Positions 1 through 64,000 of a stretch of DNA of 64,000 nt are shown one piece after another. The notes below the pieces were generated by a model, which ran no database searches, was not told where the DNA came from, and was given only the letters and a program-made list of their open reading frames with translations. Each line of letters opens with the position of its first letter. Positions within the stretch are counted from its first letter, which is position 1. This DNA comes from Oikopleura dioica (lineage: Eukaryota; Animalia; Chordata). The translations under genes were made by a program, and so were the position numbers. The DNA lies in assembly GCA_907165135.1 (NCBI GenBank), contig OU015569.1, positions 5,828,001-5,892,000 of the forward strand, given 5' to 3'.

Positions 1-91
1 AATCGAGGGGGAAACTTGCTCCGACACCGACGATACCAGCAAGCGCACCGTTTCCGATTTTACATAGTAGCAACTCGTTCTCAGTTGGCAT
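1..91 (-). CDS. Mitochondrial carrier, glutamate carrier SLC25A22/18-like (5' part only; runs off the window start)
   Basis: Manual translation from ATG at 91: MPTENELLLCKIGNGALAGIVGVGASFPLD, resembling the first carrier helix and PxD signature (compare [20 protein letters not shown]). The ATG is preceded by TAAGA. Confidence 0.65.
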   Translation of the reverse strand, partial: MPTENELLLCKIGNGALAGIVGVGASFPLD

Positions 92-310
92 TCTTAAAAT
101 AACGAGAGTCAAATTAATGGTTAGAAAAGCGTCAGTCCCTGGCATTATAGACTTATACACATATATAAAAGTGAAACATTGAAACTTAAATTGAACTGAA
201 GTAAAAATCGATGTCAACGCTCGCTAATCAACAATACAAGCGCCAATAATCAGGCAGGCAGCTATTGAGAGTGAATTTCCTAATTTCGATCCAACTGTCG
301 TTCTTTTCAT

Positions 311-1560
311 CTATTCTTCTTTTCTTGTCCTCCGTCGTCGAGTTTTCTGACTTAATTGTGAATCCTTCTTTTTCTCTTGCTCTTCTTCCTCGGCGGGCGT
401 GTCTACTTTCTGCAAACATTGATATAGATACAAAATAGGTAAATTTGCTTTCTTACTTTATGTTGGCCGCTGACGGGTTTGCGCGGCGAGATGCAATCGG
501 ACACAAAGACGAGAACGGCACCCAAAAAGAGCCCAGTTATGATTGTGCACACTTTGTTTGAGTGTTTAACTTGGAGTCCCTGATTTCATCAAGTAATTAC
601 CTCCATAAATGATGTAGCTGACGAGGTCGCTGAAACCCATTTCCTTCGTGAGATAATCGTGCGTTATTTGCATGTAGGAGGAAAAGATGAAAAGCCAGGA
701 GATGAGCGACATAGTTATGCTATTTGGCTGCCGGTACCAGGGCAATGGATCGTACTGTTCGTACTTTTTCTCGCTGACGTAATCATGAAGGGCGTCAAAA
801 TTGCGACCTTAAGAAAGCCGTAGCAAAATTTTATCTATCTCGAACTGACCTTCGTCGTATTTTGTGCAGATTCCATCCAAGCAGTGGTAAACAGTAGGAA
901 GCGATGTAATCACAAATCGTCCGGCGAGACTGTGGTTGTGGGTAATATCCACGTTACCAACTTTTATGCCTTAAAACTTCATTGAAGCAAAACTCTTAAA
1001 TAACCGAAATCGGTTGACTCGACAGAATTCAAAATCAAAGACACGAGTGCTCGAATGCCTCAATTTGGAGACTACTTTTTCTCGAGGAAACCCATGATCC
1101 CAATGTTTTTGTGGGAGTGTCTCTGAATTGATTCCGTTGCTTTGGCATATTCACTATTTTCACAGGAGTATTTTTTACGCTTGTTTACACAAAGTTATCC
1201 ATTTCAAAATTAGAAGAAAAATGCGACTTGGATGTGGTGTCGACATGACTGTGGTATTCTAGTTTGATCTAGTCATGATATGGTCAGATAATTGTGGGAG
1301 GACAAAGTGTAATTTGAGACACGGCTCTTTTGCCGCCATGAACTTTTGTGTCAATCAGGCGGCTCCTGAAATCACATACCGAGTTCTGGAGCATATTCGC
1401 CCAACTTATTCCACTCGTTCTCGAATCGCTGACACGCTGGACACCAAGGAGCGGAGAATTCGATCATCCACTCTCCCTGCAAAGTTTGCCGCCAATTCGA
1501 ATCTGTCACATCGATTACGGCGCTGGCGACGGCACCAGCAATCAGCAGAAAGGGAATCAT
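311..1560 (-). CDS. TMX1: Thioredoxin-related transmembrane protein 1
   Basis: Signal peptide MIPFLLIAGAVASA, WMIEFSAPWCPAC active site, spliced GRFVITSLPTVYHC, TM helix GLFLGAVLVFVSDC and an acidic/basic tail ending RRRRTRKEE*. Confidence 0.85.
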
Positions 1561-1794
1561 TCTAGAGCCAAGGAACTCAGAGTTGGCGAAGCTTTTTTTG
1601 TCCACGCAAAGTTGCAGCGAAAGACTTTTTCGTCGGCCTAATGATTCACTAAAGCTACAATCGCCAAAACGAAATAAAAATCAACACCCCTGATTCGGAA
1701 AAGTATTCTCTCAATTTCTTAAGTTACACATGGGCCAAAAATTTATTACAAATATCCGTTGAAAAATCATAGATGATTGAGAAGGGCAGTAAAA

Positions 1795-3219
1795 TTAGTC
1801 CGAGTCCTCTGCGAGGACAGTCTGGCGACTTTGGAATGAGTATTGAGAAGCTGTATCTTCCATTTCTGAATCCATCATTCGGCCTCCGACATTTCGTTTA
1901 ATGCCGTAAAGAGAAGCGTCATTTGTTGAATCGTCGCTAAAAACGTAAATATAAAACAGTGATGTTTTAACTACTACCTGTCGGAGCTATCGCCGAAAAG
2001 CAAGTCCGCTCCACTACGGCTATTATTTAGCGACGCGAATTGACTAGAACTGGGCTGAAAAGAAGGCTGTTCAGGCTGATATTGACGTCGATTATAGGAT
2101 GACAAGTCGTATTGATCACGGGTCTCGGTTAGCCTTGATGCGTTCAGAATATCGGCCTGCGTTAGCATGAGAGGACTCTGAAGAATCCGTAAGTTGTCTA
2201 GACAAAAGTTTAAGCATTTTTACTCTTCTTCCGCTCCCACTCGCAGGGATTATTTCAGACTTAGTAGAGTCAAGGAAGGAATCGTCGCTGTGAACACGAG
2301 TTATATTGATTGTCTTTGATATGTCCGAGCTCAGTGTGGCTGTGACAATCGAAGAGATGAAATTGTCCGACTCAACTTTGAAAACCAAGGGACAACCTTG
2401 ACCCTCTTCGAAGACCTTAATATTTTACATTCTCACAGAAATGTAAGCATAAAGGAATTGTTACTTTTACTTCAGCATCTTCCATCAAATCTTCCCATAG
2501 TTTTACAGCTGCTCGAAGCTCTTTCAATGAAAACGTCAGATGGTCACTCATCGGCTGGAAGATCTCCAACTCTTCGGATGTTATCGCGACCTGGGACTTG
2601 ACACTCGATTTGACAGTGTTTTCATCGTACGATTTGAGATGCAGTTTTCCATCATCCATGTACATAGTCGCTTCCAGAATCCCGCGAGGAAAGGTAGAGA
2701 GTTCTCCATCGATTACTGACAGTGGGCAGACCATAAATGGAACTCTTTCCTCGAGGTCGAAAGTAGAAGCGAGGTTGTCCGGGTCATACACTTCGAAGTC
2801 GTAGTGTTTCGTCCAATGTTTCGTGCCGATGAATTTGTATGAAAAATGTTCCGCCGAGAAGTCGATTTCGATTTTATCAAGGAATTTCGAGATGTTCATA
2901 GCTGAAACTTTGATCAAGTAGCGCAGCGGGAGACTGATCTTGACATCATCGCAATACACGGATGTTTGTGATTGCGAAGTGTTGTAACTTTCGCTTATGT
3001 CGAAGAACTCGGGGGTAAGAATCATTTGCATACAAACTGATCGGGAGATATTTGACGTTTGAAGCTCAAATGATTGTTACGAAATTACATTGGAACTCAC
3101 TCGATTACCTTTAATCCTTGGACGTCATACGGCTCGATTTGAACGTGAGGACCAATTTTGACGAGGGTTTTTAGCGTTTTTACGAACTCCGTAATATTAT
3201 AATCAGGGACGATCCACAT
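1795..3219 (-). CDS. RAD9: RAD9 subunit of the 9-1-1 checkpoint clamp
   Basis: N-terminus FVKTLKTLVKIGPHVQIEP / SNISRSVCMQMILTPEFF, internal LTFSLKELRA, and C-terminal VLAEDSD* matching the RAD9 tail (PVLAEDSEGEG). Confidence 0.8.
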
Positions 3220-3280
3220 CTGAAATTTCGCCGTTCAGTTCGAAAATATGAAGATGGCTATATTTACATTTTTGACAGAA

Positions 3281-3719
3281 TTAGGTTTCCTTTTTTGATT
3301 CTTTGACGGCGTGGAGCAATATCTTCGTTTCCCTCTCAATTGCATAGGCAAAAGCTTAATTTTATTAAATAATTGATACTGATAATGAAGAATTATGGGG
3401 AGAATCTAATAATAAATCCAGCATCTAGAATACCTTCAAAGTCCCCTAGATGCCTGATCGCAGACTCGAAGTTTTTCAACGACTCATTCCACTTTTCCGA
3501 TTGTTTTTCCAAGTCAGACGCTTCTTGCTGTATCTTTCTGAATTCCTTGTCCACCTTTTTCTGGTTTGCGTATGCATGCTTCACTGGTAGGTTAACATCG
3601 ATTGCAAGCTCTTTAGCACTTTTACAGCTAGCATCAATCAGCTTTTTTTCGGCATTTTTGATTTTCTCATTTCTTGTCGCTAGTTGATGGTCATAATCGC
3701 GGATTATCGAGTGGAGCAT
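3281..3719 (-). CDS. BLOC1S1: BLOC-1 subunit 1
   Basis: VKHAYANQKKVDKE...NFESAIRHLGDFE plus a spliced last exon AFAYAIERETKILL; collinear with BLOC1S1/GCN5L1. Confidence 0.85.
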
Positions 3720-3829
3720 TCTAATGTCGGAAAATGAGCTCCTTTGGATTTACAGTTGAATTATTCTATCGAAAGCTCTGTAAACGTTTTCTATGGCAGT
3801 TTTTCCAAAAGCACTTTCGAATTTCATCA

Positions 3830-4522
3830 TCAGTCCACTCTTCCGAGATAATCGTCCATCAGCGACCCAATCGAGAAAATTTCGTTAACGTCTACTCGCG
3901 TCCCGACAATTTTAAGCCGAATTTCGTCGTCTGTAAAAATCCTGTATAATAATTAGGCTTTAACGTCATTCAAGGACCTTGTCTAATCGCTGTGTCTTCG
4001 TCTTTCGTCTTGTAGCAAGGAGGGTTAGAATCTGGATCGAACTCCATGTCAGAAGGTATGGAGTGCTGAAGAACACCATAGTTCGTGACAATCTCGCACT
4101 AGTACCTTTGAAATGAAGCAGGCCATTGGGCCAACATCCACCATGAGTCCGACTTTGTTCACTTGTGTAACTACCCCGTCCACGACTTCGCCCTTGAAAG
4201 GACGAAAGACAATCGCCTAATAAATAATTAGCCAATGAAATCTTACACATAAGAACTCACCGCGTATTTAATTGGGAAAAGGCAAAATCCTCTCCCCGCC
4301 AGAATCTCTCCATCACCAATGCTGTGAATATTCGTGACACCGATCACAAATCCATGTTCTCCAGTACAGGAGCCTTCTACTTCACTGAATTTGAGCACTT
4401 AGAATTGCCGAGATCCCGAGAATATACCTGTAAAGTTTTTGTCGAATCGTATCAGTGAGATTCTCTCCAAAGTACATCGGATGGATTAAAAGCTCATGTT
4501 CGAGATCAATATGGTAAAACAT
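3830..4522 (-). CDS. POLR2G: RNA polymerase II subunit RPB7
   Basis: Manual splice: [19 protein letters not shown]...[17 protein letters not shown]...[14 protein letters not shown]. Confidence 0.95.
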
Positions 4523-4592
4523 TCTAAGAAGAGAGCTCCTGTCAAATATCATTTCATTTTGCCAGAATAAATAGTTTCAGGAGCAGGGAATA

Positions 4593-4870
4593 TTAAGAAA
4601 GAACTTTCAGAACTGGGCATTCTCCCTCGCATCGCATAATAGGGCACTTTGTCATGTTCTCGCAGCCGAAAAACGTCTGGATTCGCTTCTTTGCAAGCTG
4701 TGGGTCTCTGCCCTAAATTTAACGGAATTGAACTAAAGATAGCAAAATTAAAAGTATACCCAGACACCAAGCTCAGAAGTAAGCTGAACACTTCCAACAA
4801 AAAGGCCGACTTTAGCACCGAAGACAGCAGTTTTGCCAGTGAAGCGAACAAGCGATCCGACAAAACCCAT
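4593..4870 (-). CDS. Small protein, possibly MICOS subunit MIC13/QIL1-like
   Basis: Two exons joined by a GT-AG intron: MGFVGSLVRFTGKTAVFGAKVGLFVGSVQLTSELGVWGRDPQLAKK...; hydrophobic helix followed by GVWG as in QIL1 proteins. Similarity is weak. Confidence 0.4.
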
Positions 4871-4927
4871 TCTATGCAAATAAGCACTTAGGCAAAGGTA
4901 TAACTTATAGGGCCTATAAGCATTATT

Positions 4928-6596
4928 TTATTCATCGTCAGAGAAGTCTATATCTTCTATGTCGGGAAGTGGAAACCTTTTTTGGGATGAATCGATTCCT
5001 CAAATAAGATAGATTTGAAGTCGAGATAGAAATGCTATCCGATCCTGAGAATGGCTGCGATTCCAGTGAGATTCGCGAGCTGAATGCCAGATGGATGGAG
5101 AGAACTCAAAATATAAACATTTGCCCCAGCAGCTTGCGCGCGCTCGGAAAGCTTCACATATCTTCGTCTTCGATTCACGTCAAAGCATCGGAATAGTGAA
5201 TCAGTCATCAAAAGTGTATCTATTGCTTGTAACTCGCAAGCCTTTTCAACCTGAAAAATAATTAAATCTGCCCGAATGAAAGATATTATTTATAAATAAT
5301 TTACAATTTTTGTTGGTGAAAAACGAACAGTCTGTATCAAAAGAAGAGAATTCTCAAACACAATAGTTTCGAGTGAAACATTTCAACATATGTTTTTTTA
5401 ATATCCGCCACAACCCAAGCCATCTCAGTGGAATCATTTGACTGAATAGCAATACCCCGCGAGGCGTTAAAAAGTTCAATAAATTCAAAAAAATCGGTCT
5501 ACTAGTAACAGACTATTACCTGTTTTGTTCCATAAAAGGCGCGATCCCCGTCGTCGAGAAGTGTCTGCTGAAATGTTTCAAATGCCTTCGTTTCTTTTGC
5601 TGCTTTTGTATCTTCTAGGCGGCGGGCGACACCAGGGTCTTGGAGGACTTCCATAAGGGAGTGCTTGTATCCGGAGGAGCTTCTGCAGGAAACAAATTTC
5701 GCGCGATGTTCGATGAATTTCTTGTTTTCTTCGTTTTGGATGAACATGTATTCCATGAACTCTTCGCGCACGAAACCAGGAGAAGCGATAATGATACATT
5801 TTAAACGATCAAAATCAAAATTAGTCTTCATCGCAGTGGCTACATTTTTGAAGAACTTCTTCATCGACTCTTCGTGTTTGTCTGGTCGTCGTTTTCCTTG
5901 AATTGAGGTCTGTATTTTTTGCTTCACCACTGTCAGCGCACTGAGAACTTGCAAGGAATAGACTCTAACCTTTCTCATTATCTATATATAAAAATTGATT
6001 CCTCTCCTAAACACACGTGTGCCAGACCTTCTTCCATCACCACAGCCCCTACTTCTGCTTTCAAATTCATATCTGTCGCTTCTTTGATTCTCCGTAATGT
6101 TATCGAGTCCCACTCGTCCTATTCTGTATTGACGTCAAGCCGATGGAAATTCTTCCTACCTTGTAAATTGTAAAACGTCGGCCCAACTCGAGGTCTATCG
6201 TGTGGTACTGTCCGATATTAACGAACTCATTCTGCTCCGTATTTGTCCCTTTCATCGACAAGCAACAGACAGTTTGATCGAAATCGAGTGTTTCGATTTT
6301 GATTGTCAACTTGAAATGTTTCCTCTCGGTCGTACGAAGTCCAGTAGACGACTCTTTCTTCACGTTTCGAACTGTCGAAGCTTCCACTCGGTCGCCAGCC
6401 TGAAGCATATTGTACACATGCCAAAGATCTTCCAAGGACTTTTTTATAAGACCAAATGCCGGAGAAAACGATTCTCGCCCAGTTAGTTAACATAATAGAA
6501 TTTATGCATCTGCAAGTCCTTTCCCTCAGGTTCTTCTGCGGTGAGAACGATCTTACCCGATTTATTTTTCGTTAGTTCGCGGTGGTGCACTTTCAT
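4928..6596 (-). CDS. PELO: Pelota, ribosome rescue factor
   Basis: MKVHHRELTKNKSGKIVLTAEEPEDLWHVYN..., KCIIIASPGFVREEF, SSGYKHSLMEVL, QLANLTGIAAILRFPLPD; needs two GA-AG introns. Confidence 0.95.
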
Positions 6597-6830
6597 TTCT
6601 GAACAGAAAATATGCATGAGAGTATTTTCGGAACGATTTACATAAGTTTATTGCACGTAGTAGTGAGACACCGCAGTTTTTTAGAATTAATCACGGATAA
6701 AAACGAAAAAATAGGAAAACAAGTTAATCGGCAAACAATTTCCGATGTAAACTTAAGAGTGTTGAATAGGCAAAGCAGAATACAGAAAATTATGAGTGTT
6801 TGTTTGAAAAATAAGAAAAGGACAATAATA

Positions 6831-8056
6831 CTAATTATCTCCAACATTCACATCGACTCCGACGTCAGCGTTATGAATATTGGGATTGTTGATTGGGTCC
6901 AAGAAGGGATCGTGGTCGGCGCGAGATCGACCAACCTAGCAAATAAATGCGGTGAGAGTCAATATTCTAAGAAGTCGATTACCTTGGTCAGGAAGAACAG
7001 AACTGTGAAAACGCCAATGACCGCGATAAATATCATGAACAAAGTCTTTTGGGTAATATCGGTATCGTCCTGAAAAAAAAATCGATCAACTGATGAGATT
7101 ATAGTGATAGCTTACCCTGTATTTAGGATGGATTTCGTGGGCTTTGATCAATTTTGACAAGAAGCCTGTAGGTTTTCTCCTGGCGTATTTATTCTCATCG
7201 GGATCCTCATTATCTACCGGCAAGGCCACTTCCTTTGAAGCGTAGTCAAGCTGAAAAGTTTCTTGGTGTGTAGCTCGTCTTTAGTATCTTACTTGACGCT
7301 TGAGCTTTTCTCTATTTGTCACTTCGGACTCGGTCAGGGCATGCGTGCTTACAGGAGTAGAAGTGCAGAGGGGAGTCGCGATTCGATTCTTAATTTTGGC
7401 TCAACTTCTTGGGTTCAAGCAAAGTTAGTTACGTTAACAGGATTGAAGGTCTCTGGCGCGTCCCAAGATTTCAACGAACTATTGTTATTGTTTTTCTCCT
7501 CCTCTTCGTCTGCTTCAGGGATGAGTGGGAGACCAAGGCCTACACGAGCCCAAGAAGCTGTCTTCAGTCGCTCGCGCAACGCTTCCGCCACTGGACCAGC
7601 TTGATTTTCCGGTGGAAAGACTGGCCCAGAGCAAATCGGACAGCGGAATCCTCCGGGTGCAGTATTCGATGGATACTCGGAGAATTTTTGACTCAGCGCA
7701 GGCCAGTCAAAGACGTCTAGATATTATGAATAATTTCCGCTTTAGAGATAAATATACATTCGAAATTTTAATATATTGCCATGATATCATATTTACGGTA
7801 GCAAATCAGCCGAACTGGATCAATATCTTCGAGTGGCTTTCCAGATACCGCGCATGTCGGGTCGTAGTCAGAGTCTTTCAGCCAGTTCAAGTATGACTGG
7901 ACTACACACTTAAATCAGTCGATAAATCTCTGAGAAAATACGTAAAAGTAAAACCTTTGGATATCTCTCCACGATACAATATTCACAGACATTGACACGA
8001 TGCTCGTAACAGAATAGATTCGTGACTTTTCGCTTCGGACATTTACAGAGACCCAT
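6831..8056 (-). CDS. ZFPL1: Zinc finger protein-like 1 (cis-Golgi B-box/RING membrane protein)
   Basis: [44 protein letters not shown] helix and C-terminal [13 protein letters not shown]. Confidence 0.95.
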
Positions 8057-8136
8057 TACAGTCTAAAATAATTGAAAAGCAATTAGATGTGCCTGGAAGT
8101 TCAGGGGTGCCTTATCAGCAGCAATACATTCTACAG

Positions 8137-10233
8137 TCAGTTGTTCATTTCATCATCTTCGTTAAATAGACGAGTAACTTCCTTTGTCATTATAACATTA
8201 TTTTCCAGCAGGTTCAAAACAATCTGCAAAGTTGTGTCCAGATCACAGCCTTCATTGACCAAATCAGCCACTTTCACATACTTCGGGTATTTTACCGTAA
8301 GAACGTCAAAAACAGCGGCCCCATCCTCGCTTATTTCGTACGATTTCAATTCTTCCTTCTTGTAAATTCTAAGGAAAAAATCTGAACTGCCGAAAATGAC
8401 ATAGAGTAGTACCTAGGGTTGTCATTACTGTGGCAAAGGATAATCTCATTATCCTCGCCCATAATGACTCGTGCAGATTGTTGCCGTAAGAGGCGAATTT
8501 CAGTGTCTTCATCAAGCTTGTAGCAAGTATTCTTGACGACGCCATTTTCAACAATTGGCTTTCCCCCTAACGAATATTTAAATCATGCTGTTTTTTTGTA
8601 AAAATCGACTCCTACATTGGACAGTTCTGTTCGCTTCGTCCTTGGATAGCACCGGTGGAAGGGCGCAATGAGTGTCATTCTTCGCTAATTCATCGCATGC
8701 TTTATCCACATCTGCGTACTGAATCATGTTCTGCATGAGAGACATGACGACATTGCTGAATTGCTCTCGCTCGGCAGCTCGATCTTCTCGATCACTATTG
8801 GACACGCCCATGATGAGCTTGTAGTCTGTCGGAAGGCCTCGCCGGAACTCAACGTTTTCTTTTATGGCAGTGGACTTTTTATGGCTCAAGCAATATTTCT
8901 CCCGCAGAAGTATACGATCATTATCGTTGAGCCCTACACAACGCTTGCGGTACGATTTTTTCAAGAAGATCACACCATGCGTTCTTCTGATATGTCGAAA
9001 TTGTAACATGGAGAGAGTGCTCGCCAGCCAGGCATTCGCCCTGATGAAGCCACCCTCTTGGAACATAAAGTACATCGCCAGGTTGGATTATTTCATAGAT
9101 CTCCGGTTCATGTTTAATTTCGTTCGGGTGGAAGTTCCGCGATGAAGTTCGGGGGAGTTCTTTGTTTTCGAATGGCGCCCAAACTTTCCACCTCTTTCTT
9201 CCCTCAGTCTTAGAAAAAGTAACTACAAATAACAAAGATTTAAGTTGTCTACCTGAACCATGAACACCTCTACGTCATCGTAATGCGGAGCAAACCCTGT
9301 TGTACTAGGAGGTGTCAGGTAAGTATTAGAACCGGTGAAGCAACCGAAGAACTCCTGAAGTCCCTGGCAGACACTCCAAATAGACTTAGAGTAAGTCTGT
9401 GGGTTGAGCATTCGTACAGAGCAACCATTGTTGTACATGTCCCACACTTTCGAAGGCCACGCTCGTCCAGGCTCATTGTGAGTCTGTCGGCCATTCTTTT
9501 TGTCCCATGATGTGACGTCGATATTAACACTGAATAAAATTTTAAGGGTTAAAAATGCAATCTAAATTACCCAAATTGAACGGGATTATTTTGGATAATA
9601 TTGGCAAGCTGCGATGTACTGAAGAGGCTATTGTTATAGTCGGCCTTATTCCGTCGAATGAGAACGGCCTTCTTTTCCCAGTAGTTTAGCATGAAGTCTT
9701 CGACGTCCATTGGCCAGATCATCCACTGGAACAGACGGGCAGAATCCTTCAATGAGTCTGATACAGAGGTAGGTATAGGCATGGTAGGTGGTCTCAATAA
9801 TTTGCTTTTCTTTGGCATGTTCGAGGAGCTGGGCTCTTCAGAGATCGATGCAAGGTCAGAATCAAGTGTTTCTTCAGAGGCTTCCTGGTTGATTTCGGAT
9901 GGAAGACTTTCCGGCTCGATAGTTTCCTCAGTTCCGTTAGTCTTTCCATTCTTTGACGCTTTTTCTCGAGCGAAAATTGCTCTCATAGCGCTCATCTCAT
10001 CACACTGCTCTGATTGGGTTCCAGAAGATCCAGTCTGAAGCTCATCCTTTTCTACGATTGCTTCAGTTACCGGGACATTTTTATTTTTCTTTCGTTTCTC
10101 TTTTGAAAATTACTTTACCATGAAATAACTAGAACGACTTACTTTTGCCCGATTTCTGAGCGTCCATCACAGGCTTTTTCTCTGGCGGTTCAATGGCCGC
10201 CGCCAAAGAAAAAGCCGATCGACGCTTCTTCAT
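8137..10233 (-). CDS. RIOX1: Ribosomal oxygenase 1 / NO66 JmjC hydroxylase
   Basis: NYWEKKAVLIRR, GSNTYLTPPSTTGFAPHYDDVEVF, PGDVLYVPRGWLHQ, HSLHVTIST; basic low-complexity N-terminus. Confidence 0.9.
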
Positions 10234-10303
10234 TTTTTTGCAGTCTAAATACAAATTTCTTTACTTATTTGAATCCGATAAGAATATAACACGCACAGAC
10301 AAA

Positions 10304-11360
10304 TCAAATGGACTTAATGCCCGATACAGAACAAATTGTTTCGAAACTGATCCAAAAGGTAAGAGACCATGGACCCATCCGCAACCAGCACGGTAAAAAC
10401 CCCTTATAAAGGGAGAAAAACCCTTAAAATCGGGATTAATATCAGCCCAACGTGGCATCGAATACCTTCATTTTTTATCGCTTGGAGCAAACAATCCATA
10501 CTTCCTTTATAATAAACTCCTATGCCATTTTTGTCGAGGGGCTGATTCATTATTCGCGTTTTTATGACATCAGCTGGAGTACCAAGGATTGCAGAGACTA
10601 AGCCAGCAGACATGGAGGCCAAGAAGTAGGTGAAATAGGAATCGGTCAGCCCCCATCTTAGGTCAGTTATAAATCATTCTTAGGACAACGATAATACCTG
10701 AGGAAAGTGTTCTTGGAAGTATCATACGCGGTGAGATCACCAAGATTGACTAATGCAGCACGCTGCGCATTTGGAATAGCTCCAGCCATAAACGCTCGCC
10801 ATCCACCTGCTCGCAAAGTGCTTTTAAAAAAGGCTGAGAATTGGAGTTTATCAACAGTCGGAGGCAGCCCTTGAAGACGTCTCTTCCCTTCGTTTTGCAT
10901 TTTAACCTAAGACTTTCAACAGATCTTTGATAGAAGAATCGAACCTTGATGAGATCGAACGGATTTGAGACGACTTGCGCGAAGGCGCCACATGACATGC
11001 CAAGGACAGCTGTGGAAAAAAGAGAAGGACGCTCGCCGAGGTGCGGTCTCAATGCTTGATAGCCACACATTCGGATGCCCGAATACGGAATGTGTCGATA
11101 GATTGCAGGAGACATGCCAAAATACAATTTACTTATCCCTTCTTTAAGCACGACTTCTTTGCAAACAGCGAAAAGACCTTGTTTCCGACCATACTGAACA
11201 TTTCTCTCGCCTTGAAGTTGTAGGCGAGTCTTGGCTACGCAAGATGTTCATGGCTTTTATAAAAGAAACTCTCTTCACCTAGATCAAGAGGATAAGTAGC
11301 GAACTCCGCACAACAGGCTCCGCCTATGCTGCTCAAGTAACGAGTCGTAAAGTCATTCAT
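10304..11360 (-). CDS. SLC25A27: Mitochondrial uncoupling protein 4-like carrier
   Basis: [86 protein letters not shown]. Confidence 0.9.
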
Positions 11361-11459
11361 ATCATCTTTTACTGAAGAGCGATGTTCAAGTAAGTTTTTT
11401 TAAAACTGATTTATTAAAAATAATATTTGCAGATAGAAAAATATAGTTAATATGCTGGA

Positions 11460-12065
11460 TTATTTTGAGCCAGTAAGATTGATCAGGGCGTCGACAGGAG
11501 ATCTGTTTTCTTGAAGAGATTTTATGGCGTCGTTTCGACTAACTCCAGTGATTCCCATCAAATGAGTTATGTCTTCTTCTCGTAGATCGCCTTTTTCAAG
11601 CGTTTCTGTTCCGAGGACCATTCCTTTTGCTTCTGATTGCTCTCCTTTTTTCTTTTCGAGCATTTCGACATAGTTTTCGGCAGTAACAACTTTGCCATTG
11701 AGGATAACTTTCATCGATTTCTTCTCCGTCCGTGTAATCCTCGCAATTTTGTGTTCAAGACTTTCCCACGCCATTTTTGGACAACATTGAATTTCAGTTT
11801 TCTTTTTACGGACTTTCAAATGAATAGTCGCGCAGTGGTCGCATTTGTGGTTGGGCGAGAATTTTCCAATCTTTTGGCAGACTTTTCTATGCGAAGGCCA
11901 GCTCAGCTCCTGACACTTTCTTACAAATTGTCAGTTACAATATTCGATATCCATAGTTCGCTATTAAATTTACCTTGAGCAGTATCTTGATTTGCAGGCT
12001 GCGCATTGAAAGGGACTTTCATCTTTGCTGCAGTATGTGCAAAAGAGCGTTTCATCCTGATCCAT
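11460..12065 (-). CDS. MYND zinc-finger protein with C-terminal HYPK/NAC-type UBA-like domain
   Basis: Spliced N-terminus CTYC...CAACKSRYCSRKCQELSWPSHRKVC (MYND pattern); C-terminus LREEDITHLMGITGVSRNDAIKSLQENRSPVDALINL resembles the HYPK/NACA UBA. Confidence 0.6.
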
Positions 12066-12213
12066 TGAGTCTAAAAGTTATCATTTTTCGACGAAGCACC
12101 GAAAGAAAGCCCTATTTTTAGGCAGTGACTTGGAACAGAAATTGATAGGAAACGGAGAGTAGAATAGAATCATGATCACACTGATCAATGAAGAAAAAAT
12201 TCAGACAGAAAAA

Positions 12214-12908
12214 TTAGTTTTCATCCATCTTCTCGGTAGGCTTTGGAAGTTGATTTATTATAGAATCAGCAGTCGTTGTTGATGTCATTTGAGTGGCACT
12301 AGATCTCTCGGAAGCAGTTGTGATGTCCGTGACGAGGGTGCCATCAGATTTTACGGAACTGAGCCCAGAGAGAGTGGATTTCTCCGATCCGAGAACACTT
12401 GAAGAGGCAGCCGACTTGACGGACTCTTTGTGAGAGCTATAACGGTATAAGATAACAATTCCTAAATATATTTTCACCTATTAACCGAGACTTCTGATCT
12501 CTCCTCGTCGCCCTCCATCAAATCGCCAAGTTCAGGAACTACCTTTTTCATCGCCCGCTTGAAAGCGCCATCAATTGCATCAATTCTTTCGGCGGCTTCG
12601 GACTCTTTTAGTTTTGGTTAGCTTCATTGATTCGTTTGAATGTATTACCAGACATAAAGGAGGTTTTTCTCGATCTTGTTGCTCCGTCGTCATTCGATTG
12701 AATAAGAATAGGTTCTAGTTTTACTTTAATAATGCACATTTGCATATTTTAATATACCAGTTTGTCTATTATTTTGGTTCGCGAAGGGACTCTTGTGCCC
12801 CTTCGCTTTCATGATTCCGGTAAAGCGCGCGTTGATCGACAGTTTCTGCTCATTTTTAATGACGATTTTAAATGCCTGCCTCGATGGCTTTGGTTGAATA
12901 AGCGACAT
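12214..12908 (-). CDS. Uncharacterised protein with a CHTOP-like N-terminal motif and Ser/Thr-rich tail
   Basis: KIVIKNEQKLSINARFTGIMKAK resembles the CHTOP N-terminus ([23 protein letters not shown]); no RGG tract seen; exons end at PTEKMDEN*. Confidence 0.4.
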
Positions 12909-13021
12909 AACGACTTTTTCTAAAAAGCAGATTCTATTTAGAGGAATCGAAGATTGCTGTTTTCTCGAATGAATTGTTTTTGAAGAAAAGAAGTGTTAGA
13001 GTGTGAAGAGAACGGTAAGAA

Positions 13022-16000
13022 TCACCAGTAAATGCACCATCCGGTATAATGCTGACATAAGTTTTCAATATTACGCGCTTCGTAGATAAGCCTGTCAACC
13101 TGAATGAAACACAATAAAAAAGAGAGTTTAGGTCAAGGTCTATTACCTGATCTTTCACCGAGAGAGTATTCGTATTTTCGTCTACTTCGTTGAAGTCTTT
13201 TCCCTCTAACTTTGCGGTTACCCTTTGAATCTTTACTTTCGCGTCATCGGCTTCCACCGATATTTGACCATGCTTTTGGACCCGGCGATGCTGACTTTCA
13301 GCGACGACGGGGTCTATTTTATTTGTTGATAATTAGTTAACGAAATTTTAATACCGTTAATGAAGGCTTCCAGAACAGCCAGAATGGACTCTTTATTTGA
13401 CCTGCACATGTCCATGCTCTCGAGGCAGATTTTCTTAAATGTTCCGTCGACGCCCGTTACTTCCATCGCATTAACCAGCATTCTTGTCAGTCGGAATGGC
13501 ACTTTTTCCGGCACATGTTCTCGCTTTTAGCAAGTTAGAATTGTAGGTAAAATGCTCACTTTTACCTTCATGGCGTTTTCAAAAGAATCGCCGAAATCAA
13601 TATGCGCAATCTTTCCAGAAGTAGTGATGATCAGAATGTTGCTCACGTGTCGATCGCCTAATCCTAGTATGTATCCGACCATACTCATCATGGCCAGGGA
13701 ACAGACAAAGTTCGTCCTGCGCTCAAACCAAATGTCAGCAGACGCCGACTGGAGCCATAGAATTCGCGCTAGATCGTACCCTCGGTCTTCAGTGACCTTT
13801 TGAACGTATTGGAACATTTCAACTTTTTGGAGAATTGAACAGTTTTGAATCGCAGAATCTAAAACTGCCTTTAAACCATCTGACCAAGTAATTTTTTGTA
13901 CCTTGAGGTAATCTTTCTTTTTCATGCTCCTTTTCTGGATGAGGTGTAACGTTTAATCGTTTTTGACGGATCCACTTGAGCAATTCATTGATTGTCTCTA
14001 GAGAAACAATCATTAAACCTAATCAACGTTGATTTCGAACCAGAGTTGTCTATCCATCGGACGAGACCACTTTGAAGACCGTTCTCATTAGTCATAGGGA
14101 TAATTGAGTATTTTATAACTTCGATGTCTTTCTTTCTCAAATTATTGTTCATCTTGATCAAACTATTCATAAGGTCGAATAACTGCATCACGCGCTCATC
14201 GAGTCGCAAGTCCTCCTTCCCTAAAAAGGACATGTTAAATACAGGGTAAAAAGTGGACATTAACCTTTGAGCAAGAATTGGTGACGCTGGCCGTCAGAGC
14301 CATTGATAAATATTTTCCTAGGTTTCTGCTTCGATTTGAGAATTTCAATTTCAGAAGCGACAGAATGGATTCTGACGAGATCCATTCCTGGCTGATATGT
14401 TCCCGGTATTGCCAGCTCCATATCTTTGACTTCCAGTAGTTTTGTTGAGACCTAAAAAACATAAGTTTTACATTTCAAGGCAGAAAGTAACCTTTTTCAA
14501 ATCCAACTTCGTCATGCCGCTCGCTTTATCCTTTATCTTTCGTTTAATTTCCTGATACTTCCTCATTAGATCTTCAAGATCATTTTCTGTTTCATCTCCA
14601 TTCAAAAGTCGTCTTTGAAAGATATTAAGTAAAATGGGCGTCTCAAAATAAAAGAAACCTGAGATGACGATCTGCACTGGTGATGTTCTCGTGGAAAGTG
14701 CTTTTGAACTCCACTTCAGAAAGATTTCTAGTTTGCTGCGTATTTAGAACCATCTCATGAAGACCGCGCATTCGTCGCTTTATGTATTCAATCTTTTGAC
14801 GCCTGTCGAGCTCCTGGTTGTTCTGTTGACAATAGAACTTTTGTAAGATGTCTAAAAATCTTATTACTGCATCAAAGAGTTCGACAAACCTTCCAAAGCT
14901 TCATTCCACTGATCAATCCACAACATCGCTACCGAAACAAGCTCCGTTGAAATCATTTCAGCTTCTTTAACGAGATTCCTAAAATTTCGAGTAAGAGTTT
15001 GTGATTTCGCGGTCAAGTACTTCGAATGATCACGAATGCGGTTAATGATACTTTTGGCGAGATCGCTTTGACGTTCGTTTTCTTGGGTCGCATTTTTCTG
15101 GGCATAAATGAGCGACCAAAGTATCCCTTGAGCATGCTTTTCTCCAATATGCGAGAGAATTTCTGAAGGTTGGCTAATTAAATCATTTTTATTTGAACTT
15201 TTACCTGGAATGTTATCAACTTTCTTCATATCCATGATGGCGATTAGCTGTGGAACAACTTTTAGCCAACGCTCTGGATCGCAAGAGAGCGGTTCGTTTC
15301 GAATAGTCTCTAATAACCGTCCTTCACTCGCGTGCATAAATTCAGACGTCTCTGCGTCTTCAAGGTCCTTGTTGATTTCAGCCATGATATTCAATATACG
15401 AAGCATATCCTGTAGCACTGATTTTTGTGAGAGCTTCACAGACTCGTAGAAATATTTGAGAGCATCCACGGAGAAGTTCGCGATTTCTTTGTAAATCGGT
15501 GATCGAATCTGCTTGAATAGTTCCGCTGCTTTTTCCTGATCGTCTTGACTTGAATTTTCCCGTTGGAGTTGAAGCTGTCTAACTGTAAGCGCGTCCCCTT
15601 CTCGAATGCGACGGACAGAATCCAGAGCGAAATTGGCATACGAATGAACTGCTTTATATCGTCTTTTGATGAACTCACGGCTTTGCGCATCTTTTTTATT
15701 GAGGGCGTCGATGGCTGTCATGTACAGGTCTTTGATCTCACTCACTCTCTTCGTCAGAATCGGAATTTGATTCGGCTGAGGAACAGTCGTTCTCCTCATT
15801 TCTGCCTGCCTACAGTAAGTCATCGCTAATACTATTCTTTCGTCGTCGGACATACGTTCCCGGTCGCGCAAATCCTTCAATCTGTTTTTCAGAGGTTTCA
15901 AATCGTCACACAACCGCGTGATAATTTGAATGCCCTTGTCTTCTGATTTAGGTCGCACTTCCAAATCAGGTATAGCAACATGCTTAACGTATTTGTAAAG

Positions 16001-19000
16001 CGCTCTAATTTTCAACGGGGAAATCTTCAGCGATACTTGTCGTCCTTGTATATTCTCAACAAGCCCCGGGAAACTCAGCATTTCAACATAATTCCAACTA
16101 TCGATGTTAGGCAATATCTTCTTGATTGTCTGGCGTGCGATCTCTGTTCGTCCAGATTTGGCAGCAAGTGACATGAATTTAAGCATTGATCTTTTTCGGG
16201 TGATTACACTGTGAATACTCTATGATCACAAGACTGTTATTTGTTTATTGAATATCTGTAACATATGGGTAGATGCCCTCCATGACTTCGGGAAGTCTGT
16301 CTTGACTATATAGATAATAAACCCAGTAGATGAAACTAAATAAAACGAAAGAAGAGGGAAAAATAATTCGGGAGAGATTATCAACAGAGCGAGCGAACTC
16401 TTTGTAAAATGTTGCTCCCAACGCCAGCTCTTTTTCATTAAGGGTTGTGTTCTTTGGCACAGCAACTGGAGTACTGACATCCATCATAGGTATGCTTCTG
16501 AAAACACTATGGTCACCATTATATTGACTTCAATTGATAGAACCTTCTACTAAGCGATGCGTAGTTAGAAAGCGGAAGAAGTTGCGACTGTGAAATTGAC
16601 TGAGGCATATCTTGGCCGAATCCCATGAAGGAAGAACCATACGGGCCCGAAACAGGTAAAGTTCTTCGTTCAATCCGCTTCTTTTGGAGAATTTCGAGAA
16701 AGCCAGTTTTCTGACGTGAGATGAAATTGACCGCAGCATATTCTAATAGAGCCGCAAAAACGAAAAGCATGCAGAAAGACATCCAAATGTCTATAGCTTT
16801 TATATACGACACCTTCGGCAATGAACTGGATGCTCCTGACGTCTGTGTCGTAATTGTAAGGACAGTAGTGATGCCTAGAGCTGTGCGCGCAGGGGCTGCC
16901 TCAATATTGATCCAAAAGGAAACCCAGCTTAGGACAACGATGAGCAGCGATGGAACATATAACTACAATTATCAAGTAAATGTTATAAATAAAGAAATTT
17001 ACTTGAATAAGATAGTAACCCATTTCACGTTTCAAAACAAGAATTCCTTTTAAGCAAGTGAAAGTACCAGTATTGTAAACTTTGTCACAGTTGGCTTAAA
17101 TTGGGTCAAATGAAAGAATCATATAGAAAATAATATCAAGTATCGACCCATGACAATATGATAGCCTTTGATAGAAAACTGGGGCAAAGCGAGAGTCTTG
17201 GATAGCTGGATAGCATCAGTATCTTGCCACACAAAAATCAAATCACGCTTGTCGTAACCGAACGATTCCACTAAAAATAATCGAGAAATCGCTTAGGAAT
17301 GATATTACGTTCTATATTGCATTGCTGCAGATCCATCGGGAAGATCAAAAGATCCATGTAGCAAGCCAGTGTTAGTGTTATTCTTATTGAAACGTAAATG
17401 TCACCATTTTTGTAGACCCTGACTAGCTTTTTATCGATTTTACGAAAAGGTTGCAATTTTTGAAAGTGATTTAGTTTTGAGTTTAAATCTCTTCCTTGTT
17501 ATCTTGAGTGACTTTATGAAAGTTGGCTTTCTTCTCGTTGGCGAAAAACAAATCAGGAAGCCAGAAGCGTTGGAGAATAGAGGGATGCACGACAAGGGAG
17601 TCATCATCAAAAAGCCCATCGTAACGTAAGCGAGGATCATTCCACCGCATACGGAGAAAAACATTCAAGCGATAGTCCATCGTTGTTTCGGCGATCGAGT
17701 CCATTGAATTGACAAAAATATTAATCGAAATGTTTGAAGGCCGCTGTTTATCGTTCGGGCGTATTTTATTATCATAACCCTGTAGAATCCGCTCAAGTAG
17801 AAGCGTCGGATTTTTAGAGGGCGGTATGGTCGGCTGTCTATCGTTATAGCCTGAATTCTTAACAGCGCTACGGATTTGGGCGCAAATGAAGGCCTACCGA
17901 AAACGATCCTCGATTGCTTTCGTAATCATATTCTCCAAAGGAACGGCCACGAGTATTTTCTTGACTACCATAGTAATCAAAATTATTTCTCCCTTGATTT
18001 GCAGTCTGTATATTTCTGTCATACTCTGCGGATGAGCTATATGAATCGACATTTCCGTAGGAATCGCCAGACGGGCGATAGCCATTGCCTTGCGAACCTT
18101 GAAAAGGACCCCGATTGCCGTTTCCGTAGTCTTGAAAGTTACTCTCTCCATAACGATTTTGATTTCCGTAGTCTCCAGTGTTTCCATATCCTCCTGTGTT
18201 GAAGTTGCTCATTCCAGTATTTGAGCTTTGCTCATTATACGAATTATCTATCGAAAATTAGCGAATGTATAAACCCGGCCTCACCATATTTGTTTCTTTG
18301 CTGATTAGTGTTCGACCATTTGTAGACAGCTAATGCCTCCGAAAAATATAAAAGCAAAAATCTCATTTTCTCGTTTTCACAAGTACAGTCTAAATCTGAA
18401 GCGCAGAAAAAAATAACTGATTTAATTAATTAGCGCGATTAATCACCCGTTCCTGATATTAAAGTGCTCTTCCGTGTCATCCCTGGGGATAACACCGTTG
18501 TTTTGTTGTTTCACTAATGAGCGGAGAAGAAGAATTTTCTGCCATTCTTCGATGACCAGTTGAACTCCATCTACACGACTGCCATCATCAGCTGTAGTTC
18601 CACATAGTCGACTTTCCCACATTTCTTGAATTGCGATCTGCCTTTGTCGATTCGCCGTCCGATGAACGATAACTTCTTCGAGCTCTGAGCAGAGTTGCGC
18701 GTTGAAAACAGTTACGTAAACTCTTGAGTAGTTTTTGTCTTGCATTGTGAGGGATGTTTCTAGCTCTTTACGAGCCTCGATTGTCCACTTTTTGCGTCTT
18801 CGTACTTAGAGTTCTGCACTGAATGGACAGCTCTATAGAAAGCGCCGTCGAAAGAATTAACGGGGATAATTTGGTGAAGACGCTGAAACTCGTCCCAGTT
18901 TCCCAAATGCCAAGCAGCTGTTGTTCCAAGTTTTACAGCATCAATTTTCTGATCCTCAATCTCTTCATCAAACTCGTATACCTTCGTACATAGCTCGTCC

Positions 19001-22000
19001 CACTCTCCAAGAGCCTCTAAGCAGCGCATATAACCAAGTTTGTCATACGGATTGTCATTCCCATCGGCATAAAGTGTCTTTGCTTCCTCCCATCGATTAA
19101 GCTTCTCGAACCACTCTGCACTGACCGTAATTTCATTCCCCTTTGCGAATTCAAGAACTCCCTCAGCAGCTTCTTGCTCACCTAGCTTCTGGAAACTCTT
19201 TATGAGACTTTCGGCGATTTTGCGTTCCTTTTCTTTATTATCTTTTTCGCTAGTTTTGTAGAGAAATTCCATCTCTCGATAATGCAAAGCCTTTGCATAT
19301 GCATCTGTTCTTTCTGCACAATCCGCGAGCTTGCCGATTCCGTTGAGACCACCGAAAGCCTTAAGGGATCCTCCTGGTTGGTCAAGTCTCTCTTTGTCGA
19401 TATCAGACAATTCGAGGAAATGAGCAAGATCCAAGAAAAATGACAGGATACCTCTTGGAGGATCGGTGTTCTTGCCATCGATGATTTTCAGTAGACCTTT
19501 TGTGATATGATCTCGATAAGGTTTAATAGGATCTTCTGGAATTCGCGTTGCTTCGGAACCATCAATTTGAAGCTCGCGAACAGGCTTAGGCTCTGCCCAC
19601 ATAGCGTAAAATGAGCAATTGAAGATGATCAAATTTATAGGAGTGTTATAAATCCGATCTATTCCTCGAAGACCGCGGATAACATCAGATTTGCTATGGC
19701 TCAAAAACATTTGCTGATTCGTACTTGCAAATCTTTGAAATCTTCAGGGGTTTGGCAGTCAACTTCAAACTCTTCTTTGAGCCAATTGTAATGGGCAGTG
19801 TCATGCTCGTCCTCACCCTCCTTAATCATCGATTGATCGAGAGAAAAGTCATTCTTCAGCGCTTGATCCTCGAAGATCATTTCAGGATCTTCAGATGGCT
19901 TCCATAGACTTCGAGTTCTCATTTGGAAGTAATCATCGTATTCGTCTTCCCATAGATTGAAGTGGCGCATTCCGCTACGCATCGACCTGAGACATTTTAT
20001 CGCAGTCTCTCGAAGGACATAGTCGGTTGTCAATTTAGAAGGATGATCGCCATGATTTTTTATAATGGTATGCTTGTTTGCGGCGACTTCGTACTCCAAG
20101 GCGATAAGAATCGCTTCCGAGAGAATCATAAAGTAATCAGGCATTGCAGTACGTACAATGCGTGCCTCCAGAACGACGAGTATTTCACCTCTGAGTTGAT
20201 CCGAGGACGTAGCGCTCTGCAGCATCGTTGCTAGCGGACGTAGAAGGACAGAATAATGGGCTTCGATGTAGCCGAATTTTCCTATTGCTCGGACTAAATA
20301 AATCGTCGCTTCTTCGTCCTGCGGATCGGTAGATGACTTAAGCTTCTCGAAAAGCTCGAGGATATACCGGACAGCCCATCCCATGTAATCCTTGAACTCG
20401 TATTGAAGATTGTAAGCCGCCTGATAGATAAGCTGAGCGAGTTTCTTCCGCAGAGGTGCGTGGCTTATATCTTTCTGTGTATCCATTGTTTGTCGTATAT
20501 CGTTCATAAAGGGCAAAACGCGTCGACGCATTTTCTGCAGAAGCTTTTCGAACAGACCGAGAATGTTTGATTTGATGTCTTTCTTTGCTGAGGGATCTTG
20601 TGCGATGCGATGTAACTCTGGCATTACTTTTCCTAAGTGAGGGAGGATATTTGTTCCAGCCCGTTGTATAAGCAGATCAAGAGAATGAAGAGGAGCAGTA
20701 ACATCGCCTCCATGAGAGAGTTTGGCTTTTATTAACTCAACAGCAACCCTGATGATGAATTTCTCGTCAGGGCATCTGCATTCGTTGACAAGCATCTCAT
20801 TTATACTCGTGAATCCATCTTGCTTGTCATTCTTACTGTTGGAACGGCGCTTCTTAGTTATTTCCTTATACTGGTACGGATCTAGTGCTCCCAGCCGACC
20901 AATCATTCGCAGGGCCTCCTCATTAATTTCATGCTGCATTGTTTTCTTATCTGCAGTTACCAAGGCTAACATGTCATCCATAAGCTTTCGGTGCTTGAAA
21001 TAGGGACTAATAACGTAGTTATGATGCTCGATGAGCGACGAGAGACAACGAAGTGCGGATACTTTCACAGTTGGCTCAGTTGTTTCAACCAACAGTCGGT
21101 AAATGAGCGAAAAGAAACGATTCAGGGTGCCTTTTTCTAGTCGTGGACCGTTGACAGCAGATATTGCGGATAGACAGTCAATAAGAGTGCATGTCATTCG
21201 AGGAGGGTAGCTTTGGACGTATTCGTAAGAGAGTAGTGGTTCAATTTGACGAATGGTGGGGTCAACGAAGAGAGATAACTGGGCCTGGTTTGCGTGACGG
21301 AAGAGAACCTAAGACATTTGTAAGACAATTTTAAAACCAAGAACCCAAAAGGGGAACATGGGGGTAAGATCGCCAGGGCTTGCTTTAGAGCGGCTTTCCA
21401 CGGTCATTGGGGCATGAGTGACCTCACGGCCAGGATAATCCGCTCACCGAAGTAAGGCCTTCAATAAAAGAAAAATATTTTTAGATACTTCTATTGAACC
21501 CCTTATGGTTTCTAGTGGATATCACTAGAATGCTTTTTACCTCCAAAAGCCTCGCAGAAGCTTGATCGGGCATCTGCAATTGTGTCCACAGATCATTTAT
21601 CATCATTCTAATGTGTGGCATCGTCTCTGCGGCATTCATCGCATTCAGTCGTCCAATGATTTCCATCACGGCTTCTTGCACCTCCAGTCTGTCTGTGAAA
21701 TTCTCTTCTTTTATCGGATACGGCTGGTGAATCGCGTTCATGATCCGCTCCAAGTTATGTTGATGAATGAGATATGCATCGAACTCGGGCTTCAAGGAGC
21801 GGTAAATTGCTAGCTTTAGCTGAGTCGATTGGCTTTCCTGCCTGTATGGAATGATCGTATCAGCAATTTGTAACAGTTTTCGGATAATATTAGAAATCGT
21901 TGTTTCGCCAACAAGATTGGGTCCACAGGTGGAAGAATGGATGATGAAGAGACGCAAAACCCGAGTTACTGCTTTAGCGGCAGCGATTTTCACCTGAATT

Positions 22001-24087
22001 TTTTCCTTCGGGTTGAAATATTCCTTCCAGCGATAGATGAGTTTTTTATACCGTGAGAAATCCGTAAATTCGAAACACTCTAGCGCTTTCAAAGAAGCAA
22101 TTCGCTTTCTGACGGAAACTCGGCCAAAGTCGAAATCCTCGCCATTTTTGAATGGTATCAAAACAGAAAGACTGGATAAGCAGGAGTGATCGTCCGAATA
22201 GCCATTCATAATTTGACTAGGAAGGCGTTCATTGAAGAGGTTTTTTAGCAGGACCTGCTCCATTCCATGTGAGACCTGGTCACGGGATATCTTCGAGTTC
22301 AAGGACTGAACGCATCGAATCCACGAGTCCTTGATCTCAATAAGACCGAAGGCTACGATCATGTTCAGAAATTCCTTATTCTGTGGCTTGAACCAGAGCT
22401 TCTTGTGGAGATCCGTAAGGCTTATCGAAATCAGTTCAATGCACTGGAATAATGTTGGATCACAATCCACGCTCCCCCTATTCATTTGAAAGTGAATAAA
22501 AGCTTCTTTTAGCACACTCTTGAGTTTGGGAATAACTTTAGTGTCGATCTGCTCTTCGAGAACTGTCGTCGGCCTTGTACTTGGATCAGCCAATTCCGAG
22601 TCTGACTCGCATATTAAATGAATGATCATTCCCATGCTCAGCAATGCTGTTCCCTGATTTCGTCGGACTGCTGTTTTTTGATTACCAGCAGGCGCGATCT
22701 CTTGGAGACAGTACTCAATAGTTTTGACGAAGAAGGGCTCAAACTTCTTTGGATTGAAGGCACAAAGTTTAGGCAACAGTGGAAGGAGATACGGGTGAAT
22801 ATTGATCGAGTTTTTCATCGAACGTTGGTTAAGCACGAGCGTTGAAAGGGTTTGTATGTGCTCGTCGAGAAGTCTTTCGGCAGTGGAGGAGTTAGGTTGG
22901 AGGTTGGTGAAGCGCGCGCCTCCCATGGGGTTTTCTAGCGCTTCTTCTTCTAAATCATACTTGAAAACCGCGTCGAAGAACTTCTCTGTTTTATTCTTCT
23001 GGGCACATGGATTCCATGTCTGGGCGATTCTTTTAGTCGGTTATTTACAAATAGCCTACGAAAAGAAAAATATTTTTAGTATGAATTAACCATGCCTGAG
23101 TTTTTTGAGGCAACTTTTCAATGAGTTAGTATAGTTGTTTTTAGCAGCGGAAATATCTACAAGCAGGTAGCAACATAGAAGCGGCCCTATTCGATCGCTC
23201 TCCGTATTTTTTAGTCCTTCGATGATGCTTTTGACGAGATCTTTAGGCCACGCCCGGACATCGCTGAGAGCAGTCTCACGTGAAGCTACAAGATTGAGAA
23301 TTGCTTTGAGTGCGCTAAAGGCAGCGACTCGCATTTCATTGTGCTCAGAGTTGACGGACTCGCAAACGATTTTTATGAGCTTGGCGACAATTTTATCTGT
23401 TTTTCGACTGTTTCGACGCATTGCCGAGCGAAAGTGATTCCTGTAGAAATCGATGGGGTGCTTTGAGGCCATGTGGAAGTAGAATAAGCAAGCATGGTAG
23501 CGTTTCACTTGGTCCTCGTGGAATAAGAGTTCGTCGAATTTGGACGTAGCAGGCCAAATCGCCATGCCCGACATGCAGGTAGAATATACAAGCATCATGA
23601 GCTCCGAAATCAAGATATCTTTCCTTTGAAAAGTTCTATTCTTGTTGTTGTCGTGAGCTTCCATGAGCAGTGAGGACAGACGGTTGGAAATAATAATGTG
23701 CTCTTGGAATATCTCGTGTGAGATCTTGAAGCAAATGTACGCACAGATAGCACCCGCGAATTTTGAGTCTGCACTTCCCCCAGAATTAACGATTTTCTTC
23801 AAATTAGTGGCCGAGAAGTCGGATCCTTGCCGTGCGTGGCGGTTGTCTACCAAGAGAATGAGGATTTCCTCCTGCAACTTTTCCCTGAATTCTCGCCATT
23901 CTTTCGAGGTGCGCACATTCTCCTCAAAAGTCTTCTTTATGTGCAGGTAGAATTTGCGGGCGCAAACGACGAGATCGTCGGAGTAATGGTCGCTTTGCCA
24001 GTTCTTCTTTATTTGCTGCGTCAGCTCGATCGCATATTGCAGGGCAGCGACGTTCCAGCTGTTCGACTGCAGTTCCACCGCCGACAT
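13022..24087 (-). CDS. MTOR: Serine/threonine kinase TOR, highly divergent (HEAT-FAT-FRB-kinase-FATC)
   Basis: [15 protein letters not shown] and ELEEVI...[13 protein letters not shown]; [14 protein letters not shown]; kinase [46 protein letters not shown]; [18 protein letters not shown]. Confidence 0.9.
16245..18366 (-). CDS. GLRA: Glycine receptor alpha-like Cys-loop chloride channel subunit, nested within the TOR locus
   Basis: Signal peptide, [24 protein letters not shown], Cys-loop [20 protein letters not shown], loop [13 protein letters not shown], anion-type [25 protein letters not shown], and an M4 helix. Confidence 0.92.
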
Positions 24088-24209
24088 TACAGTAATATCA
24101 TGTTCTGAGTCTACGAAAAAAATAATCAGATCTTTTAAACAAAGATTATCAGTGAATTATCAGTTATCAAATCAGTTCAGATTTACAGAATATTTGAAAA
24201 GAAGGACTT

Positions 24210-25305
24210 TTAGACCAAGTCAATTAAAACCACATCGCCGTCATCTGTTCCAGCAGCAATTTTATCCCCATTTTTTGACCATGCCACTTAAAATTGAAAT
24301 TGGGGATCGAATAGTTGCACTTTGTAACTACCTGAATTAACATCGGACAGGACAGCGACGGCGTCGCTGCTGATCCATCCACCCTCAGACTGCTGCAGTA
24401 ATCTTATTTTGTTATCAGCACAACCAGTGACTATGCCCCTCTCGCCCCAGTCGACAGAATAAATAGTTCTCTCGTGAATGCCTTGGATGTTAGCTTCAAG
24501 TTCGAGTTTTCCGTTGTTCATCGCCCAAATCCGCACGCTTCAAAGTAAATTTTCTTTAAAAACATTCCCGAAAAGTAGGCTTACCACTGATCACTACCGG
24601 CAGTTGCTAGTTTTAAGCCATCGGGAGACCAAGCGGCGCACCAAACGGTATCTGTGTGTCCTGTCAGCGTTTGCACGCAATCCCATTCGCCGTCATACTC
24701 TTTGAACAATTTCACTGTCATGTCGTAGGACACCGAGACGAGAATGCAATCGTATGGGTGGAAGCAAATATCTATTATCAATTTACGCGTCTATGATCGT
24801 CAATGCAAGAGGGAACCTTTCACATCTGCGCTATGAGAAGTGATAACGCCAGCACACTCGTAGTCCCCGTCTTCCCAGCACTCCCAGACCCAGACGGATT
24901 TATCACGCCCGCATGTGGCGAGTAAAGAGCTGTCGGCAGACCAAGAAATGCTCTTCACTTCCGACTCATGACCTAAACTGCACATTCAACTCTATTATGA
25001 GATCGATTAATTGAACCTTCTAGCTCAGCGTACTCTTCGAACACGCCGTTCTCCAACTTGTAAATGAGCACTTTTCCATTAAAACTACAGATTGCCAGCT
25101 GTTTTCCATCAGGCGCGAACTTTACTCTTCTTACCGTCCTGTCCTGCGCAAACGAGTCAACTGGGTTCAGATTTTTATCCCACAACTTCAACGAGCAATC
25201 CCCACTGGTCGACGCTAGAATGCTGTCCTTGAGACCCCATGCGACACTCCAAACGCGATCTTTGTGCATCACCTTCGACTGCGCGATTTTCAACTTCGTC
25301 TCCAT
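24210..25305 (-). CDS. CIAO1: Cytosolic Fe-S cluster assembly WD40 protein CIAO1
   Basis: [22 protein letters not shown]...[36 protein letters not shown]. Confidence 0.9.
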
Positions 25306-25779
25306 CTTAATCACCGACAGCTGTTAATTGTGAAACCTCTATAAGAAAGAGTCACAGTCTCAGGTTGAAATTTTAATGAGTGACTTTAAAGAAAGCGATT
25401 GTTGATGCATTAAAAGACAAGATTATAAAAATTGCGAGTTTATTTATTCTCGATTTCAATGAAATAATTTTATTGGGAATCCCAATTTGGGATAACAGTT
25501 ATCCAGTCACATGATTTAGCGTCCAATTTTTGTAAGAAAGTTGTGGAAGTGATTGACGAGCGCAAATAGCACCAGATCTATTGAAACGGTAATATTTCCA
25601 AGCACGCAATTTGAAATGATATTTGTTCGGAAAATATTACAGAGAAATTAAAAATTTGGGCGAAATCATGATTTGAAAAATAAAAAAATAAAAGAACAGG
25701 AATACACTGCTACGGTTTAGCCAGTGGGAACATCGTGGCAGACATAGATGAATTTGCCCTTGAAAAAAGTAGAAGGTAG

Positions 25780-26316
25780 CTAATTTCGTCGTCGTCGAGA
25801 GCCGCGCACTTGTGGTAATGGCTTTGAAAGATAAGTGATCATTTGTTTTTGCTTTGTAGAAGCATTCACAATGCGATCGTAAATTTTCTTAGTGTTTTCT
25901 TTCGTCCCACTAAAAACGCATCGGTCCTAGTTCTTTCTTGTTTCAACTGTACGTACAATTGTTCGCGAAGTTTAGGTGTATCTTTGCCTCGAAAAACATC
26001 AGTAACACTGCCGCAGAGTTGATGCAATTCAGCCTCAAGGAAGTTGTACTCTTTTCTCATGTCGTCTGCAATATTCAATCAAATCGATGAACTACTAAAG
26101 AGTAAAGAACGTACCAAGAATGCGGTTAGCAGACTTGAAACGAAGCTTGTGTCTATCATCGCCAGGTTGTCCGTATCGCTCTCGCAAGGCCACTCGGCGT
26201 TCGGCGATGAGCTTCTCGAACTTCCGCCGCTGCTGTTCGGGCATAAACGCGCTTCTTGCTTCTTCAGGAACGGGTTCTAGCGTCGGTAGCGCCAGGTGAG
26301 GGACACGCGCGAACAT
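25780..26316 (-). CDS. Hypothetical charged helical protein (about 145 aa, 3 exons)
   Basis: Adjacent ORFs join through GT-AG introns to give MFARVPHLALP...RERYG...DDMRKEYNFLEAELHQLC...VRGSRRRRN*; no family recognised. Confidence 0.45.
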
Positions 26317-26672
26317 TGATTTTCTCTACCGAAGATTGATTTCTGAAGATGCGCGGTTTTATTCATTTATTGATAATCAAGATGAGAAAATCAAAGCCAG
26401 TTTATAAAAGTGTTTATAGAACTGATTGTTAACTTGATTTATTTGGAAACAAGTACTCTTAGTAAGAATTAAAGTGAGAAATTACTGACTCCTCCCCGAA
26501 TGACACCAATTAGCATTTCAATACAAACCATATGCAGAAAACAGTCAACTTCATTCCAACAATAAGAAAGTCCGGTAAAATACGCACTCATAGTAAAGCG
26601 ATTCGGTCCTTCCAAGAAGGGCAATTTCTGTTATGGGTTTTTGGAGCGATTTCTCGGTCGCAGTAACGGGCG

Positions 26673-26712
26673 GCTGGCGGCGCGTGATTGGCCACATCGC
26701 GCACTTTCCACG
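26673..26712. promoter_or_regulatory. ERSE/UPRE-like elements in the divergent promoter region
   Basis: The minus strand reads CCAAT-CACGCGCCG-CCAGC (ERSE is CCAAT-N9-CCACG), and CCACGT lies at 26707-26712, about 150 nt upstream of an ER oxidoreductase ATG. Confidence 0.35.
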
Positions 26713-26861
26713 TAGCAGAAAGGGTCCATCCAAGTTTCGCGCGTTCCCTTCCATTCTACTCTATCCAGAGCCAGACTTACAGAGAGCGACCACTCGATAC
26801 GAACCCAATTAACCTCGGCCCACGAAATTAGTAAAAATATTAAAAAAAAAACAATTTTAGA

Positions 26862-28606
26862 ATGAAATTTCTGTTGGGAGTTATCGCCCTTGCCTCCGCT
26901 TCAGTAAAAGAGGAACTCACAGGGGATGAATTCAACGATCTCAAGGACAAGAGGTATCCATTTAATTAGAGTGCTAGGCTGAATAGTGTTAAGTCCTCTT
27001 TTCGTGAAATTTTACGCCCCATGGTGTGGCCACTGCAAGAATCTGGCGCCAACGTGGACTGAACTCGCCGAAGAGATCAACCCCGACGCTGAGTGGGAGG
27101 CACAGATCGTTTCTGTCGACTGCACACAGTACAAACAAGTTTGTGCTGACAACGGCGTCCAAGGATACCCTACTCTCAAGCTCTTTTTCCCAGGCGAAGC
27201 TGAAGGAACCAAGTAAGCGATTCGTAGGAACTCTGGTTATTCTCAAAACAATTGTAATTTATCTCATTTCTTTAGGTATCAAGGAGCCCGATCCAAGCAA
27301 GCGCTTTCCGACTGGCTCGATGGTGAGCTCGCCAAACAATTCGATGATGCCGTAGATGTGGCAAAGGATGCAGCAGCTACTGCTGCTCCAAAGAAGGGCG
27401 AAGTCGCCGCACTCACCGCCGCCACTTTCAAGAGCACTGTCGCCCCAGCTGAACAAGTCACTTTTGTCAAGTTCTTTGCTCCTTGGTGTGGCCACTGCAA
27501 AAAAATGGCACAGACCTGGGTTGATCTCGCTAAAGATCAAGCCGCCGTCGATAATGTCGTTATTGCTGAAGTCGATTGCACTGTTGAGCAAAGTGTCTGC
27601 CAAGAAAACGGAGTCAAAGGCTACCCAACATTGAAAGCCTTCAAGGGAGGCAAAGAAATCGAGAAGTACGCAGGTGGCCGAGATATGGCCTCCTTCAAAG
27701 GTTAGATCAAAATCATGGTTGATTTTTTAACGGAATACCTCTTAGCCGCCCTAACTAAGTATACCGGTGCTAAGGCTGCTCCTAAGGCCGAAGAACCAAA
27801 GGCCACCGCTTCTGGCTCTGGCTCTACTGATCTTACAGCAGACAACTTCGCTTCCAGCATCGGAAATGGCAACTGGTTTGTCAAATTTTACGCTCCTTGG
27901 TGCGGACACTGCAAGGCCATGGCCCAGACCTGGGAGGATCTTGCAAATGCCCAGACAAACTCAAACCCCAAGGTATTGAAGGAATTAACCATGACGACAA
28001 AGCTCGTTTTCTTTAAGGTGAACATCGCCTCCGTCGATTGTACCCAGCATAACGATATTTGCAAAGAAAATGGCGTCAAGGGTTTCCCAACTCTACTCTT
28101 TTTCCAGAATGGCAAGAACCTCGGCAAGCACCAAGGTGGCCGAGACCAGAAATCCCTCGAGTCCTCGATCAAGTCCTTTATCAACCCCAACGCTGCCAAG
28201 GAAGAAGAGAAGAAGGCAAGCGCCGGATCTGGTGAATTCGATGCTGCTATGGCTGGCAAGCATACTTTCGTCAAGTTCTTTGCCCCATGGTGCGGTCACT
28301 GCAAAGCTATGGCCCCAGCTGTAAGAAAAGCGGCGAAATGATATTATTTTTATAAGTTGTTTTCAGTGGAAAGAACTCCAGGGCGCCTTCGAAGGTTCAG
28401 CCACTACTCAGATTCTCGACGTCGACTGCACATCTGATGAAGGCAAGCCCTTGTGCCAGGCTGCTGGAGTCCGCGGATACCCAACTCTTCAATACTTTGG
28501 CCCAAAGATCGTCCTAGGCTCCGGCGAAAAATACGCCGGCGGACGAGACCTCGCTTCCCTGAAAAAGTTCATCGAAGGCAAGGCCACCGAGCACGACGAG
28601 TTGTAA
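26862..28606 (+). CDS. TXNDC5: TXNDC5/ERp46-type protein disulfide isomerase with four thioredoxin domains
   Basis: Signal peptide, four FVKF(Y/F)APWCGHC motifs, no b-type domains, C-terminal EHDEL*. Confidence 0.85.
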
Positions 28607-29548
28607 AAAAGCAAAACATGATGTCAAAGTTCCCCCAGCGAAAGTCCCAACGATGTTTATTTATTTTATTGATGATGCTATATTTCAATTCGGAATAGAG
28701 CAAAGTGCTGCATCAAAAAATCCCTTACGTTTGATTCTCAATTCTATTTTGCCATTTTTTCTTTCTGTAGTTCACTTGTGCAATACTTATTATAATCTAG
28801 AGACAAATTCTTATCTTCACTACTGATCTCTCCTGTCAAACAGTTGTTACAATTCAAAAATTTCGAATTCCTTTCTAATAGACAAAAACCTATCAAATTC
28901 TTATGTCGTGTTTCCGAGTTCTAGGGCAAATGTAGGCGCTTGTTTTCAGCAATAGCAAAGTGACTAACGCAAGGCTAAACGATGATGTTGACTCAACAAG
29001 TTTTTCTACTTAGTTCGCTCATTGGCTCGCACACGAGTTCACAATAGGTTCATTCTCAAGCACATCATCGACGTCATCTGGCAGGTTTTCGGCTCTGGAG
29101 CGCCCGTGCCAATATCCGAGGACTCGAATACAACAGGCCCAAATCCAATCGCACTTGGAGACGCAAATTCAGTTTAGAGCAGACTCAGCGCAGCACGAAT
29201 GACTATTGATAGAGAGATTTTAATCCGGCCACGCCTACATTCGAAAGAACAAGTTAGACAAGTTCAATATTCCGCCTCGCTGTCGTGTAATTAACAAAAA
29301 GTTAACTCAGAAAAAACTCTTTCATTTTGAATTTCGATTTCATCCCATACTTGAGTAAGGAAGTCTCAAGGGCAGCTGGATTATAATTCAAACAAAAGAT
29401 AAAAAAGATTATTTGAAAACCATTGATCAGTAAAAATCGCTTTGCGCATCGTCATGAGGTGAATTCACATGCGCTGACTCAGCTGCTGGGTTCAATGAAG
29501 ACCTTTTGATATTCGTCACTTTTTTACTACGCGCGTTAGAGAGTCATT

Positions 29549-31546
29549 ATGCTTTTTCAGGAAGAAGAGATTCTAACTTCTGTGAGAAGCGGAAAGCCTA
29601 ATCGTGTTCGAAATGTTAGACGCAGACATCTTTCGACGGGAGATAGCGAGCCCATCATTAGGTAGAATCGTAAATTCGTGAAATTCGATATTAAAATTCC
29701 TTGGTTAGGAATCGATCGGACTCAACAAAGACCATTTACACTGCTGGGAGACCACCATGGTACAAATCTGACGGTGCTGATGGTAAGTTGCTTTCTGTCC
29801 GGCCAAATGCTAAAAATAAAAGGGCCATCTCCCCTTGTGATTGGTATTTGCGGCGGGTCAGCTAGTGGAAAAACTAGCGTAGCGAAGAATGTTATCGAGG
29901 GGATCGATGTTCCTTGGGTTGTCTTGCTCGCCATGGACAGCTTCTACAAGGGAATCACCACTGAGAAGGACAAGGCGCTGGCAAAGACTGGCGACTATAA
30001 CTTCGATCATCCGGATGCATTTGACTGGGAGGCGGTAAATAACAATAAGCCCGTCCGACTGTTAATCTTTTTGTCAAGATGATTGAAATCATATCAAAGC
30101 TCAAAGAAGGAAAGAACGTGGAAGTGCCCATTTATGATTTCAACACGCACTCTCGCTGTGCGGAAACGAAAACTGTCTACGGAGCCACAATCATTATCTT
30201 CGAGGGTATCATGACTTTCCATCTAGAAAAGCTTCGTGAACTGATGGATTTGAAAAGTAATACTCAAACACTCCTATTTGTTTCACACCTAGATTTAGTC
30301 TTCGTTGATACCGAAAGCGATATCCGACTTGCTCGGCGACTCATGCGGGATATCTCTCAACGTGGAAGGTTCAAAGGAAACAGAAATTTCTCTTATAACA
30401 ATTTATTTCTATAGACAGATCAATGATGTTTTGAATCAGTACAACCGCTTCGTCAAGCCTGCCTATGAAAAGTACATTGCACCAACGTAAGAGAGAAAAC
30501 TCTCGAACAGGGAATTGAAATTGTTCAATAGGATTTCACACGCGGATATCGTCGTTCCAAAAGGAGGCAGCAATAGAGTCGCTATCGACTTGATCGTCAA
30601 ACACATCAGACGAGAGCTTGACAATCGCAAGTACCGCGTTGTTCGCAAAACCTCCATACCTCGCAATTGTTCTGATCCAGCTTCTTTGCATCTCTTGCCA
30701 CAGACGCGCCAGTCGATGGGTATACAAGTATGACTCTTTTTTCGCGTTTCAAATGATCACGCAACGATTAAGACGATCATCAGAGATAGAAATACGCCTC
30801 GCAATGAGTTTATCTTTTACTCTGAGCGACTTATGCGTCTTGTGTTTGAATATGCACTTGGCTTTCTTCCCCATGAAGCGCATACAGTCAATACTCCGCA
30901 GGGTTTGCAGTATGACGGTGTGCGCTTTTCGGGCAATGGTCTTTGCGGCGTTTCCATCTTGAGGTATTGAAACAGGGCCTGAGTCGTGGTCAAATTCGAA
31001 ATTTAGAGCCGGTGAGACAATGGAAAAGGCTCTCATGAAAGTGACGAAGGACATTCGCTTGGGAAAAATTCTCATTCAAAATAACCCAGACACAAAGAAT
31101 CCTGAACTCTATTTTCTCCGTCTCCCACGCGGCATTGCTGACGATCATTGCGTTCTCATGGATGCAAGTATTGCCACTGGAGCTGCAGGTGCTTCTCCGA
31201 TAAGAATTTAATTGAATTGACGTCTATCTCCCTTAGCTATGATGGCGATACGAGTATTGCTTGATCATGACGTACGAGAAGAAAATATACTTTTGGTTTC
31301 CTTGTTGATGGCAGCGCCAGGCGTCCACGCCATCGCATACGCCTATCCGAAGGTTAAAATCATCACTGCCGCAGTCGACAAGACTGTATCGAAAGGTAAA
31401 TCATCGCATCATTATTGGAGTCGCGCATTTCTTCGGTAGACTTTCACATTCTCCCTGGACTTGGAAACTTTGGAGATCGATATTTTGGGACGGACGCGAA
31501 CGATTTAATGACTGATATCAAGGAGGAGCCTTTCTCGAGCGACTAG
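29549..31546 (+). CDS. UCKL1: Uridine-cytidine kinase-like 1 (kinase plus UPRT-like domain)
   Basis: [67 protein letters not shown]. Confidence 0.92.
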
Positions 31547-32216
31547 ACGAACCGAAGAAATTTATTATCTGACTGAAAACAGAATGTTCAATCCGTATCT
31601 CTAAAGCACACTGTATCACAAGACATCCGTAAACCTGAACACGACAATAATACAAAAATCTGGCTTCCACAACAATTATTTTGCTTCACTATCTGAGATA
31701 GTGATAGTTTTCACGGGAGCGCGACGGCCCCATTTTCACAATCCCAATTACTCTTATTTGCCATTATTAATGGCATTAATTAAAAATTTTCTTTTTCAAG
31801 AATAGTAGTTTTTTACTTGCTGATTTCATATATCGAATTAAATTTTGGAATATATGTGAGCTTAACCAAAAAAAGTGAAATCTGTATTTCAAGGACAAAA
31901 TTTGAATATTCCTAAATGCTGCTAGAAATTCATTTTTGGATATAATCCCCATCAAACAACTTTCTTGACTCTCTGAAAAACAGCTTCTGCGGGTTGTTGC
32001 GCTGCCTCCAACCATCAGATGACCGAATGAAAGCGACGGCGAGCTAGTGCTTTACGCACATTTTCCCGTGAAAATTCCTAACTATCTCCTCTGCCTATTT
32101 GTTAAATTTTCTATCAACAAAATGAGGGAGAATCTTTAAAAACAATACTTAAATGGAGAGGAAAGAAAAAATAAGATCATTTGAGATCACCATTGAGAAC
32201 GAATTGTTATCTAAGA

Positions 32217-35200
32217 ATGGAGCCAAAATTGTCAGAGGCAGTCGAACAGTGGTTTTCCTGGAATAAAGACGAATCCTCATCGGCCGAAATAAAGGTTACC
32301 TGACGAATGTAAGCTTTGATATAAGTTTTCGTCTAGAGCCTTGTTGATGATAAGAAATATGAAGAGTTGGAGAAATTATTACTTTCACGCATGGAATTTG
32401 GCACAGCGGGCCTACGAGCAAAGATGGGCCCGGGTTTCTCGCAAATGAACACCCTTACCATCATTCAAACTGCGCAGGGTTTGCTCAAGTACGCACAGAA
32501 ACAATTCACAACCGAGGAGCTTGCCACTAAAGGAATTGTTATTGGCTTCGACGCGCGATACAACTCCAAGAGCTATGCCTCGCTAACTGCTTCGATTTTT
32601 GCCCGCGCCGGTTGTCGTGTTCGCCTTTTTTCGAATATTTGCCCCACTCCGTATGTTGCATTTTCATGTCGCTTCTACGGGCTCTGTCTTGGTGTGATGT
32701 GTACCGCCTCTCACAATCCCAAGCAGGACAATGGATATAAGGTTTATTGGAACAACGGCGCCCAAATCATTCCCCCACATGACCGTGGTATTTCTGAAGC
32801 AATTTGCGAGAATTTGGAACCTTGGGAAAGCTCTTGGGATATTCCCCTCATCCCAGATATTTACGAGAACAATTTGATAAGCGACCCAATGGCTGAAGTG
32901 GACATTGAATACATGAAGCTTCTTAAAACGTCATCGACTCGTCTGGAGAAGAATAAAGAATCAAAACTCAAATTCACTTACACGCCAGTTCACGGAGTTG
33001 GTACAAAGGTAATATTGAACTAGATCAAGAATATCTCAATTATTTAAGTTCGTGAAACTTGCGATGGAAACATTCAATCTCCCCGAGCTCATCGAAGTGC
33101 CGCTCCAGTGCAACCCTGACCCTGAATTCCCGACCTCCCCGTTTCCCAACCCCGAAGAAGGCAAAGGTAAACCATAATGTCTATCCGACATTGTACAAAC
33201 TCGCCCTTATATGAACTATCCGTATTGCTTTACATGCCGTCTCCAGCTTCTATTGAATAGCCCGCGTGGCGATGCTCTTTGGATTCCTATAAGACCGGCT
33301 AAATCCATTTATCACAGTTTGATGTCTTGATGACCATCGTCTCGACAATAGATTGATAGTACAAATTTTTAAAGACAAATGTCTTTAAAAGATTTAATTA
33401 AATCTTCTATAGACGCGCTTTTTTAAGATGGGCCAAGTTATTTCTCCGACTTCTTGATTTTAAACCCTGGAACACCATACATATTTGGAATCAGCAGGAA
33501 ATTTTATAAACTTTGACCGTTTTAGTTTCTGAAATTTCCACTTCCGGTCGGATTCTAGAGCCGGAAGTTGACGAAATTTTTGAGTTTGGGCAACTTATTA
33601 CTTATCAAATTGATGCTTAGAAGATTTTGATTCATCCATCTACAAATCATTCAAAAAGAGCATCCCAACTGCGGTTTAACCGACCGGCAAAACAAGGAAA
33701 AATGGCATAAATTTGTGATTTTTCTTTCAGTTTTTAGCGGTTGATTTGACCGCGGTCGGCATTGATTCTTCTCTCAGATGATAGAAAATTTTCTGAGAAT
33801 CAATTTGATAGGTCACAAGCCGCCCAAACTCAAAAATTTCGCCAATTTCTGGCTCTAGAATCGGACCGGAAGTGGAAATTTCGGAAACTAAAACGGTCAA
33901 AGTTCATAAAATTTCCTGCTGATTCCAAATATGTATGGTGTTCCAAGGTTTAAAATCAAGAAGTCGGTGAAATAACTTGGCCCACCTTAAAAAAAGCGCG
34001 TCATAGCAACACGTGATAGGATGATAAAAACCTAACAACAGGGAACGAACTCTAGGTCTTCTAGCAAGACTATTTAGGAGTCCTGAAGCTCGCTATCGAA
34101 GCTGCCGAAGCTGAAGGATCGAACCATGTTCTTGCTTCCGATCCAGACGCTGATCGACTTGCAGTTGTAGAAAAACAAGCGGACGGATCATGGCGAGCGT
34201 TTAGCGGCAACGAACTTGGCGCAATCTTTGGGTGGTGGGCTGTCTCCAACTGGAAGAAAAACGGCTCTCAAGATGGCGAAAATACTTACATGCTCTGTTC
34301 AACTGTTTCCTCCGTTATTTTGAAGACGATCGCCGCCAAGGAAGGATTGAATTTTGAGGATACTCTTACTGGCTTCAAATGGATGGGGTCCCGAGCGAAA
34401 GAGCTCATCGATCAGGGGAAGAGGGTTTTGTTCGCTTTTGAAGAAGCGATTGGATTCATGTTCGGCCAGAACGTCCTTGATAAAGATGGTGTCTCAGCTG
34501 CAGCCGTCATGGCAGAAATAATTACTTCTTTGGACGAAGAGAACTTTTCCTTGAGCCATCAGTTAGGTATCAGTCAATCCTTGCATATCTACAATTCATT
34601 ATAATGAAAGGAGCCACTAGAATAAATGGAGATGATATTCTCCGGTTCTTGTAATAATGCCCCTATATCTTGATCGGGGCCTCAAATATTGCGACGCGGT
34701 TGCCGACACGGATAGACTACTGTGACGGCATCCCTCATCGACGTTCACTAGATTAAATTAGATTTACTACGAGCGTGGAATCGAAGCCAGGCTTGATCCA
34801 CTTCCTCGAGTGAAAGGATGAATTATAGTGTCTGCCTCGAGATCATCTGGCATCTTCAACTTTCGTATCTTAATACCAAACATGAGATTTTGCGTTCAGA
34901 AAACATCTACAAAACTTACGGCTACCACGTGACCAACAACTCATACTACATTTGCCACGAGAAGTCGATCATCAACAAGATGTTCAGCGAAATCCGAAAC
35001 TATGACAAGAATCCAGGTGCGTATCCACAAGCTTTGGGACGCTTCAAGATCTCCGGAATTAGAGATCTTACAACTGGGTATGATTCTCGCGAAGAAGATA
35101 AAGCTGCTGTAAGGCGACTAAAAGAGTATCCGGTGTTGATTTTTTTCAGAAACTGCCAGTCTCAAAGTCCAGCCATATGATTACATTTTATTTTGACTGT

Positions 35201-35428
35201 GGAGCTGTCCTCACGATGCGAACGTCCGGAACAGAACCGAAAATCAAGTACTACTCAGAAATGATCGGAAGGTATCTAAGCTAAGCTCATTTATGAAGTC
35301 TTCAATATTTTGTCTATTTAAGTTCACTCGAATCATGCAAATCCGAGCTCGACGAGCTCATCGAACACATGGTCAACAACCTCTACAAACCAGAAGTCTA
35401 CGGGCTGATCGCTCGCTCACTCAACTAG
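32217..35428 (+). CDS. PGM2: Phosphoglucomutase-2 / phosphopentomutase
   Basis: [62 protein letters not shown]. Confidence 0.92.
33412..34002. mobile_element. Long-TIR MITE / foldback element in a PGM2 intron
   Basis: About 230-bp imperfect terminal inverted repeats (GACGCGCTTTTTTAAGATGGGCCAAGTTATTTC... vs ...GAAATAACTTGGCCCACCTTAAAAAAAGCGCGTC), flanked by ATA on both sides, no coding capacity. Confidence 0.9.
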
Positions 35429-35693
35429 TTGCAATATTTCAAAAAACAGTTCAGCCATTTCCTTTCAGTGTTACTTTTCGCTCAGAAAGCTTCCGCATGA
35501 CTTTTCTCGCTTCTCTGTGTTTTTCTGACTGTTTCTCCGATCGAGAGTCCCGATATCCTGTCTCAATTCGCAATTGAGAATTATTTATTCTGGTGTACCA
35601 CATTATCTGGTGGGTATATTCGTCTGATTTTCAGCTTTATTTATTTAAAATTCTAAAGAAAAAGCTTACCTATTTTGAATTAGACCAGGATGA

Positions 35694-37969
35694 ATGAAAA
35701 TTGATCGTTTGTATTTTTATTCGAGCACTACGAGATGGCTTATTCTTGGCGCGAATGGAAACAACTCGCTGTTTCAAATTTTGCAGATATCCAAGAATGC
35801 AAGCTGTGAGGTTATTGACGATCACAGGCTTTACACGCGTGATGAAGTGGATGGAATCATCAGCATGGCCGTTGGTGCAAATGTTACTCCAGTCGGCTCT
35901 GCGTTCGGAATAATTGGCCTCGTTCGATTTTTCAATGGTTACTATTTACATCACGTCAAGTCCCGTCAGAAAGTTGCTGATTTGAATGGAAAAAGTACCC
36001 AACTTAATATTTCTAAAGGATTTTCATCGTTTTAGCTATCTACAAAATCCTCAAAACGGACTACATTTACATCCCTTCTTCTACCGCGCGTGTGGAGCCA
36101 AAACTGGAAGACAAATACCTCAAGGGATTCGCGTTGAAAGTAATTTACAGGAGGCATCTTTTAAAGTGATTTACCATCGCGGTATTAGTACTTTAACTCC
36201 GTGGATTTGTCTACAGACTTTTACTACAGTAAGGAGCTTAATTTGACACAGCCTTGGCCCAAGTGTGTTTCTGAGACAGACGAGATTGAGTCGCGCTTCT
36301 CCTGGAATCACCATCTTTGTAGGTTCGTGATAGGCTTATCCTTCTCGACCTGAGCTCTTAACTTAGACAGCTTCCAGGGCGGTGGAGTCTGACGTTAATC
36401 CATGGATTTGTTTGCTCCCGTCAGCTCTCGAGCTTGTTCAACAGCCCTGTGCTCATATTGATTGCCCGGCGATCTTCGGAGTTCGCTGGAACAAGATTCA
36501 ATCGTAGAGGTTGCAATTTCGACGGAAATGTAGCCAATGAAGTCGAAACCGAACAAATTGTGTACCGCCCCGGACTTCATGGTGGTATTACGTCTTTTGT
36601 CCAGCACAGAGGCTCGGTTCCTATTTTCTGGTCGCAAGATATGGGATCTGTCCCCCAAAAACCACCAATTGAAATTGATCACAGGATTGGCTCTTGACAG
36701 TTAAATATAGACGAACCCTTAATTATCTAAGCAAGACAAAAGTTCATTTCATCTTATTTCATTTACCAGTATAAAAGCCAAATCAGTGATCCTTGGTATA
36801 CAGCAAGTACGAACCACTTCCGTAAACTACACACTCGATACAGAGGCCCAATCATCGCTCTTAACCTCGTAAAACACAATTCTGGCGGAGAAACCTCCCT
36901 TGGCAATTTATATCAAGATGTTACGAAATACATCAACCAATTTTTACCAGAAGAATTGAAGATAGTTTGGGAGTGGATTGACATTGCTAAGTTGAGGAAG
37001 GAAGGCTCTTTCGCAGAGTTTCAACCCCTCTGTGACGAGCTCACGAAAAAAGTAGGAATAACCAAAACGCCACAGAAGTACCAAAATGGGGTTATTCGAG
37101 TTAATTGCGTCGATTGCTTGGACCGAACGAATCTTACACAAGTCAGCATTGGCCTCGTCGCTCTAGAATTGCAGCTACGAGAGCTTGAAGTTCCCCTGAA
37201 TGTAAACAAGGATGCATGTGGTAGTATCTTTCAAAAGGTTTTCGAGGAACATGGCGACATAATCGGATATCAGTATGGAGGCTCTCAACTTGTGCATACA
37301 CTGAAGAGTTATCGTGGAGAGGATCCTCTGGCCTCCAAGTCCAAAGATATTTTGGCGACGATATCGAGATATTACTCGAACACTGTTTCCGACAATGAAA
37401 AACAGATCGCCTTAGATGTTTTTCTTCTGAAAACTCATCCAGCCGATAGAAACTTGTGCACTATCCAGTTCAGAAGAGATATCTTTAGCTACTTGGAAAG
37501 AGGACCAAAGCTTCTAACAGAAGTTTTTCCCAACAATAAAAATGAAGAAAAGGCAAATGACGATTTCCAAACCTCATTCGAGGAGTATTACATCCCGGGC
37601 ACCATCCGTCAGCTCTCTGAACTCTTTACTTTCAACTTGAGCATTCAATATCGCAACGGCTGGCCTTCACAACTCCCTGGTACTAGTCCCAAGATTACGA
37701 AGAACGTTAACCTTGATTTCTCGCCGGAGCCATTTGAAATTCTATCAAACGAGCCGCTTCAAGAAAACCAACCGCTTCAGTCTACGAAGACAGCAATTAC
37801 TGATTATTCACTCGGATCATTGTGCGATTTTTCTGTTTTATCCAAATTCGATGATTGGGATGATATTCCATTCATTAAATTGAGCGAATATGAGCCTGAA
37901 GAATTCACTTCGCGAAAAATAGAACCAGAAACATATGAAAATTCATTATTAGAAGCACTTATGTGGTAA
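35694..37969 (+). CDS. FIG4: Polyphosphoinositide phosphatase FIG4 (SAC domain)
   Basis: FGIIGLVRFFNGYY, SFVQHRGSVPIFWSQ, catalytic RVNCVDCLDRTN, EHGDIIGYQYGGSQLVH, ISRYYSN. Confidence 0.9.
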
Positions 37970-38189
37970 ACAACTTCAGTCAAGTTAACCTAACGGCATT
38001 CTGTTTTTCATGCGATCTAAGCGTGACTTTGGCTTGTCGCGACGAAGATCTGTTTTTAAGATTCCTCTTCTTTTATTTATTATCTTGATTTGTCTCCCTT
38101 ACAAAGCAATTCCTCGTTTCATTTCTTCAACGAACTTCGATTCTTCAGCACGGAATAGATATTTTTCTTTTTAGAGAGATTTCGCGAAG

Positions 38190-40405
38190 ATGGCGTTGAA
38201 AGAACTCAAGTCCAATGATTTAGCTTTTTCCTTTGACGAAGATCAAGCCGTTACCCAACGTATCGAGGATATTGTTCGAAACGTCAAGGAGGACAATCTG
38301 AATGAGCACACGTTGTCTGAAAATGAGTTGAAAAATATCTTTCACTCCCCAAGCATCGTAAGTGTTTTTCGATGGCTTCCGACTAAATTTCCTTTTAGGA
38401 AAAGTCTTCAAAGTTCATTCTCCTAAAGAAGTTGCTAGCGATGCTCACAGACTTTTCGAAAGTGTCCAAATTGTCACTCGAAGAACGCGCCAAATGCCAT
38501 GTGAACCATGACGCTGTCGTTTTGGAATTGCAAGAGATGCTCCCGAATCAGAGCTTGATTCAGATTTATTTCCTTCGCCAGAACTTCGATCCAGCTCGCG
38601 AATTGATGGAAATGCTTTGTAGAAGAATGAAATGCAGCGATGAGTTGATCATGTTCGCGGAAAACATTCGCGATTGTGTTCCCGCACTGATGATCCTCGG
38701 CCTCGAAAATATCATCTACAAACGAGTCTTTGACACGCTATGCGACGCATTAATCGAGAAGAGGAAGCTCTTCTTCAAACGAAAGTCGCTCGATATTGAG
38801 GAAAAGAAGTGTAGAGATAGCGCTGAGTCTTTCAAAAATGTGTACGAATTGGCAAAGTTTTTGGTATTTTTCGTGGAATACGTTCTGCCTATCCCACACG
38901 ACCGACTGGAGTATATCCAGAAGATCTTGAACCAGGTTTGTTGTCTGTACTCTTCTATGTCTTCAAGAAGTTTTTAAAGAAATACTTCATACCCGCGATT
39001 CCCGATCAGCCGAGAGAAGGTGGAGAGTTGGAGAGAATCATCAAAGTACTGCTAGATGGCGCGTCAAAGTTCAAGTCCGATTTGCCCATCATTTCTCTCT
39101 TCGCGGAACGGCTTCCAAAGATGATCGACTGCTCGGAGAAGACGAAAGTAATCGAGCAAATGCGCCTTATCTTGTCAGAAGAGTCGCTCCTCGTTGGGCA
39201 CCCTGATCAAAGCTCCGATGAAATCTGTGAAGCAGGGGAAGAAATGGGCGTAAAACGCGTACCCATTATTATCTCGGAAAAATGCTCCGCTGCCTGGAAG
39301 TTTATAATGGTTCGTTCAGAGAAACGGGAAACTCAGTTCCTATCAATATTTAGGAAAACAGACGATATGGAATAACACTAGTGCAGCTTTGCGCCTGTAA
39401 TCTGCAAAAGAATCGTAACGTGCGAGATCTCCATTATTGCTCAGTGATTTACAACGACTGTAAATGGCTCAACGAGTGCTTGGATCATTTGACCTCCAGA
39501 GTCAATTATGATAAATCGGAGTTAATAAAAATCCCAGCTATTTGGTAAGTTGCTTCGCCTCCGTCTGAATTACGTAAGAACAAATTCAGCGCTCTGCTTG
39601 ACGCCCAAATGGAACGCATCTGGGAAGAAAAGACAGACGAGATGAAATTGTTCCACGAAAAGATCATCGCCGAGAAATGCAACAGCCTCGACGAGATCGA
39701 CTATCAAGACGTTGAAAGCGATATCAGAAATTGCTTCTCGGAATTCGTGATGCGCATGGAGGAAGACAGAAGTCTCATGTGTCGATATATTGAAGCGCCA
39801 GTAGGAAGGGGTTAAAAGAACTTTTGATTTAAAATAGTGAAACCACCATATCGACCTCGAAATCAGTTGACACCATTCTATCGAAGGTGATTCTGCATGT
39901 TCTGGAGCAGCTGGAATGCAAGATATTCCTTCTCGAGCGAATCGAAGCTTGTCATATCAAGCCATTGTTGTCCATCATTCAACGATTATCCAAGTTTGAT
40001 TGCTTTGAAAGTAAGCCATTGCCTTTAGTAAAATGTGACTGATAAAAATTACGAAATTAAAATGAGGAAAGAAATATGAAATAGGATTTCTCAAGCGTTT
40101 CGTGAAAATTGAATTCCATTGAATGAGAATATAAACGACTAAGCTAATATATCGGTCTCTTACATGTGAATATTCCCACGCGGTTTTATCGCCGCTGAGA
40201 AAATAAGAAATGTCTTGCCGCATGAATAAATGGTTTAGGTTCCAAGCTGGCGAGCATCAAACGAATGCTCGAATCGAGCCTCAATGACTTTGCCGTTCTC
40301 TGGCAGGAAAAGAAGCTTCTCCTCTCTGAGCAAGAACTGCGTTCTCTCGCTCAAGCGCTCTTCGGCGAAGAAGGAAAGGCCAAAAGCGCCTCTCTCTTTC
40401 ACTGA
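38190..40405 (+). CDS. ZW10: ZW10 (RZZ/NRZ complex), divergent
   Basis: IISEKCSAAW, VIYNDCKWL, LLDAQM, and C-terminal MLESSLNDFAVLWQE...EQELRSLAQALF, collinear with the ZW10 C-terminus (MLQASLQEIGDRW...SEVKALIRALF). Confidence 0.65.
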
Positions 40406-40534
40406 TTATTTATTCTTAGTTCACTAGTTCACACTTACTCACACTTTTACCATTCCTGAATACTCGCGACTTCCTTGACACAGCCAAAATTAGTAAAAAT
40501 AAAGCCGCCAAAAAGAACACCGTCGAGTTGTAAA

Positions 40535-40624
40535 ACAGAACTTGTCGAAGAGTTGAAAACCTTGCGGGTGTTCGTGCTCGTCCTAGTCCCCTGCAAGGTT
40601 TAACAGTTCTTCAATAAGTTCTGT
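40535..40624 (+). ncRNA. Candidate pre-miRNA-like hairpin
   Basis: ACAGAACTTGTCGAAGAGTTGAAAACCTTGCGGG pairs with CCCTGCAAGGTTTAACAGTTCTTCAATAAGTTCTGT; several mismatches are G-U on the plus strand. Confidence 0.4.
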
Positions 40625-41129
40625 CTAATTCTTTCTTTCTTTTTCGTCGTTTTTTCGTATAAGCAGCAAGTTGATCTGAAGTCTCGAGGTGAAATTCCGC
40701 CTGGGGGAAATACTACTCTTCTCGTAGGGGTGCTCTACCCCAACCGTCTCGCCGCCAAAAGTGAAAAATCTGATTGGCCCAGTGGCGCTACACCGACGTG
40801 TTTCTCTTAGTAAAAGAGGGGTCTACAAAAGCCTCTCAAAACCACTTTTCACAATAGAACCTTTCAGGTCTCACGGCGATCAAGAACGGCGCCCGAGGCG
40901 AGTAGTAGCATACCAATCCTCCTGCGCAATCCTATCATCGTAAACAGCAAACGCCAGCCGACGGAAATCCAGAATCCCAAATGAAATCGACTACAGAGAC
41001 GTGGAACCTGCTTGAAGTGATGTTTCTGATAGATAATATTGACATAGTCGATCGAACAGTTTCCAAGGCGATTGAGCAGGACAGAGCAGGATTTTAAAGA
41101 ATAAAGGAATGGATCGATTTTGTGCGAGG

Positions 41130-41460
41130 CGAGTGCGCGCTCCTCCCTCTGGAATTCGACTTTGCTCTTTTTATTCGTAAGAAAAACGCTTCTCGAAGAA
41201 AAAAGTCGCTGAGTGAGCAGAGTAGCGCGCAGGCGCTACCTGTCCAATGGGCGGAATGACTTGGCCTACGCGTGTTCACGGACGACGAGGCAAACTTCTA
41301 CTCTCGGGGGCTCTCTCACTCACTCTCTCTCCCTCTCTCTGGGGCTATCTCAGCCAATCTAACCATACAAAAACGCGCTCTGTTAGAACTCACGCGCGCG
41401 TTCTTAAAAATACAAAAACTATTTAAACTCCTCTTCCGAAGGTGCAAAACAGAACGAAAA
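41130..41460 (+). promoter_or_regulatory. Probable FoxO promoter region
   Basis: CCAAT boxes (about 41244 and 41354), GGGCGG, CG-rich motifs, a CT-rich tract and TATTTAAA at about 41420, upstream of the first FoxO coding exon. Confidence 0.4.
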
Positions 41461-41815
41461 CTGAATCAAAGATAATCAGAATACTGGAGTAGAAGGGTGA
41501 ATACTCGAAAGTGTAACCGAAGAAGCGCACCTTAGACCAGAAGTAAGAGCAAGCTTGAAGCAAAGTAAAAATAGAAATCGGAATTGGGACTGTCCGACGA
41601 AGATCGCGGCTGCGGCGCTGCTCGGAGCTCGATTTGAGCTCGACCAGTTCGAGTCAAATCGCCAAAAGATAGATCTGCGACACTGGCCAAGACCATCCAA
41701 CAGACAGAGACGACTTTTCTTTGCGACGGACTACTCTCTCCCGCTAGCAACTCACCTCTCTCTCCGCATCTCGGAGTCAGAACAGAAGCAGCAGCCGGAA
41801 AATTAACCTCAATTC

Positions 41816-41856
41816 GCAGATTCGAGAAATCAGCAGATTCTGAGAAATCAGCAGAG
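41816..41856. repeat. Short tandem repeat, about 2.5 copies of a 17-18 nt unit
   Basis: GCAGATTCGAGAAATCA GCAGATTCTGAGAAATCA GCAGAG. Confidence 0.7.
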
Positions 41857-42314
41857 AGATGAACATAGCCACACACCCGAAGCGACCTAAGGAAAGTTTA
41901 CCAATACCGCTTAAAACGACATTTTTTCTCTTATTTTTTAGTCTCTTCAAAACTTATTTTGCTGCTAGTTATTTCAGAAAATCTTTCATTAACTCAATTG
42001 AACCCAGCTTTCGATAATAAGCCAGTGATGGATTTCGATAGCTTGAAAATCGTAGTAGCGCTTCTCTGTCTACGATGAGTACTTAAGCTTGCTTACTCAT
42101 CCGAGCAGCGAGAAATTTGTAAAGAAACGCAACGAGATAAAGAAACGATCGGGTTTCGTTTCCTTCCCGTCCTCCAGTTGTCAGTTTTAGCCATTTCGAA
42201 AATTTCTCTTTTCGAATCGGTAAAATGCGAAGCTGTAAGTCTCTTAATCTAAACTCAATTTGGTAAAATGGAGCCAGTAACTGCTCTTTCTCGGTTTCCT
42301 GTTCTGATCTTTAG

Positions 42315-45300
42315 ATGGATGGCTCATCAATGGACACAGATGATCACCAATCCGACTTTTTCGTCAATCACAGGTAAGCGCAGGTTAAGTGAGGGCAGAC
42401 AGTGGGAAAAACAACTCGGAGGCATGTCCTTCTTTTCTTTCTCCGGACAAAAAGTATGATCATTTTAAGAGTAACCGCCATCAAGGAAGAAGAGGCCGCC
42501 GACAACCGCCCCAAGGCGCGTTTTCGATAATTTAACAACTTGATAATTATGGGAAGATTTATTGTAAACTCGAATAAAGCAGCAAAGAAAGAGATGCGAC
42601 ACTTGGCACGGTGGTAATTCCGGCGGCGAAGGGCAAGAAAGACCGCTGCTGGACCCGTCGATTTCGGAGGGACTCAACACCAAACGCAAGTTCGCCAGGT
42701 GAGACCGATTCAATGCTCGCCCGTCATTTGGACACGAAGTTGCACTAAAGAAAAAGAAAACGCATTCAGCTCTCAAGGCAGGGTACTCACCCAAGGCGCA
42801 GCAATAGCAGCAAAATCCGACTAGAATATCTCGGCAGACGTTTCCGTGGAGATCGAACATTTCACGCACTTTGAGACGAGTAACCGCAAGTTCGCTTTTT
42901 TGAGAATGATAAAAGAAAGATCGCAGCATTCTTAGAGCACGAACAGGTAACTTTCTTTTCGCCACTGATCCTGCAGAGCCAGCACGGGAGCAGAGCTCGA
43001 ACACAAGCCATTCCTTTGCTTAAAATTGAATTAGTATACAGATTATGTTCGTCGCATCCCGATGGACGGGACGGGGACAGTTGTAAATAAGAATGTCTGA
43101 TAGACAGTCTCAAGATAATGCGACAACAAACGAATTCGAACTTGTGATACGCCGCATTAAAATTTACACGATGTCTGTTGTTACCTCTCGTGAACTCCTT
43201 TTTCCGTGTCTTTTTCGAGAATTTTAAACTGAGCTTTACTTTTTGCTGAGTCGGGCAGATTAAAGTTCAACTATTGAATTTCGTTATTTTGGGAGAATCA
43301 CCGGTGCGCGCTGTTTTTCAGTCGGTTAGACTGCTGCCGACAATCACAAAAACAGGCAGCTAGGTGAAAATGACACGATCCTAGCATATTCTTTACGTCT
43401 CGCAGTGCAAATGATGGGCAGCACAGGGCCTTAAATACTTAACCCTATGCGTGACGCGGATGCACTCAGTGCATCCGCTCATGGTTTTGTCCATTTCTCC
43501 CTCAATTTTCACCCGAATTCAAAAATTTAAAAAGAATAAGAATCTACGTCCAAAAGCACAGCCAATCTGCTCCGTAACATTTTGAAAACAAATTTTGTAA
43601 TAACCTAAAAACGTAAAAAATAACGAAAATTTACTATTTTTCGTCTCGAGAACAGCTATTTTGATGCATGTTATGTAACTTCGAGCCCGTTTCGCCGCCG
43701 AAGAAGGGGGTATTTCGGTCTCTGAGACACTGACAACAGCGAATTCAGGCTGTTTTTCTTCTAAAATTGGCAAAAAAGAGCAAAATATTGTTCTAGATGG
43801 GTCGGATGCACTGAATGCATCCGCGTCACGCATAGGGGTAGTTCTGATCGTCACGCATAGGGTTAAGATTTGTAAAATTTCGAAGGACGCACCATGTAGC
43901 ACCAGAAAGTTGACGTGCCCCAATCGCACAGCTCATGAGTCCAGTGGGGTGCTTCGCCGTGATAGCTGGACTTACTCGCCAGGTTCACATTGACAGTTAT
44001 TTTTTTAAGGGTGCCACTTTTGCTGTTAAAAAAAGAGGTACTTCCCGATCTCGAACGGGGTTGAATGAGGTCTTGGGTGAAAGAGCACCCTTTGAACTGT
44101 ACACAAAAATTCTAAAAATAAAATTTTAGCCATAACTTTAGCCATAAATCAACTGTAAAAATGCATTAAATTCCATTGTTTTCGGAAATGGCGCGCGCTG
44201 ATTGGCTAAGGCGCGGTATTGTTCAAATGGAGCGCCACCCTAAACTCGACTTGTCGACGAAAAAATCGATATTCTAGCGCTTCTGGAGGTTGGATTTTTC
44301 TGGTCACAATTTTTGTGTACAGTTCGATAAATTCCGCTTCGAACAAGACCTCAACCATCCCTTAACCATAACGGGAAGTACTTTTTTTTTGGACAGGAAA
44401 AGTGGCCCCCTTAAAAAAAAAACTGTCATTGTGGCGAGTCGCAAAACGCCGTCCCTTATTGTCGGCTAGACACCTCTAGGATGAATTCTATGAGAAATGC
44501 TCTCTTGAATTTTTTTAAACTTCTCGTCGTTATGTTATTTTTTAATTATCGTTAATAATTCTAGAATTTGAATCACATAGAAGTCGAATGAAATTCTTCT
44601 GATGAAAATTTTAGTTTAAAAAAATACGTAGATTATCAAAATAAGATGCATACAAAGCTTAAAATCGACAATTTACATAGGTATCTCTAGAAAGACGAAT
44701 ATCGTTAGGTTAATTTAACCGTCCCGAGAATTTTCTCTTCTCAAATTCATCGTCACTGTTCCCCCGGTGATTTTCTTCATCTGCATTTATGATCGCCACC
44801 GTGGAAGATACAATCCTACGTACTCGTTAACATTCTGCTACATTCTACCTGTTCGTTCTCATAGAACTGTAGTCAACCTGGGCGCTGGCTGGTTCAGACA
44901 AACGACAGAACCGCCAATATTATTGTTCATTGCGTTCATCTCGAAAAGGACTCTGATCTAGGCATCTCTGGCATGCTCCTGCTGATTTTATTTGCATTTA
45001 TCGCGATCTTATCAGATTTCTATAATTTATCCTGCAGTCGAGCAATTCTCATATTCTCTGCCATCATCATCTTCCCATGGACCTATTTCTCTACTTCTTC
45101 TTAATTTTCATTTTTCAGGAAAAACCCTTGGGGCTACTGTAGCTATGCTGATCTTATTACGATGGCCCTCGAGCGTGCCCCTGATCGCCAACTCACTGTA
45201 AGTATGAAACGCGGGGTCGTTTCTAGAGCATGTTTACCCCCAGTTACAGAAGTCGCTTGCTTAATCAATTTCAAGACCCCTTGAAATGAGGAGGTTCAAA

Positions 45301-46999
45301 GAGATCCCAGATGCTCTCGAAAGAAAAGCTATGGTTGCCATAATCAATAGATTCCAAGAAATTCCTTTAGACTTGCCAAAGACTTTTGGAAGACCAGAAA
45401 TCTATGATATAAATACCCATGAGTTTTTTATCATTCTGGAGCCTTTGGATGCATTCAGCCTTTTTTCCGTTTACCAAAGAAAGGCATATGAACTTAGGCA
45501 TTCTGTGTGGGTTAGTTCTTATTTTTTCCAATTTACTATCGCTTATTTCATCGTATTCAAACTTAAATTTGTTGATTTTGATATACTTTTGTAGCTATCC
45601 GAAATCTACGACTGGATCGTTGCGAATATTCCATATTTTTACGACAAGGGGGATGCAAACAGCTCGATCGGTTGGAAAAACTCAATCCGGCACAACCTGA
45701 GTCTGCACGAGAAGTTCACCCGTGTACCTCAAGGAAACACCTCCACTTCTTCAAGGGTATATCAGATTACGGTGCAACTTAAACTCAAGCGCGCTCATTC
45801 AGAATTTCAAAAACATCGGCGCGTACTGGACCCTAGTGGATGAAAATGAATCCAACGACACAGCAAAGATCTCAATGTCACCGCCGCCGATTTCAACGCA
45901 GAGCCCCCGGCGAATTTCCGAAAAAGATCATCTACCATGCCGACAAATATGAACCACCATCGCTCCAAGTCATCCAGAATTACCAACCGCGACAAGGTTT
46001 GAGTTTTCATTTTTGATATAGAGTTGTCTTTTGACTCGTGACACTCGACAAAGAGAAAAGAATGCTGAGTTCGCGCATTTCAATGACGAGCTTTTGATCT
46101 TACGCCTTTTCGGATACTTAACATTTTACACTAGCGGCCAGGGTTACCCGCGTTTGATTTACAATCGATGGAAGGCGATTCTGGCATCGAGCGGCTATCG
46201 AGGCATTCTTCCGTCTCCTCGCTTCATGTGACTGACGACTTTCAGAGAATCAACTTGGACTCCTTTTCGACGTAAGCAGATTACCGTTTGCCTAGTTTGT
46301 GATCATTTAGTGCTGCCAACGCAGCCATTAAAACCGAGGAGAGAGACGATGTGTCTCCAGTCGCGAGCAGAATGAATCAAAACCAGCGAAACTCCGTCCT
46401 CGTCGAAGTTCGTCTTACTGCTGAGCAGTACGACATGGTCAAGTCGGGTAAGTATATCGTTTCCCTTGTGGAGAAAGATCAAGTTATCGCCGCCCCAGTC
46501 ACCGGCCCGGTAAAACTTCCATACTGGAAGACATCTCACAACAAAGAGGTAGACATGTTTTATCTAATAAATGGATAAATATTGTTTTCTAGGCGTCTAA
46601 TTCAGCTTTTCCTGAAAAGAGTGAATTTCAATCTGAAATCAACCCACCTTCCTATTCTCCACCTTCTCACACATTTGTTGACACTCGAACCCAGGTATAA
46701 AATGATCCGAAAGTTTTCGTTTCTAAACAAAATCTCTCCAGAAAAGCGAGCAACGATCGCCATTTTCTCAAACATCGTCGAAAATGCTACCAGCTCCTCT
46801 TGGAAGGACCATCTCGCAGCCTTCAGTCGCCCAGGCAAATAACTCAGGAAACGAACTGACGTTCATGAATTCGATCCCTCTCAACGATCAGATTTTCGGT
46901 GCACTCACGGATCTACATGACTATGATCTGGCCGAGGAAAGGGTTACATGATAACTTTTCGATTAGAATTCAGTATTTATGTAGATATCAAGACTTTAA
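42315..46999 (+). CDS. FOXO: Forkhead box O transcription factor
   Basis: Phase-consistent exons give RKRCDTW (Akt site 1), [72 protein letters not shown] (Akt site 2) and a C-terminal transactivation-like region. One frame discontinuity lies near 45865 and the last exon is uncertain. Confidence 0.9.
43443..43862. mobile_element. Non-autonomous piggyBac-like element (420 bp) in a FoxO intron
   Basis: TTAA|CCCTATGCGTGACG ... CGTCACGCATAGGG|TTAA: TTAA target duplication, CCC/GGG termini and subterminal repeats. Confidence 0.9.
43986..44433. mobile_element. Long-TIR MITE in a FoxO intron
   Basis: About 130-bp imperfect inverted repeats (CACATTGACAGTTATTTTTTTAAGGGTGCCACTTTT / AAAAGTGGCCCCCTTAAAAAAAAAACTGTCATTGTG; GAACTGTACACAAAAATT / AATTTTTGTGTACAGTTC). 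No clear TSD. Confidence 0.8.
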
Positions 47000-47131
47000 C
47001 CCTCTTTTAAAGCTATTGGAGCACAACTAAATCTCTTGGCTCACCATATCTTTTACATTGGAATTCAACTCTTGCGGCTCACCGTAGTTCATCAAAGTCC
47101 GCAATAATTCACTTTGTTTGTCTTCATACCA

Positions 47132-47791
47132 CTAAATATGAAATTTCATCTTTTTTTCGGACATAGTTTTTGTACGGTTGCTTTTGTTTCCCCCGTGTAA
47201 AATATAACCATGGTTGTTTTCTACAATTTCGCATTCACGTATTCTCCACGTATATTCTTTCCTATTCTTCCAGACCATGTTCAACGTCTTATTTATTCGC
47301 ATATTTTTTCTCAACGCTGTCGAAAAGTTTATGTTACCGGTACATAAAGCCACTCATCTTAAAAAGATGAATTGACGGAAACTCACTTGTGAAACACTTT
47401 TATTCTTATTTGCCCGAAAATTTCAAACTTGCTAAGTTTATTCAAAATTGCATTCGAGTCATTATTGGTCTTGGTCTGCCTTTCCACCGCTATTTTGAGC
47501 TAGCACATCAGATAGTCTTACTTCATCAAAACACACGTATGACCCTGAACTCCCGAGCGAAAATAGTAAATTGAAGGTACCTTTCTCGCTCAGGTCGTTG
47601 ATTTGCGAAACCAAGAATCTTTTGCCCCGTCTTATTTTTCTGTCGATCATCTCACAAATTAAGAGCCTGCTTGCAATTAGATCAGAGCCAGTTCTCCAAG
47701 AACGGTTCTCTTTTAGTTCTGCATCTCGCTCTATCACCTCAATACTCAAGAATTTCTTAGTTTTTCTTCGGTACTGATTCGCCCCATCCAC
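47132..47791 (-). CDS. Hypothetical protein (uncertain)
   Basis: Two adjacent minus-strand ORFs (109 and 73 aa) with protein-like composition between the SCO-spondin stop and the FoxO 3' end; no family recognised. Confidence 0.3.
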
Positions 47792-48157
47792 AGATTAAAC
47801 TGGCTTAAGCAAAACGTAATGCACTTCACAAAAATCCATATTCTCTTCAGCCAGTTTTCTGTCAAAAAGTAACATTTTTGAGCAGCCTTCCTATTTCTAT
47901 TCAATTCTCATTCTTTAGAAGTTCAACTGTTTCATATTCAGCCTAACTGTTCCACGCTGTTTATTTTCTTACCGAACTTGAGAACAATTCTAATTGATTG
48001 TTTTGTTTCCAACTAAATTTCAATAAAGTATTCGATGAAATTCTAGCTCCACAAGAGAGATTTCAAATTGCTTCGTGAAATTCATGATTTGAGATTTCGG
48101 CTGTATTAACATAAATTTATTTGTTAAAAAAGAAAGTAAATAGAAATATCAGCATCC

Positions 48158-51100
48158 TTACGGTGATGTATCGGAATTGCAGGATAAGCATGTACAAGAA
48201 CGGATATTTGGGAGCTTCAGATATTGCTTTTTGTTAGGTGCTCCTGGACAGTACATACTGATTTAGGGTTCCGCACGATCGGAGGACCCAATTTTCAAAA
48301 ACCAAATTAAACTAAAACAAATTTTGAAATTTGAATGGGATTGAGGTTTTCGACTATGGGGAAGAAAATGACGATACTTATATTCTGATAACTCTATAAA
48401 TTCGCCGATTTATCTCGTTTTCCGGTCTATTTCTGTCGCCCACGTTCAGTCGCCCTCCTATTGAAAAGAACACCAAAAAATAGTAGTTTTTGTTCTTAAA
48501 TGAAATTATAACTCAGCGAACTTTTTGTGTGCTGATCAATTAAAGTTTTCAAAAGCATTAACATTTTCATTTCCAGCGCGCTGATTGGTCGAATTTCTGA
48601 CTGTGTTGTTCAGATGGAAGAATCTTCAGTCTAGAAAAAAGTCCCTTGCGCAGCTGACCAATCAGAGCGCATTACCTAATTAAACTTTGTATTTTTAAAT
48701 AGCTTTAAAATGACAGAAGAACTGGCTTTTAGGAGAAACTAGGATCGGAAATGGATTCTACTAGTCATTTTTAGTAGAATTTAAAAATTTTGGTAAATTT
48801 AAAGTCTCTGTCCCAATCGTGCGGAACCCTATACTGATTGTTTTGACTGGCTCGTTCGGGTCTAAGTTATAGCTGCAGCATTCGCAAATGTTCTTAACAT
48901 ATGGGTACTCTGCCATGATAACGCTTTCGGCCGTTTAACATAATATTCTTAAGTAAAATATATTTTTAGCTAGTTTTTAAACGGTTCCTTTGCGAAGAGC
49001 ACCGTCCAGAGCAGTAACTGATCACGACATTTTGCGCGCTGCACCCCTCGCGTGTGAAATTCCTGACTTGAGAAGTCACCGAACAGTCACCGTTTGCTTC
49101 ACACTCAGGAATATTGCAATTTTCAAACTCCTCTTCCGAGCCTTTTTCACAAAGTGTTCCCGAACATGTTCTTTTTCTAGATTTCATTGACTCTGAGCCA
49201 CCGCAAATCGGACACTCTGACCAAGAAGACCACATGCTCCAGGTTGGAGTGCAAAGATCGACACAAAGCTCGCCTCCTCCTATGCAAGAGCACTCGGTGC
49301 ACTCTTCCGTTTTGAATGACACACCATCTTCAACTCCCACACATCTGTCTGAGCAGCGAGGTGTATCTATCTGTAGGCAATCAGACATTTCCGTAGTCTT
49401 CGAGCAATAAATTCCAGAAATGGGATCTCTGTATCGGAATCTTTTACTCTCGTCGCCGATGCAAGTGCTATTGCAGCTCGACCAGTCACTCCAGTCCGAA
49501 TACGAGCAGTCATCAAATTCATCGCAGTCGACCTTTTTGCAATTTATTATGCCCGAATAGGTGCAAGAGCAAGTCTCGCAGATTGATTCCGAACGAATTG
49601 TCCAGGTAGCTCCATTTTGCCACTCTCGTCCAGAGTTGTCAGTGCATTCACAACTGCTCTCCGGGATACATATTCCGCTGCTCGATTCCAGATATCCATC
49701 AGGACATACGCATCCGGGGATGCACTCTTCGCAAAGTTTCGCTGGAGAAGGACTGTCAGCACATGTGCGTTTTGTGCAGAGGGAGACACATGGAGAAAAT
49801 ATCATATCTTTAGGGCAAGAATCTGGACTTATAGGGCCGAGGTGCCCTCCTCCACCACCGGTTGTATTACGATCTCCGTCCGGTCCAAAGCAATGACGAT
49901 GAAAACATGGTTCAATTTGCTTGAGCACCTCGTGACAGAACTCTTTCGAGCAGAAGCGCACGCGAGAACGAACTCCTAAATCACATTCCCTCGAGCATTT
50001 GCTCCAATCAGTCCATTGAGAGACCTCGCCCGGGCATTTTACTATGCATTTCCTTGATTCTACATCATTGCGGCTGTCACATTCTTCTCCAGAACATTGA
50101 CGGCTTCTTAACTGATGACCATCAGAACCGCAACCTCCAATGCACTTTGTCCAAGAAGACCAGCTGCTCCAACGAATGGGGCACTCAGAAAGCTCCCCGT
50201 GACACGGCCGTCTTTCTTTAGGGCAGTTTCTTTTAATCGAGCACTCAGGAATCGCTTTTATACGAGTCTTGAAGCCAATTCCACATTCGTTTGAACATTG
50301 ACTCCAAGAGCTCCATTTTGCATCGCATTGGCTTCGGCACTGCCGTTGTTGTGTTTTCACTCCTTGGCAGGCCGCTCCGTTGTTTTCTGCTCCGACGCAG
50401 ATCCTGCTTCGCCACTGACTGCCTAGCTGGCATGGGAACGCGGTCATCATGTTTTCCGAGCGACAAGTTGACCATTGAGACCAGCTGCTCCAGTAACCGT
50501 CGATCGGACAGAGTTTTTGTACAAGTTAGTTTACCTGCTCTGCAAGTGCATCTGTTACAGCGATCCATAATTGACGTTCCCGCTGGTATCGTTTTATATT
50601 GTCCATTAATGGTAGCAGAACACTCGCACTGCGATCGTGGTATGCACTTCCCATTTCTATTCATCAGATTTCCCCTCGGACAAGCGCAACTGTTCTTGCA
50701 GTCCGAATTATTACAAATACTTTTGGAAATACTAGCGCACGTAGTTTCGCAGTTAGCGCACTCAACAAAGCTAGTCCCACTTGGACACTGTCCATCGCAT
50801 TCATGATCTGCACAGCTTTCTGAAATAAGCGAGTTGCCTTCACATTTCTTACCACCCAAAGCTGGGGAAGGATCATTACAACTACGGGTTTTGTATTTTC
50901 GGAATGTCCCACAGTTGCACGTGCTCCACGATCCCCATGATCCCCAATTTCCATCTGTTGGGCATTTTGGATAAACATGACAGTCCTGATGCTCCACTTT
51001 TACAAGTTCACTTCCAAATTGATCGGTAAAATCATCACATCCTTCATTCGAGCCTTCTTTATGACATCCACATTTATTTATTCTTGATCGGATTTGAGGC

Positions 51101-54100
51101 CATCCGCTGCCACATGTCCTGGAACACGTGCTCCAAGCACTCCAACCGCACCAATTGTTGATTGTTTGCACAACCGAGCAATCATTCATTGTACACGATA
51201 GACGCCCAGATGTACATCTACATGTATTACAGTCCTGCTTTTCAATATCTGCAGGCGATAGAATAGCACCAGTCTTTTGTGAAAAACAGTGGCAAGAGGA
51301 TACAGCGACGCATGAATTACTAACGTGGTCAAAAATTTGATTTGGATCGTTGCAGAAACATCCAGCTTTGCATGTTCCTGATGTTTGATCGCAGGTCTCT
51401 ATATTTGCACATGTTTCCATACAAGGTCGACCACAATCGTTCCAGAGCGTTCCATTAGGGCAGCTTTCAGGCGTATCGAAACAGGGTGCGACTGAGCCAC
51501 ATAGTCTTTCATCCGACAGGTCTGTCCACATTTTAGTAGAACAGTCGATACCAGTGCAATGTTTTATACGGTTTCCAGTATCATTGGTATTACGGAAACG
51601 GTAGGACACTCCATACCCGCCACAAGTCTTTGAACACGCAGACCATGCTGACCATTGCCAAGGACTATCAGTCGAATCCATTTCAGAACATTCTGGCAAG
51701 CTTGAGCAAAATTCTGTTTGGATATCTTGTGTCTCTCCGAGTTTGTCGTGCAAATATCTGTTTCTTACGGCACCTGAGCCGCAAGTTTTTGAACAGGTAC
51801 CCCATTCTGTCCATGCAGATATTCCCGCGTTCTTATCACACGATTCGATAGAGCAGTCCTCAATTTGATGATGATTTGTTGGACATTTCGAAGAGGTTTG
51901 GAACATAAGCATCTGAAAGCGGACACGATTTCCGACACCACAGGAGGTTGAGCATGTTGACCAAGTAGACCATTCTCCAAACATGCACTCCGCGCAGTCA
52001 CCGATGGAGCACATAATCTCTCCTGCGGAGCATTTGCAATTTTTTGTGCACTGTCCAGCAAGTTTCGATTTGAAATGATCGCCACCTTGTATGTTTCCGG
52101 TTTCATCTGTCTTACATGAGCACATATCTTTCGAAACACATTCCCCAAAGTGATTGATCTTTTTATCATCGGTGCAGACGCAAAAGTCTGTCGTGGGACC
52201 TCTTTTCCCACCATTACAGTATGCATTCTCCAGAACAAGTCCAGTTGTATTGGAAATAAAATACGCATCGGCAGGGCAATCCTCTGCTGTGCAAGGACAA
52301 GTTCTTGACTCTTCGTTATCGTCCTTCGCGCAGTTTTGATTTTCTGTTATTTTACCATTGAAAAGACATCCACGAGATCTCCGTTGAATACAAAACTGAC
52401 AATCAGACCATTTGCTCCACTCGCTCCATACAAAAACATCTCCACAAACGGGAATATTTCCGCATGGAACGGTCTCAATCCCTCGACCAGAACAGGCAAA
52501 TTCTGTTTGGTGATTTTTCAACCAAGGTTCGAAAAATTCGATTGTTTGACTATTCTTCGCTCGACATGACCGGTATCGTGATTGCTGAGGGTATACTTTC
52601 TCCGATATACAAGTTGAAGAACAGGTTGACCAAGCTGACCATTTTGACCAAAGACCTTCGTCGATACAGTTTTCTTTCTTATCACAATGAAAAGACGCCC
52701 CTGTGCAAGTGCACTTTAAACATCCTTCATCAAAGCTTGTTCCTGTATCAATCTTCGTCAGATTTGGCAAAATACAGTAACACTGATCTCTTGGAACACA
52801 TTCATCCTCGTTCCGGAAAAGCCCGAACGGACAGGAGCATTGGTGTAGGCATCCTTTTAAATTCGCGTTGTCTCTATTTGAAGACATCAATTTGGTAGAA
52901 TTGTAATGAACAATGCAAGAGTCGTCGAGAATCTGTGCAGCGGCACAGGTAGCTACTTTGCACTCGTCACAAGAATCCATGCCGTTTTCACACGTGACAC
53001 CACAACAGTCCATCACCTGGATAAAACCTGGTCTTTTTCCAGAGCCGTCAGCTGGAACCTGACAAGACAATCCAGAACATGATCTGTTTCGAACTGGGAC
53101 AACAGTGGGACAAACGTCAGATTCTGTGTTGATATTGCATTCAGCGGACCATTCTCCCCAGATAGAAGGACAGGGATTGACACATTTCTCGCTTTCACTG
53201 GACTCACCAGCGCATGATAGCTGATATTTAGCTTGAGGAGTTCGAAATCGATGGCGAACGCCCGTTTGATTGCAACTGTTATCATTTGTGAAGCAAATTG
53301 ACCAAGTCGACCAAGACCCCCAGTTGCATCTTCGATTTGAAATACAGTTTTCCTCACAAATCATTTCACCATTCTCACAAACGCAGTTACACTCGTCAAT
53401 TATATGAATTCCTGGCAAGTACGCACGACCTTGGTGATGGCAATTGCACTGGGACTTAGGAACACAGACACCATCCTGGAGGAGTAAATTTCCTTTGCAA
53501 AAGCAGCCAGTTACAAGTTCGGCTGAATTTTGACATTTTTGTACGCAATCTACTTCCGCAGAGATTTCAGCGCAAGTGGCGGGACAGACATCTTCGCATG
53601 AAGCAGTCAACAAGTTTTTGTCGCCAAAACATCCTTCCATGGGTACACAAGGTGCCAAATTACATGGTTCTATATTGATCGATGGACCCGAGCAAGATTC
53701 TCCGCCATTTTTTGGCTGATAACAGGTTCGAGTTCGTTGACGTAGGCCTCCATTGCATGGACGATCGCATGAACTCCACGTCTCCCAAGGTGAATAATAT
53801 CCATCAATGGGACATGCTCGCAGCTGGCAATGCTGTATGTCTTTAAAAGATTTATCTGCACACGGCGCCAGTTTTTTATTTTCGAGCCTGATCGCTCTTG
53901 TTCTTGACCGAGCACCGATCCCACATGAAGTCGAACACTGACCCCACGCCGACCAAGTTGTCATCAAGCACTCATCGCAAAAAGATTCATCTGATCCATC
54001 GTTGCACTCTTCAATCCCGTTACATACATGGTCGTTAGATATGCATTTAGAATTTGATGAGCACCTAAATTGATTCTCTTCGCAAGGCTCCGAGCCTATA

Positions 54101-57100
54101 TCCGACACCTGACTCTCTGGTGCACAAAAGCAACACTCATCGTCAGGAATTTGTAGAGTTGTATTAGCCGGGCAACCATTAGAAACCAGCTGATACTCAC
54201 AGAACTTATTGCATTGTACAATTCCTGTTCTAGTGCACCGACAAACTGTGCATCCATTCCGCCATTGAGCGCCCACCATCTTTGTATTTCCATCTGCATC
54301 ATGACAAAAACTACATTGATTGGTCCTACATCTACGAGATTTTTTAGATGCTCCCTGACATCTTTCTTCAATACCGTAAACAGATGGGATCGCAGGGGAT
54401 CTGAAACTCCATTGAATTCCATTGACTCCGCACGGACCGAAGCAGGGCCCCCAGCTGCCCCAGCTAGACCACGAACACATTTCCGCCTCGTCGTAATCCT
54501 GCTCTTCACATAGACTTTTTATTTTACAATGCGTAAGCTTTCCATTAGAGCAGACGCAAACCTCACAATTCGAAATGGAAACCTCAGTGTCCGGGTCGTA
54601 TATTTTGCCATCGATATCACATTTACATTCGCTTTCCTGAATACATCCTGTACTGTTCCCGTTGTTCTCAAAAACGTATCCTTTGGGACAGTAACAACCA
54701 CTGGCTCCACATTCTTTGCATTCTTCTGAATCTCCACAGTTTGTTTTGCACGGACCGCATTGTTGATAAGTGAGTGAGCCAGAGCAGATTGGATTTCCAT
54801 CTTCATCAAGACAAGGCTCTAAGTTACATCGAGTGGACTGGAGCCGGCTCGCATCAGATTGTATAAATCTAACGGATGTACCTCCACCACATGAGCTGCT
54901 GCATGTGGACCAGTCAGACCATTGCTGATTAGTTTTCTCACAAGGATCAAAACACGGCCGTTCTTGGATAGATGGTCCAGGACAGGTAAATAAGATATCG
55001 TCATTGTCTTCTTTATTAGGGCAAATTCTCGTCCTCACGGATTTGCCAGAATTACAGTCGACAGAACAATCGCTCCAACTTGTCCATTCACTCCATTGTC
55101 TGCAAACCGCTTCGTCTCTTCCATCTCGGCACTGCTCCTCTCCATCACAAATAGAGCTCATCTTCAAGCACCCAGTTCTGTTACTTTCTTTGAGATCGCA
55201 CCAAAGGCCACTGCAATCGCGCTCTGGCTCCATCGTTGTGTTTCCACAGGCAGATTCGTCTTCACCCTCTGTACATTGGACGATTCCATCGCAAATCATC
55301 GTCATGTTTATGCAAACCAAGTCTTGACATTGGAATCCGCGACATGGTTCAGGAGGAGGGCTTCCACAATTCTCAATTGATTCGTCTTCGCCATTCGCGC
55401 AGTTCATAATGCCATCGCAAATCGAATCGTAAGTTATGCATGTCTCATCTAGATCAAGTTGCATTAAGAAAAATGAAGAAAGACTCACCGTTGCATTTAA
55501 ACATATTCGAAGGACACTCAAAGCAATCAACCTCGTCTAAACCATCCTCGCAGTCAGGTTGTCCGTCGCACCGCCAAGACCTAGCCAGGCATTTTCCAGA
55601 GCAGAAAAATTCTACGTCAAGACAATCTTCTGGATTTTTTGGGTGTGCAGTTTCGCTAGAGTCTGGTCCATCACAATCGAATTCATCTTCACCATCCTCA
55701 CATTCGACGACGTTGTCACATTTTGTTGCGATTTTCCCATTACAGAAGATTTTTTCATCTACGCTTTCGATGTCCCCACAGTCAGCTTCGTCTTCGCCAA
55801 AAGAGCAGTCACTTATTCCGTTGCATACATGGTCTGCTCGTGAAATACAATTCAGCTGGTTGGCGCAAGTAAACTCATCGATGGCACAAACACAGTTTTG
55901 CTCGTCGCTTCCATCTTGACAGTCTATATTGCCATCGCAAAACTGTTGTCGTGATAAGCATACATCGTCGGACTGGCATTTGAAGTTAGTTATTGCGGAG
56001 CATGATTCTTTTGTCAGGTTCAACAAGATAATCTTATTTCTAATTAAAAAGCATTGATTATTTTGAACCTCCCCTTGATCGCATTCGAGCTCATCCGTAA
56101 AATCGTTGAAGCCACAGTCAAATTCTCCATCGCACAAGAAAGCCGCAGAAATGCATTTTCCTGAGGCACAAGGGAACTGGTTTTCTGAGCACATACTTTC
56201 GTTGCATTCGTTCTCGTCTGAACCATCACTACAATCTGGATGTCCATCGCAGAAGAAAGATTTTGGAATGCACATTCCATTCGCGCAGCTATTTTCGAGA
56301 TGATTGCACGTCTGCACGCAGTTTCTCTCGTCTGACCCATCTAGACAATCTTCCTGGCCATCACAGAACCAGTATTCAGGCAAACACTGGCCGCTTTTGC
56401 ACGCACGTTCATTCGGGAGACAGTGGTCGCCATCGCCCATCGTGCAGTGCTCACCAACGCATTCAAACTTCCCATTTTCACAAGTGCAGTTTTGACAATT
56501 GTGCTTTTGAAAAGGTTATAATTCTGTATGAAAACGACTGTAATGGCCGGAAATATATAAATTCTTCGCCTTCGAACACCCATACCTCACTTGATACTTT
56601 GTGAAACCAAGCGATGAGGTAACTACTTGAAAATTTTTCATGTAAAAATAGTCGTTTATAATTTCATAACCTTAGACCTGAACAACTGTTCCAGGGGGAA
56701 AAACTCCTTCTCTCTCATCATGCAAGAAACAAGGACACTCTTCTTTCCGAATACATTCTCCATTGTGCTCCACTTCTCCATCGTCGCAAAAACAACCTTC
56801 GACACAACTTTTTTGACAATTTTCAAATGAAACAAAAATCGAAAAAGATTTCCGTCGAACCGGATTCGAACCAGTGACCTAGAGATAACTGCTAACCCTC
56901 TACAGTCTCCCGCTCTGCCAACTGAGCTATCGACGGTTAATGGAAAGGACTGAAAATACCATAATTATAATATTTTTGCAATGTCGAATATTCATGAGAT
57001 GATCTCATTAAGATCAGTAAATCTTCCGTTTTTTCTGGCGAAAATTTTCTATCTCTGATTATTGTTGTTAAAATCGTTTCCTTAGAAGTTCACAGTGGCG

Positions 57101-60100
57101 CGGCATTGGCGAATTCAACGTTGAGCACGACTCGGCACACGGATTCCCGCAGGATCTACAAAAGCGCCATTACAAATTGCAGCAATTACCTCATGTTGCT
57201 CACCTGTACTGCTTTCCACCATCGCACTGCATTGGACAGCGCTCATTGTTTCTCCATCTGATGGAAATGCCTCTTTTCCCGCATTCAGCCGCGTAATCGG
57301 CGATCGCCGTGCAAAGACACTCGCAGTCTCCACCAACGTCGCAGCTGCAAGCATCGTACACACATCGCCCGTAGAAGTCTTCAGGTGGGACTAGAGCATG
57401 ACAGGCTTCGAATTCGGGCGATTTTATGACGCTACAAGCGCCTCGGGACCAGACCAGACGATCAGCATGTGGACATTGGTAATCGACTACTCCCATTGAG
57501 GTTACACTTGGGCAAGATGGCGAGAGTTTCCAAGAGTTGGCGAAATCTTAGAAAGATATGAAGAAAAACAATAAACGCGAATAAAAGAGTTTATCTTTCT
57601 CGTTTCCTGTTGGGTTAACTTCTATGGATCCGCGTTGGCTTTTATATTCATCGATCAGCATGCCATTGTAATCCCCGCAGAGTCCTTCTACAACACCCCT
57701 GTTGATTGGCTCTAGTCGGACATAAACCCTTGTTCCGCCATCCCACAGAACAGTTAGTCCTCTCGTAGCAGCGGAGACGAGAACGAATACTCCAGCACGA
57801 TCAATTATGACCTCTTCCGTCACCGCCTGATTGTATCTATCGGAAATTCCATATTTCCTCGGGATACGGATAGCCTTATTATTCACTGTTATTTCTCGGT
57901 GCCTCATCAAGTGAACTTGGATAGGGCCGATTGTGACGTACACCGACTTCGTACACGTAACACCTTCCTCTAGTTTTAAATTTCAAACTTCTTTTACGAA
58001 GTTGTATTTTCAACTATGCCTGATGATCCACAAGCAACATTCTCGGCCATGACTCGAAACTGTCCCTCGAGATGCTGCGTTAAAATATAAGTACACGCGC
58101 CATGGAAGGAAAATTCGGCGCCGTCAAATGTTCGATAGTGAGGATCGCCGACGGCGGAGCATGTAGCAGAGCACTTGAGATTTGTGCACTCCCAGTGACG
58201 GCGACTGCATTTACATGTGTTGCAGTCGCGTGTAATGGTTTCTCCTGGCTGATAGTGTTTTCCGTGGTGCAGGCAGGGGCATTCTTCGGGTTCTATACAC
58301 TGGCCCTCTTGCCGAACGTAGCCTTCGGGACATTTGCACCCCGACCAACGCGGTCCTGAGCACACAGCCTTTCATTGAGATTGCGGAACAAGCTTTAATT
58401 TATTTTATATTGATTCTGAAAACTTTTCCTGAAGAGCTGGATTCAGAAAATGTAGACTGTTGCACGTAGGCTCACACTCTGTGATGTTAAAAGATGGGAT
58501 CATTTTTCCTGGGCACGTTAGTACTTTTCCACAAAGCTCGTCAGAGCATACCCAATCTCCGCCTTTGCATGTGCTTAACCAATTTGTAAGCAATTATAGA
58601 TTTACGATGCATATTTTGTCAATATGTAGATTAACTATGTAAAACTGAGAGCGTCGAATGATGACCACTCACTCGGACAGTAGACTGACCTATCTTGTGC
58701 CTCATGTTCGGGACTTATCAAAATAGACCAAATCCAGTCCAAGTGTCGTGGGCTATGAGAGGATGAAGAAGTGAGTAACAGTACATATGATTGGATTATC
58801 TGCCTGTTGCGCTGTATTGAGTAGTGATAATCCACGAACGTCGAGTGAAACGACCGTAGATGGACTATAGATTGACCTATCTTCGCATTCGATGGCAGAA
58901 AATAGGTCAAAACTATTCCATTCACGGACAATAATTGTTTTTTCTCTTGATCTCTAGACGAAAAAACATTTACACTGAGACACAAATAGTCGTGTTGGGG
59001 CGCTAACCATTTCATGCAGCCTTTGTAGAGCACTGTGCCAGGAGGACTTACCTAAATTAAGCCATAATTATCGTTGACAGCTATGAATAGTATCTCTAGA
59101 GAAATACTTACGTTTCCTTTATGATCAGAACACGTGCATTCTTCTGGCTCAATGCAGTAGGGGCTTTCCAGTCCTGAAATTACGAGTCCTTCTGGGCAGA
59201 CGCATCCTGGCCGGCAGATGTGATCACTGTTGTTCTCGCTGCCATCTTCACAATCACTTGCGCAGCTATTACAAGGAGGTACACATGGGGAAAACTCAGT
59301 GCCGACAGGACATTCAGGTTTACACCGAGAGACTATCTTGGCGAGTTCTTCGTTAGAGTTGAGTCGTGCTTTGAAAAAATTGCTTTTTAGCAGGGATCGC
59401 GAAAATCGTTTTTATTATGACGGGAAAGAGCGTCACCAGGCGGCGGATGTTCTTCCGATCGAAGATCCGACGCACTGGATCCAATGAAGAAGAAAATCGA
59501 TCCCGGTCCTGCAATGGGATCGTACGAAACTTATTAATGGACACATACTCGTACTACCCACAAGTTTTCCTGCACCACAGTAGACGTCAACGCAGTGGTG
59601 AAGAAACATCTTCTCCAGCTCAATTTCAAGGTGACACTCTTGCGAGATCTTAAAGAGATCGTCACACACCATTCGAGCAAAGGGCTCCATTTCGGGATAC
59701 GTGAGGCATGATTCGGGCATCTTGTTCTCGATTGGCGCCGGTTCACATATTTCTCCGCCAATTTCGAAGCCATAGCGATTGACAAAATTATCAGAAATCG
59801 CTTCAACATCCCCAGCAGGAGTCGTGAAGTCGTCTTTCTTATTCCAGCTGAATGTTCCACAAAGTCCTGTAAAAATATAAAAATAACTTCTCTCGCGGGC
59901 TTTTACCTTTGACTTTTTTTGACCAAAAGGGCTCAAGTCTTATGTGAAGAAGTTGTTGTGCAAGACTCCAATCAATATCAAACCCGAATCCTACGATGGT
60001 GACAACGAAGTCCGTGGCCTGCGTGATGGATAGATCTCTATTTCTGAACGGAAACGCCACTTGGTAACCATCGAGAAGCAGGATTAAGTTTGCAGCAAGG

Positions 60101-62929
60101 TCTTGTGGAGAGGTAAATCGAATTTGTAAGGTGCTGTTGCCGGAGCGAATCCGTAGCGACTGGAGGACCTGGATATGAGCTTTAGATAACATTCTTTTTT
60201 CTTCATTCGACGATACGCTTCGCCGCTCCGCTAGCTGGCGCACATGATGTACACAGTAAGATGAAATAGATACCGGCTGTAATCAAGTGGAAAGCACCAC
60301 CACGATAAAAATTGAAGGCAATTCTTAAAAACGTCATAAATAATTACTTGATTGATTTTTTACAGTGACCCATTTGTCAAAGACTTATGGAAATCAATAC
60401 TTTCCCACTTGATTCGTAAATTATCATTTAATCAATATGGTTTCTATAAGCGTATCACAAAGCTCCGTTCCTTACTGTCCCCGGTGTAGAGCCCCGATAT
60501 TTCCAAGTCATCAGTTTGTATATAGTGATAGCCTGTGCACATTGGTTCCATCGTGAAGAAGAGTTGATCGAAGGTACTGATAGCAGTACTTCCAAAAACG
60601 GTGCATTCGCCGCCACAACTGTCAGTTGTGCAGGACCATGCCCCGTCATTACACGTGCATGTGTTGCATCGCACATTTACAGTTTCTCCTGGAGAATAAA
60701 GTCGATTTTGGTGGGTGCAAGGACACTCGTTGGGCTTTATGCACTGGCCTTCATATTCTACTGTTCCTTCTGGACAAACGCATCCAGATAAGCAATCTGT
60801 CTTACAATATTGATCCTCATTATTTGGATTTGGCTGTGAGCAAGTAGCAGGACAAAGATTCACGCACTCAGAGTGCACAAAACCAGCTGGACAATTTGTA
60901 GGGCACATCGTTGGTGAGCGCCAATTCATAAGTTCATGATGGAGCGACTTTGCGCAGACTTGGGCATACACAGCAAGTATATTGCAGAAATGATCTTAAT
61001 ATAGGATGGAAAAGAGCACAACGATCGAAGTGGTTTTCCTATTTTCTATCCTGGCCTTGTGCCAAAGGATCGCTATCTAGAGCACATTGCGAGCGGATAC
61101 AAGCTTCGAACCAGGGAGCCGGGTCTTCTTGAGGATGGCATTCGCTAGATATCCATTAATTGTAGAGTAACTCTCGGTATAACTCACCTAAACGGATTCA
61201 TAAAGAGCATCTGACATTTTCGCCTCGCAGATTCCTCAGCAATGGCGGAAGTGGAACACTCTCCTCGAGGCAAAGCTCTGGGAAGGTTTTCGCACTGGCT
61301 TAGGGACCACGAGTCAGCAAAAATATCAACACGGACAGCCTGTCTTCCGGAAATATCGCTCAAGTCATCGTCAATTTTCCCATTTAGGACGCCACAGAGC
61401 CCCCTTGTGCGGTCAAAATGCTCCGGTCCCACGGTGAGAGCAATGATTCCCTTGCCAACTACAAGACGGGCACCAGTAGCTGCGTCCATTATTATCCAGT
61501 CATCGACAAATTTAATTGTTACACCTAAAAGAGTAATACATTTCATTATCTACAAAACCGTAGCAGCATCAATACGTAAATATTAATTGAGAGGAGAATG
61601 TATTAATTGCTTTCTACCTTGGTGAACAAAGGGGCGGCCAAAAGGATGTCGATATCGTTGAAATGAACCGACTTTTCACTTATCTCGATTTTATCTGAAC
61701 AATATAGGTAGACGGATACTCTTTTCACACGCCATTACCTTTTCCAACTTCGAAAACTGTTTTGTTCGGGTGAATGTCGACCAGCCTAAAATGAGTTTTC
61801 ATAAAAGTAATGATACAATTTTCGTAGATTCTCTAATAAAGTAGTTTCGAAGGTATTATCCTCGCACGTTTAGAACATGATCATACTATCACTTACCATG
61901 CGCCGTCGGTATTCATCGCCAACCGATAATTACACGATGCTTTTTTCGAGGTTCAAATTATCACGCGTATTCAAGTTGGATATCCCAATTAAATTAATCT
62001 TTCCGAGAAGTGCGTTCTTTGAGCCTTTCCGTTGAAAGAGAAAAACTTTCCATCGAATGTCCTGAAATGAACTCCCGACCAGAAATAACATGTAAAATCC
62101 ATTGCAGCTTATTCTTGGTTAACGATCAATCTTTAACAAATTTTATGCATGTTAAACCAATAGCTTCGTCTTTTTCAATAGAGCCAGCTAAATTCGCATT
62201 ATCGTCGGTCGTATCGATTGCTGTCAAGCACGGAAAACAAGTTGAGCTATTCAGGGAAATCCAGGAGTACTCATCACCCTTTGAACAGCACTCGTCAAAA
62301 GCTATTTGCCCTTCGCTGCTGCCAGCACAAGTTGACGAGGCGACGCATTCACCTGGAAATAAGAATCAATCATAATTTGAAAGTAAAGAAAAGCTAGACA
62401 TCTCAAAAACTGACCTAGTGTCGTTGGGGTTCGACAGCTTGCGCCGCTCCACCCTTCGCAGCATTCAGAAACAAGCTCGCGGAGAACGACGTTCTGTTTC
62501 ACTTCTGGGCGATAAATGAAACACTCGGCTAAGGCGCCTTCTCGCTTGAAATAGTCCTGTACACCTCTTTCACCTCCATGCTCACTCTGCATACGCGTTT
62601 CATCGTATAGCCAGTCGTCGTGAACGGAGCGATACAATTCCAAGCAAGGAACTAGACACTTTGTTAGAAAATGACTTGACTTTCACTTTTTATCGCAAGT
62701 TTATTCTTAAAACATCGACGTAACAAGTTCCCGCGTTTCTTTTTCAAAATACGTGTGTATCGGGTTCTAATTAACTCCGTCTTCGTAGAAACAATTTTTT
62801 ATTACCAGAATCTTCGAGCCTTGGGCTCACAACAACTTCATAATTTCGCTCTTGCTCTACTTCACACCAGTTGCCGGTCTGAGAGATCAGAGCCGATACC
62901 AAAGAAGCAAAAAGTATCAACTCTAACAT
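48158..62929 (-). CDS. SSPO: SCO-spondin (Reissner fibre glycoprotein)
   Basis: Signal peptide plus GNWCEVEQER...VSPRLED and EMI-like CCEGWSGASC; vWD/C8/TIL modules (AVGDPHYRTFDG, GLCGDYNG); an LDLa cluster; many TSP1 repeats (WSxWSxCS); VWC; terminal cystine knot CECCSY...IRSCTCLSC. Confidence 0.92.
48264..48831. mobile_element. hAT-type MITE (568 bp) inserted in the SCO-spondin cystine-knot coding sequence
   Basis: 16-bp perfect TIR TAGGGTTCCGCACGAT / ATCGTGCGGAACCCTA; 8-bp TSD TACTGATT at 48256-48263 and 48832-48839. Confidence 0.95.
56851..56936 (-). tRNA. tRNA-Tyr (GTA) with a 13-nt intron, inside a SCO-spondin intron
   Basis: CCGTCGATAGCTCAGTTGGCAGAGCGGGAGACTGTAG[AGGGTTAGCAGTT]ATCTCTAGGTCACTGGTTCGAATCCGGTTCGACGGA; A and B boxes, paired acceptor stem and a downstream T-run. 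Confidence 0.97.
58665..58977 (-). ncRNA. Candidate intronic miRNA cluster (3-4 hairpins)
   Basis: Consecutive stem-loops at about 58665-58751, 58784-58842, 58862-58919 and 58929-58977; two share the 3' arm AAGATAGGTCA(A/G)TCTA. Confidence 0.55.
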
Positions 62930-64000
62930 TGGAATCTATCGACTGAGCAAGTCTTCTCAGCTCTCGTCGACTGCGTAATCTGCGGAAAGAGCGCCCTAAA
63001 GTCACGCAAAGAATTAATCAGCTGAATGTCCGACAGGGAAATTTGGATATCACTGGGGGACTTCGCAAACTCGGTCGACATTTAAGCAAATATAAGACGA
63101 TTAATTGTAAAATCGAATATTCCTCTTGATTCTTTTTTCTTGCATTGTTATGATGAAACCAAAATGGCGCATTGATGAAATGTTTTTGCGGCTTATTATG
63201 CAAAGGTTGAGAAACTTATTCAAAATAATAATAATACATATTTTAACTAAGCCAAATTACTTTCTCCTGAAACCGCCAGAAAAGAAGTCTTCCTTGATTC
63301 CAAATGCGATTGACTTATGTGTTATCCTTTTAAATATCATTCTAAGATGAGACAAGCTTCGCAATTATAAATAAATCTTTTGGTCAGTTAGAATACTCCT
63401 TGTGAGTTCGCCGACCACTAGATAACTGTCAATCTTTTCCAACCTTTTGCTGTGGCGGCGGCCAACTATTGTCAACTCAATTCTGATGTTTTGCGATGCG
63501 CTGTGTCAAAATACTAAACTTCAACCCCTGCAATTAACAATCATCTTCGGGTTTTTTCTGATGGGAGGATAGCAAATCCTTTTTATTGCAATTGAATTGT
63601 GTATTTACAGATTGATGAGTTTTTCGAACCGTTTTGCTTTTACGCTGAGAGATTGAATGCAGAAGAAATTATCGGTTGAAATTTGAATATACAAAGTTGG
63701 GTAGTGTAGGGTCGATTGGTTCATTTTCTCCCGGTGTATTTCTTCGTGTTGGAAAAGTGGTCTTCAAGTTGTAGCACCTCCAGAAAGCTGCCCTAGGAAA
63801 GAGTTAAAGCAGAAAAAACTTACCGAGGGCGTTTGCTTGTTGCATCACTCTGTTGTGTATAAATTTTCTTTGTACAAAGTAGCAGCGACTTCAGAACATC
63901 AATTTTACCTAAGAAGAATTCATAAGTACTGGTGCGTGCTATCCCTTATTAATTCCCAGTAAGAATTTCGTTTATTTGTCTCTTTCCGTCTCTAAGAGCT

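Follow-up and report, generated by a model that had tools for sequence, protein, structure and literature searches.

The window (the whole stretch of DNA analysed, 64,000 nucleotides of Oikopleura dioica contig OU015569.1) carries on its minus strand a TOR kinase gene, delimited by long open exons, Pfam domains and the transcript contig L001, which was placed on the window at 21014-18453 and 16192-13019. Its introns are mostly very short, and one of 2.26 kb hosts a Cys-loop channel gene. The main features are:

about 13022..24087, minus strand: TOR kinase gene (HEAT/mTOR_dom, FAT, FRB, PI3/PI4-kinase, FATC)
14531..14944, minus strand: FRB domain in three exons, equivalent to residues 138-247 of protein P0002
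14659..14851, minus strand: FRB exon B, with the end of helix 1, an insertion of 11-12 residues, and helices 2-3
14492..14612, minus strand: FRB exon C (helix 4)
14263..14451, minus strand: start exon of the kinase N-lobe, with FLLKG at 14277-14263 and the catalytic Lys codon at 14268-14266
13587..13658, minus strand: catalytic loop GDRHVSN (13658-13638) and activation-loop start HIDFGD (13604-13587)
13022..13102, minus strand: end of FATC (...GWCIYW), then the stop codon

As is characteristic of TORs, Pfam recognised an N-terminal HEAT region (mTOR_dom, PF11865, in exon 19704-21197; 61.7 bits, cut-off 27.6), a FAT domain upstream of the kinase (PF02259, 27.6 and 28.7 bits on two exons, cut-off 24.2), a PI3_PI4_kinase domain (PF00454, 91 bits on single window exons and 211 bits on P0002) and FATC (PF02260, 44.5 bits on P0002). 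P0002 is a naturally joined, near-identical protein, one residue off the window's FRB. The kinase domain has the catalytic Lys, DRH and DFG of the TOR family; the initial annotation had called these motifs intact, and the window indeed reads FLLKG, GDRHVSN and HIDFGD, with FATC intact too. A sister lineage is represented by two independent transcript contigs without introns (L001 and L003) and two genomic contigs (L004 and L006), and L003 is a single open frame of 1326 codons. A biological split of the frame in L001 was rejected, as it comes from a lone frameshift in that contig and the frame of L003 is open. Judged by its sequence, the window gene is a functional TOR kinase of a larvacean tunicate, and the sole TOR detected.

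Used as sole queries against PDB, FRB exons B and C returned no mTOR, only chance coiled-coil matches; because both are too short and too divergent, P0002 served as query. The phmmer alignment of the upstream exon with PDB stops exactly at human mTOR E2032, and P0002 aligns without gaps to 'egleeasrlyfg' (12 residues) and 'dltqawdlyyhvfrri' (16 residues) of human mTOR, which assigns the pocket codons as follows (human numbering):

14844..14849, minus strand: ATC TTA, Ile-Leu at A2034-S2035 (Leu TTA, 14846-14844)
14566-14564, minus strand, exon C: Met at W2101
14563-14561, minus strand, exon C: Arg at D2102
14557-14555, minus strand, exon C: Tyr kept at Y2104
14554-14552, minus strand, exon C: Gln at Y2105
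14545-14543, minus strand, exon C: Lys at F2108
14542-14540, minus strand, exon C: Arg kept at R2109

The gapless placement of Leu (codon 14844-14846) at Ser2035, proposed in the initial annotation, agrees with the phmmer alignment of P0002, which also puts Ile at A2034; the proposed replacement of W2101, Y2105 and F2108 in the last helix was likewise recovered without gaps, as Met, Gln and Lys, together with Arg for D2102. The spacing from helix 4 to the conserved KVSTKLL anchor is the same as in human. Canonical FRBs combine a small residue (Ser/Ala/Thr) at 2035 with Ala at 2034, whereas the window and P0002 have Ile-Leu; the canonical aromatic triad Trp2101/Tyr2105/Phe2108 is absent (Met, Gln, Lys in the window), and the aromatic pair Tyr2038/Phe2039 is present as Phe-Tyr, a conservative swap.

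The assignment at 2034-2035 depends on how the FRB is spliced. The introns concerned are:

15163..15204, minus strand: 42-nt intron, in-frame and stop-free, in the C-terminal part of FAT; skipped in P0002, L001 and L003
14979..15020, minus strand: 42-nt intron, in-frame and stop-free, shortly before the FRB; spliced out in P0002, L001 and L003
14852..14889, minus strand: 38-nt GT-AG intron, phase 1, immediately 5' of the codons for positions 2033-2035
14613..14658, minus strand: 46-nt GT-AG intron within the FRB; spliced out in transcripts, absent from the more distant larvacean-type lineage L002
14452..14491, minus strand: 40-nt GT-AG intron 3' of the FRB; spliced out in transcripts

The 42-nt intron at 14979..15020 coincides with a gap in the human alignment. 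The 38-nt GT-AG intron (14852-14889) posited earlier contains an in-frame TAA TAA (14889-14852), and its removal joins GAA G to AC ATC TTA, giving E-D-I-L. It was confirmed by the junction in the sister-lineage transcripts, both of which carry exactly GAT between ...ALE and IL..., and by the intron itself in genomic contigs of that lineage, L004 reading G/GT..39 nt..AG/AT; site and phase are common to the window (38 nt), L004 (39 nt) and L002 (117 nt). RNA reads from four runs under the same species label, which derive from another cryptic lineage, gave 2-6 alignments per run, 90-95% like the window and covering no joints. When all frame-keeping GT/GC..AG pairs at the FRB junction were enumerated, the sole pair yielding Ser at 2035 was a GC donor at 14870 with an acceptor at 14803. 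A real mRNA with Ser at this position, missed here because the splice sites were misjudged or the assembly is faulty, would draw on this non-canonical pair, which also brings the length closer to human. However, this splice was rejected, since it would remove 17 codons that are invariant in protein and present in both transcript contigs. The first 22 codons of exon B encode the same amino acids as in the sister lineage, despite 12-14 changes in 66 nucleotides. The codons that the Ser-giving splice would drop show 100% conservation although synonymous divergence is saturated, whereas the sequence of the 38-nt intron is itself not conserved (L004). Furthermore, in every lineage a single exon encodes helix 4, with three of the four losses; in L002 that exon covers helices 2-4, so the pocket loss there does not depend on splicing. 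The window's sampled words are present at 87-100% in DNA runs from several studies, which speaks against an assembly error, and we regard a hidden Ser2035 as scarcely credible.

The divergent FRB retains its fold. FRB_dom (PF08771) scored 32.9-38.7 bits on P0002 (cut-off 24.7) and 14 bits when window exon B was scored by itself, and an AF2 model, standing in for the window's own joined FRB, is a four-helix bundle (pLDDT 79.9, pTM 0.73). The best 41 Foldseek matches of this model were all mTOR/TOR FRBs, isolated-FRB chains superposing with TM 0.81-0.85 and rmsd 2.0-2.9 A. Pfam on P0002, AF2 and Foldseek thus agree on a four-helix bundle between FAT and the kinase N-lobe, as in other TORs. Between the window and L001, the 110 FRB codons show at most two amino-acid differences (pN ~0.016) against a saturated pS of ~0.85, indicating strong purifying selection on the FRB within the O. 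dioica complex. A pseudogene or relaxed decay was rejected (pN/pS ~0.02, motifs intact). The derived FRB is not a product of decay, its fold being kept and purifying selection strong.

None of the four pocket residues is present in two more distant larvacean-type lineages either: L002 has Q/I/R/H at 2035/2101/2105/2108, with Val-Gln at 2034-2035 and Trp-Thr at 2038-2039, and L007/P0123 has N/V/M/K, with Val-Asn at 2034-2035. Because of this shared absence, the pocket loss is evidently old, predating the split of the larvacean-type lineages sampled here. In a panel of 119 eukaryote TOR sequences S2035 was kept in 115, W2101 in 117, Y2105 in 110 and F2108 in 111, and none lost more than two of the four. 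Since panel members keep these positions and lose at most two, the pocket loss is, on this comparison, not a chance event. All four positions were lost in 0/119 and 1/137 other TORs (~256 eukaryotic in all), the one being a chytrid; across both panels S2035 was retained in 95-98% and W2101 in 82-96%. The FRB of P0002 shares 24% identity with vertebrate mTOR, the lowest value in the panel (median 58%), and its FRB/kinase ratio is also the lowest.

A second, canonical TOR paralogue, for which the initial annotation had suggested a search, was not found by word-index and exhaustive protein searches, and 1.84 billion protein representatives yielded no closer, canonical-type TOR-like protein. Were there such a paralogue elsewhere, it could be the rapalog-sensitive kinase and the window gene a specialised copy; paralogous TORs in which residue 2035 is altered are present in bdelloid rotifers (P0191, P0061). 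This is very unlikely, because the protein searches returned only the larvacean TOR type above 50% identity, everything else lying at ~42% or less over the full query, and because the window-type TOR spans the full length, is transcribed in sister lineages (L001, L003) and evolves under strong purifying selection; in the distant relative L002, moreover, synteny with the nested channel gene persists.

In human mTOR (PDB 1FAP, 1AUE, 5WBH and others) the FRB is likewise a four-helix bundle between FAT and kinase, and the window's TOR conserves the first half of helix 1 (LW..W.E.LE) as well as the linker that follows the FRB. However, the two FRBs share only 17-24% identity, the window's domain has 11-12 additional residues after helix 1, and A2034, S2035, W2101, D2102, Y2105 and F2108 of the human groove have become I, L, M, R, Q and K. 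Yeast TOR1-1/TOR2-1 are rapamycin-resistant TOR mutants. The resistant mTOR mutants S2035I, A2034V and F2108L, known from laboratory and clinical work, concern the same positions, with a bulkier residue at 2034/2035 or loss of the aromatic at 2108, but they are single selected changes in a canonical FRB, whereas the larvacean changes are several, natural, fixed across lineages and set in a strongly diverged domain.

Among natural systems, the four-helix FRB of Giardia lamblia GTOR (28-29% identical) has Met at the W2101 equivalent and Lys at those of D2102 and Y2105 (PMC10418948). It shares with the window's TOR the Met at W2101 and the loss of D2102 and Y2105, but it belongs to a protist, not an animal, and unlike the window's TOR it still has Ser where human mTOR has S2035, and Tyr, also an aromatic, at 2108. 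The rapamycin insensitivity of Arabidopsis lies in a defective FKBP12, as yeast FKBP12 restores sensitivity and the TOR FRB can therefore bind (PMC1903354); land plants and larvaceans would share natural insensitivity (probable in larvaceans) with an active TOR pathway, the fault being in FKBP12 in plants and the change in the FRB in larvaceans. The chytrid exception is a Nowakowskiella tor1 fragment (P0216) with F/L/R/L at 2035/2101/2105/2108. Bdelloid P0191 (Adineta) has L/Y/F/Y and P0061 (Rotaria) Leu at 2035, both paralogues beside other copies, and Caenorhabditis P0036 has Cys at 2105; these three keep most of the pocket, unlike the larvacean and chytrid proteins, and none is from a chordate. 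In the full-text literature (Oikopleura with rapamycin or FRB) no published description of the FRB change was found, and Giardia was the only published partial precedent found for a natural FRB loss.

In mammalian cells Ser2035->Ile confers high-level rapamycin resistance (PMC2360702), and A2034V and F2108L each confer resistance (PMC5118441); S2035, W2101, Y2105 and F2108 touch the 80s loop of FKBP12, with F2039 a further contact residue (PMC11796051). Because each of these three substitutions confers resistance and the lost residues contact the 80s loop, we infer on good grounds that larvacean TOR is rapamycin-insensitive, and rapamycin is probably unable to act on it in the usual way. Of the earlier proposal of a naturally rapamycin-insensitive but active chordate TOR, the conserved, active-looking kinase and the lost contact residues stand; the insensitivity stays inferential, and one published O. 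dioica study reports TOR-pathway inhibition by the rapalog CCI-779, tried only at 5-20 uM.

The explanation we favour, and consider quite likely, is a functional TOR that has kept its fold, remodelled its groove and resists canonical rapalog action. The FRB stays a four-helix bundle between FAT and kinase, while its groove has been remodelled. Helix 4 and the final part of helix 1 make up this groove, which in canonical TORs accommodates rapamycin and the 80s loop of FKBP12; the change arose before the sampled larvacean-type lineages split and is now held by purifying selection in the O. dioica complex. FKBP12-rapamycin would then be unable to form a high-affinity ternary complex with the larvacean FRB, so that larvacean TORC1 should resist canonical nanomolar rapalog action and still respond to drugs directed at the ATP site. 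In O. dioica, p-4E-BP1 is abolished by 1 uM Torin 1 (PMC6883708). Observations counted against this explanation are the conservative retention of 2038/2039 (F, Y) and of Y2104 and R2109, and the effectiveness of CCI-779 at 7.5 uM, which might reflect residual FRB-dependent action or poor uptake needing high doses.

These observations could mean that FKBP12-rapamycin binding has survived the remodelling of the FRB, perhaps at reduced strength or through an FKBP12 that co-evolved, with uptake accounting for the high doses. In O. dioica CCI-779 lowered p-4EBP1 and p-RPS6, arrested endocycles and mimicked starvation at the working dose of 7.5 uM (PMC3973624), and the fold, F/Y at 2038/2039 and Tyr at 2104 are retained. 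However, at least three positions carry resistance-type changes (at A2034 a bulkier residue than Val, at S2035 Leu, at F2108 Lys), and W2101 and Y2105, contacts of both drug and FKBP12, are also lost. The CCI-779 trials used only micromolar doses (5-20 uM) near toxicity (PMC3973624), and in mammalian cells FK506 fails to antagonise the effects of micromolar temsirolimus, a rapalog, which are in part independent of mTOR (PMC5605117). Moreover, the groove residues vary among larvacean lineages, a poor fit with a conserved ligand site. We therefore think retained binding improbable and prefer a groove that resists canonical rapalog action.

In mammals the FRB groove is also where S6K1 and PRAS40 are recruited and phosphatidic acid is bound (PMC11796051; titles of PDB 5wbh and 5wbu). 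Because of this recruitment, the auxiliary substrate-docking groove is probably relaxed or rewired in larvaceans, relaxation being favoured since groove positions vary between larvacean lineages. As a tentative extension, on balance somewhat doubtful, larvacean TORC1 may have abandoned the groove both as drug site and for S6K/PRAS40-type docking, in which case the phenotypes at 7.5 uM CCI-779 would be FKBP12-independent or off-target. Substrate choice would then rest on other contacts, e.g. Raptor/TOS, and larvaceans would be a natural 'FRB-groove-null' animal separating FRB-dependent from FRB-independent TORC1 functions.

TOR is named for, and has largely been studied via, rapamycin, and few surfaces of the kinase are as conserved as the FRB groove; here, in a chordate laboratory model, the only detected TOR is without the whole groove. 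Rapalogs should not be presumed to be specific TOR inhibitors in Oikopleura, and ATP-site inhibitors such as Torin 1 are to be favoured (PMC6883708), which bears on the reading of the CCI-779 work on growth arrest and lifespan (PMC3973624). The natural groove loss may serve as an evolutionary experiment on the dispensability of the S6K1/PRAS40/phosphatidic acid docking site, and the larvacean FRB, expected to be inert in rapamycin-induced dimerisation, could provide a natural negative-control FRB scaffold.

We annotated a TOR kinase gene on the minus strand of the window, in which the FRB (the domain between FAT and kinase) is assembled from three exons: B (14659-14851), C (14492-14612) and the one upstream of B. 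The gene's introns are very short (38-46 nt) except for a single one of 2.26 kb that contains a Cys-loop channel gene. Single-exon Pfam scores are low (FAT ~28 bits; FRB 14 bits for exon B alone) and therefore point to a strongly diverged TOR. The features of this reading are as follows (residues in human mTOR numbering):

~13022-24087, minus: TOR kinase gene; long open exons with Pfam mTOR_dom, FAT and PI3/PI4-kinase matches
14889-14852, minus: 38-nt GT-AG intron with in-frame TAA TAA inside
Junction reading, minus: ...CAG TGG AAT GAA GCT TTG GAA G / gtttg...38 nt...tttag / AC ATC TTA CAA AAG TTC TAT TGT
14846-14844, minus: Leu codon TTA at S2035, from the phmmer alignment to human mTOR
14658-14613 and 14491-14452, minus: two further introns, completing the FRB
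14277-14263, minus: FLLKG with the catalytic Lys, intact
13658-13638, minus: GDRHVSN, intact
13604-13587, minus: HIDFGD, intact

The 38-nt intron must be spliced out because of the in-frame stop codons within it. In a phmmer search of the upstream exon against PDB, the alignment, in which an 11-residue stretch pairs with LWHEMWHEGLE of human mTOR, stops exactly at E2032, and therefore the split codon GAC corresponds to 2033, ATC (Ile) to A2034 and TTA (Leu) to S2035. Exons B and C alone were too divergent to find mTOR, but the upstream exon, used in a word-index search, recovered P0002, an uninterrupted natural product of 649 residues from a sister lineage, which reads exactly as the spliced window model with one residue difference in the FRB. 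Over FRB and N-lobe, P0002 matches human mTOR with E = 2e-34 (HMMER); a 12-residue segment pairs with egleeasrlyfg and a 16-residue segment with dltqawdlyyhvfrri, both gap-free, the gaps amounting to 11-12 extra residues that all lie between helices 1 and 3. This alignment bore out the Leu at S2035 and the replacement of W2101, Y2105 and F2108 proposed in the initial annotation, the window residues being S2035L, W2101M, D2102R, Y2105Q and F2108K. The catalytic Lys, DRH and DFG motifs were likewise found intact as proposed, as were FATC and the stop codon. Every defining feature of the TOR family that was tested is present, whereas the FRB departs from the canonical rapamycin-binding class at residues 2034/2035 and in the aromatic triad.

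The splice joint was examined in contigs of the sister lineage. The coding sequence of P0002 lies on L001, a JGI contig of 5.4 kb without introns, and a metagenome scan added a second intron-less contig, L003 (97% identity to L001, a single open frame of 1326 codons), and three genomic contigs (L004, L005, L006) with introns of ~37-56 nt at the corresponding sites. At the critical junction both transcripts have exactly GAT between ...ALE and IL..., and L004 has G/GT...39 nt...AG/AT. For the sister lineage this is cDNA-against-genome proof. L001 shares only ~77% nucleotide identity with the window, yet ~97% protein identity. The cDNA check suggested for the 38-nt intron thus succeeded in the sister transcripts but gave no joints among raw RNA runs with the window's species label, which put 2-6 reads per run on the window, 90-95% alike, and turned out to be another lineage. 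A different splice restoring Ser was sought by enumerating all frame-preserving GT/GC...AG pairs around 14889-14852. The sole pair giving Ser at the 2035-equivalent (GC donor 14870, acceptor 14803) was rejected, as it deletes 17 codons that are protein-identical across lineages with 12-14 of 66 nt differing, and that are present in both L001 and L003.

The transcripts also clarified other parts of the gene model. Two 42-nt GT..AG introns (15163-15204 and 14979-15020, minus) are skipped in both, and the human alignment has gaps there; being in frame and stop-free, they let ORF scanning pass through and add 14 spurious residues each. At L001 2563/2564, the exon ending at window 18453 is joined directly to the one starting at 16192, and the 2.26-kb intron with the channel gene is therefore spliced across. 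Near nt 3060 the TOR frame changes from 1 to 2 in L001 only (the window is open at that place, and L003 keeps a single frame throughout), which is probably a contig error.

Among 119 eukaryotic TOR fragments, S2035 was kept in 115, W2101 in 117, Y2105 in 110 and F2108 in 111, and no sequence had lost more than two of these four positions; P0002 stood at the bottom of the panel both in FRB identity to vertebrate mTOR (24%, the median being 58%) and in FRB/kinase ratio. An exhaustive search of 1.84 billion representatives, with no length filter, returned above 50% identity only short larvacean-type fragments (P0124, P0144, P0123), and whole-query matches reached at most 42%. Of 137 matches complete at the four positions, 90 were canonical, and 35, 9, 2 and 1 carried one, two, three and four changes, the last being a chytrid tor1 fragment (P0216, Nowakowskiella sp., partial; F/L/R/L at 2035/2101/2105/2108). 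In bdelloid rotifer paralogues, position 2035 is Leu (P0191, Adineta ricciae, L/Y/F/Y, with Tyr at 2101; P0061, Rotaria sordida), and a 158-residue fragment (P0264) carries Leu at 2101 together with Arg at 2108. Judging from these sequences, pocket erosion does occur elsewhere in nature but is rare; no other chordate with an eroded pocket was found in the panel or the exhaustive search. Among published cases Giardia GTOR comes nearest: its residue 2101 is Met and both 2102 and 2105 are Lys, but unlike the window it keeps Ser2035 and an aromatic residue at 2108 (PMC10418948). In plants, the seat of rapamycin insensitivity is FKBP12, not TOR (PMC1903354). Full-text literature on Oikopleura with rapamycin or FRB yielded no description of the larvacean change. 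This natural form of a familiar kinase is relevant to TOR biology and to users of rapalogs in larvaceans.

The joined FRB of P0002 scores 38.7 bits for Pfam FRB_dom, above the cut-off of 24.7. AlphaFold2, run on P0002:133-263 as proxy for the window FRB with a 49-row alignment, gave four helices (2-30, 40-59, 67-91, 97-128; mean pLDDT 79.9, pTM 0.73), and the best 41 Foldseek matches in PDB were all mTOR/TOR FRB structures (isolated-FRB chains: target-normalised TM 0.81-0.85, rmsd 2.0-2.9 A, 17-20% identity). Between window and L001 the FRB shows at most two amino-acid differences over 110 codons (Nei-Gojobori, pN 0.016, pS ~0.85, saturated), and for the kinase domain the values are pN 0.038 and pS 0.70. 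Because profile and fold are retained and pN is low against saturated pS, the derived FRB is under strong purifying selection and not in decay. Across the entire C-terminal half, the proteins are near-identical although synonymous sites have reached saturation (pS ~0.76 overall), as would fit cryptic lineages of great depth sharing one species label; the RNA runs of that label were only 90-95% alike to the window.

Ser2035 to Ile lowers FKBP-rapamycin affinity and confers high-level resistance (PMC2360702), and A2034V and F2108L each cause resistance, the latter having emerged in an everolimus-treated patient (PMC5118441). The FKBP12 80s loop contacts S2035, F2039, W2101, Y2105 and F2108, and the ligand contacts T2098, W2101, D2102 and Y2105 (PMC11796051); the FRB surface also aids S6K, PRAS40 and phosphatidic acid binding (PMC11796051; PDB 5wbh, 5wbu). 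Because several resistance-type changes coincide, a high-affinity FKBP12-rapamycin-FRB ternary complex should not form. Counting against insensitivity, Subramaniam et al. 2014 (PMC3973624) report endocycle arrest and reduced p-4EBP1 and p-RPS6 in O. dioica treated with the rapalog CCI-779; however, the doses were 5-20 uM only, 7.5 uM being picked for <20% mortality (PMC3973624), and in mammalian cells the action of micromolar temsirolimus, through the unfolded protein response and a global block of translation, is FK506-insensitive and in part independent of mTOR (PMC5605117). In a later O. dioica paper, Torin 1 abolished p-4E-BP1 (PMC6883708). Canonical rapamycin sensitivity is therefore neither established nor refuted by these studies. 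The earlier proposal of a rapamycin-insensitive but active chordate TOR is partly supported: the observation was confirmed and its structural side (pocket residues replaced, kinase motifs intact) is certain, whereas the insensitivity is what we infer from it, with the CCI-779 data against.

Two more distant larvacean-type lineages (ENA) bear on the age of the change. L002 (~50% identity) has an intron of 117 nt at the same site and phase as the window's 38-nt intron, the remaining FRB being a single exon; L007/P0123 represents a further lineage. With exons joined for alignment and counting, residues 2035/2101/2105/2108 are Q/I/R/H in L002, N/V/M/K in L007/P0123 and L/M/Q/K in the window, and positions 2102 (Arg), 2104 (Tyr) and 2111 (Ile) are common to all three. 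FRB 2033-2112 is only 28-38% identical between these lineages, whereas identity reaches 79% in the first half of helix 1 and 66-83% in the linker plus N-lobe after the FRB. The groove was thus lost early and then drifted between genera, with fold and flanks kept. L002, too, has a channel gene (Neur_chan_memb) upstream of its FAT exon. In L007 the two FRB exons are separated by an intron (~625-1050) that is far longer than in the window (~430 nt vs 46 nt) and is filled by a short tandem repeat that reads as repeated ...ISIF/NLNF... in all frames. P0124 (ENA, 85 aa), an O. dioica-type exon-B fragment, has ...LNNTQTRN... vs ...LNTQQTRN... with DILQKFYC still present, which hints at yet another cryptic lineage.

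Follow-up and report, generated by a model that had tools for sequence, protein, structure and literature searches.

On the minus strand of the 64,000-nucleotide stretch of Oikopleura dioica DNA analyzed here (the window), the coding sequence for the FAT domain of the kinase TOR is broken by about 2.26 kb holding an intact gene of the same orientation, whose eight exons encode a 599-residue protein resembling the glycine receptor alpha subunit (GlyR). An earlier note on this DNA had described such a same-strand gene nested in a TOR intron, and all the features that it described are indeed present in the sequence: GlyR (18366-16245) lies wholly within the intron (18452-16191). We hold it to be reasonably probable that the locus as a whole is best explained as an old, conserved same-strand nested gene pair of Oikopleura-type larvaceans, in which an RNA helix would join the intron ends, and GlyR would have its own promoter and be trans-spliced. 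Nested genes, GA-AG introns and long-range intron pairing are each already known separately; new here are the complementary ends of the TOR intron, which form a candidate bridging helix. A literature search found no paper on the TOR/GlyR nest or on any intron-bridging helix in Oikopleura.

The host gene carries the domains of TOR in order, with mTOR_dom and FAT identified by Pfam in the window and FRB, PI3/PI4-kinase and FATC on the open reading frame of an orthologous mRNA. Positions 3-49 of the Pfam FAT profile match upstream of the gap and positions 152-342 downstream, and the gap therefore splits the FAT domain. The host intron is about 50 times the length of the eleven downstream TOR introns (36-61 nt). 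The TOR coding sequence also contains two frameshifts, at about 19708 and 18792, which are presumably assembly errors. The features of the host gene are the following, with slashes here and below marking splice boundaries:

18453..18745, minus strand: last TOR (FAT) coding stretch before the host intron, an open reading frame to which the L002 mRNA aligns up to 18453, where the joint in the RNA reads also ends
16191..18452, minus strand: TOR host intron, 2262 nt, GA...AG (CAG/GAACGG ... AAAAAG/ATCA)
15205..16190, minus strand: TOR exon after the host intron with the rest of the FAT domain, from Pfam and the L002 mRNA alignment
13527-13925: PI3_PI4_kinase domain match of TOR in the window
18445..18446, minus strand: GT donor of the earlier note, lying in the 5' helix arm, 6 nt into the intron
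16209..16210, minus strand: AG acceptor of the earlier note, in frame in the window, not in L003

TOR is spliced over the nest in two sister lineages. The metatranscriptome contig L002 lacks 11 small introns that are present in the window and is therefore a spliced mRNA, and it runs continuously over the nest (...HFNIR/SMLKF...). Its positions 2539-2564 match positions 1-26 of L003, a near-identical genomic contig, while its positions 2563-3175 match 2264-2875, so that L002 skips 2.24 kb containing the whole of GlyR, which L003 carries between the two junction points. In the second lineage, that of genomic contig L004, six RNA reads from runs X5/X6 join at 18453; the identity of their loose ends with L004 assigns the runs to this lineage. 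The host exons are thus joined in the mature mRNA of these sister lineages, as expected from the earlier claim that TOR is made by skipping all GlyR exons. The reads derive from three bulk RNA runs of a divergent lineage, mostly at less than 90% identity, and cover only conserved exons, to the exclusion of the GlyR 5' end. All RNA across the TOR junction comes from the sister lineages, the window's own lineage being represented only by the near-identical RNA-library contig X1 (17891-18307), which follows the genome without a break across GlyR intron 1 and may derive from DNA or from pre-mRNA. Full-length TOR mRNA would then arise by ordinary cis-splicing of 18453 to 16190, with the entire GlyR discarded in an intron of the Oikopleura GA-AG class.

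Mapped onto the window, the junction supported by orthologous mRNA has its donor at 18453/18452 (CAG/GAACGG) and its acceptor at 16191/16190 (AAAAAG/ATCAATG). The upstream coding stretch ends in ...EEHFNIR, with the Arg codon split as AG/A, a split conserved in all lineages. The earlier note had placed the junction at a GT (18446-18445) and an AG (16210-16209). Both dinucleotides are present and their phases match, but the supported sites are the GA-AG pair at 18452 and 16191, lying 6 nt upstream and 18 nt downstream of those proposed. We rejected the GT-AG pair as the main junction: orthologous mRNA does not support it, and the AG is missing from the sister genome L003, for which reason it is at most a minor alternative acceptor. 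The 18 nt in L003 that correspond to the segment following this AG carry an in-frame TAA. The GT is used neither in L002 nor in the X5/X6 reads; it might act as an alternative 5' splice site of minor use, which would add Asn-Gly. The description of the gap as almost filled by GlyR stands, with its spacings revised from 80 to 86 nt (donor to ATG) and from 36 to 54 nt (stop to acceptor).

The donor context of the host intron agrees with the AG/GAA consensus of the Oikopleura GA-AG intron class (PMC7072748). This class is represented by CAG/GAAC...AAAAAG/ in the window and by the RNA junctions of L002/L003 (GA) and of the L004-lineage X5/X6 reads (GG). The window shares its GA donor of TOR with L003 and with species C and D; L004 has GG, and species B alone has GT. 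In species B the TOR acceptor, read from a single contig, is TG instead of AG. Like the O. dioica GA-AG introns (PMC7072748, PMC4122922), the host intron combines an AG/GAA donor with an AG acceptor, and sister-lineage RNA supports its junction. Typical members are, however, very short and recently gained, whereas the host intron measures 2.26 kb and has kept a non-canonical donor in species with only 27-47% identity in TOR. GlyR intron 3 also belongs to the GA-AG class (AAG/GAAGAG).

The eight exons of GlyR join into one uninterrupted reading frame:

18285..18366, minus strand: GlyR exon 1, signal peptide, from the gene model; ATG at 18366
17898..18247, minus strand: exon 2, Tyr/Gly/Asn-rich low-complexity N-terminal extension, from the gene model
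17495..17857, minus strand: exon 3, ligand-binding domain, followed by a GA-AG intron, from Pfam and a structure match; a spliced loose end at 17495 matches exon 4
17309..17426, minus strand: exon 4, Cys-loop, from the gene model; a loose end at 17309 matches exon 5
17148..17270, minus strand: exon 5, from the gene model
17003..17094, minus strand: exon 6, loop C with the second disulfide, from the gene model
16544..16962, minus strand: exon 7, TM1-TM3, PAR motif and start of the cytoplasmic loop, from Pfam and a structure match
16245..16497, minus strand: exon 8, TM4; the stop TAA at 16247-16245 is overlapped by AATAAA at 16249-16244

Pfam finds both channel domains on the exon reading frames (Neur_chan_LBD, E 1.9e-12; Neur_chan_memb, E 9e-12). 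In a phmmer search of the PDB, the closest solved structures were those of glycine receptor alpha (1e-37 / 1e-45), compared with 1e-18 / 1e-28 for GABA-A and 4e-29 for GluCl. The translation carries a Cys-loop (C-x13-C), the loop-C disulfide and the PAR anion-selectivity motif. By sequence, the nested gene is a Cys-loop anion channel of the glycine receptor alpha type, with gating by glycine predicted. Vertebrate glycine receptor alpha (6pxd, 5cfb, 9y7p) is the best match of the ligand-binding and transmembrane exons, and it shares with GlyR the Cys-loop, the loop-C disulfide, the ESFGY and YNTG-x-FTC binding-site motifs and the PAR before TM2. Unlike the vertebrate receptor, GlyR has a Tyr/Gly/Asn-rich low-complexity extension of about 120 residues between the signal peptide and the ligand-binding domain, and its cytoplasmic loop is divergent. 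Between the window and L003, both with intact reading frames, synonymous differences are saturated (pS 0.76) while pN in the receptor core is 0.034; the gene is under strong purifying selection. It is also expressed and correctly spliced in a sister lineage, as seen in spliced poly(A)+ reads of the L004 lineage; a search for a GlyR mRNA contig found none.

Every related genomic contig that we retrieved, two sister lineages and three larvacean-like species at a greater distance being represented, shows TOR-FAT, then GlyR, then TOR-FAT/kinase along a single strand. The window is matched collinearly by L003 and L004, and an 18-kb JGI contig has the same TOR/GlyR order in its gene table. The nest is likewise found in species B (L006/L007 together with the overlapping L001), in species C (L009-L012, each on a single contig) and in species D (L014), with TOR amino-acid identity to the window as low as 27-47% in the distant species. 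The comparison with relatives that had been proposed earlier thus gave the same order throughout, and the nest is not a product of misassembly, which the note had considered as a way in which it might be spurious.

In all four lineages for which both ends of the host intron are available, these ends show 9-13 bp of complementarity, at intron positions +4 to +16 against -19 to -5. In the window, the arms of this pairing (pair I4) are:

18440..18449, minus strand: 5' arm, CGGGTGATTA, intron +4 to +13
16197..16206, minus strand: 3' arm, TAATCACCCG, intron -16 to -7

The longest Watson-Crick runs are 10 bp in the window, 9 in L003, 13 in species B and 9 in species C, always at homologous positions, and nowhere in the respective intron does the 5' arm have a longer complement. 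Runs of these lengths were reached in 7, 60, 1 and 81 of 5000 shuffles, respectively. The species B ends were combined from two contigs, whose overlap shows 94% identity. The pair table, drawn from only four lineages, contains double compensatory changes in four columns, so that the arms both sit at the intron termini and covary. Because inverted repeats of 9-10 nt are common within the window (18 pairs in 2.35 kb), the case for the helix lies in its position and in covariation among these four lineages. Of the first 27 nt of the intron, 26 agree between the window and L003, compared with an identity of 36-61% for the GlyR introns of the two.

We propose that the helix probably ties the intron ends together and lets TOR be spliced across GlyR. 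In the TOR pre-mRNA it would draw donor and acceptor together, and a spliceosome tuned to introns of about 45 nt would then be able to remove a 2.26-kb gene-bearing intron, bypassing eight internal acceptors. Kinetics may argue against this, because the proximal GlyR acceptor, 62 nt from the donor, is already transcribed before a helix spanning 2.2 kb can form. Long yeast introns contain intron-internal 'zipper' stems, and Drosophila introns contain long-range pairings. As in those cases, complementary segments lie near both functional ends of an unusually long intron, would shorten the effective distance between splice signals and are supported by compensatory substitutions. The yeast and Drosophila stems bridge non-coding introns, however, whereas the loop of the TOR helix would enclose an entire expressed gene that itself has seven introns, in a host whose normal introns measure about 45 nt and with a non-canonical GA donor; for TOR, the effect on splicing is predicted from sequence. 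Two other structural roles were considered and rejected. Masking of the GlyR poly(A) site fails as a conserved function, since in species B the 3' arm lies about 290 nt from the GlyR stop/AATAAA and still 4 nt from the TOR acceptor. A local fold in the region from donor to ATG is weak (-11.7 kcal/mol) and falls in invariant coding columns without usable covariation. Rfam returned no known RNA family in 15500-19500.

The donor of TOR and the ATG of GlyR are separated by a segment of 86-235 nt, which contains a conserved DNA element, AATTAGCG N0-2 CGATTAAT, and in the window the following features:

18426..18444, minus strand: conserved non-coding element GATTAATCGCGCTAATTAA with homeodomain-type TAAT/ATTA half sites, a candidate GlyR promoter element that overlaps the end of the 5' arm
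18390..18391, minus strand: candidate SL trans-splice acceptor of GlyR, AG followed by ACTGTAC, leaving a 23-nt 5' UTR (18389-18367)

The two 8-mers of the element occur inverted in species C; that two lineages carry the element in opposite orientations is easier to reconcile with a transcription-factor site than with a signal in RNA. The near-identity of the first 27 nt, moreover, is seen in a comparison, that of the window with L003, in which synonymous sites are saturated. The earlier view that there is no room for an intronic promoter is contradicted by so strongly conserved an element in this segment, inverted between lineages. Judging from the element, GlyR would most likely have its own compact promoter in the first 60-200 nt or so of the intron. 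The same note had also proposed a trans-splice acceptor just upstream of GlyR, and such a candidate is present: an AG/A 23 nt before the ATG, conserved as AG/ACTG in the window, L003, L004 and species C, which fits the Oikopleura rule of an unpaired AG that is usually followed by A (PMC6389100). In the TOR pre-mRNA this acceptor is not 'unpaired', however, because the TOR donor lies 62 nt upstream. The GlyR transcript would probably be SL trans-spliced at AG/ACUG, the Oikopleura SL sequence being known (PMC6883708), and polyadenylated at the AAUAAA that overlaps the stop.

GlyR in these respects resembles a cistron of the SL-resolved operons of O. dioica (PMC4122922, PMC6883708, PMC6389100), with same-strand genes tens of nucleotides apart, an AG/A acceptor shortly before the ATG and a poly(A) signal at the stop codon. 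An operon cistron, however, sits between other cistrons, whereas GlyR lies inside the TOR coding sequence and the two TOR halves are cis-spliced around it; operon cistrons are resolved by the SL, which on GlyR mRNA is a prediction. The likeness raises the alternative that GlyR is promoterless and is cut from the TOR pre-mRNA by SL trans-splicing (18391-18390) and polyadenylation (16249-16244), each primary transcript then giving either TOR, when the helix has formed, or GlyR, with TOR aborted; this corresponds to the RNA switch suggested in the earlier note. We consider such operon-like sharing unlikely, though its chance is large enough to be reckoned with. The spacings given above (with only 29 nt from stop to TOR acceptor in L003), the conserved AG followed by A, and the proportion of Oikopleura genes that lie in operons (about 27%; PMC4122922) all suit it, and only a transcript containing the TOR donor would be able to form the helix. 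The poly(A) signal of GlyR in L003 lies directly against the TOR acceptor, and one molecule would accordingly not undergo both processing events. On the other hand, a 5' splice site only 62 nt upstream would be expected to cis-splice to the acceptor and truncate the TOR frame (R-L-Y-L-stop), the inversion of the upstream element between lineages points to a site acting at the DNA level, and the ratio of GlyR to TOR reads varies more than 10-fold among RNA samples (p = 0.02, from small counts, 58 reads); a neuronal receptor under the promoter of a housekeeping kinase would also be biologically awkward. That TOR and GlyR actively compete on one primary transcript, the helix giving TOR, and SL addition at AG/ACUG with poly(A) cleavage next to the TOR acceptor giving GlyR and aborting TOR, seems to us quite unlikely. 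If true, RNA structure would here decide whether a growth kinase or an inhibitory receptor is made, an arrangement conserved since before several larvacean species diverged.

The complementarity of the intron ends could instead be a remnant of the terminal inverted repeats of an intron-creating mobile element or inserted segment, with no present function in splicing, which we regard as very unlikely. The intron may be a lineage-specific gain, since in sea cucumber TOR residues 559-601 form one exon across the homologous DLR/TWLKF site; newly gained Oikopleura introns are enriched in GA-AG (PMC4122922), and the flanks resemble a proto-splice site (AG/A). Repeats free of selection would nevertheless have decayed, whereas the arms in the window and in L003 have remained complementary by way of compensatory changes although, between the two, synonymous sites and GlyR introns are saturated or unalignable; an origin from inverted repeats and present use as a helix are, moreover, not mutually exclusive. 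A different arrangement, in which TOR is itself split, would have TOR-N end at TGA 18445-18443, TOR-C start from ATG 16186 after trans-splicing at 16191, GlyR be the middle cistron and no intron be spliced. An in-frame stop does follow right after the donor in the window, an ATG lies 4 nt past the AG/A acceptor and AATAAA lies just upstream. Yet the L002 mRNA is continuous over the junction while the genome of its lineage, L003, has the same nest, the X5/X6 reads join both sides, the split Arg codon is conserved, and species C lacks the start codon because Gln replaces Met after the acceptor (SQLKF). A split TOR is therefore largely refuted for the sister lineages, and its chance overall is close to negligible.

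Another precedent for a nested pair is the cholinergic gene locus, where VAChT/unc-17 is nested in the first intron of ChAT/cha-1, and the two genes are functionally linked and share a promoter and a 5' exon. Both loci have a complete neurotransmission gene on the same strand in a host intron, conserved over very long distances, and in both the host mRNA must be spliced over the nested gene. The cholinergic host intron, however, lies near the 5' end, whereas the TOR intron interrupts the coding FAT domain and has coding exons upstream, and TOR is a housekeeping kinase whose function is unrelated to that of GlyR, unlike the linked cholinergic pair.

With five lineages and compensatory changes, the locus offers a compact, naturally replicated test case for how a spliceosome adapted to introns of about 45 nt removes a 2.26-kb intron with eight competing same-strand acceptors. 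It bears also on how nested genes come to be fixed in place although gene order is otherwise scrambled in this genome, and on whether non-canonical donors are kept for kinetic reasons. The locus matters for annotation as well, because pipelines may split TOR here or fuse it with GlyR. A search of representative proteins with the GlyR transmembrane exon found no full-length Oikopleura GlyR model, the closest match (P0012) being on a 983-nt contig; the search returned receptors of vertebrates and other animals together with concatenated mispredictions.

The minus-strand TOR gene is interrupted within its FAT domain by a gap of ~2.26 kb, which separates FAT profile positions 3-49 from 152-342. 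On the same strand, the gap holds a complete 8-exon gene encoding an uninterrupted 599-aa protein, which bears out the earlier note's placement of an entire glycine-receptor (GlyR) gene inside TOR.

TOR (domain matches) and the nested GlyR gene (exon model) in the window
Upstream of the gap, minus strand: mTOR_dom and N-terminal part of FAT
14864-16186, minus strand: C-terminal part of FAT, 440-aa ORF
13527-13925, minus strand: PI3/PI4-kinase domain
18366-18285, 18247-17898, 17857-17495, 17426-17309, minus strand: GlyR exons 1-4
17270-17148, 17094-17003, 16962-16544, 16497-16245, minus strand: GlyR exons 5-8

Profile searches found both the Neur_chan_LBD and Neur_chan_memb domains in the nested protein. 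Among solved structures, glycine receptor alpha subunits match it best (E 1e-37 and 1e-45), those of GABA-A and GluCl receptors far less well, and the Cys-loop, the loop-C disulfide and the PAR motif are all present in the translation. By these sequence features, it is a predicted glycine-receptor-alpha-like subunit. In every lineage, a low-complexity extension is present (L007 2177-2428, L009 4258-4497, L014 about 2250-2420); in the window it comprises ~120 Tyr/Gly/Asn/Asp-rich residues between the signal peptide and the ligand-binding domain, encoded in exon 2 (18247-17898), and it evolves fast (pN 0.23 vs 0.03 in the core). The seven GlyR introns in the window measure 37-68 nt, six being GT-AG and one GA-AG. 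The donor of intron 3 (17494-17427) is GA in the window (AAG/GAAGAG) and GC in the sister-lineage genomic contigs L003 and L004 (AAG/GCAGAG), the non-canonical donor of this one intron having switched type between lineages; its boundary is confirmed by splicing in L004-lineage reads.

The TOR transcript could be followed across the nest in sister lineages. L002, a 5.4-kb JGI metatranscriptome contig, lacks eleven 36-61-nt segments of the window and therefore represents a spliced mRNA. It reads through ...EEHFNIR into downstream TOR, at a junction corresponding to window 18453/16190. L002 and L003 are 97-100% identical, and their alignment pairs L002 bases 2539-2564 with L003 1-26 and L002 2563-3175 with L003 2264-2875; the L003 segment skipped in L002 is 2.24 kb long and includes the whole of GlyR. 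Three bulk poly(A) RNA runs, mostly <90% identical to the window, belong to the L004 lineage, since the loose ends of their reads are identical to L004. These runs contained GlyR reads spliced exactly at the modelled exon 3/4 and 4/5 boundaries, as well as six reads joining TOR at 18453 to TOR beyond the gap; the 142 nt directly after the TOR acceptor are too divergent for alignment of reads from this lineage. A TOR mRNA that skips all of GlyR thus exists in sister lineages, where the joining of both TOR sides in L002 and in the L004-lineage reads contradicts the alternative of a split TOR, with two separate cistrons and no splicing across GlyR. The more distant species C also speaks against a split, as it has SQLKF where SMLKF otherwise follows the acceptor, and hence no start codon there.

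A 420-nt marine metatranscriptome contig, 98.8% identical to window 17891-18307, is unspliced across GlyR intron 1, and its end coincides with the exon 2 donor; possible sources are pre-mRNA, the excised TOR intron or DNA carry-over. Compared with both L002 and L004, the TOR coding sequence in the window (minus strand) lacks one base at each of ~19708 and ~18792 (AAATG-TTTTT and GCAA-AAAG), so that it falls into three overlapping frames; both gaps are most probably indels of the assembly and not real frameshifts.

The supported donor of the host intron is CAG/GAACGG, with GA at 18452-18451, and the supported acceptor is AAAAAG/ATCAATG, with AG at 16192-16191. The GT (18446-18445) and AG (16210-16209) originally proposed are in frame, yet unused in L002, and this AG is missing from L003, whose corresponding 18 nt hold an in-frame TAA. 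The earlier observation stands once its splice sites are shifted by 6 and 18 nt, and its interpretation in part. Four lineages (the window, L003, species C and species D) have a GA donor, L004 has GG and species B GT. AG/GAA is the context of the abundant O. dioica GA-AG intron class (PMC7072748); GA/AG boundaries account for ~12% of introns in this species, where the length of normal introns peaks at 47 nt and just 2.4% are longer than 1 kb (PMC4122922). In a sea cucumber TOR gene, the homologous site falls within one exon, so the host intron may be a lineage-specific gain. The species B acceptor (L001 about 1615-1625) reads ...TTTTATTG/ATCAATG, with TG in place of AG; the site is covered by a single contig and reflects a non-canonical 3' splice site or else an error in that contig.

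Searching exon ORFs against public assemblies recovered genomic contigs of relatives.

Recovered contigs
L003 (2.9 kb): whole nest, collinear with window 18478-15591
L004 (7.3 kb): TOR 5' part to GlyR exon 7
JGI 18-kb contig: FAT, LBD, memb, FAT, PI3K (order from gene table only)
Species B, L006/L007: FAT to GlyR LBD
Species B, L001: GlyR TM, then FAT to kinase
Species C, L009-L012 (Tara metagenome): entire arrangement on single contigs
Species D, L014: FAT to GlyR

In species B, L006 and L001 stem from a single sample and share a 201-nt overlap of 94% identity. In the recovered contigs, TOR/GlyR order matches the window, all on one strand; this recurrence shows that the nest is not an artefact. 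Species B to D retain only 27-47% TOR identity to the window. When the window is compared with L003, saturation has been reached at synonymous sites (pS 0.76), pN of the receptor core is 0.034, and GlyR introns are just 36-61% identical, which together indicate that the nest persisted through very deep divergence, with GlyR under strong purifying selection.

The ends of the host intron are complementary. In the window, positions +4 to +13 (18449-18440) pair perfectly with -16 to -7 (16206-16197), and homologous positions pair in L003, species B and species C.

Intron-end pairing: arms, length, shuffles of the terminal 40 nt reaching the observed run length, duplex energy, z against shuffles
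Window: CGGGTGATTA / TAATCACCCG, 10 bp, 7/5000, -18.9 kcal/mol, z -4.1
L003: TGGGTGATT / AATCACCCA, 9 bp, 60/5000, -13.9 kcal/mol, z -5.1
Species B: AAAAGGGTAATTA / TAATTACCCTTTT, 13 bp, 1/5000, -16.2 kcal/mol, z -5.1
Species C: GTGATAAAA / TTTTATCAC, 9 bp, 81/5000, -10.3 kcal/mol, z -2.3

Inverted repeats of 9-10 nt are frequent in the window alone (18 pairs); within each intron (2.2-2.8 kb), no other complement of the 5' arm exceeds the 3' arm in length. With the arms registered on a common core, four columns changed on both sides with pairing kept (C:G / T:A / A:T; G:C to T:A; G:C to A:T; T:A to A:T) among just four lineages having both intron ends. As neutral sites are saturated, we infer that the complementarity is maintained by selection. 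The helix would bring together the TOR donor and acceptor, which lie 3 and 6 nt from it in the window, and would form in TOR pre-mRNA only, because it needs the TOR donor in the transcript. Masking of the GlyR poly(A) site was rejected as its conserved role, the species B 3' arm lying about 290 nt from that site. In the window (18452-18445), the GT, within the helix arm, follows the GA donor at exactly 6 nt and in frame (Asn-Gly), a spacing reminiscent of the tandem GT/GA 5' splice sites in human FGFR genes (cited in PMC7072748).

This locus unites same-strand nesting that is deeply conserved with a non-canonical donor, itself conserved, and an intron-end helix whose arms covary. Literature searches returned nothing on the TOR/GlyR locus, the sole mention being a generic one of intron-nested genes in O. 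dioica. The arrangement is a new variation on known phenomena, and the pairing of host intron ends is a new observation.

Over the initial 27 nt of the host intron, the window and L003 agree at 26/27 positions; beyond the helix arm, this stretch includes GATTAATCGCGCTAATTAA, unique in the window. Some 50 nt ahead of its GlyR ATG, species C has the same two 8-mers, AATTAGCG..CGATTAAT, in the reverse orientation, a two-block match equalled in 0/2000 shuffles. Because the opposite orientation suits a DNA-binding site, an internal GlyR promoter within the host intron is plausible. It is unlikely that GlyR mRNA instead comes from a precursor shared with TOR, in operon-like fashion. A conserved AG/ACTG 23 nt before the GlyR ATG is a candidate trans-splice site, fitting the Oikopleura rule of AG usually followed by A (PMC6389100), and AATAAA overlaps or comes after the GlyR stop codon in all lineages. 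GlyR:TOR read counts of 14:10, 15:6 and 3:10 in the three RNA samples (chi-square p = 0.02) faintly hint at separate regulation.

Directly upstream of TOR, a WD40-repeat gene lies on the same strand in the window (24973-25314, minus) and in the distant species B (L006 984-1669). A mitochondrial-carrier gene follows TOR in the window (10750-11151) and likewise in the JGI 18-kb contig. The three genes form a conserved micro-synteny and are possibly an operon.

Follow-up and report, generated by a model that had tools for sequence, protein, structure and literature searches.

Candidate paralogous miRNA hairpins in a SCO-spondin intron of Oikopleura dioica

Intronic miRNAs and the SCO-spondin locus

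Canonical sense-intronic miRNA clusters of animals carry paralogous hairpins of about 30-35 bp in one intron and on the host strand, with the mature arm more conserved than the star arm and the star arm more than the loop, a seed region identical in the paralogs, covariation in the basal stem and, downstream, a CNNC-type motif. Two hairpins, A and C, located in a 434-nt intron of a SCO-spondin-like gene of Oikopleura dioica, share this profile, the downstream motif being a candidate one. The locus differs from such clusters in its extra short conserved stems (B and D) and conserved linkers, in small-RNA products that are here predicted only, and in a family seen here only in larvacean-type sequences.

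Most O. dioica miRNAs, according to what Fu, Adamski and Thompson reportedly described in 2008, are antisense to their host genes; in contrast to this majority, the A/C cluster is sense-intronic and would represent the minority arrangement. In other respects it fits the miRNA repertoire of the same organism group, with its lineage-specific families, many of them within protein-coding genes. The 69 O. dioica miRNAs deposited in miRBase have been called a list that is probably far from complete (PMC5399378).

Two other kinds of intronic hairpins come close. Like mirtrons, A and C are of intronic origin and dependent on host transcription, but their ends do not coincide with splice sites; they lie 80-340 nt inside the 434-nt intron and possess basal stems suited to Drosha. 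A mirtron identity was rejected on the internal position of the hairpins and on termini not defined by splice sites. Like hairpins derived from MITEs, A and C are long inverted repeats in an intron; unlike them, they occur as two copies in 64 Mb, within one intron, and are conserved at the orthologous site elsewhere. The element is of an ordinary kind, not new in kind, and its value is that of a well-supported and testable candidate.

Host intron and the structures encoded in it

The domains of the host gene were searched exon by exon, as separate ORFs. The Pfam matches on successive ORFs revealed the architecture of SCO-spondin, i.e., VWD/TIL modules, six LDLa repeats and then many TSP1/TIL repeats. 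Positions are those of the window, the whole 64,000-nt stretch of DNA analysed.

61.5-58.0 kb, minus strand: VWD, VWF and TIL matches
56.4-55.5 kb, minus strand: six LDLa matches
55.5-49.0 kb, minus strand: TSP1, TIL and LDLa matches
58574..59007, minus strand: host intron of the SCO-spondin-like gene (434 nt, GT..AG, phase 2)

The assignment of the 434-nt intron to SCO-spondin, made in the initial annotation from the letters of the window, was confirmed. On the minus strand, the intron begins with GT at 59007 and ends with AG at 58574; the upstream exon ends in ...GCMK at 59008, and the Cys-rich motif (C)TCKGGDWVC is continued by the next exon across the junction. The identical exon junction was present in two other lineages recovered from metagenomes (L023 and L037). 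The two introns adjoining the 434-nt intron are about 60 nt each. A 132-aa in-frame ORF running through the intron was ruled out as coding because the L023 ortholog has stop codons there. Co-expression in Reissner-fibre-secreting cells, proposed in the initial annotation, would be a possibility; the one expression statement encountered for O. dioica is that of a preprint, which reports strong sco-spondin expression in endostyle cells (bioRxiv 10.64898/2026.03.31.715263) for a gene that may be the present one.

The following structures were identified in the intron.

58645..58967, minus strand: whole conserved block (D, C, B, A and linkers), delimited by region-by-region identity to L023
58665..58752, minus strand: hairpin A, candidate pri/pre-miRNA (stem and basal stem together about 35 bp)
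58675..58696, minus strand: predicted mature 3p of A, 22 nt, ends estimated from stem geometry (+/-2 nt)
58719..58740, minus strand: predicted 5p (star) arm of A, pairing with the 3p via several G-U pairs
58653..58657, minus strand: TCGAC downstream of A, 19 nt past the predicted 3p end, containing the CNNC-type CGAC
58854..58927, minus strand: hairpin C, candidate pri/pre-miRNA and paralog of A, based on the fold and orthologs
58862..58883, minus strand: predicted mature 3p of C, 22 nt, with estimated ends
58898..58919, minus strand: predicted 5p (star) arm of C, in which substitutions preserve pairing
58840..58844, minus strand: TCGAC downstream of C, 19 nt past the predicted 3p end
58792..58835, minus strand: stem-loop B, a 25-nt loop closed by the 9-bp stem GGATTATC / GATAATCC (z -0.5)
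58937..58967, minus strand: stem-loop D, 8-bp A/U-rich stem (z -1.9)

Hairpin A, whose stem measures about 35 bp and whose loop has 21 nt, folded at -27.8 kcal/mol with six G-U pairs on the minus strand versus -14.9 kcal/mol (z +0.7) on the plus strand, in agreement with the earlier claim that it pairs on the host strand; taken alone, hairpin A of the window has a modest z of -2.05. Hairpin C, equally borne out as a stem-loop, is about 29-31 bp long including the basal stem and has an 8-12-nt loop. Its minus strand folded at -24.3 kcal/mol (z -3.9), with none of 200 shuffles folding as well, and at -33.0 kcal/mol when the basal stem was included, the plus strand of C giving -20.0 kcal/mol. The gene-sense strand folded better in all five hairpins examined (A and C of the window, A and C of L023, and the L037 hairpin).

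The two hairpins were evaluated using miRNA gene criteria of the Ambros 2003 / MirGeneDB type. Both A and C have at least 16 paired bases between arms of about 22 nt and no large internal loops; in the predicted 3p of A, 17 of 22 positions are paired, interrupted by a bulge of 1 nt and another of 2 nt, and C is similar. Both also form a stem of about three helical turns with a basal stem, and their terminal loops are no shorter than 8-10 nt. The machinery expected for such substrates is represented in the genome by three loci, each with two adjacent RNase III domain matches, as expected for Drosha and Dicer, these tandem loci being considered as a set. The predicted 3p guide starts with A, U being more usual, which is a point against the miRNA reading.

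The TCGAC motif is found at a fixed distance from the hairpins and was invariant in six of the seven aligned ones, the extract of the remaining one (L148) stopping inside the motif. CNNC motifs usually lie in a window 16-18 nt downstream; here the distance is 19 nt, counted from a 3p end whose cut site is predicted only. TCGAC may act as a Microprocessor (SRSF3-type) cue. No basal UG was seen by eye at the expected place in hairpin A.

Four stem-loops had initially been annotated in the intron. A and C stood up to the analysis, and B (9 bp) and D (8 bp) proved not comparable with them. A Drosha substrate requires a stem of about 33-35 bp, and B and D were rejected as miRNA hairpins because stems of 8-9 bp are far below this length. 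Stem B is kept in L023, with an 8-nt loop, and stem D in L023 and L148, with a shorter loop; neither was found in L037. Conservation between the two closer lineages also reaches the linkers, stems B and D and the A loop (81%), and thus goes beyond a minimal miRNA model. The short stems within the conserved block may represent accessory pri-miRNA structure or relics.

Genomic uniqueness and conservation of hairpins A and C

The 16-mer AAGATAGGTCARTCTA from the 3' arm, said at the outset to be shared by A and C, is present at just two positions of the 64.28-Mb genome, and both lie in this intron. Its near-matches with two mismatches were genome-wide no commoner than those of the reversed control pattern, and when every one of them was folded, none formed a hairpin. 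The search of the genome with the covariance model R1 revealed A and C as the sole loci; model scores were 86-103 bits for the sense strand (101 for hairpin A) versus 14-23 bits for the opposite strand. The initial annotation had named dispersed transposon fragments as a finding that would speak against miRNAs, and no dispersed copies were detected by BLAST with each hairpin or by the pattern and covariance-model searches. Since AAGATAGGTCARTCTA is unique to the locus and the model finds only two copies, A and C are not transposon fragments, and a dispersed-repeat or MITE origin was rejected as both copies reside in the same intron. The homology between A and C is limited to the hairpin and about 20 nt. 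Tandem Repeats Finder detected no tandem array in the intron because the repeat units have diverged outside the hairpins.

An Rfam 15 cmscan of positions 57500-60000 with E up to 10 gave no family match, only a chance nadA hit elsewhere being noted. With this result and the uniqueness in the genome, no derivation from a repeat, tRNA, rRNA or snoRNA was indicated. The 3' arm sequence was not encountered in an Oikopleura or miRNA context in the literature searched and was absent from the supplements of tunicate miRNA papers that were searched. Set against the Rfam 15 models, the family is a well-supported new candidate.

A second lineage with the orthologous intron (L023) was recovered from marine-metagenome contigs. 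Only 13 of 45 four-fold degenerate sites in the flanking exons were identical between the window and the L023 lineage, a saturated level, so the metagenome contigs do not come from near-identical populations. L037 is far more distant, with an exon protein identity of roughly 40-60% (by eye), and its intron of about 1350 nt, in the orthologous position, carries one hairpin of the family near the 5' end, in which A-like and C-like features are combined. None of the contigs looked human.

L023:2826-2928: ortholog of A, -34.2 kcal/mol in the sense orientation (z -4.7), opposite strand -21.3 kcal/mol
L023:2663-2758: ortholog of C, -39.4 kcal/mol in the sense orientation (z -7.5), opposite strand -34.3 kcal/mol
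L037:2510-2614: family hairpin, 98.6 bits with the model, -25.7 kcal/mol sense versus -16.9 kcal/mol opposite

The scan of metagenomes with the 16-mer gave at least 120 stretches, almost all of them chance matches in unrelated DNA, and among the matches listed, the hairpin was present in L037 only. A protein-word search with the L023 upstream-exon ORF retrieved only a 97% identical relative, and the same search for further lineages with the L037 upstream ORF found nothing. The P0003 contigs L151 and L152 belong to another species and contain 187 nt of the intron 3' end, in which the hairpin was not found. The protein of L026 is 93% identical to that of the L023 lineage, and its contig begins at the downstream exon. 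The comparison set comprised three lineages and seven aligned sequences, effectively five independent hairpins; the conservation statistics are thin because of this sampling.

The 3' arms of C and A are identical to those of L023 at 28/28 and 26/28 positions, respectively, and a stretch of 24 nt in the C 3' arm does not vary among the window, L023, L148 and L037, the last of these being distant. On the 5' side, counted together with the basal stem, identity to L023 is 85% in A and 74% in C, the loop of C is 50% identical, and the intron outside the conserved block is unalignable (23-24% identity). For the C-type, none of the 22 columns of the 3' arm varied, as against 5 of 21 on the 5' side (p 0.02, Fisher test); the asymmetry of A-type arms was not significant in the aligned hairpins. 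The first 11 nt of the 3' arm were invariant in all seven. The mature arm is the most conserved part of the hairpin across the three lineages.

The 5' arms change mostly by wobble-compatible substitutions, such as C to U opposite G in the C-type hairpins of L148 and L037. One U-G wobble was invariant in 7/7 aligned sequences and six other pairs were G-U in some of them. RNAalifold predicted 27 pairs, six with compensatory changes (the consensus having 24-27 pairs), and 97.6% of alignment cells were paired versus 24-45% with the partners slid. Double changes were found in four basal-stem pairs, and none of 500 shuffles reached the observed covariation score. The conserved arm with a compensating partner strand, described initially from A and C of the window, was in this way seen across orthologs in two other lineages. 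As judged from the alignment, the hairpins vary in the way that canonical miRNA genes would if the 3p were their dominant product.

Interpretation of the locus and its significance

Hairpins A and C are probably miRNA genes because distant relatives have kept them near-unchanged, whereas the intron around them has diverged beyond alignment. The explanation adopted with good, though not full, confidence is that they are paralogous canonical (Drosha/Dicer-type) miRNA genes, sense-oriented in one SCO-spondin intron. The proposal of a duplicated miRNA family on the host strand is retained for A and C, given their unique locus, arm conservation and orthologous intron, and dropped for B and D; the candidate family is likely lineage-specific. 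Being in the sense orientation inside the intron, A and C would be transcribed as part of the SCO-spondin pre-mRNA. In each hairpin, Microprocessor cleavage would fall about one helical turn up from the basal junction, Dicer would take off the terminal loop, and the 3' arm, beginning at or close to AAGAUAGG, would become the loaded guide with the 5' arm as the passenger. As the first 11 nt of the 3' arm are common to both, A and C would share one seed and one set of targets in their putative regulatory role.

The conserved RNA structures might instead serve the host pre-mRNA without giving rise to any small RNA, by bridging the splice sites or by binding splicing or transport factors. The length of the intron (434 nt, compared with about 60 nt for its neighbors) and the conservation of the whole 320-nt block with B, D and the linkers, beyond the miRNA-like arms, are in line with this role. 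It predicts, however, covariation on both arms, whereas 24 nt of one arm stand unchanged in three lineages and the other arm drifts, and the stem length, basal-stem covariation and fixed downstream motif suit a Microprocessor substrate. In addition, the hairpin near the 5' end of the L037 intron would not bridge its splice sites. A role of this kind is rather unlikely. It is very unlikely that the functional transcripts are antisense to SCO-spondin, i.e., that the miRNAs are encoded on the plus strand. Antisense intronic miRNAs are reportedly predominant in O. dioica, and the plus strand also gives good folds for C (-20.0 kcal/mol) and its L023 ortholog (-34.3 kcal/mol), but hairpin A of the window has no comparable fold there, each of the five hairpins is weaker than in the sense orientation, G-U pairs, both the invariant one and the variable ones, turn into A-C mismatches, and the R1 scores drop to the low values of the opposite strand.

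The conservation could also act at the DNA level, with the arms being sites of an intronic enhancer. The 3' arm contains TAGGTCA, an extended nuclear-receptor half-site, the half-site consensus being AGGTCA; this AGGTCA belongs to the invariant stretch of the arm, the reverse complement of TAGGTCA is present in the 5' arm of C, and the whole block is conserved. The 5' arm of A has nevertheless lost the half-site and keeps its RNA pairing via G-U, the basal stems covary without sequence conservation, the conserved 24-28 nt far exceed a half-site, and the strand asymmetry of folding would be meaningless for double-stranded DNA, so that an enhancer is scarcely to be expected. A neutral relic, originating from a recent tandem duplication of a palindrome or transposon fragment and having no function, would account for A and C being clearly duplicates of one unit. 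This is close to refuted, as there are no further genomic copies, the A-C homology covers just the hairpin with its short flank, and both hairpins persist at the orthologous site in lineages whose neutral sites have reached saturation.

A broader version of the miRNA explanation for A and C, which is speculative and on balance doubtful, regards the block of about 320 nt as an ancient larvacean-specific pri-miRNA module that has kept the SCO-spondin intron in place despite the extreme turnover of introns in Oikopleura. In such a module, B, D and the loop of A would be Microprocessor accessories, and the family would be tied to SCO-spondin-secreting cells of the endostyle or Reissner-fibre type. 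The locus would also exemplify a functional element that may guard its intron against loss, in a genome well known for the turnover of its introns. The miRNA repertoire of larvaceans is heavily remodelled, and a new family would add to the incomplete O. dioica list. If A and C are indeed miRNA genes, a family frozen across saturated lineages and always located in the same SCO-spondin intron would be a clean marker of larvacean miRNA evolution and would provide a handle on regulation linked to SCO-spondin-secreting tissues.

Host gene and hairpin-bearing intron

The initial annotation had named the host gene SCO-spondin, and the domains found by a Pfam search of the minus-strand ORFs, with exons taken individually, agreed with it. 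On that strand, the stretch 61.5-58.0 kb encoded VWD, VWF and TIL domains, 56.4-55.5 kb encoded six repeats of the LDL-receptor class A type, and a 1761-aa exon at 55.5-50.2 kb carried TSP1, TIL and LDLa repeats, with further TSP1/TIL domains downstream. Judged from the ORFs, this order is the SCO-spondin architecture. Strong sco-spondin expression was reported in O. dioica endostyle cells (2026 preprint, bioRxiv 10.64898/2026.03.31.715263), and Reissner's fibre has been described in this species as well (Holmberg and Olsson 1984, listed among the references of PMC8261243). The initial annotation had proposed that the miRNAs would be co-expressed with SCO-spondin in cells secreting this fibre.

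Features of the intron
59007-58574, minus strand: SCO-spondin intron with the hairpins, 434 nt, GT from 59007, AG ending at 58574
58752-58665, minus strand: hairpin A, -27.8 kcal/mol versus -14.9 (z +0.7) on the plus strand
58927-58854, minus strand: hairpin C, -24.3 kcal/mol, z -3.9, equalled by 0 of 200 shuffles
within the 434-nt intron, minus strand: stem-loop B, 9-bp stem, 25-nt loop, z -0.5
within the 434-nt intron, minus strand: stem-loop D, 8-bp A/U stem, z -1.9

The proposed intron had both GT..AG borders and a Cys-rich motif continuous over the junction: the upstream exon ended with ...YKGCMK at 59008 and the downstream exon resumed with (C)TCKGGDWVCSDELC, thus completing a motif known from the neighbouring TIL/VWC modules. 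Each of the two adjacent introns was only ~60 nt long. A 132-aa in-frame ORF running across the hairpin intron was rejected as coding, being unconserved and interrupted by stops in the orthologous metagenome contig L023.

Two observations concern the neighbouring exons. In the 60-nt intron at 58369-58428 (minus strand; exon junction ...ALQ / AVCSGPRW...), the sole frame-preserving register retaining an AG acceptor begins with GA, not GT, and the L023 lineage lacks an intron here, its coding sequence continuing uninterrupted, so that the lineages differ in the presence of a non-canonical intron. A 44-nt micro-exon (59008-59051, minus strand) separates the 434-nt intron from a 60-nt one; its last ~20 nt (TACAAAGGCTGCAT.AAATG) were near-identical even in the distant contig L037, while the adjoining coding sequence was saturated at silent sites; this could reflect a splicing or pri-miRNA constraint extending into the exon.

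Folding, kinship and uniqueness of the hairpins

Four back-to-back stem-loops had been proposed, of which A and C proved to be long hairpins and B and D are unfit as miRNA precursors because of their short stems. The expected pairing of A on the host strand through G-U was recovered, six G-U pairs accounting for its difference in folding energy between strands. With the basal stem included, C reached -33.0 kcal/mol. Compared with shuffled sequences, the intron as a whole folded somewhat better on the minus (z -2.45) than on the plus strand (z -1.71).

The homology between A and C covered the hairpin and ~20 nt downstream, the remainder of both units being at noise level, which indicates an old duplication with only the hairpins retained; Tandem Repeats Finder detected no array at these units. 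In the 64.28-Mb assembly (19 contigs), no hairpin matched anything other than itself. The claim that C shares its 3' arm with A held, as the 16-mer AAGATAGGTCARTCTA occurred exactly in both and nowhere else in the genome (two occurrences). Allowing up to two mismatches gave 52 matches, while the reversed control pattern gave 103; in no case did the near-matches fetched and folded (loci L005-L022) pair the motif into a hairpin. A genome search with a covariance model of the A/C family returned no loci besides A and C. Dispersed transposon fragments, named in the initial annotation as grounds for refutation, were therefore rejected, no further copies being found by the genome, 16-mer and covariance-model searches.

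Conservation in other lineages

A word search of marine metagenome assemblies with the 123-aa exon ORF directly downstream (57994-58365) revealed fragments 87% identical to it. In four contigs (L023, L024, L025 and L148) this exon junction recurred, with an intron of ~490 nt. Of the four-fold degenerate sites in the exons on either side, only 13 of 45 agreed between the window and the L023 lineage, a saturated level; the adjacent 60-nt intron could not be aligned by eye, and identity in alignment columns was 23-24% over the 5' and 3' parts of the hairpin intron. Inside this otherwise diverged intron lay a conserved block of 320 nt.

Identity of parts of the block to L023
C 3' arm: 28/28
A 3' arm: 26/28
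5' sides of A and C: 74-85%
C loop: 50%
A loop (58698-58718): 81%
linkers: 41-80%

Conservation of the A loop, whose first bases (GATAA) are also present in L037, could point to a site bound by a regulator of processing. At ~540-545 of L025, a Tara contig, G replaces C in GTCC of the A 3' arm and breaks one G-C pair, a change that reflects polymorphism in the population or else an error of assembly.

A metagenome scan with the 16-mer gave at least 120 stretches, mostly spurious, with one true homolog, L037, among the matches listed. Protein identity of its flanking exons, estimated by eye, was only about 40-60%, and its intron of ~1350 nt sits at the same codon (YKGCIK|). A single A/C-family hairpin (98.6 bits) was located near the intron 5' end, with a 3' arm equal to the C-type arm over 24 nt and an A-like loop start. 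Downstream of it there is another long, imperfect hairpin (~2390-2470, minus strand), whose sequence is unrelated; after it comes a near-copy of the tail (…GCTAA.ATCGACAGTAAC…) trailing the first one. This second hairpin may represent a further miRNA of the cluster, diverged or different.

Seven hairpins (window A and C, L023 A and C, L025 A, L148 C and L037) were aligned. RNAalifold predicted 27 pairs, six with compensatory double changes. In a 24-pair stem, 97.6% of cells were paired versus 24-45% with partners slid by 1-3 columns, and 0 of 500 shuffles reached the observed covariation score or doubly-changed-cell count. Four doubly changed pairs all lay in the basal stem, which spans about one helical turn; upper-stem variation was one-sided, via G-U, and one U-G wobble was invariant in all seven. 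The anticipated conserved arm with a compensating partner was thus recognizable, the 3' arm being frozen and the 5' arm drifting yet pairing.

Interpretation of the hairpin pair

The frozen arm, drifting partner, diverged loop and covarying basal stem, in a locus that is unique in the genome and constant in its intron position, form a canonical-miRNA profile, and A and C are probably canonical miRNA genes in which the 3p product dominates. The main rival, in which the hairpins have a structural function in the host pre-mRNA and no small RNAs are made, is improbable. It would fit the conservation of linkers, A loop and stems B and D, but the freeze affects one arm only (C-type variable columns: 3' arm 0/22, 5' arm 5/21; Fisher p 0.02; the A-type difference was not significant with two sequences), and L037 manages with a single hairpin in a 1.35-kb intron.

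Antisense (plus-strand) miRNAs are unlikely: the gene-sense strand folded better in five of five independent hairpins, and the covariance model scored 86-103 bits on the gene-sense versus 14-23 bits on the opposite strand. A DNA-level enhancer at the conserved arms might be suspected from TAGGTCA, resembling an extended nuclear-receptor half-site, in the invariant 3' arm (58873-58883 and 58686-58696, minus strand); given the RNA-level signals, the likeness is probably coincidental and such an enhancer unlikely, as is a neutral relic.

Regarding the miRNA reading, the first 11 nt of the 3' arm are common to both paralogs, and A and C would therefore share the seed of the predicted 3p. All hairpins covering the site carried an invariant TCGAC 19 nt beyond the predicted 3p end. 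This sequence includes a CNNC-type motif, which in Microprocessor substrates occupies the 16-18-nt position, and lies near that position relative to the predicted cut site. The genome has RNase III domains in tandem, two adjacent hits each, at three loci (G000 C5:7368738-7369644, C2:6653667-6654849 and C5:13224586-13225560), which are the expected Drosha/Dicer-class genes; two in-frame TAA codons in one match probably mark a small intron.

The O. dioica miRNA repertoire of 69 entries is thought incomplete (PMC5399378). Rfam 15 gave no family match to the hairpin intron region, and the 3' arm sequence was not found in a relevant context in the papers and supplements searched; the family may already bear an odi-miR name. 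Named or not, the two hairpins are an ordinary kind of element, of a class already known, and make a solid and testable candidate pair of conserved larvacean miRNAs.
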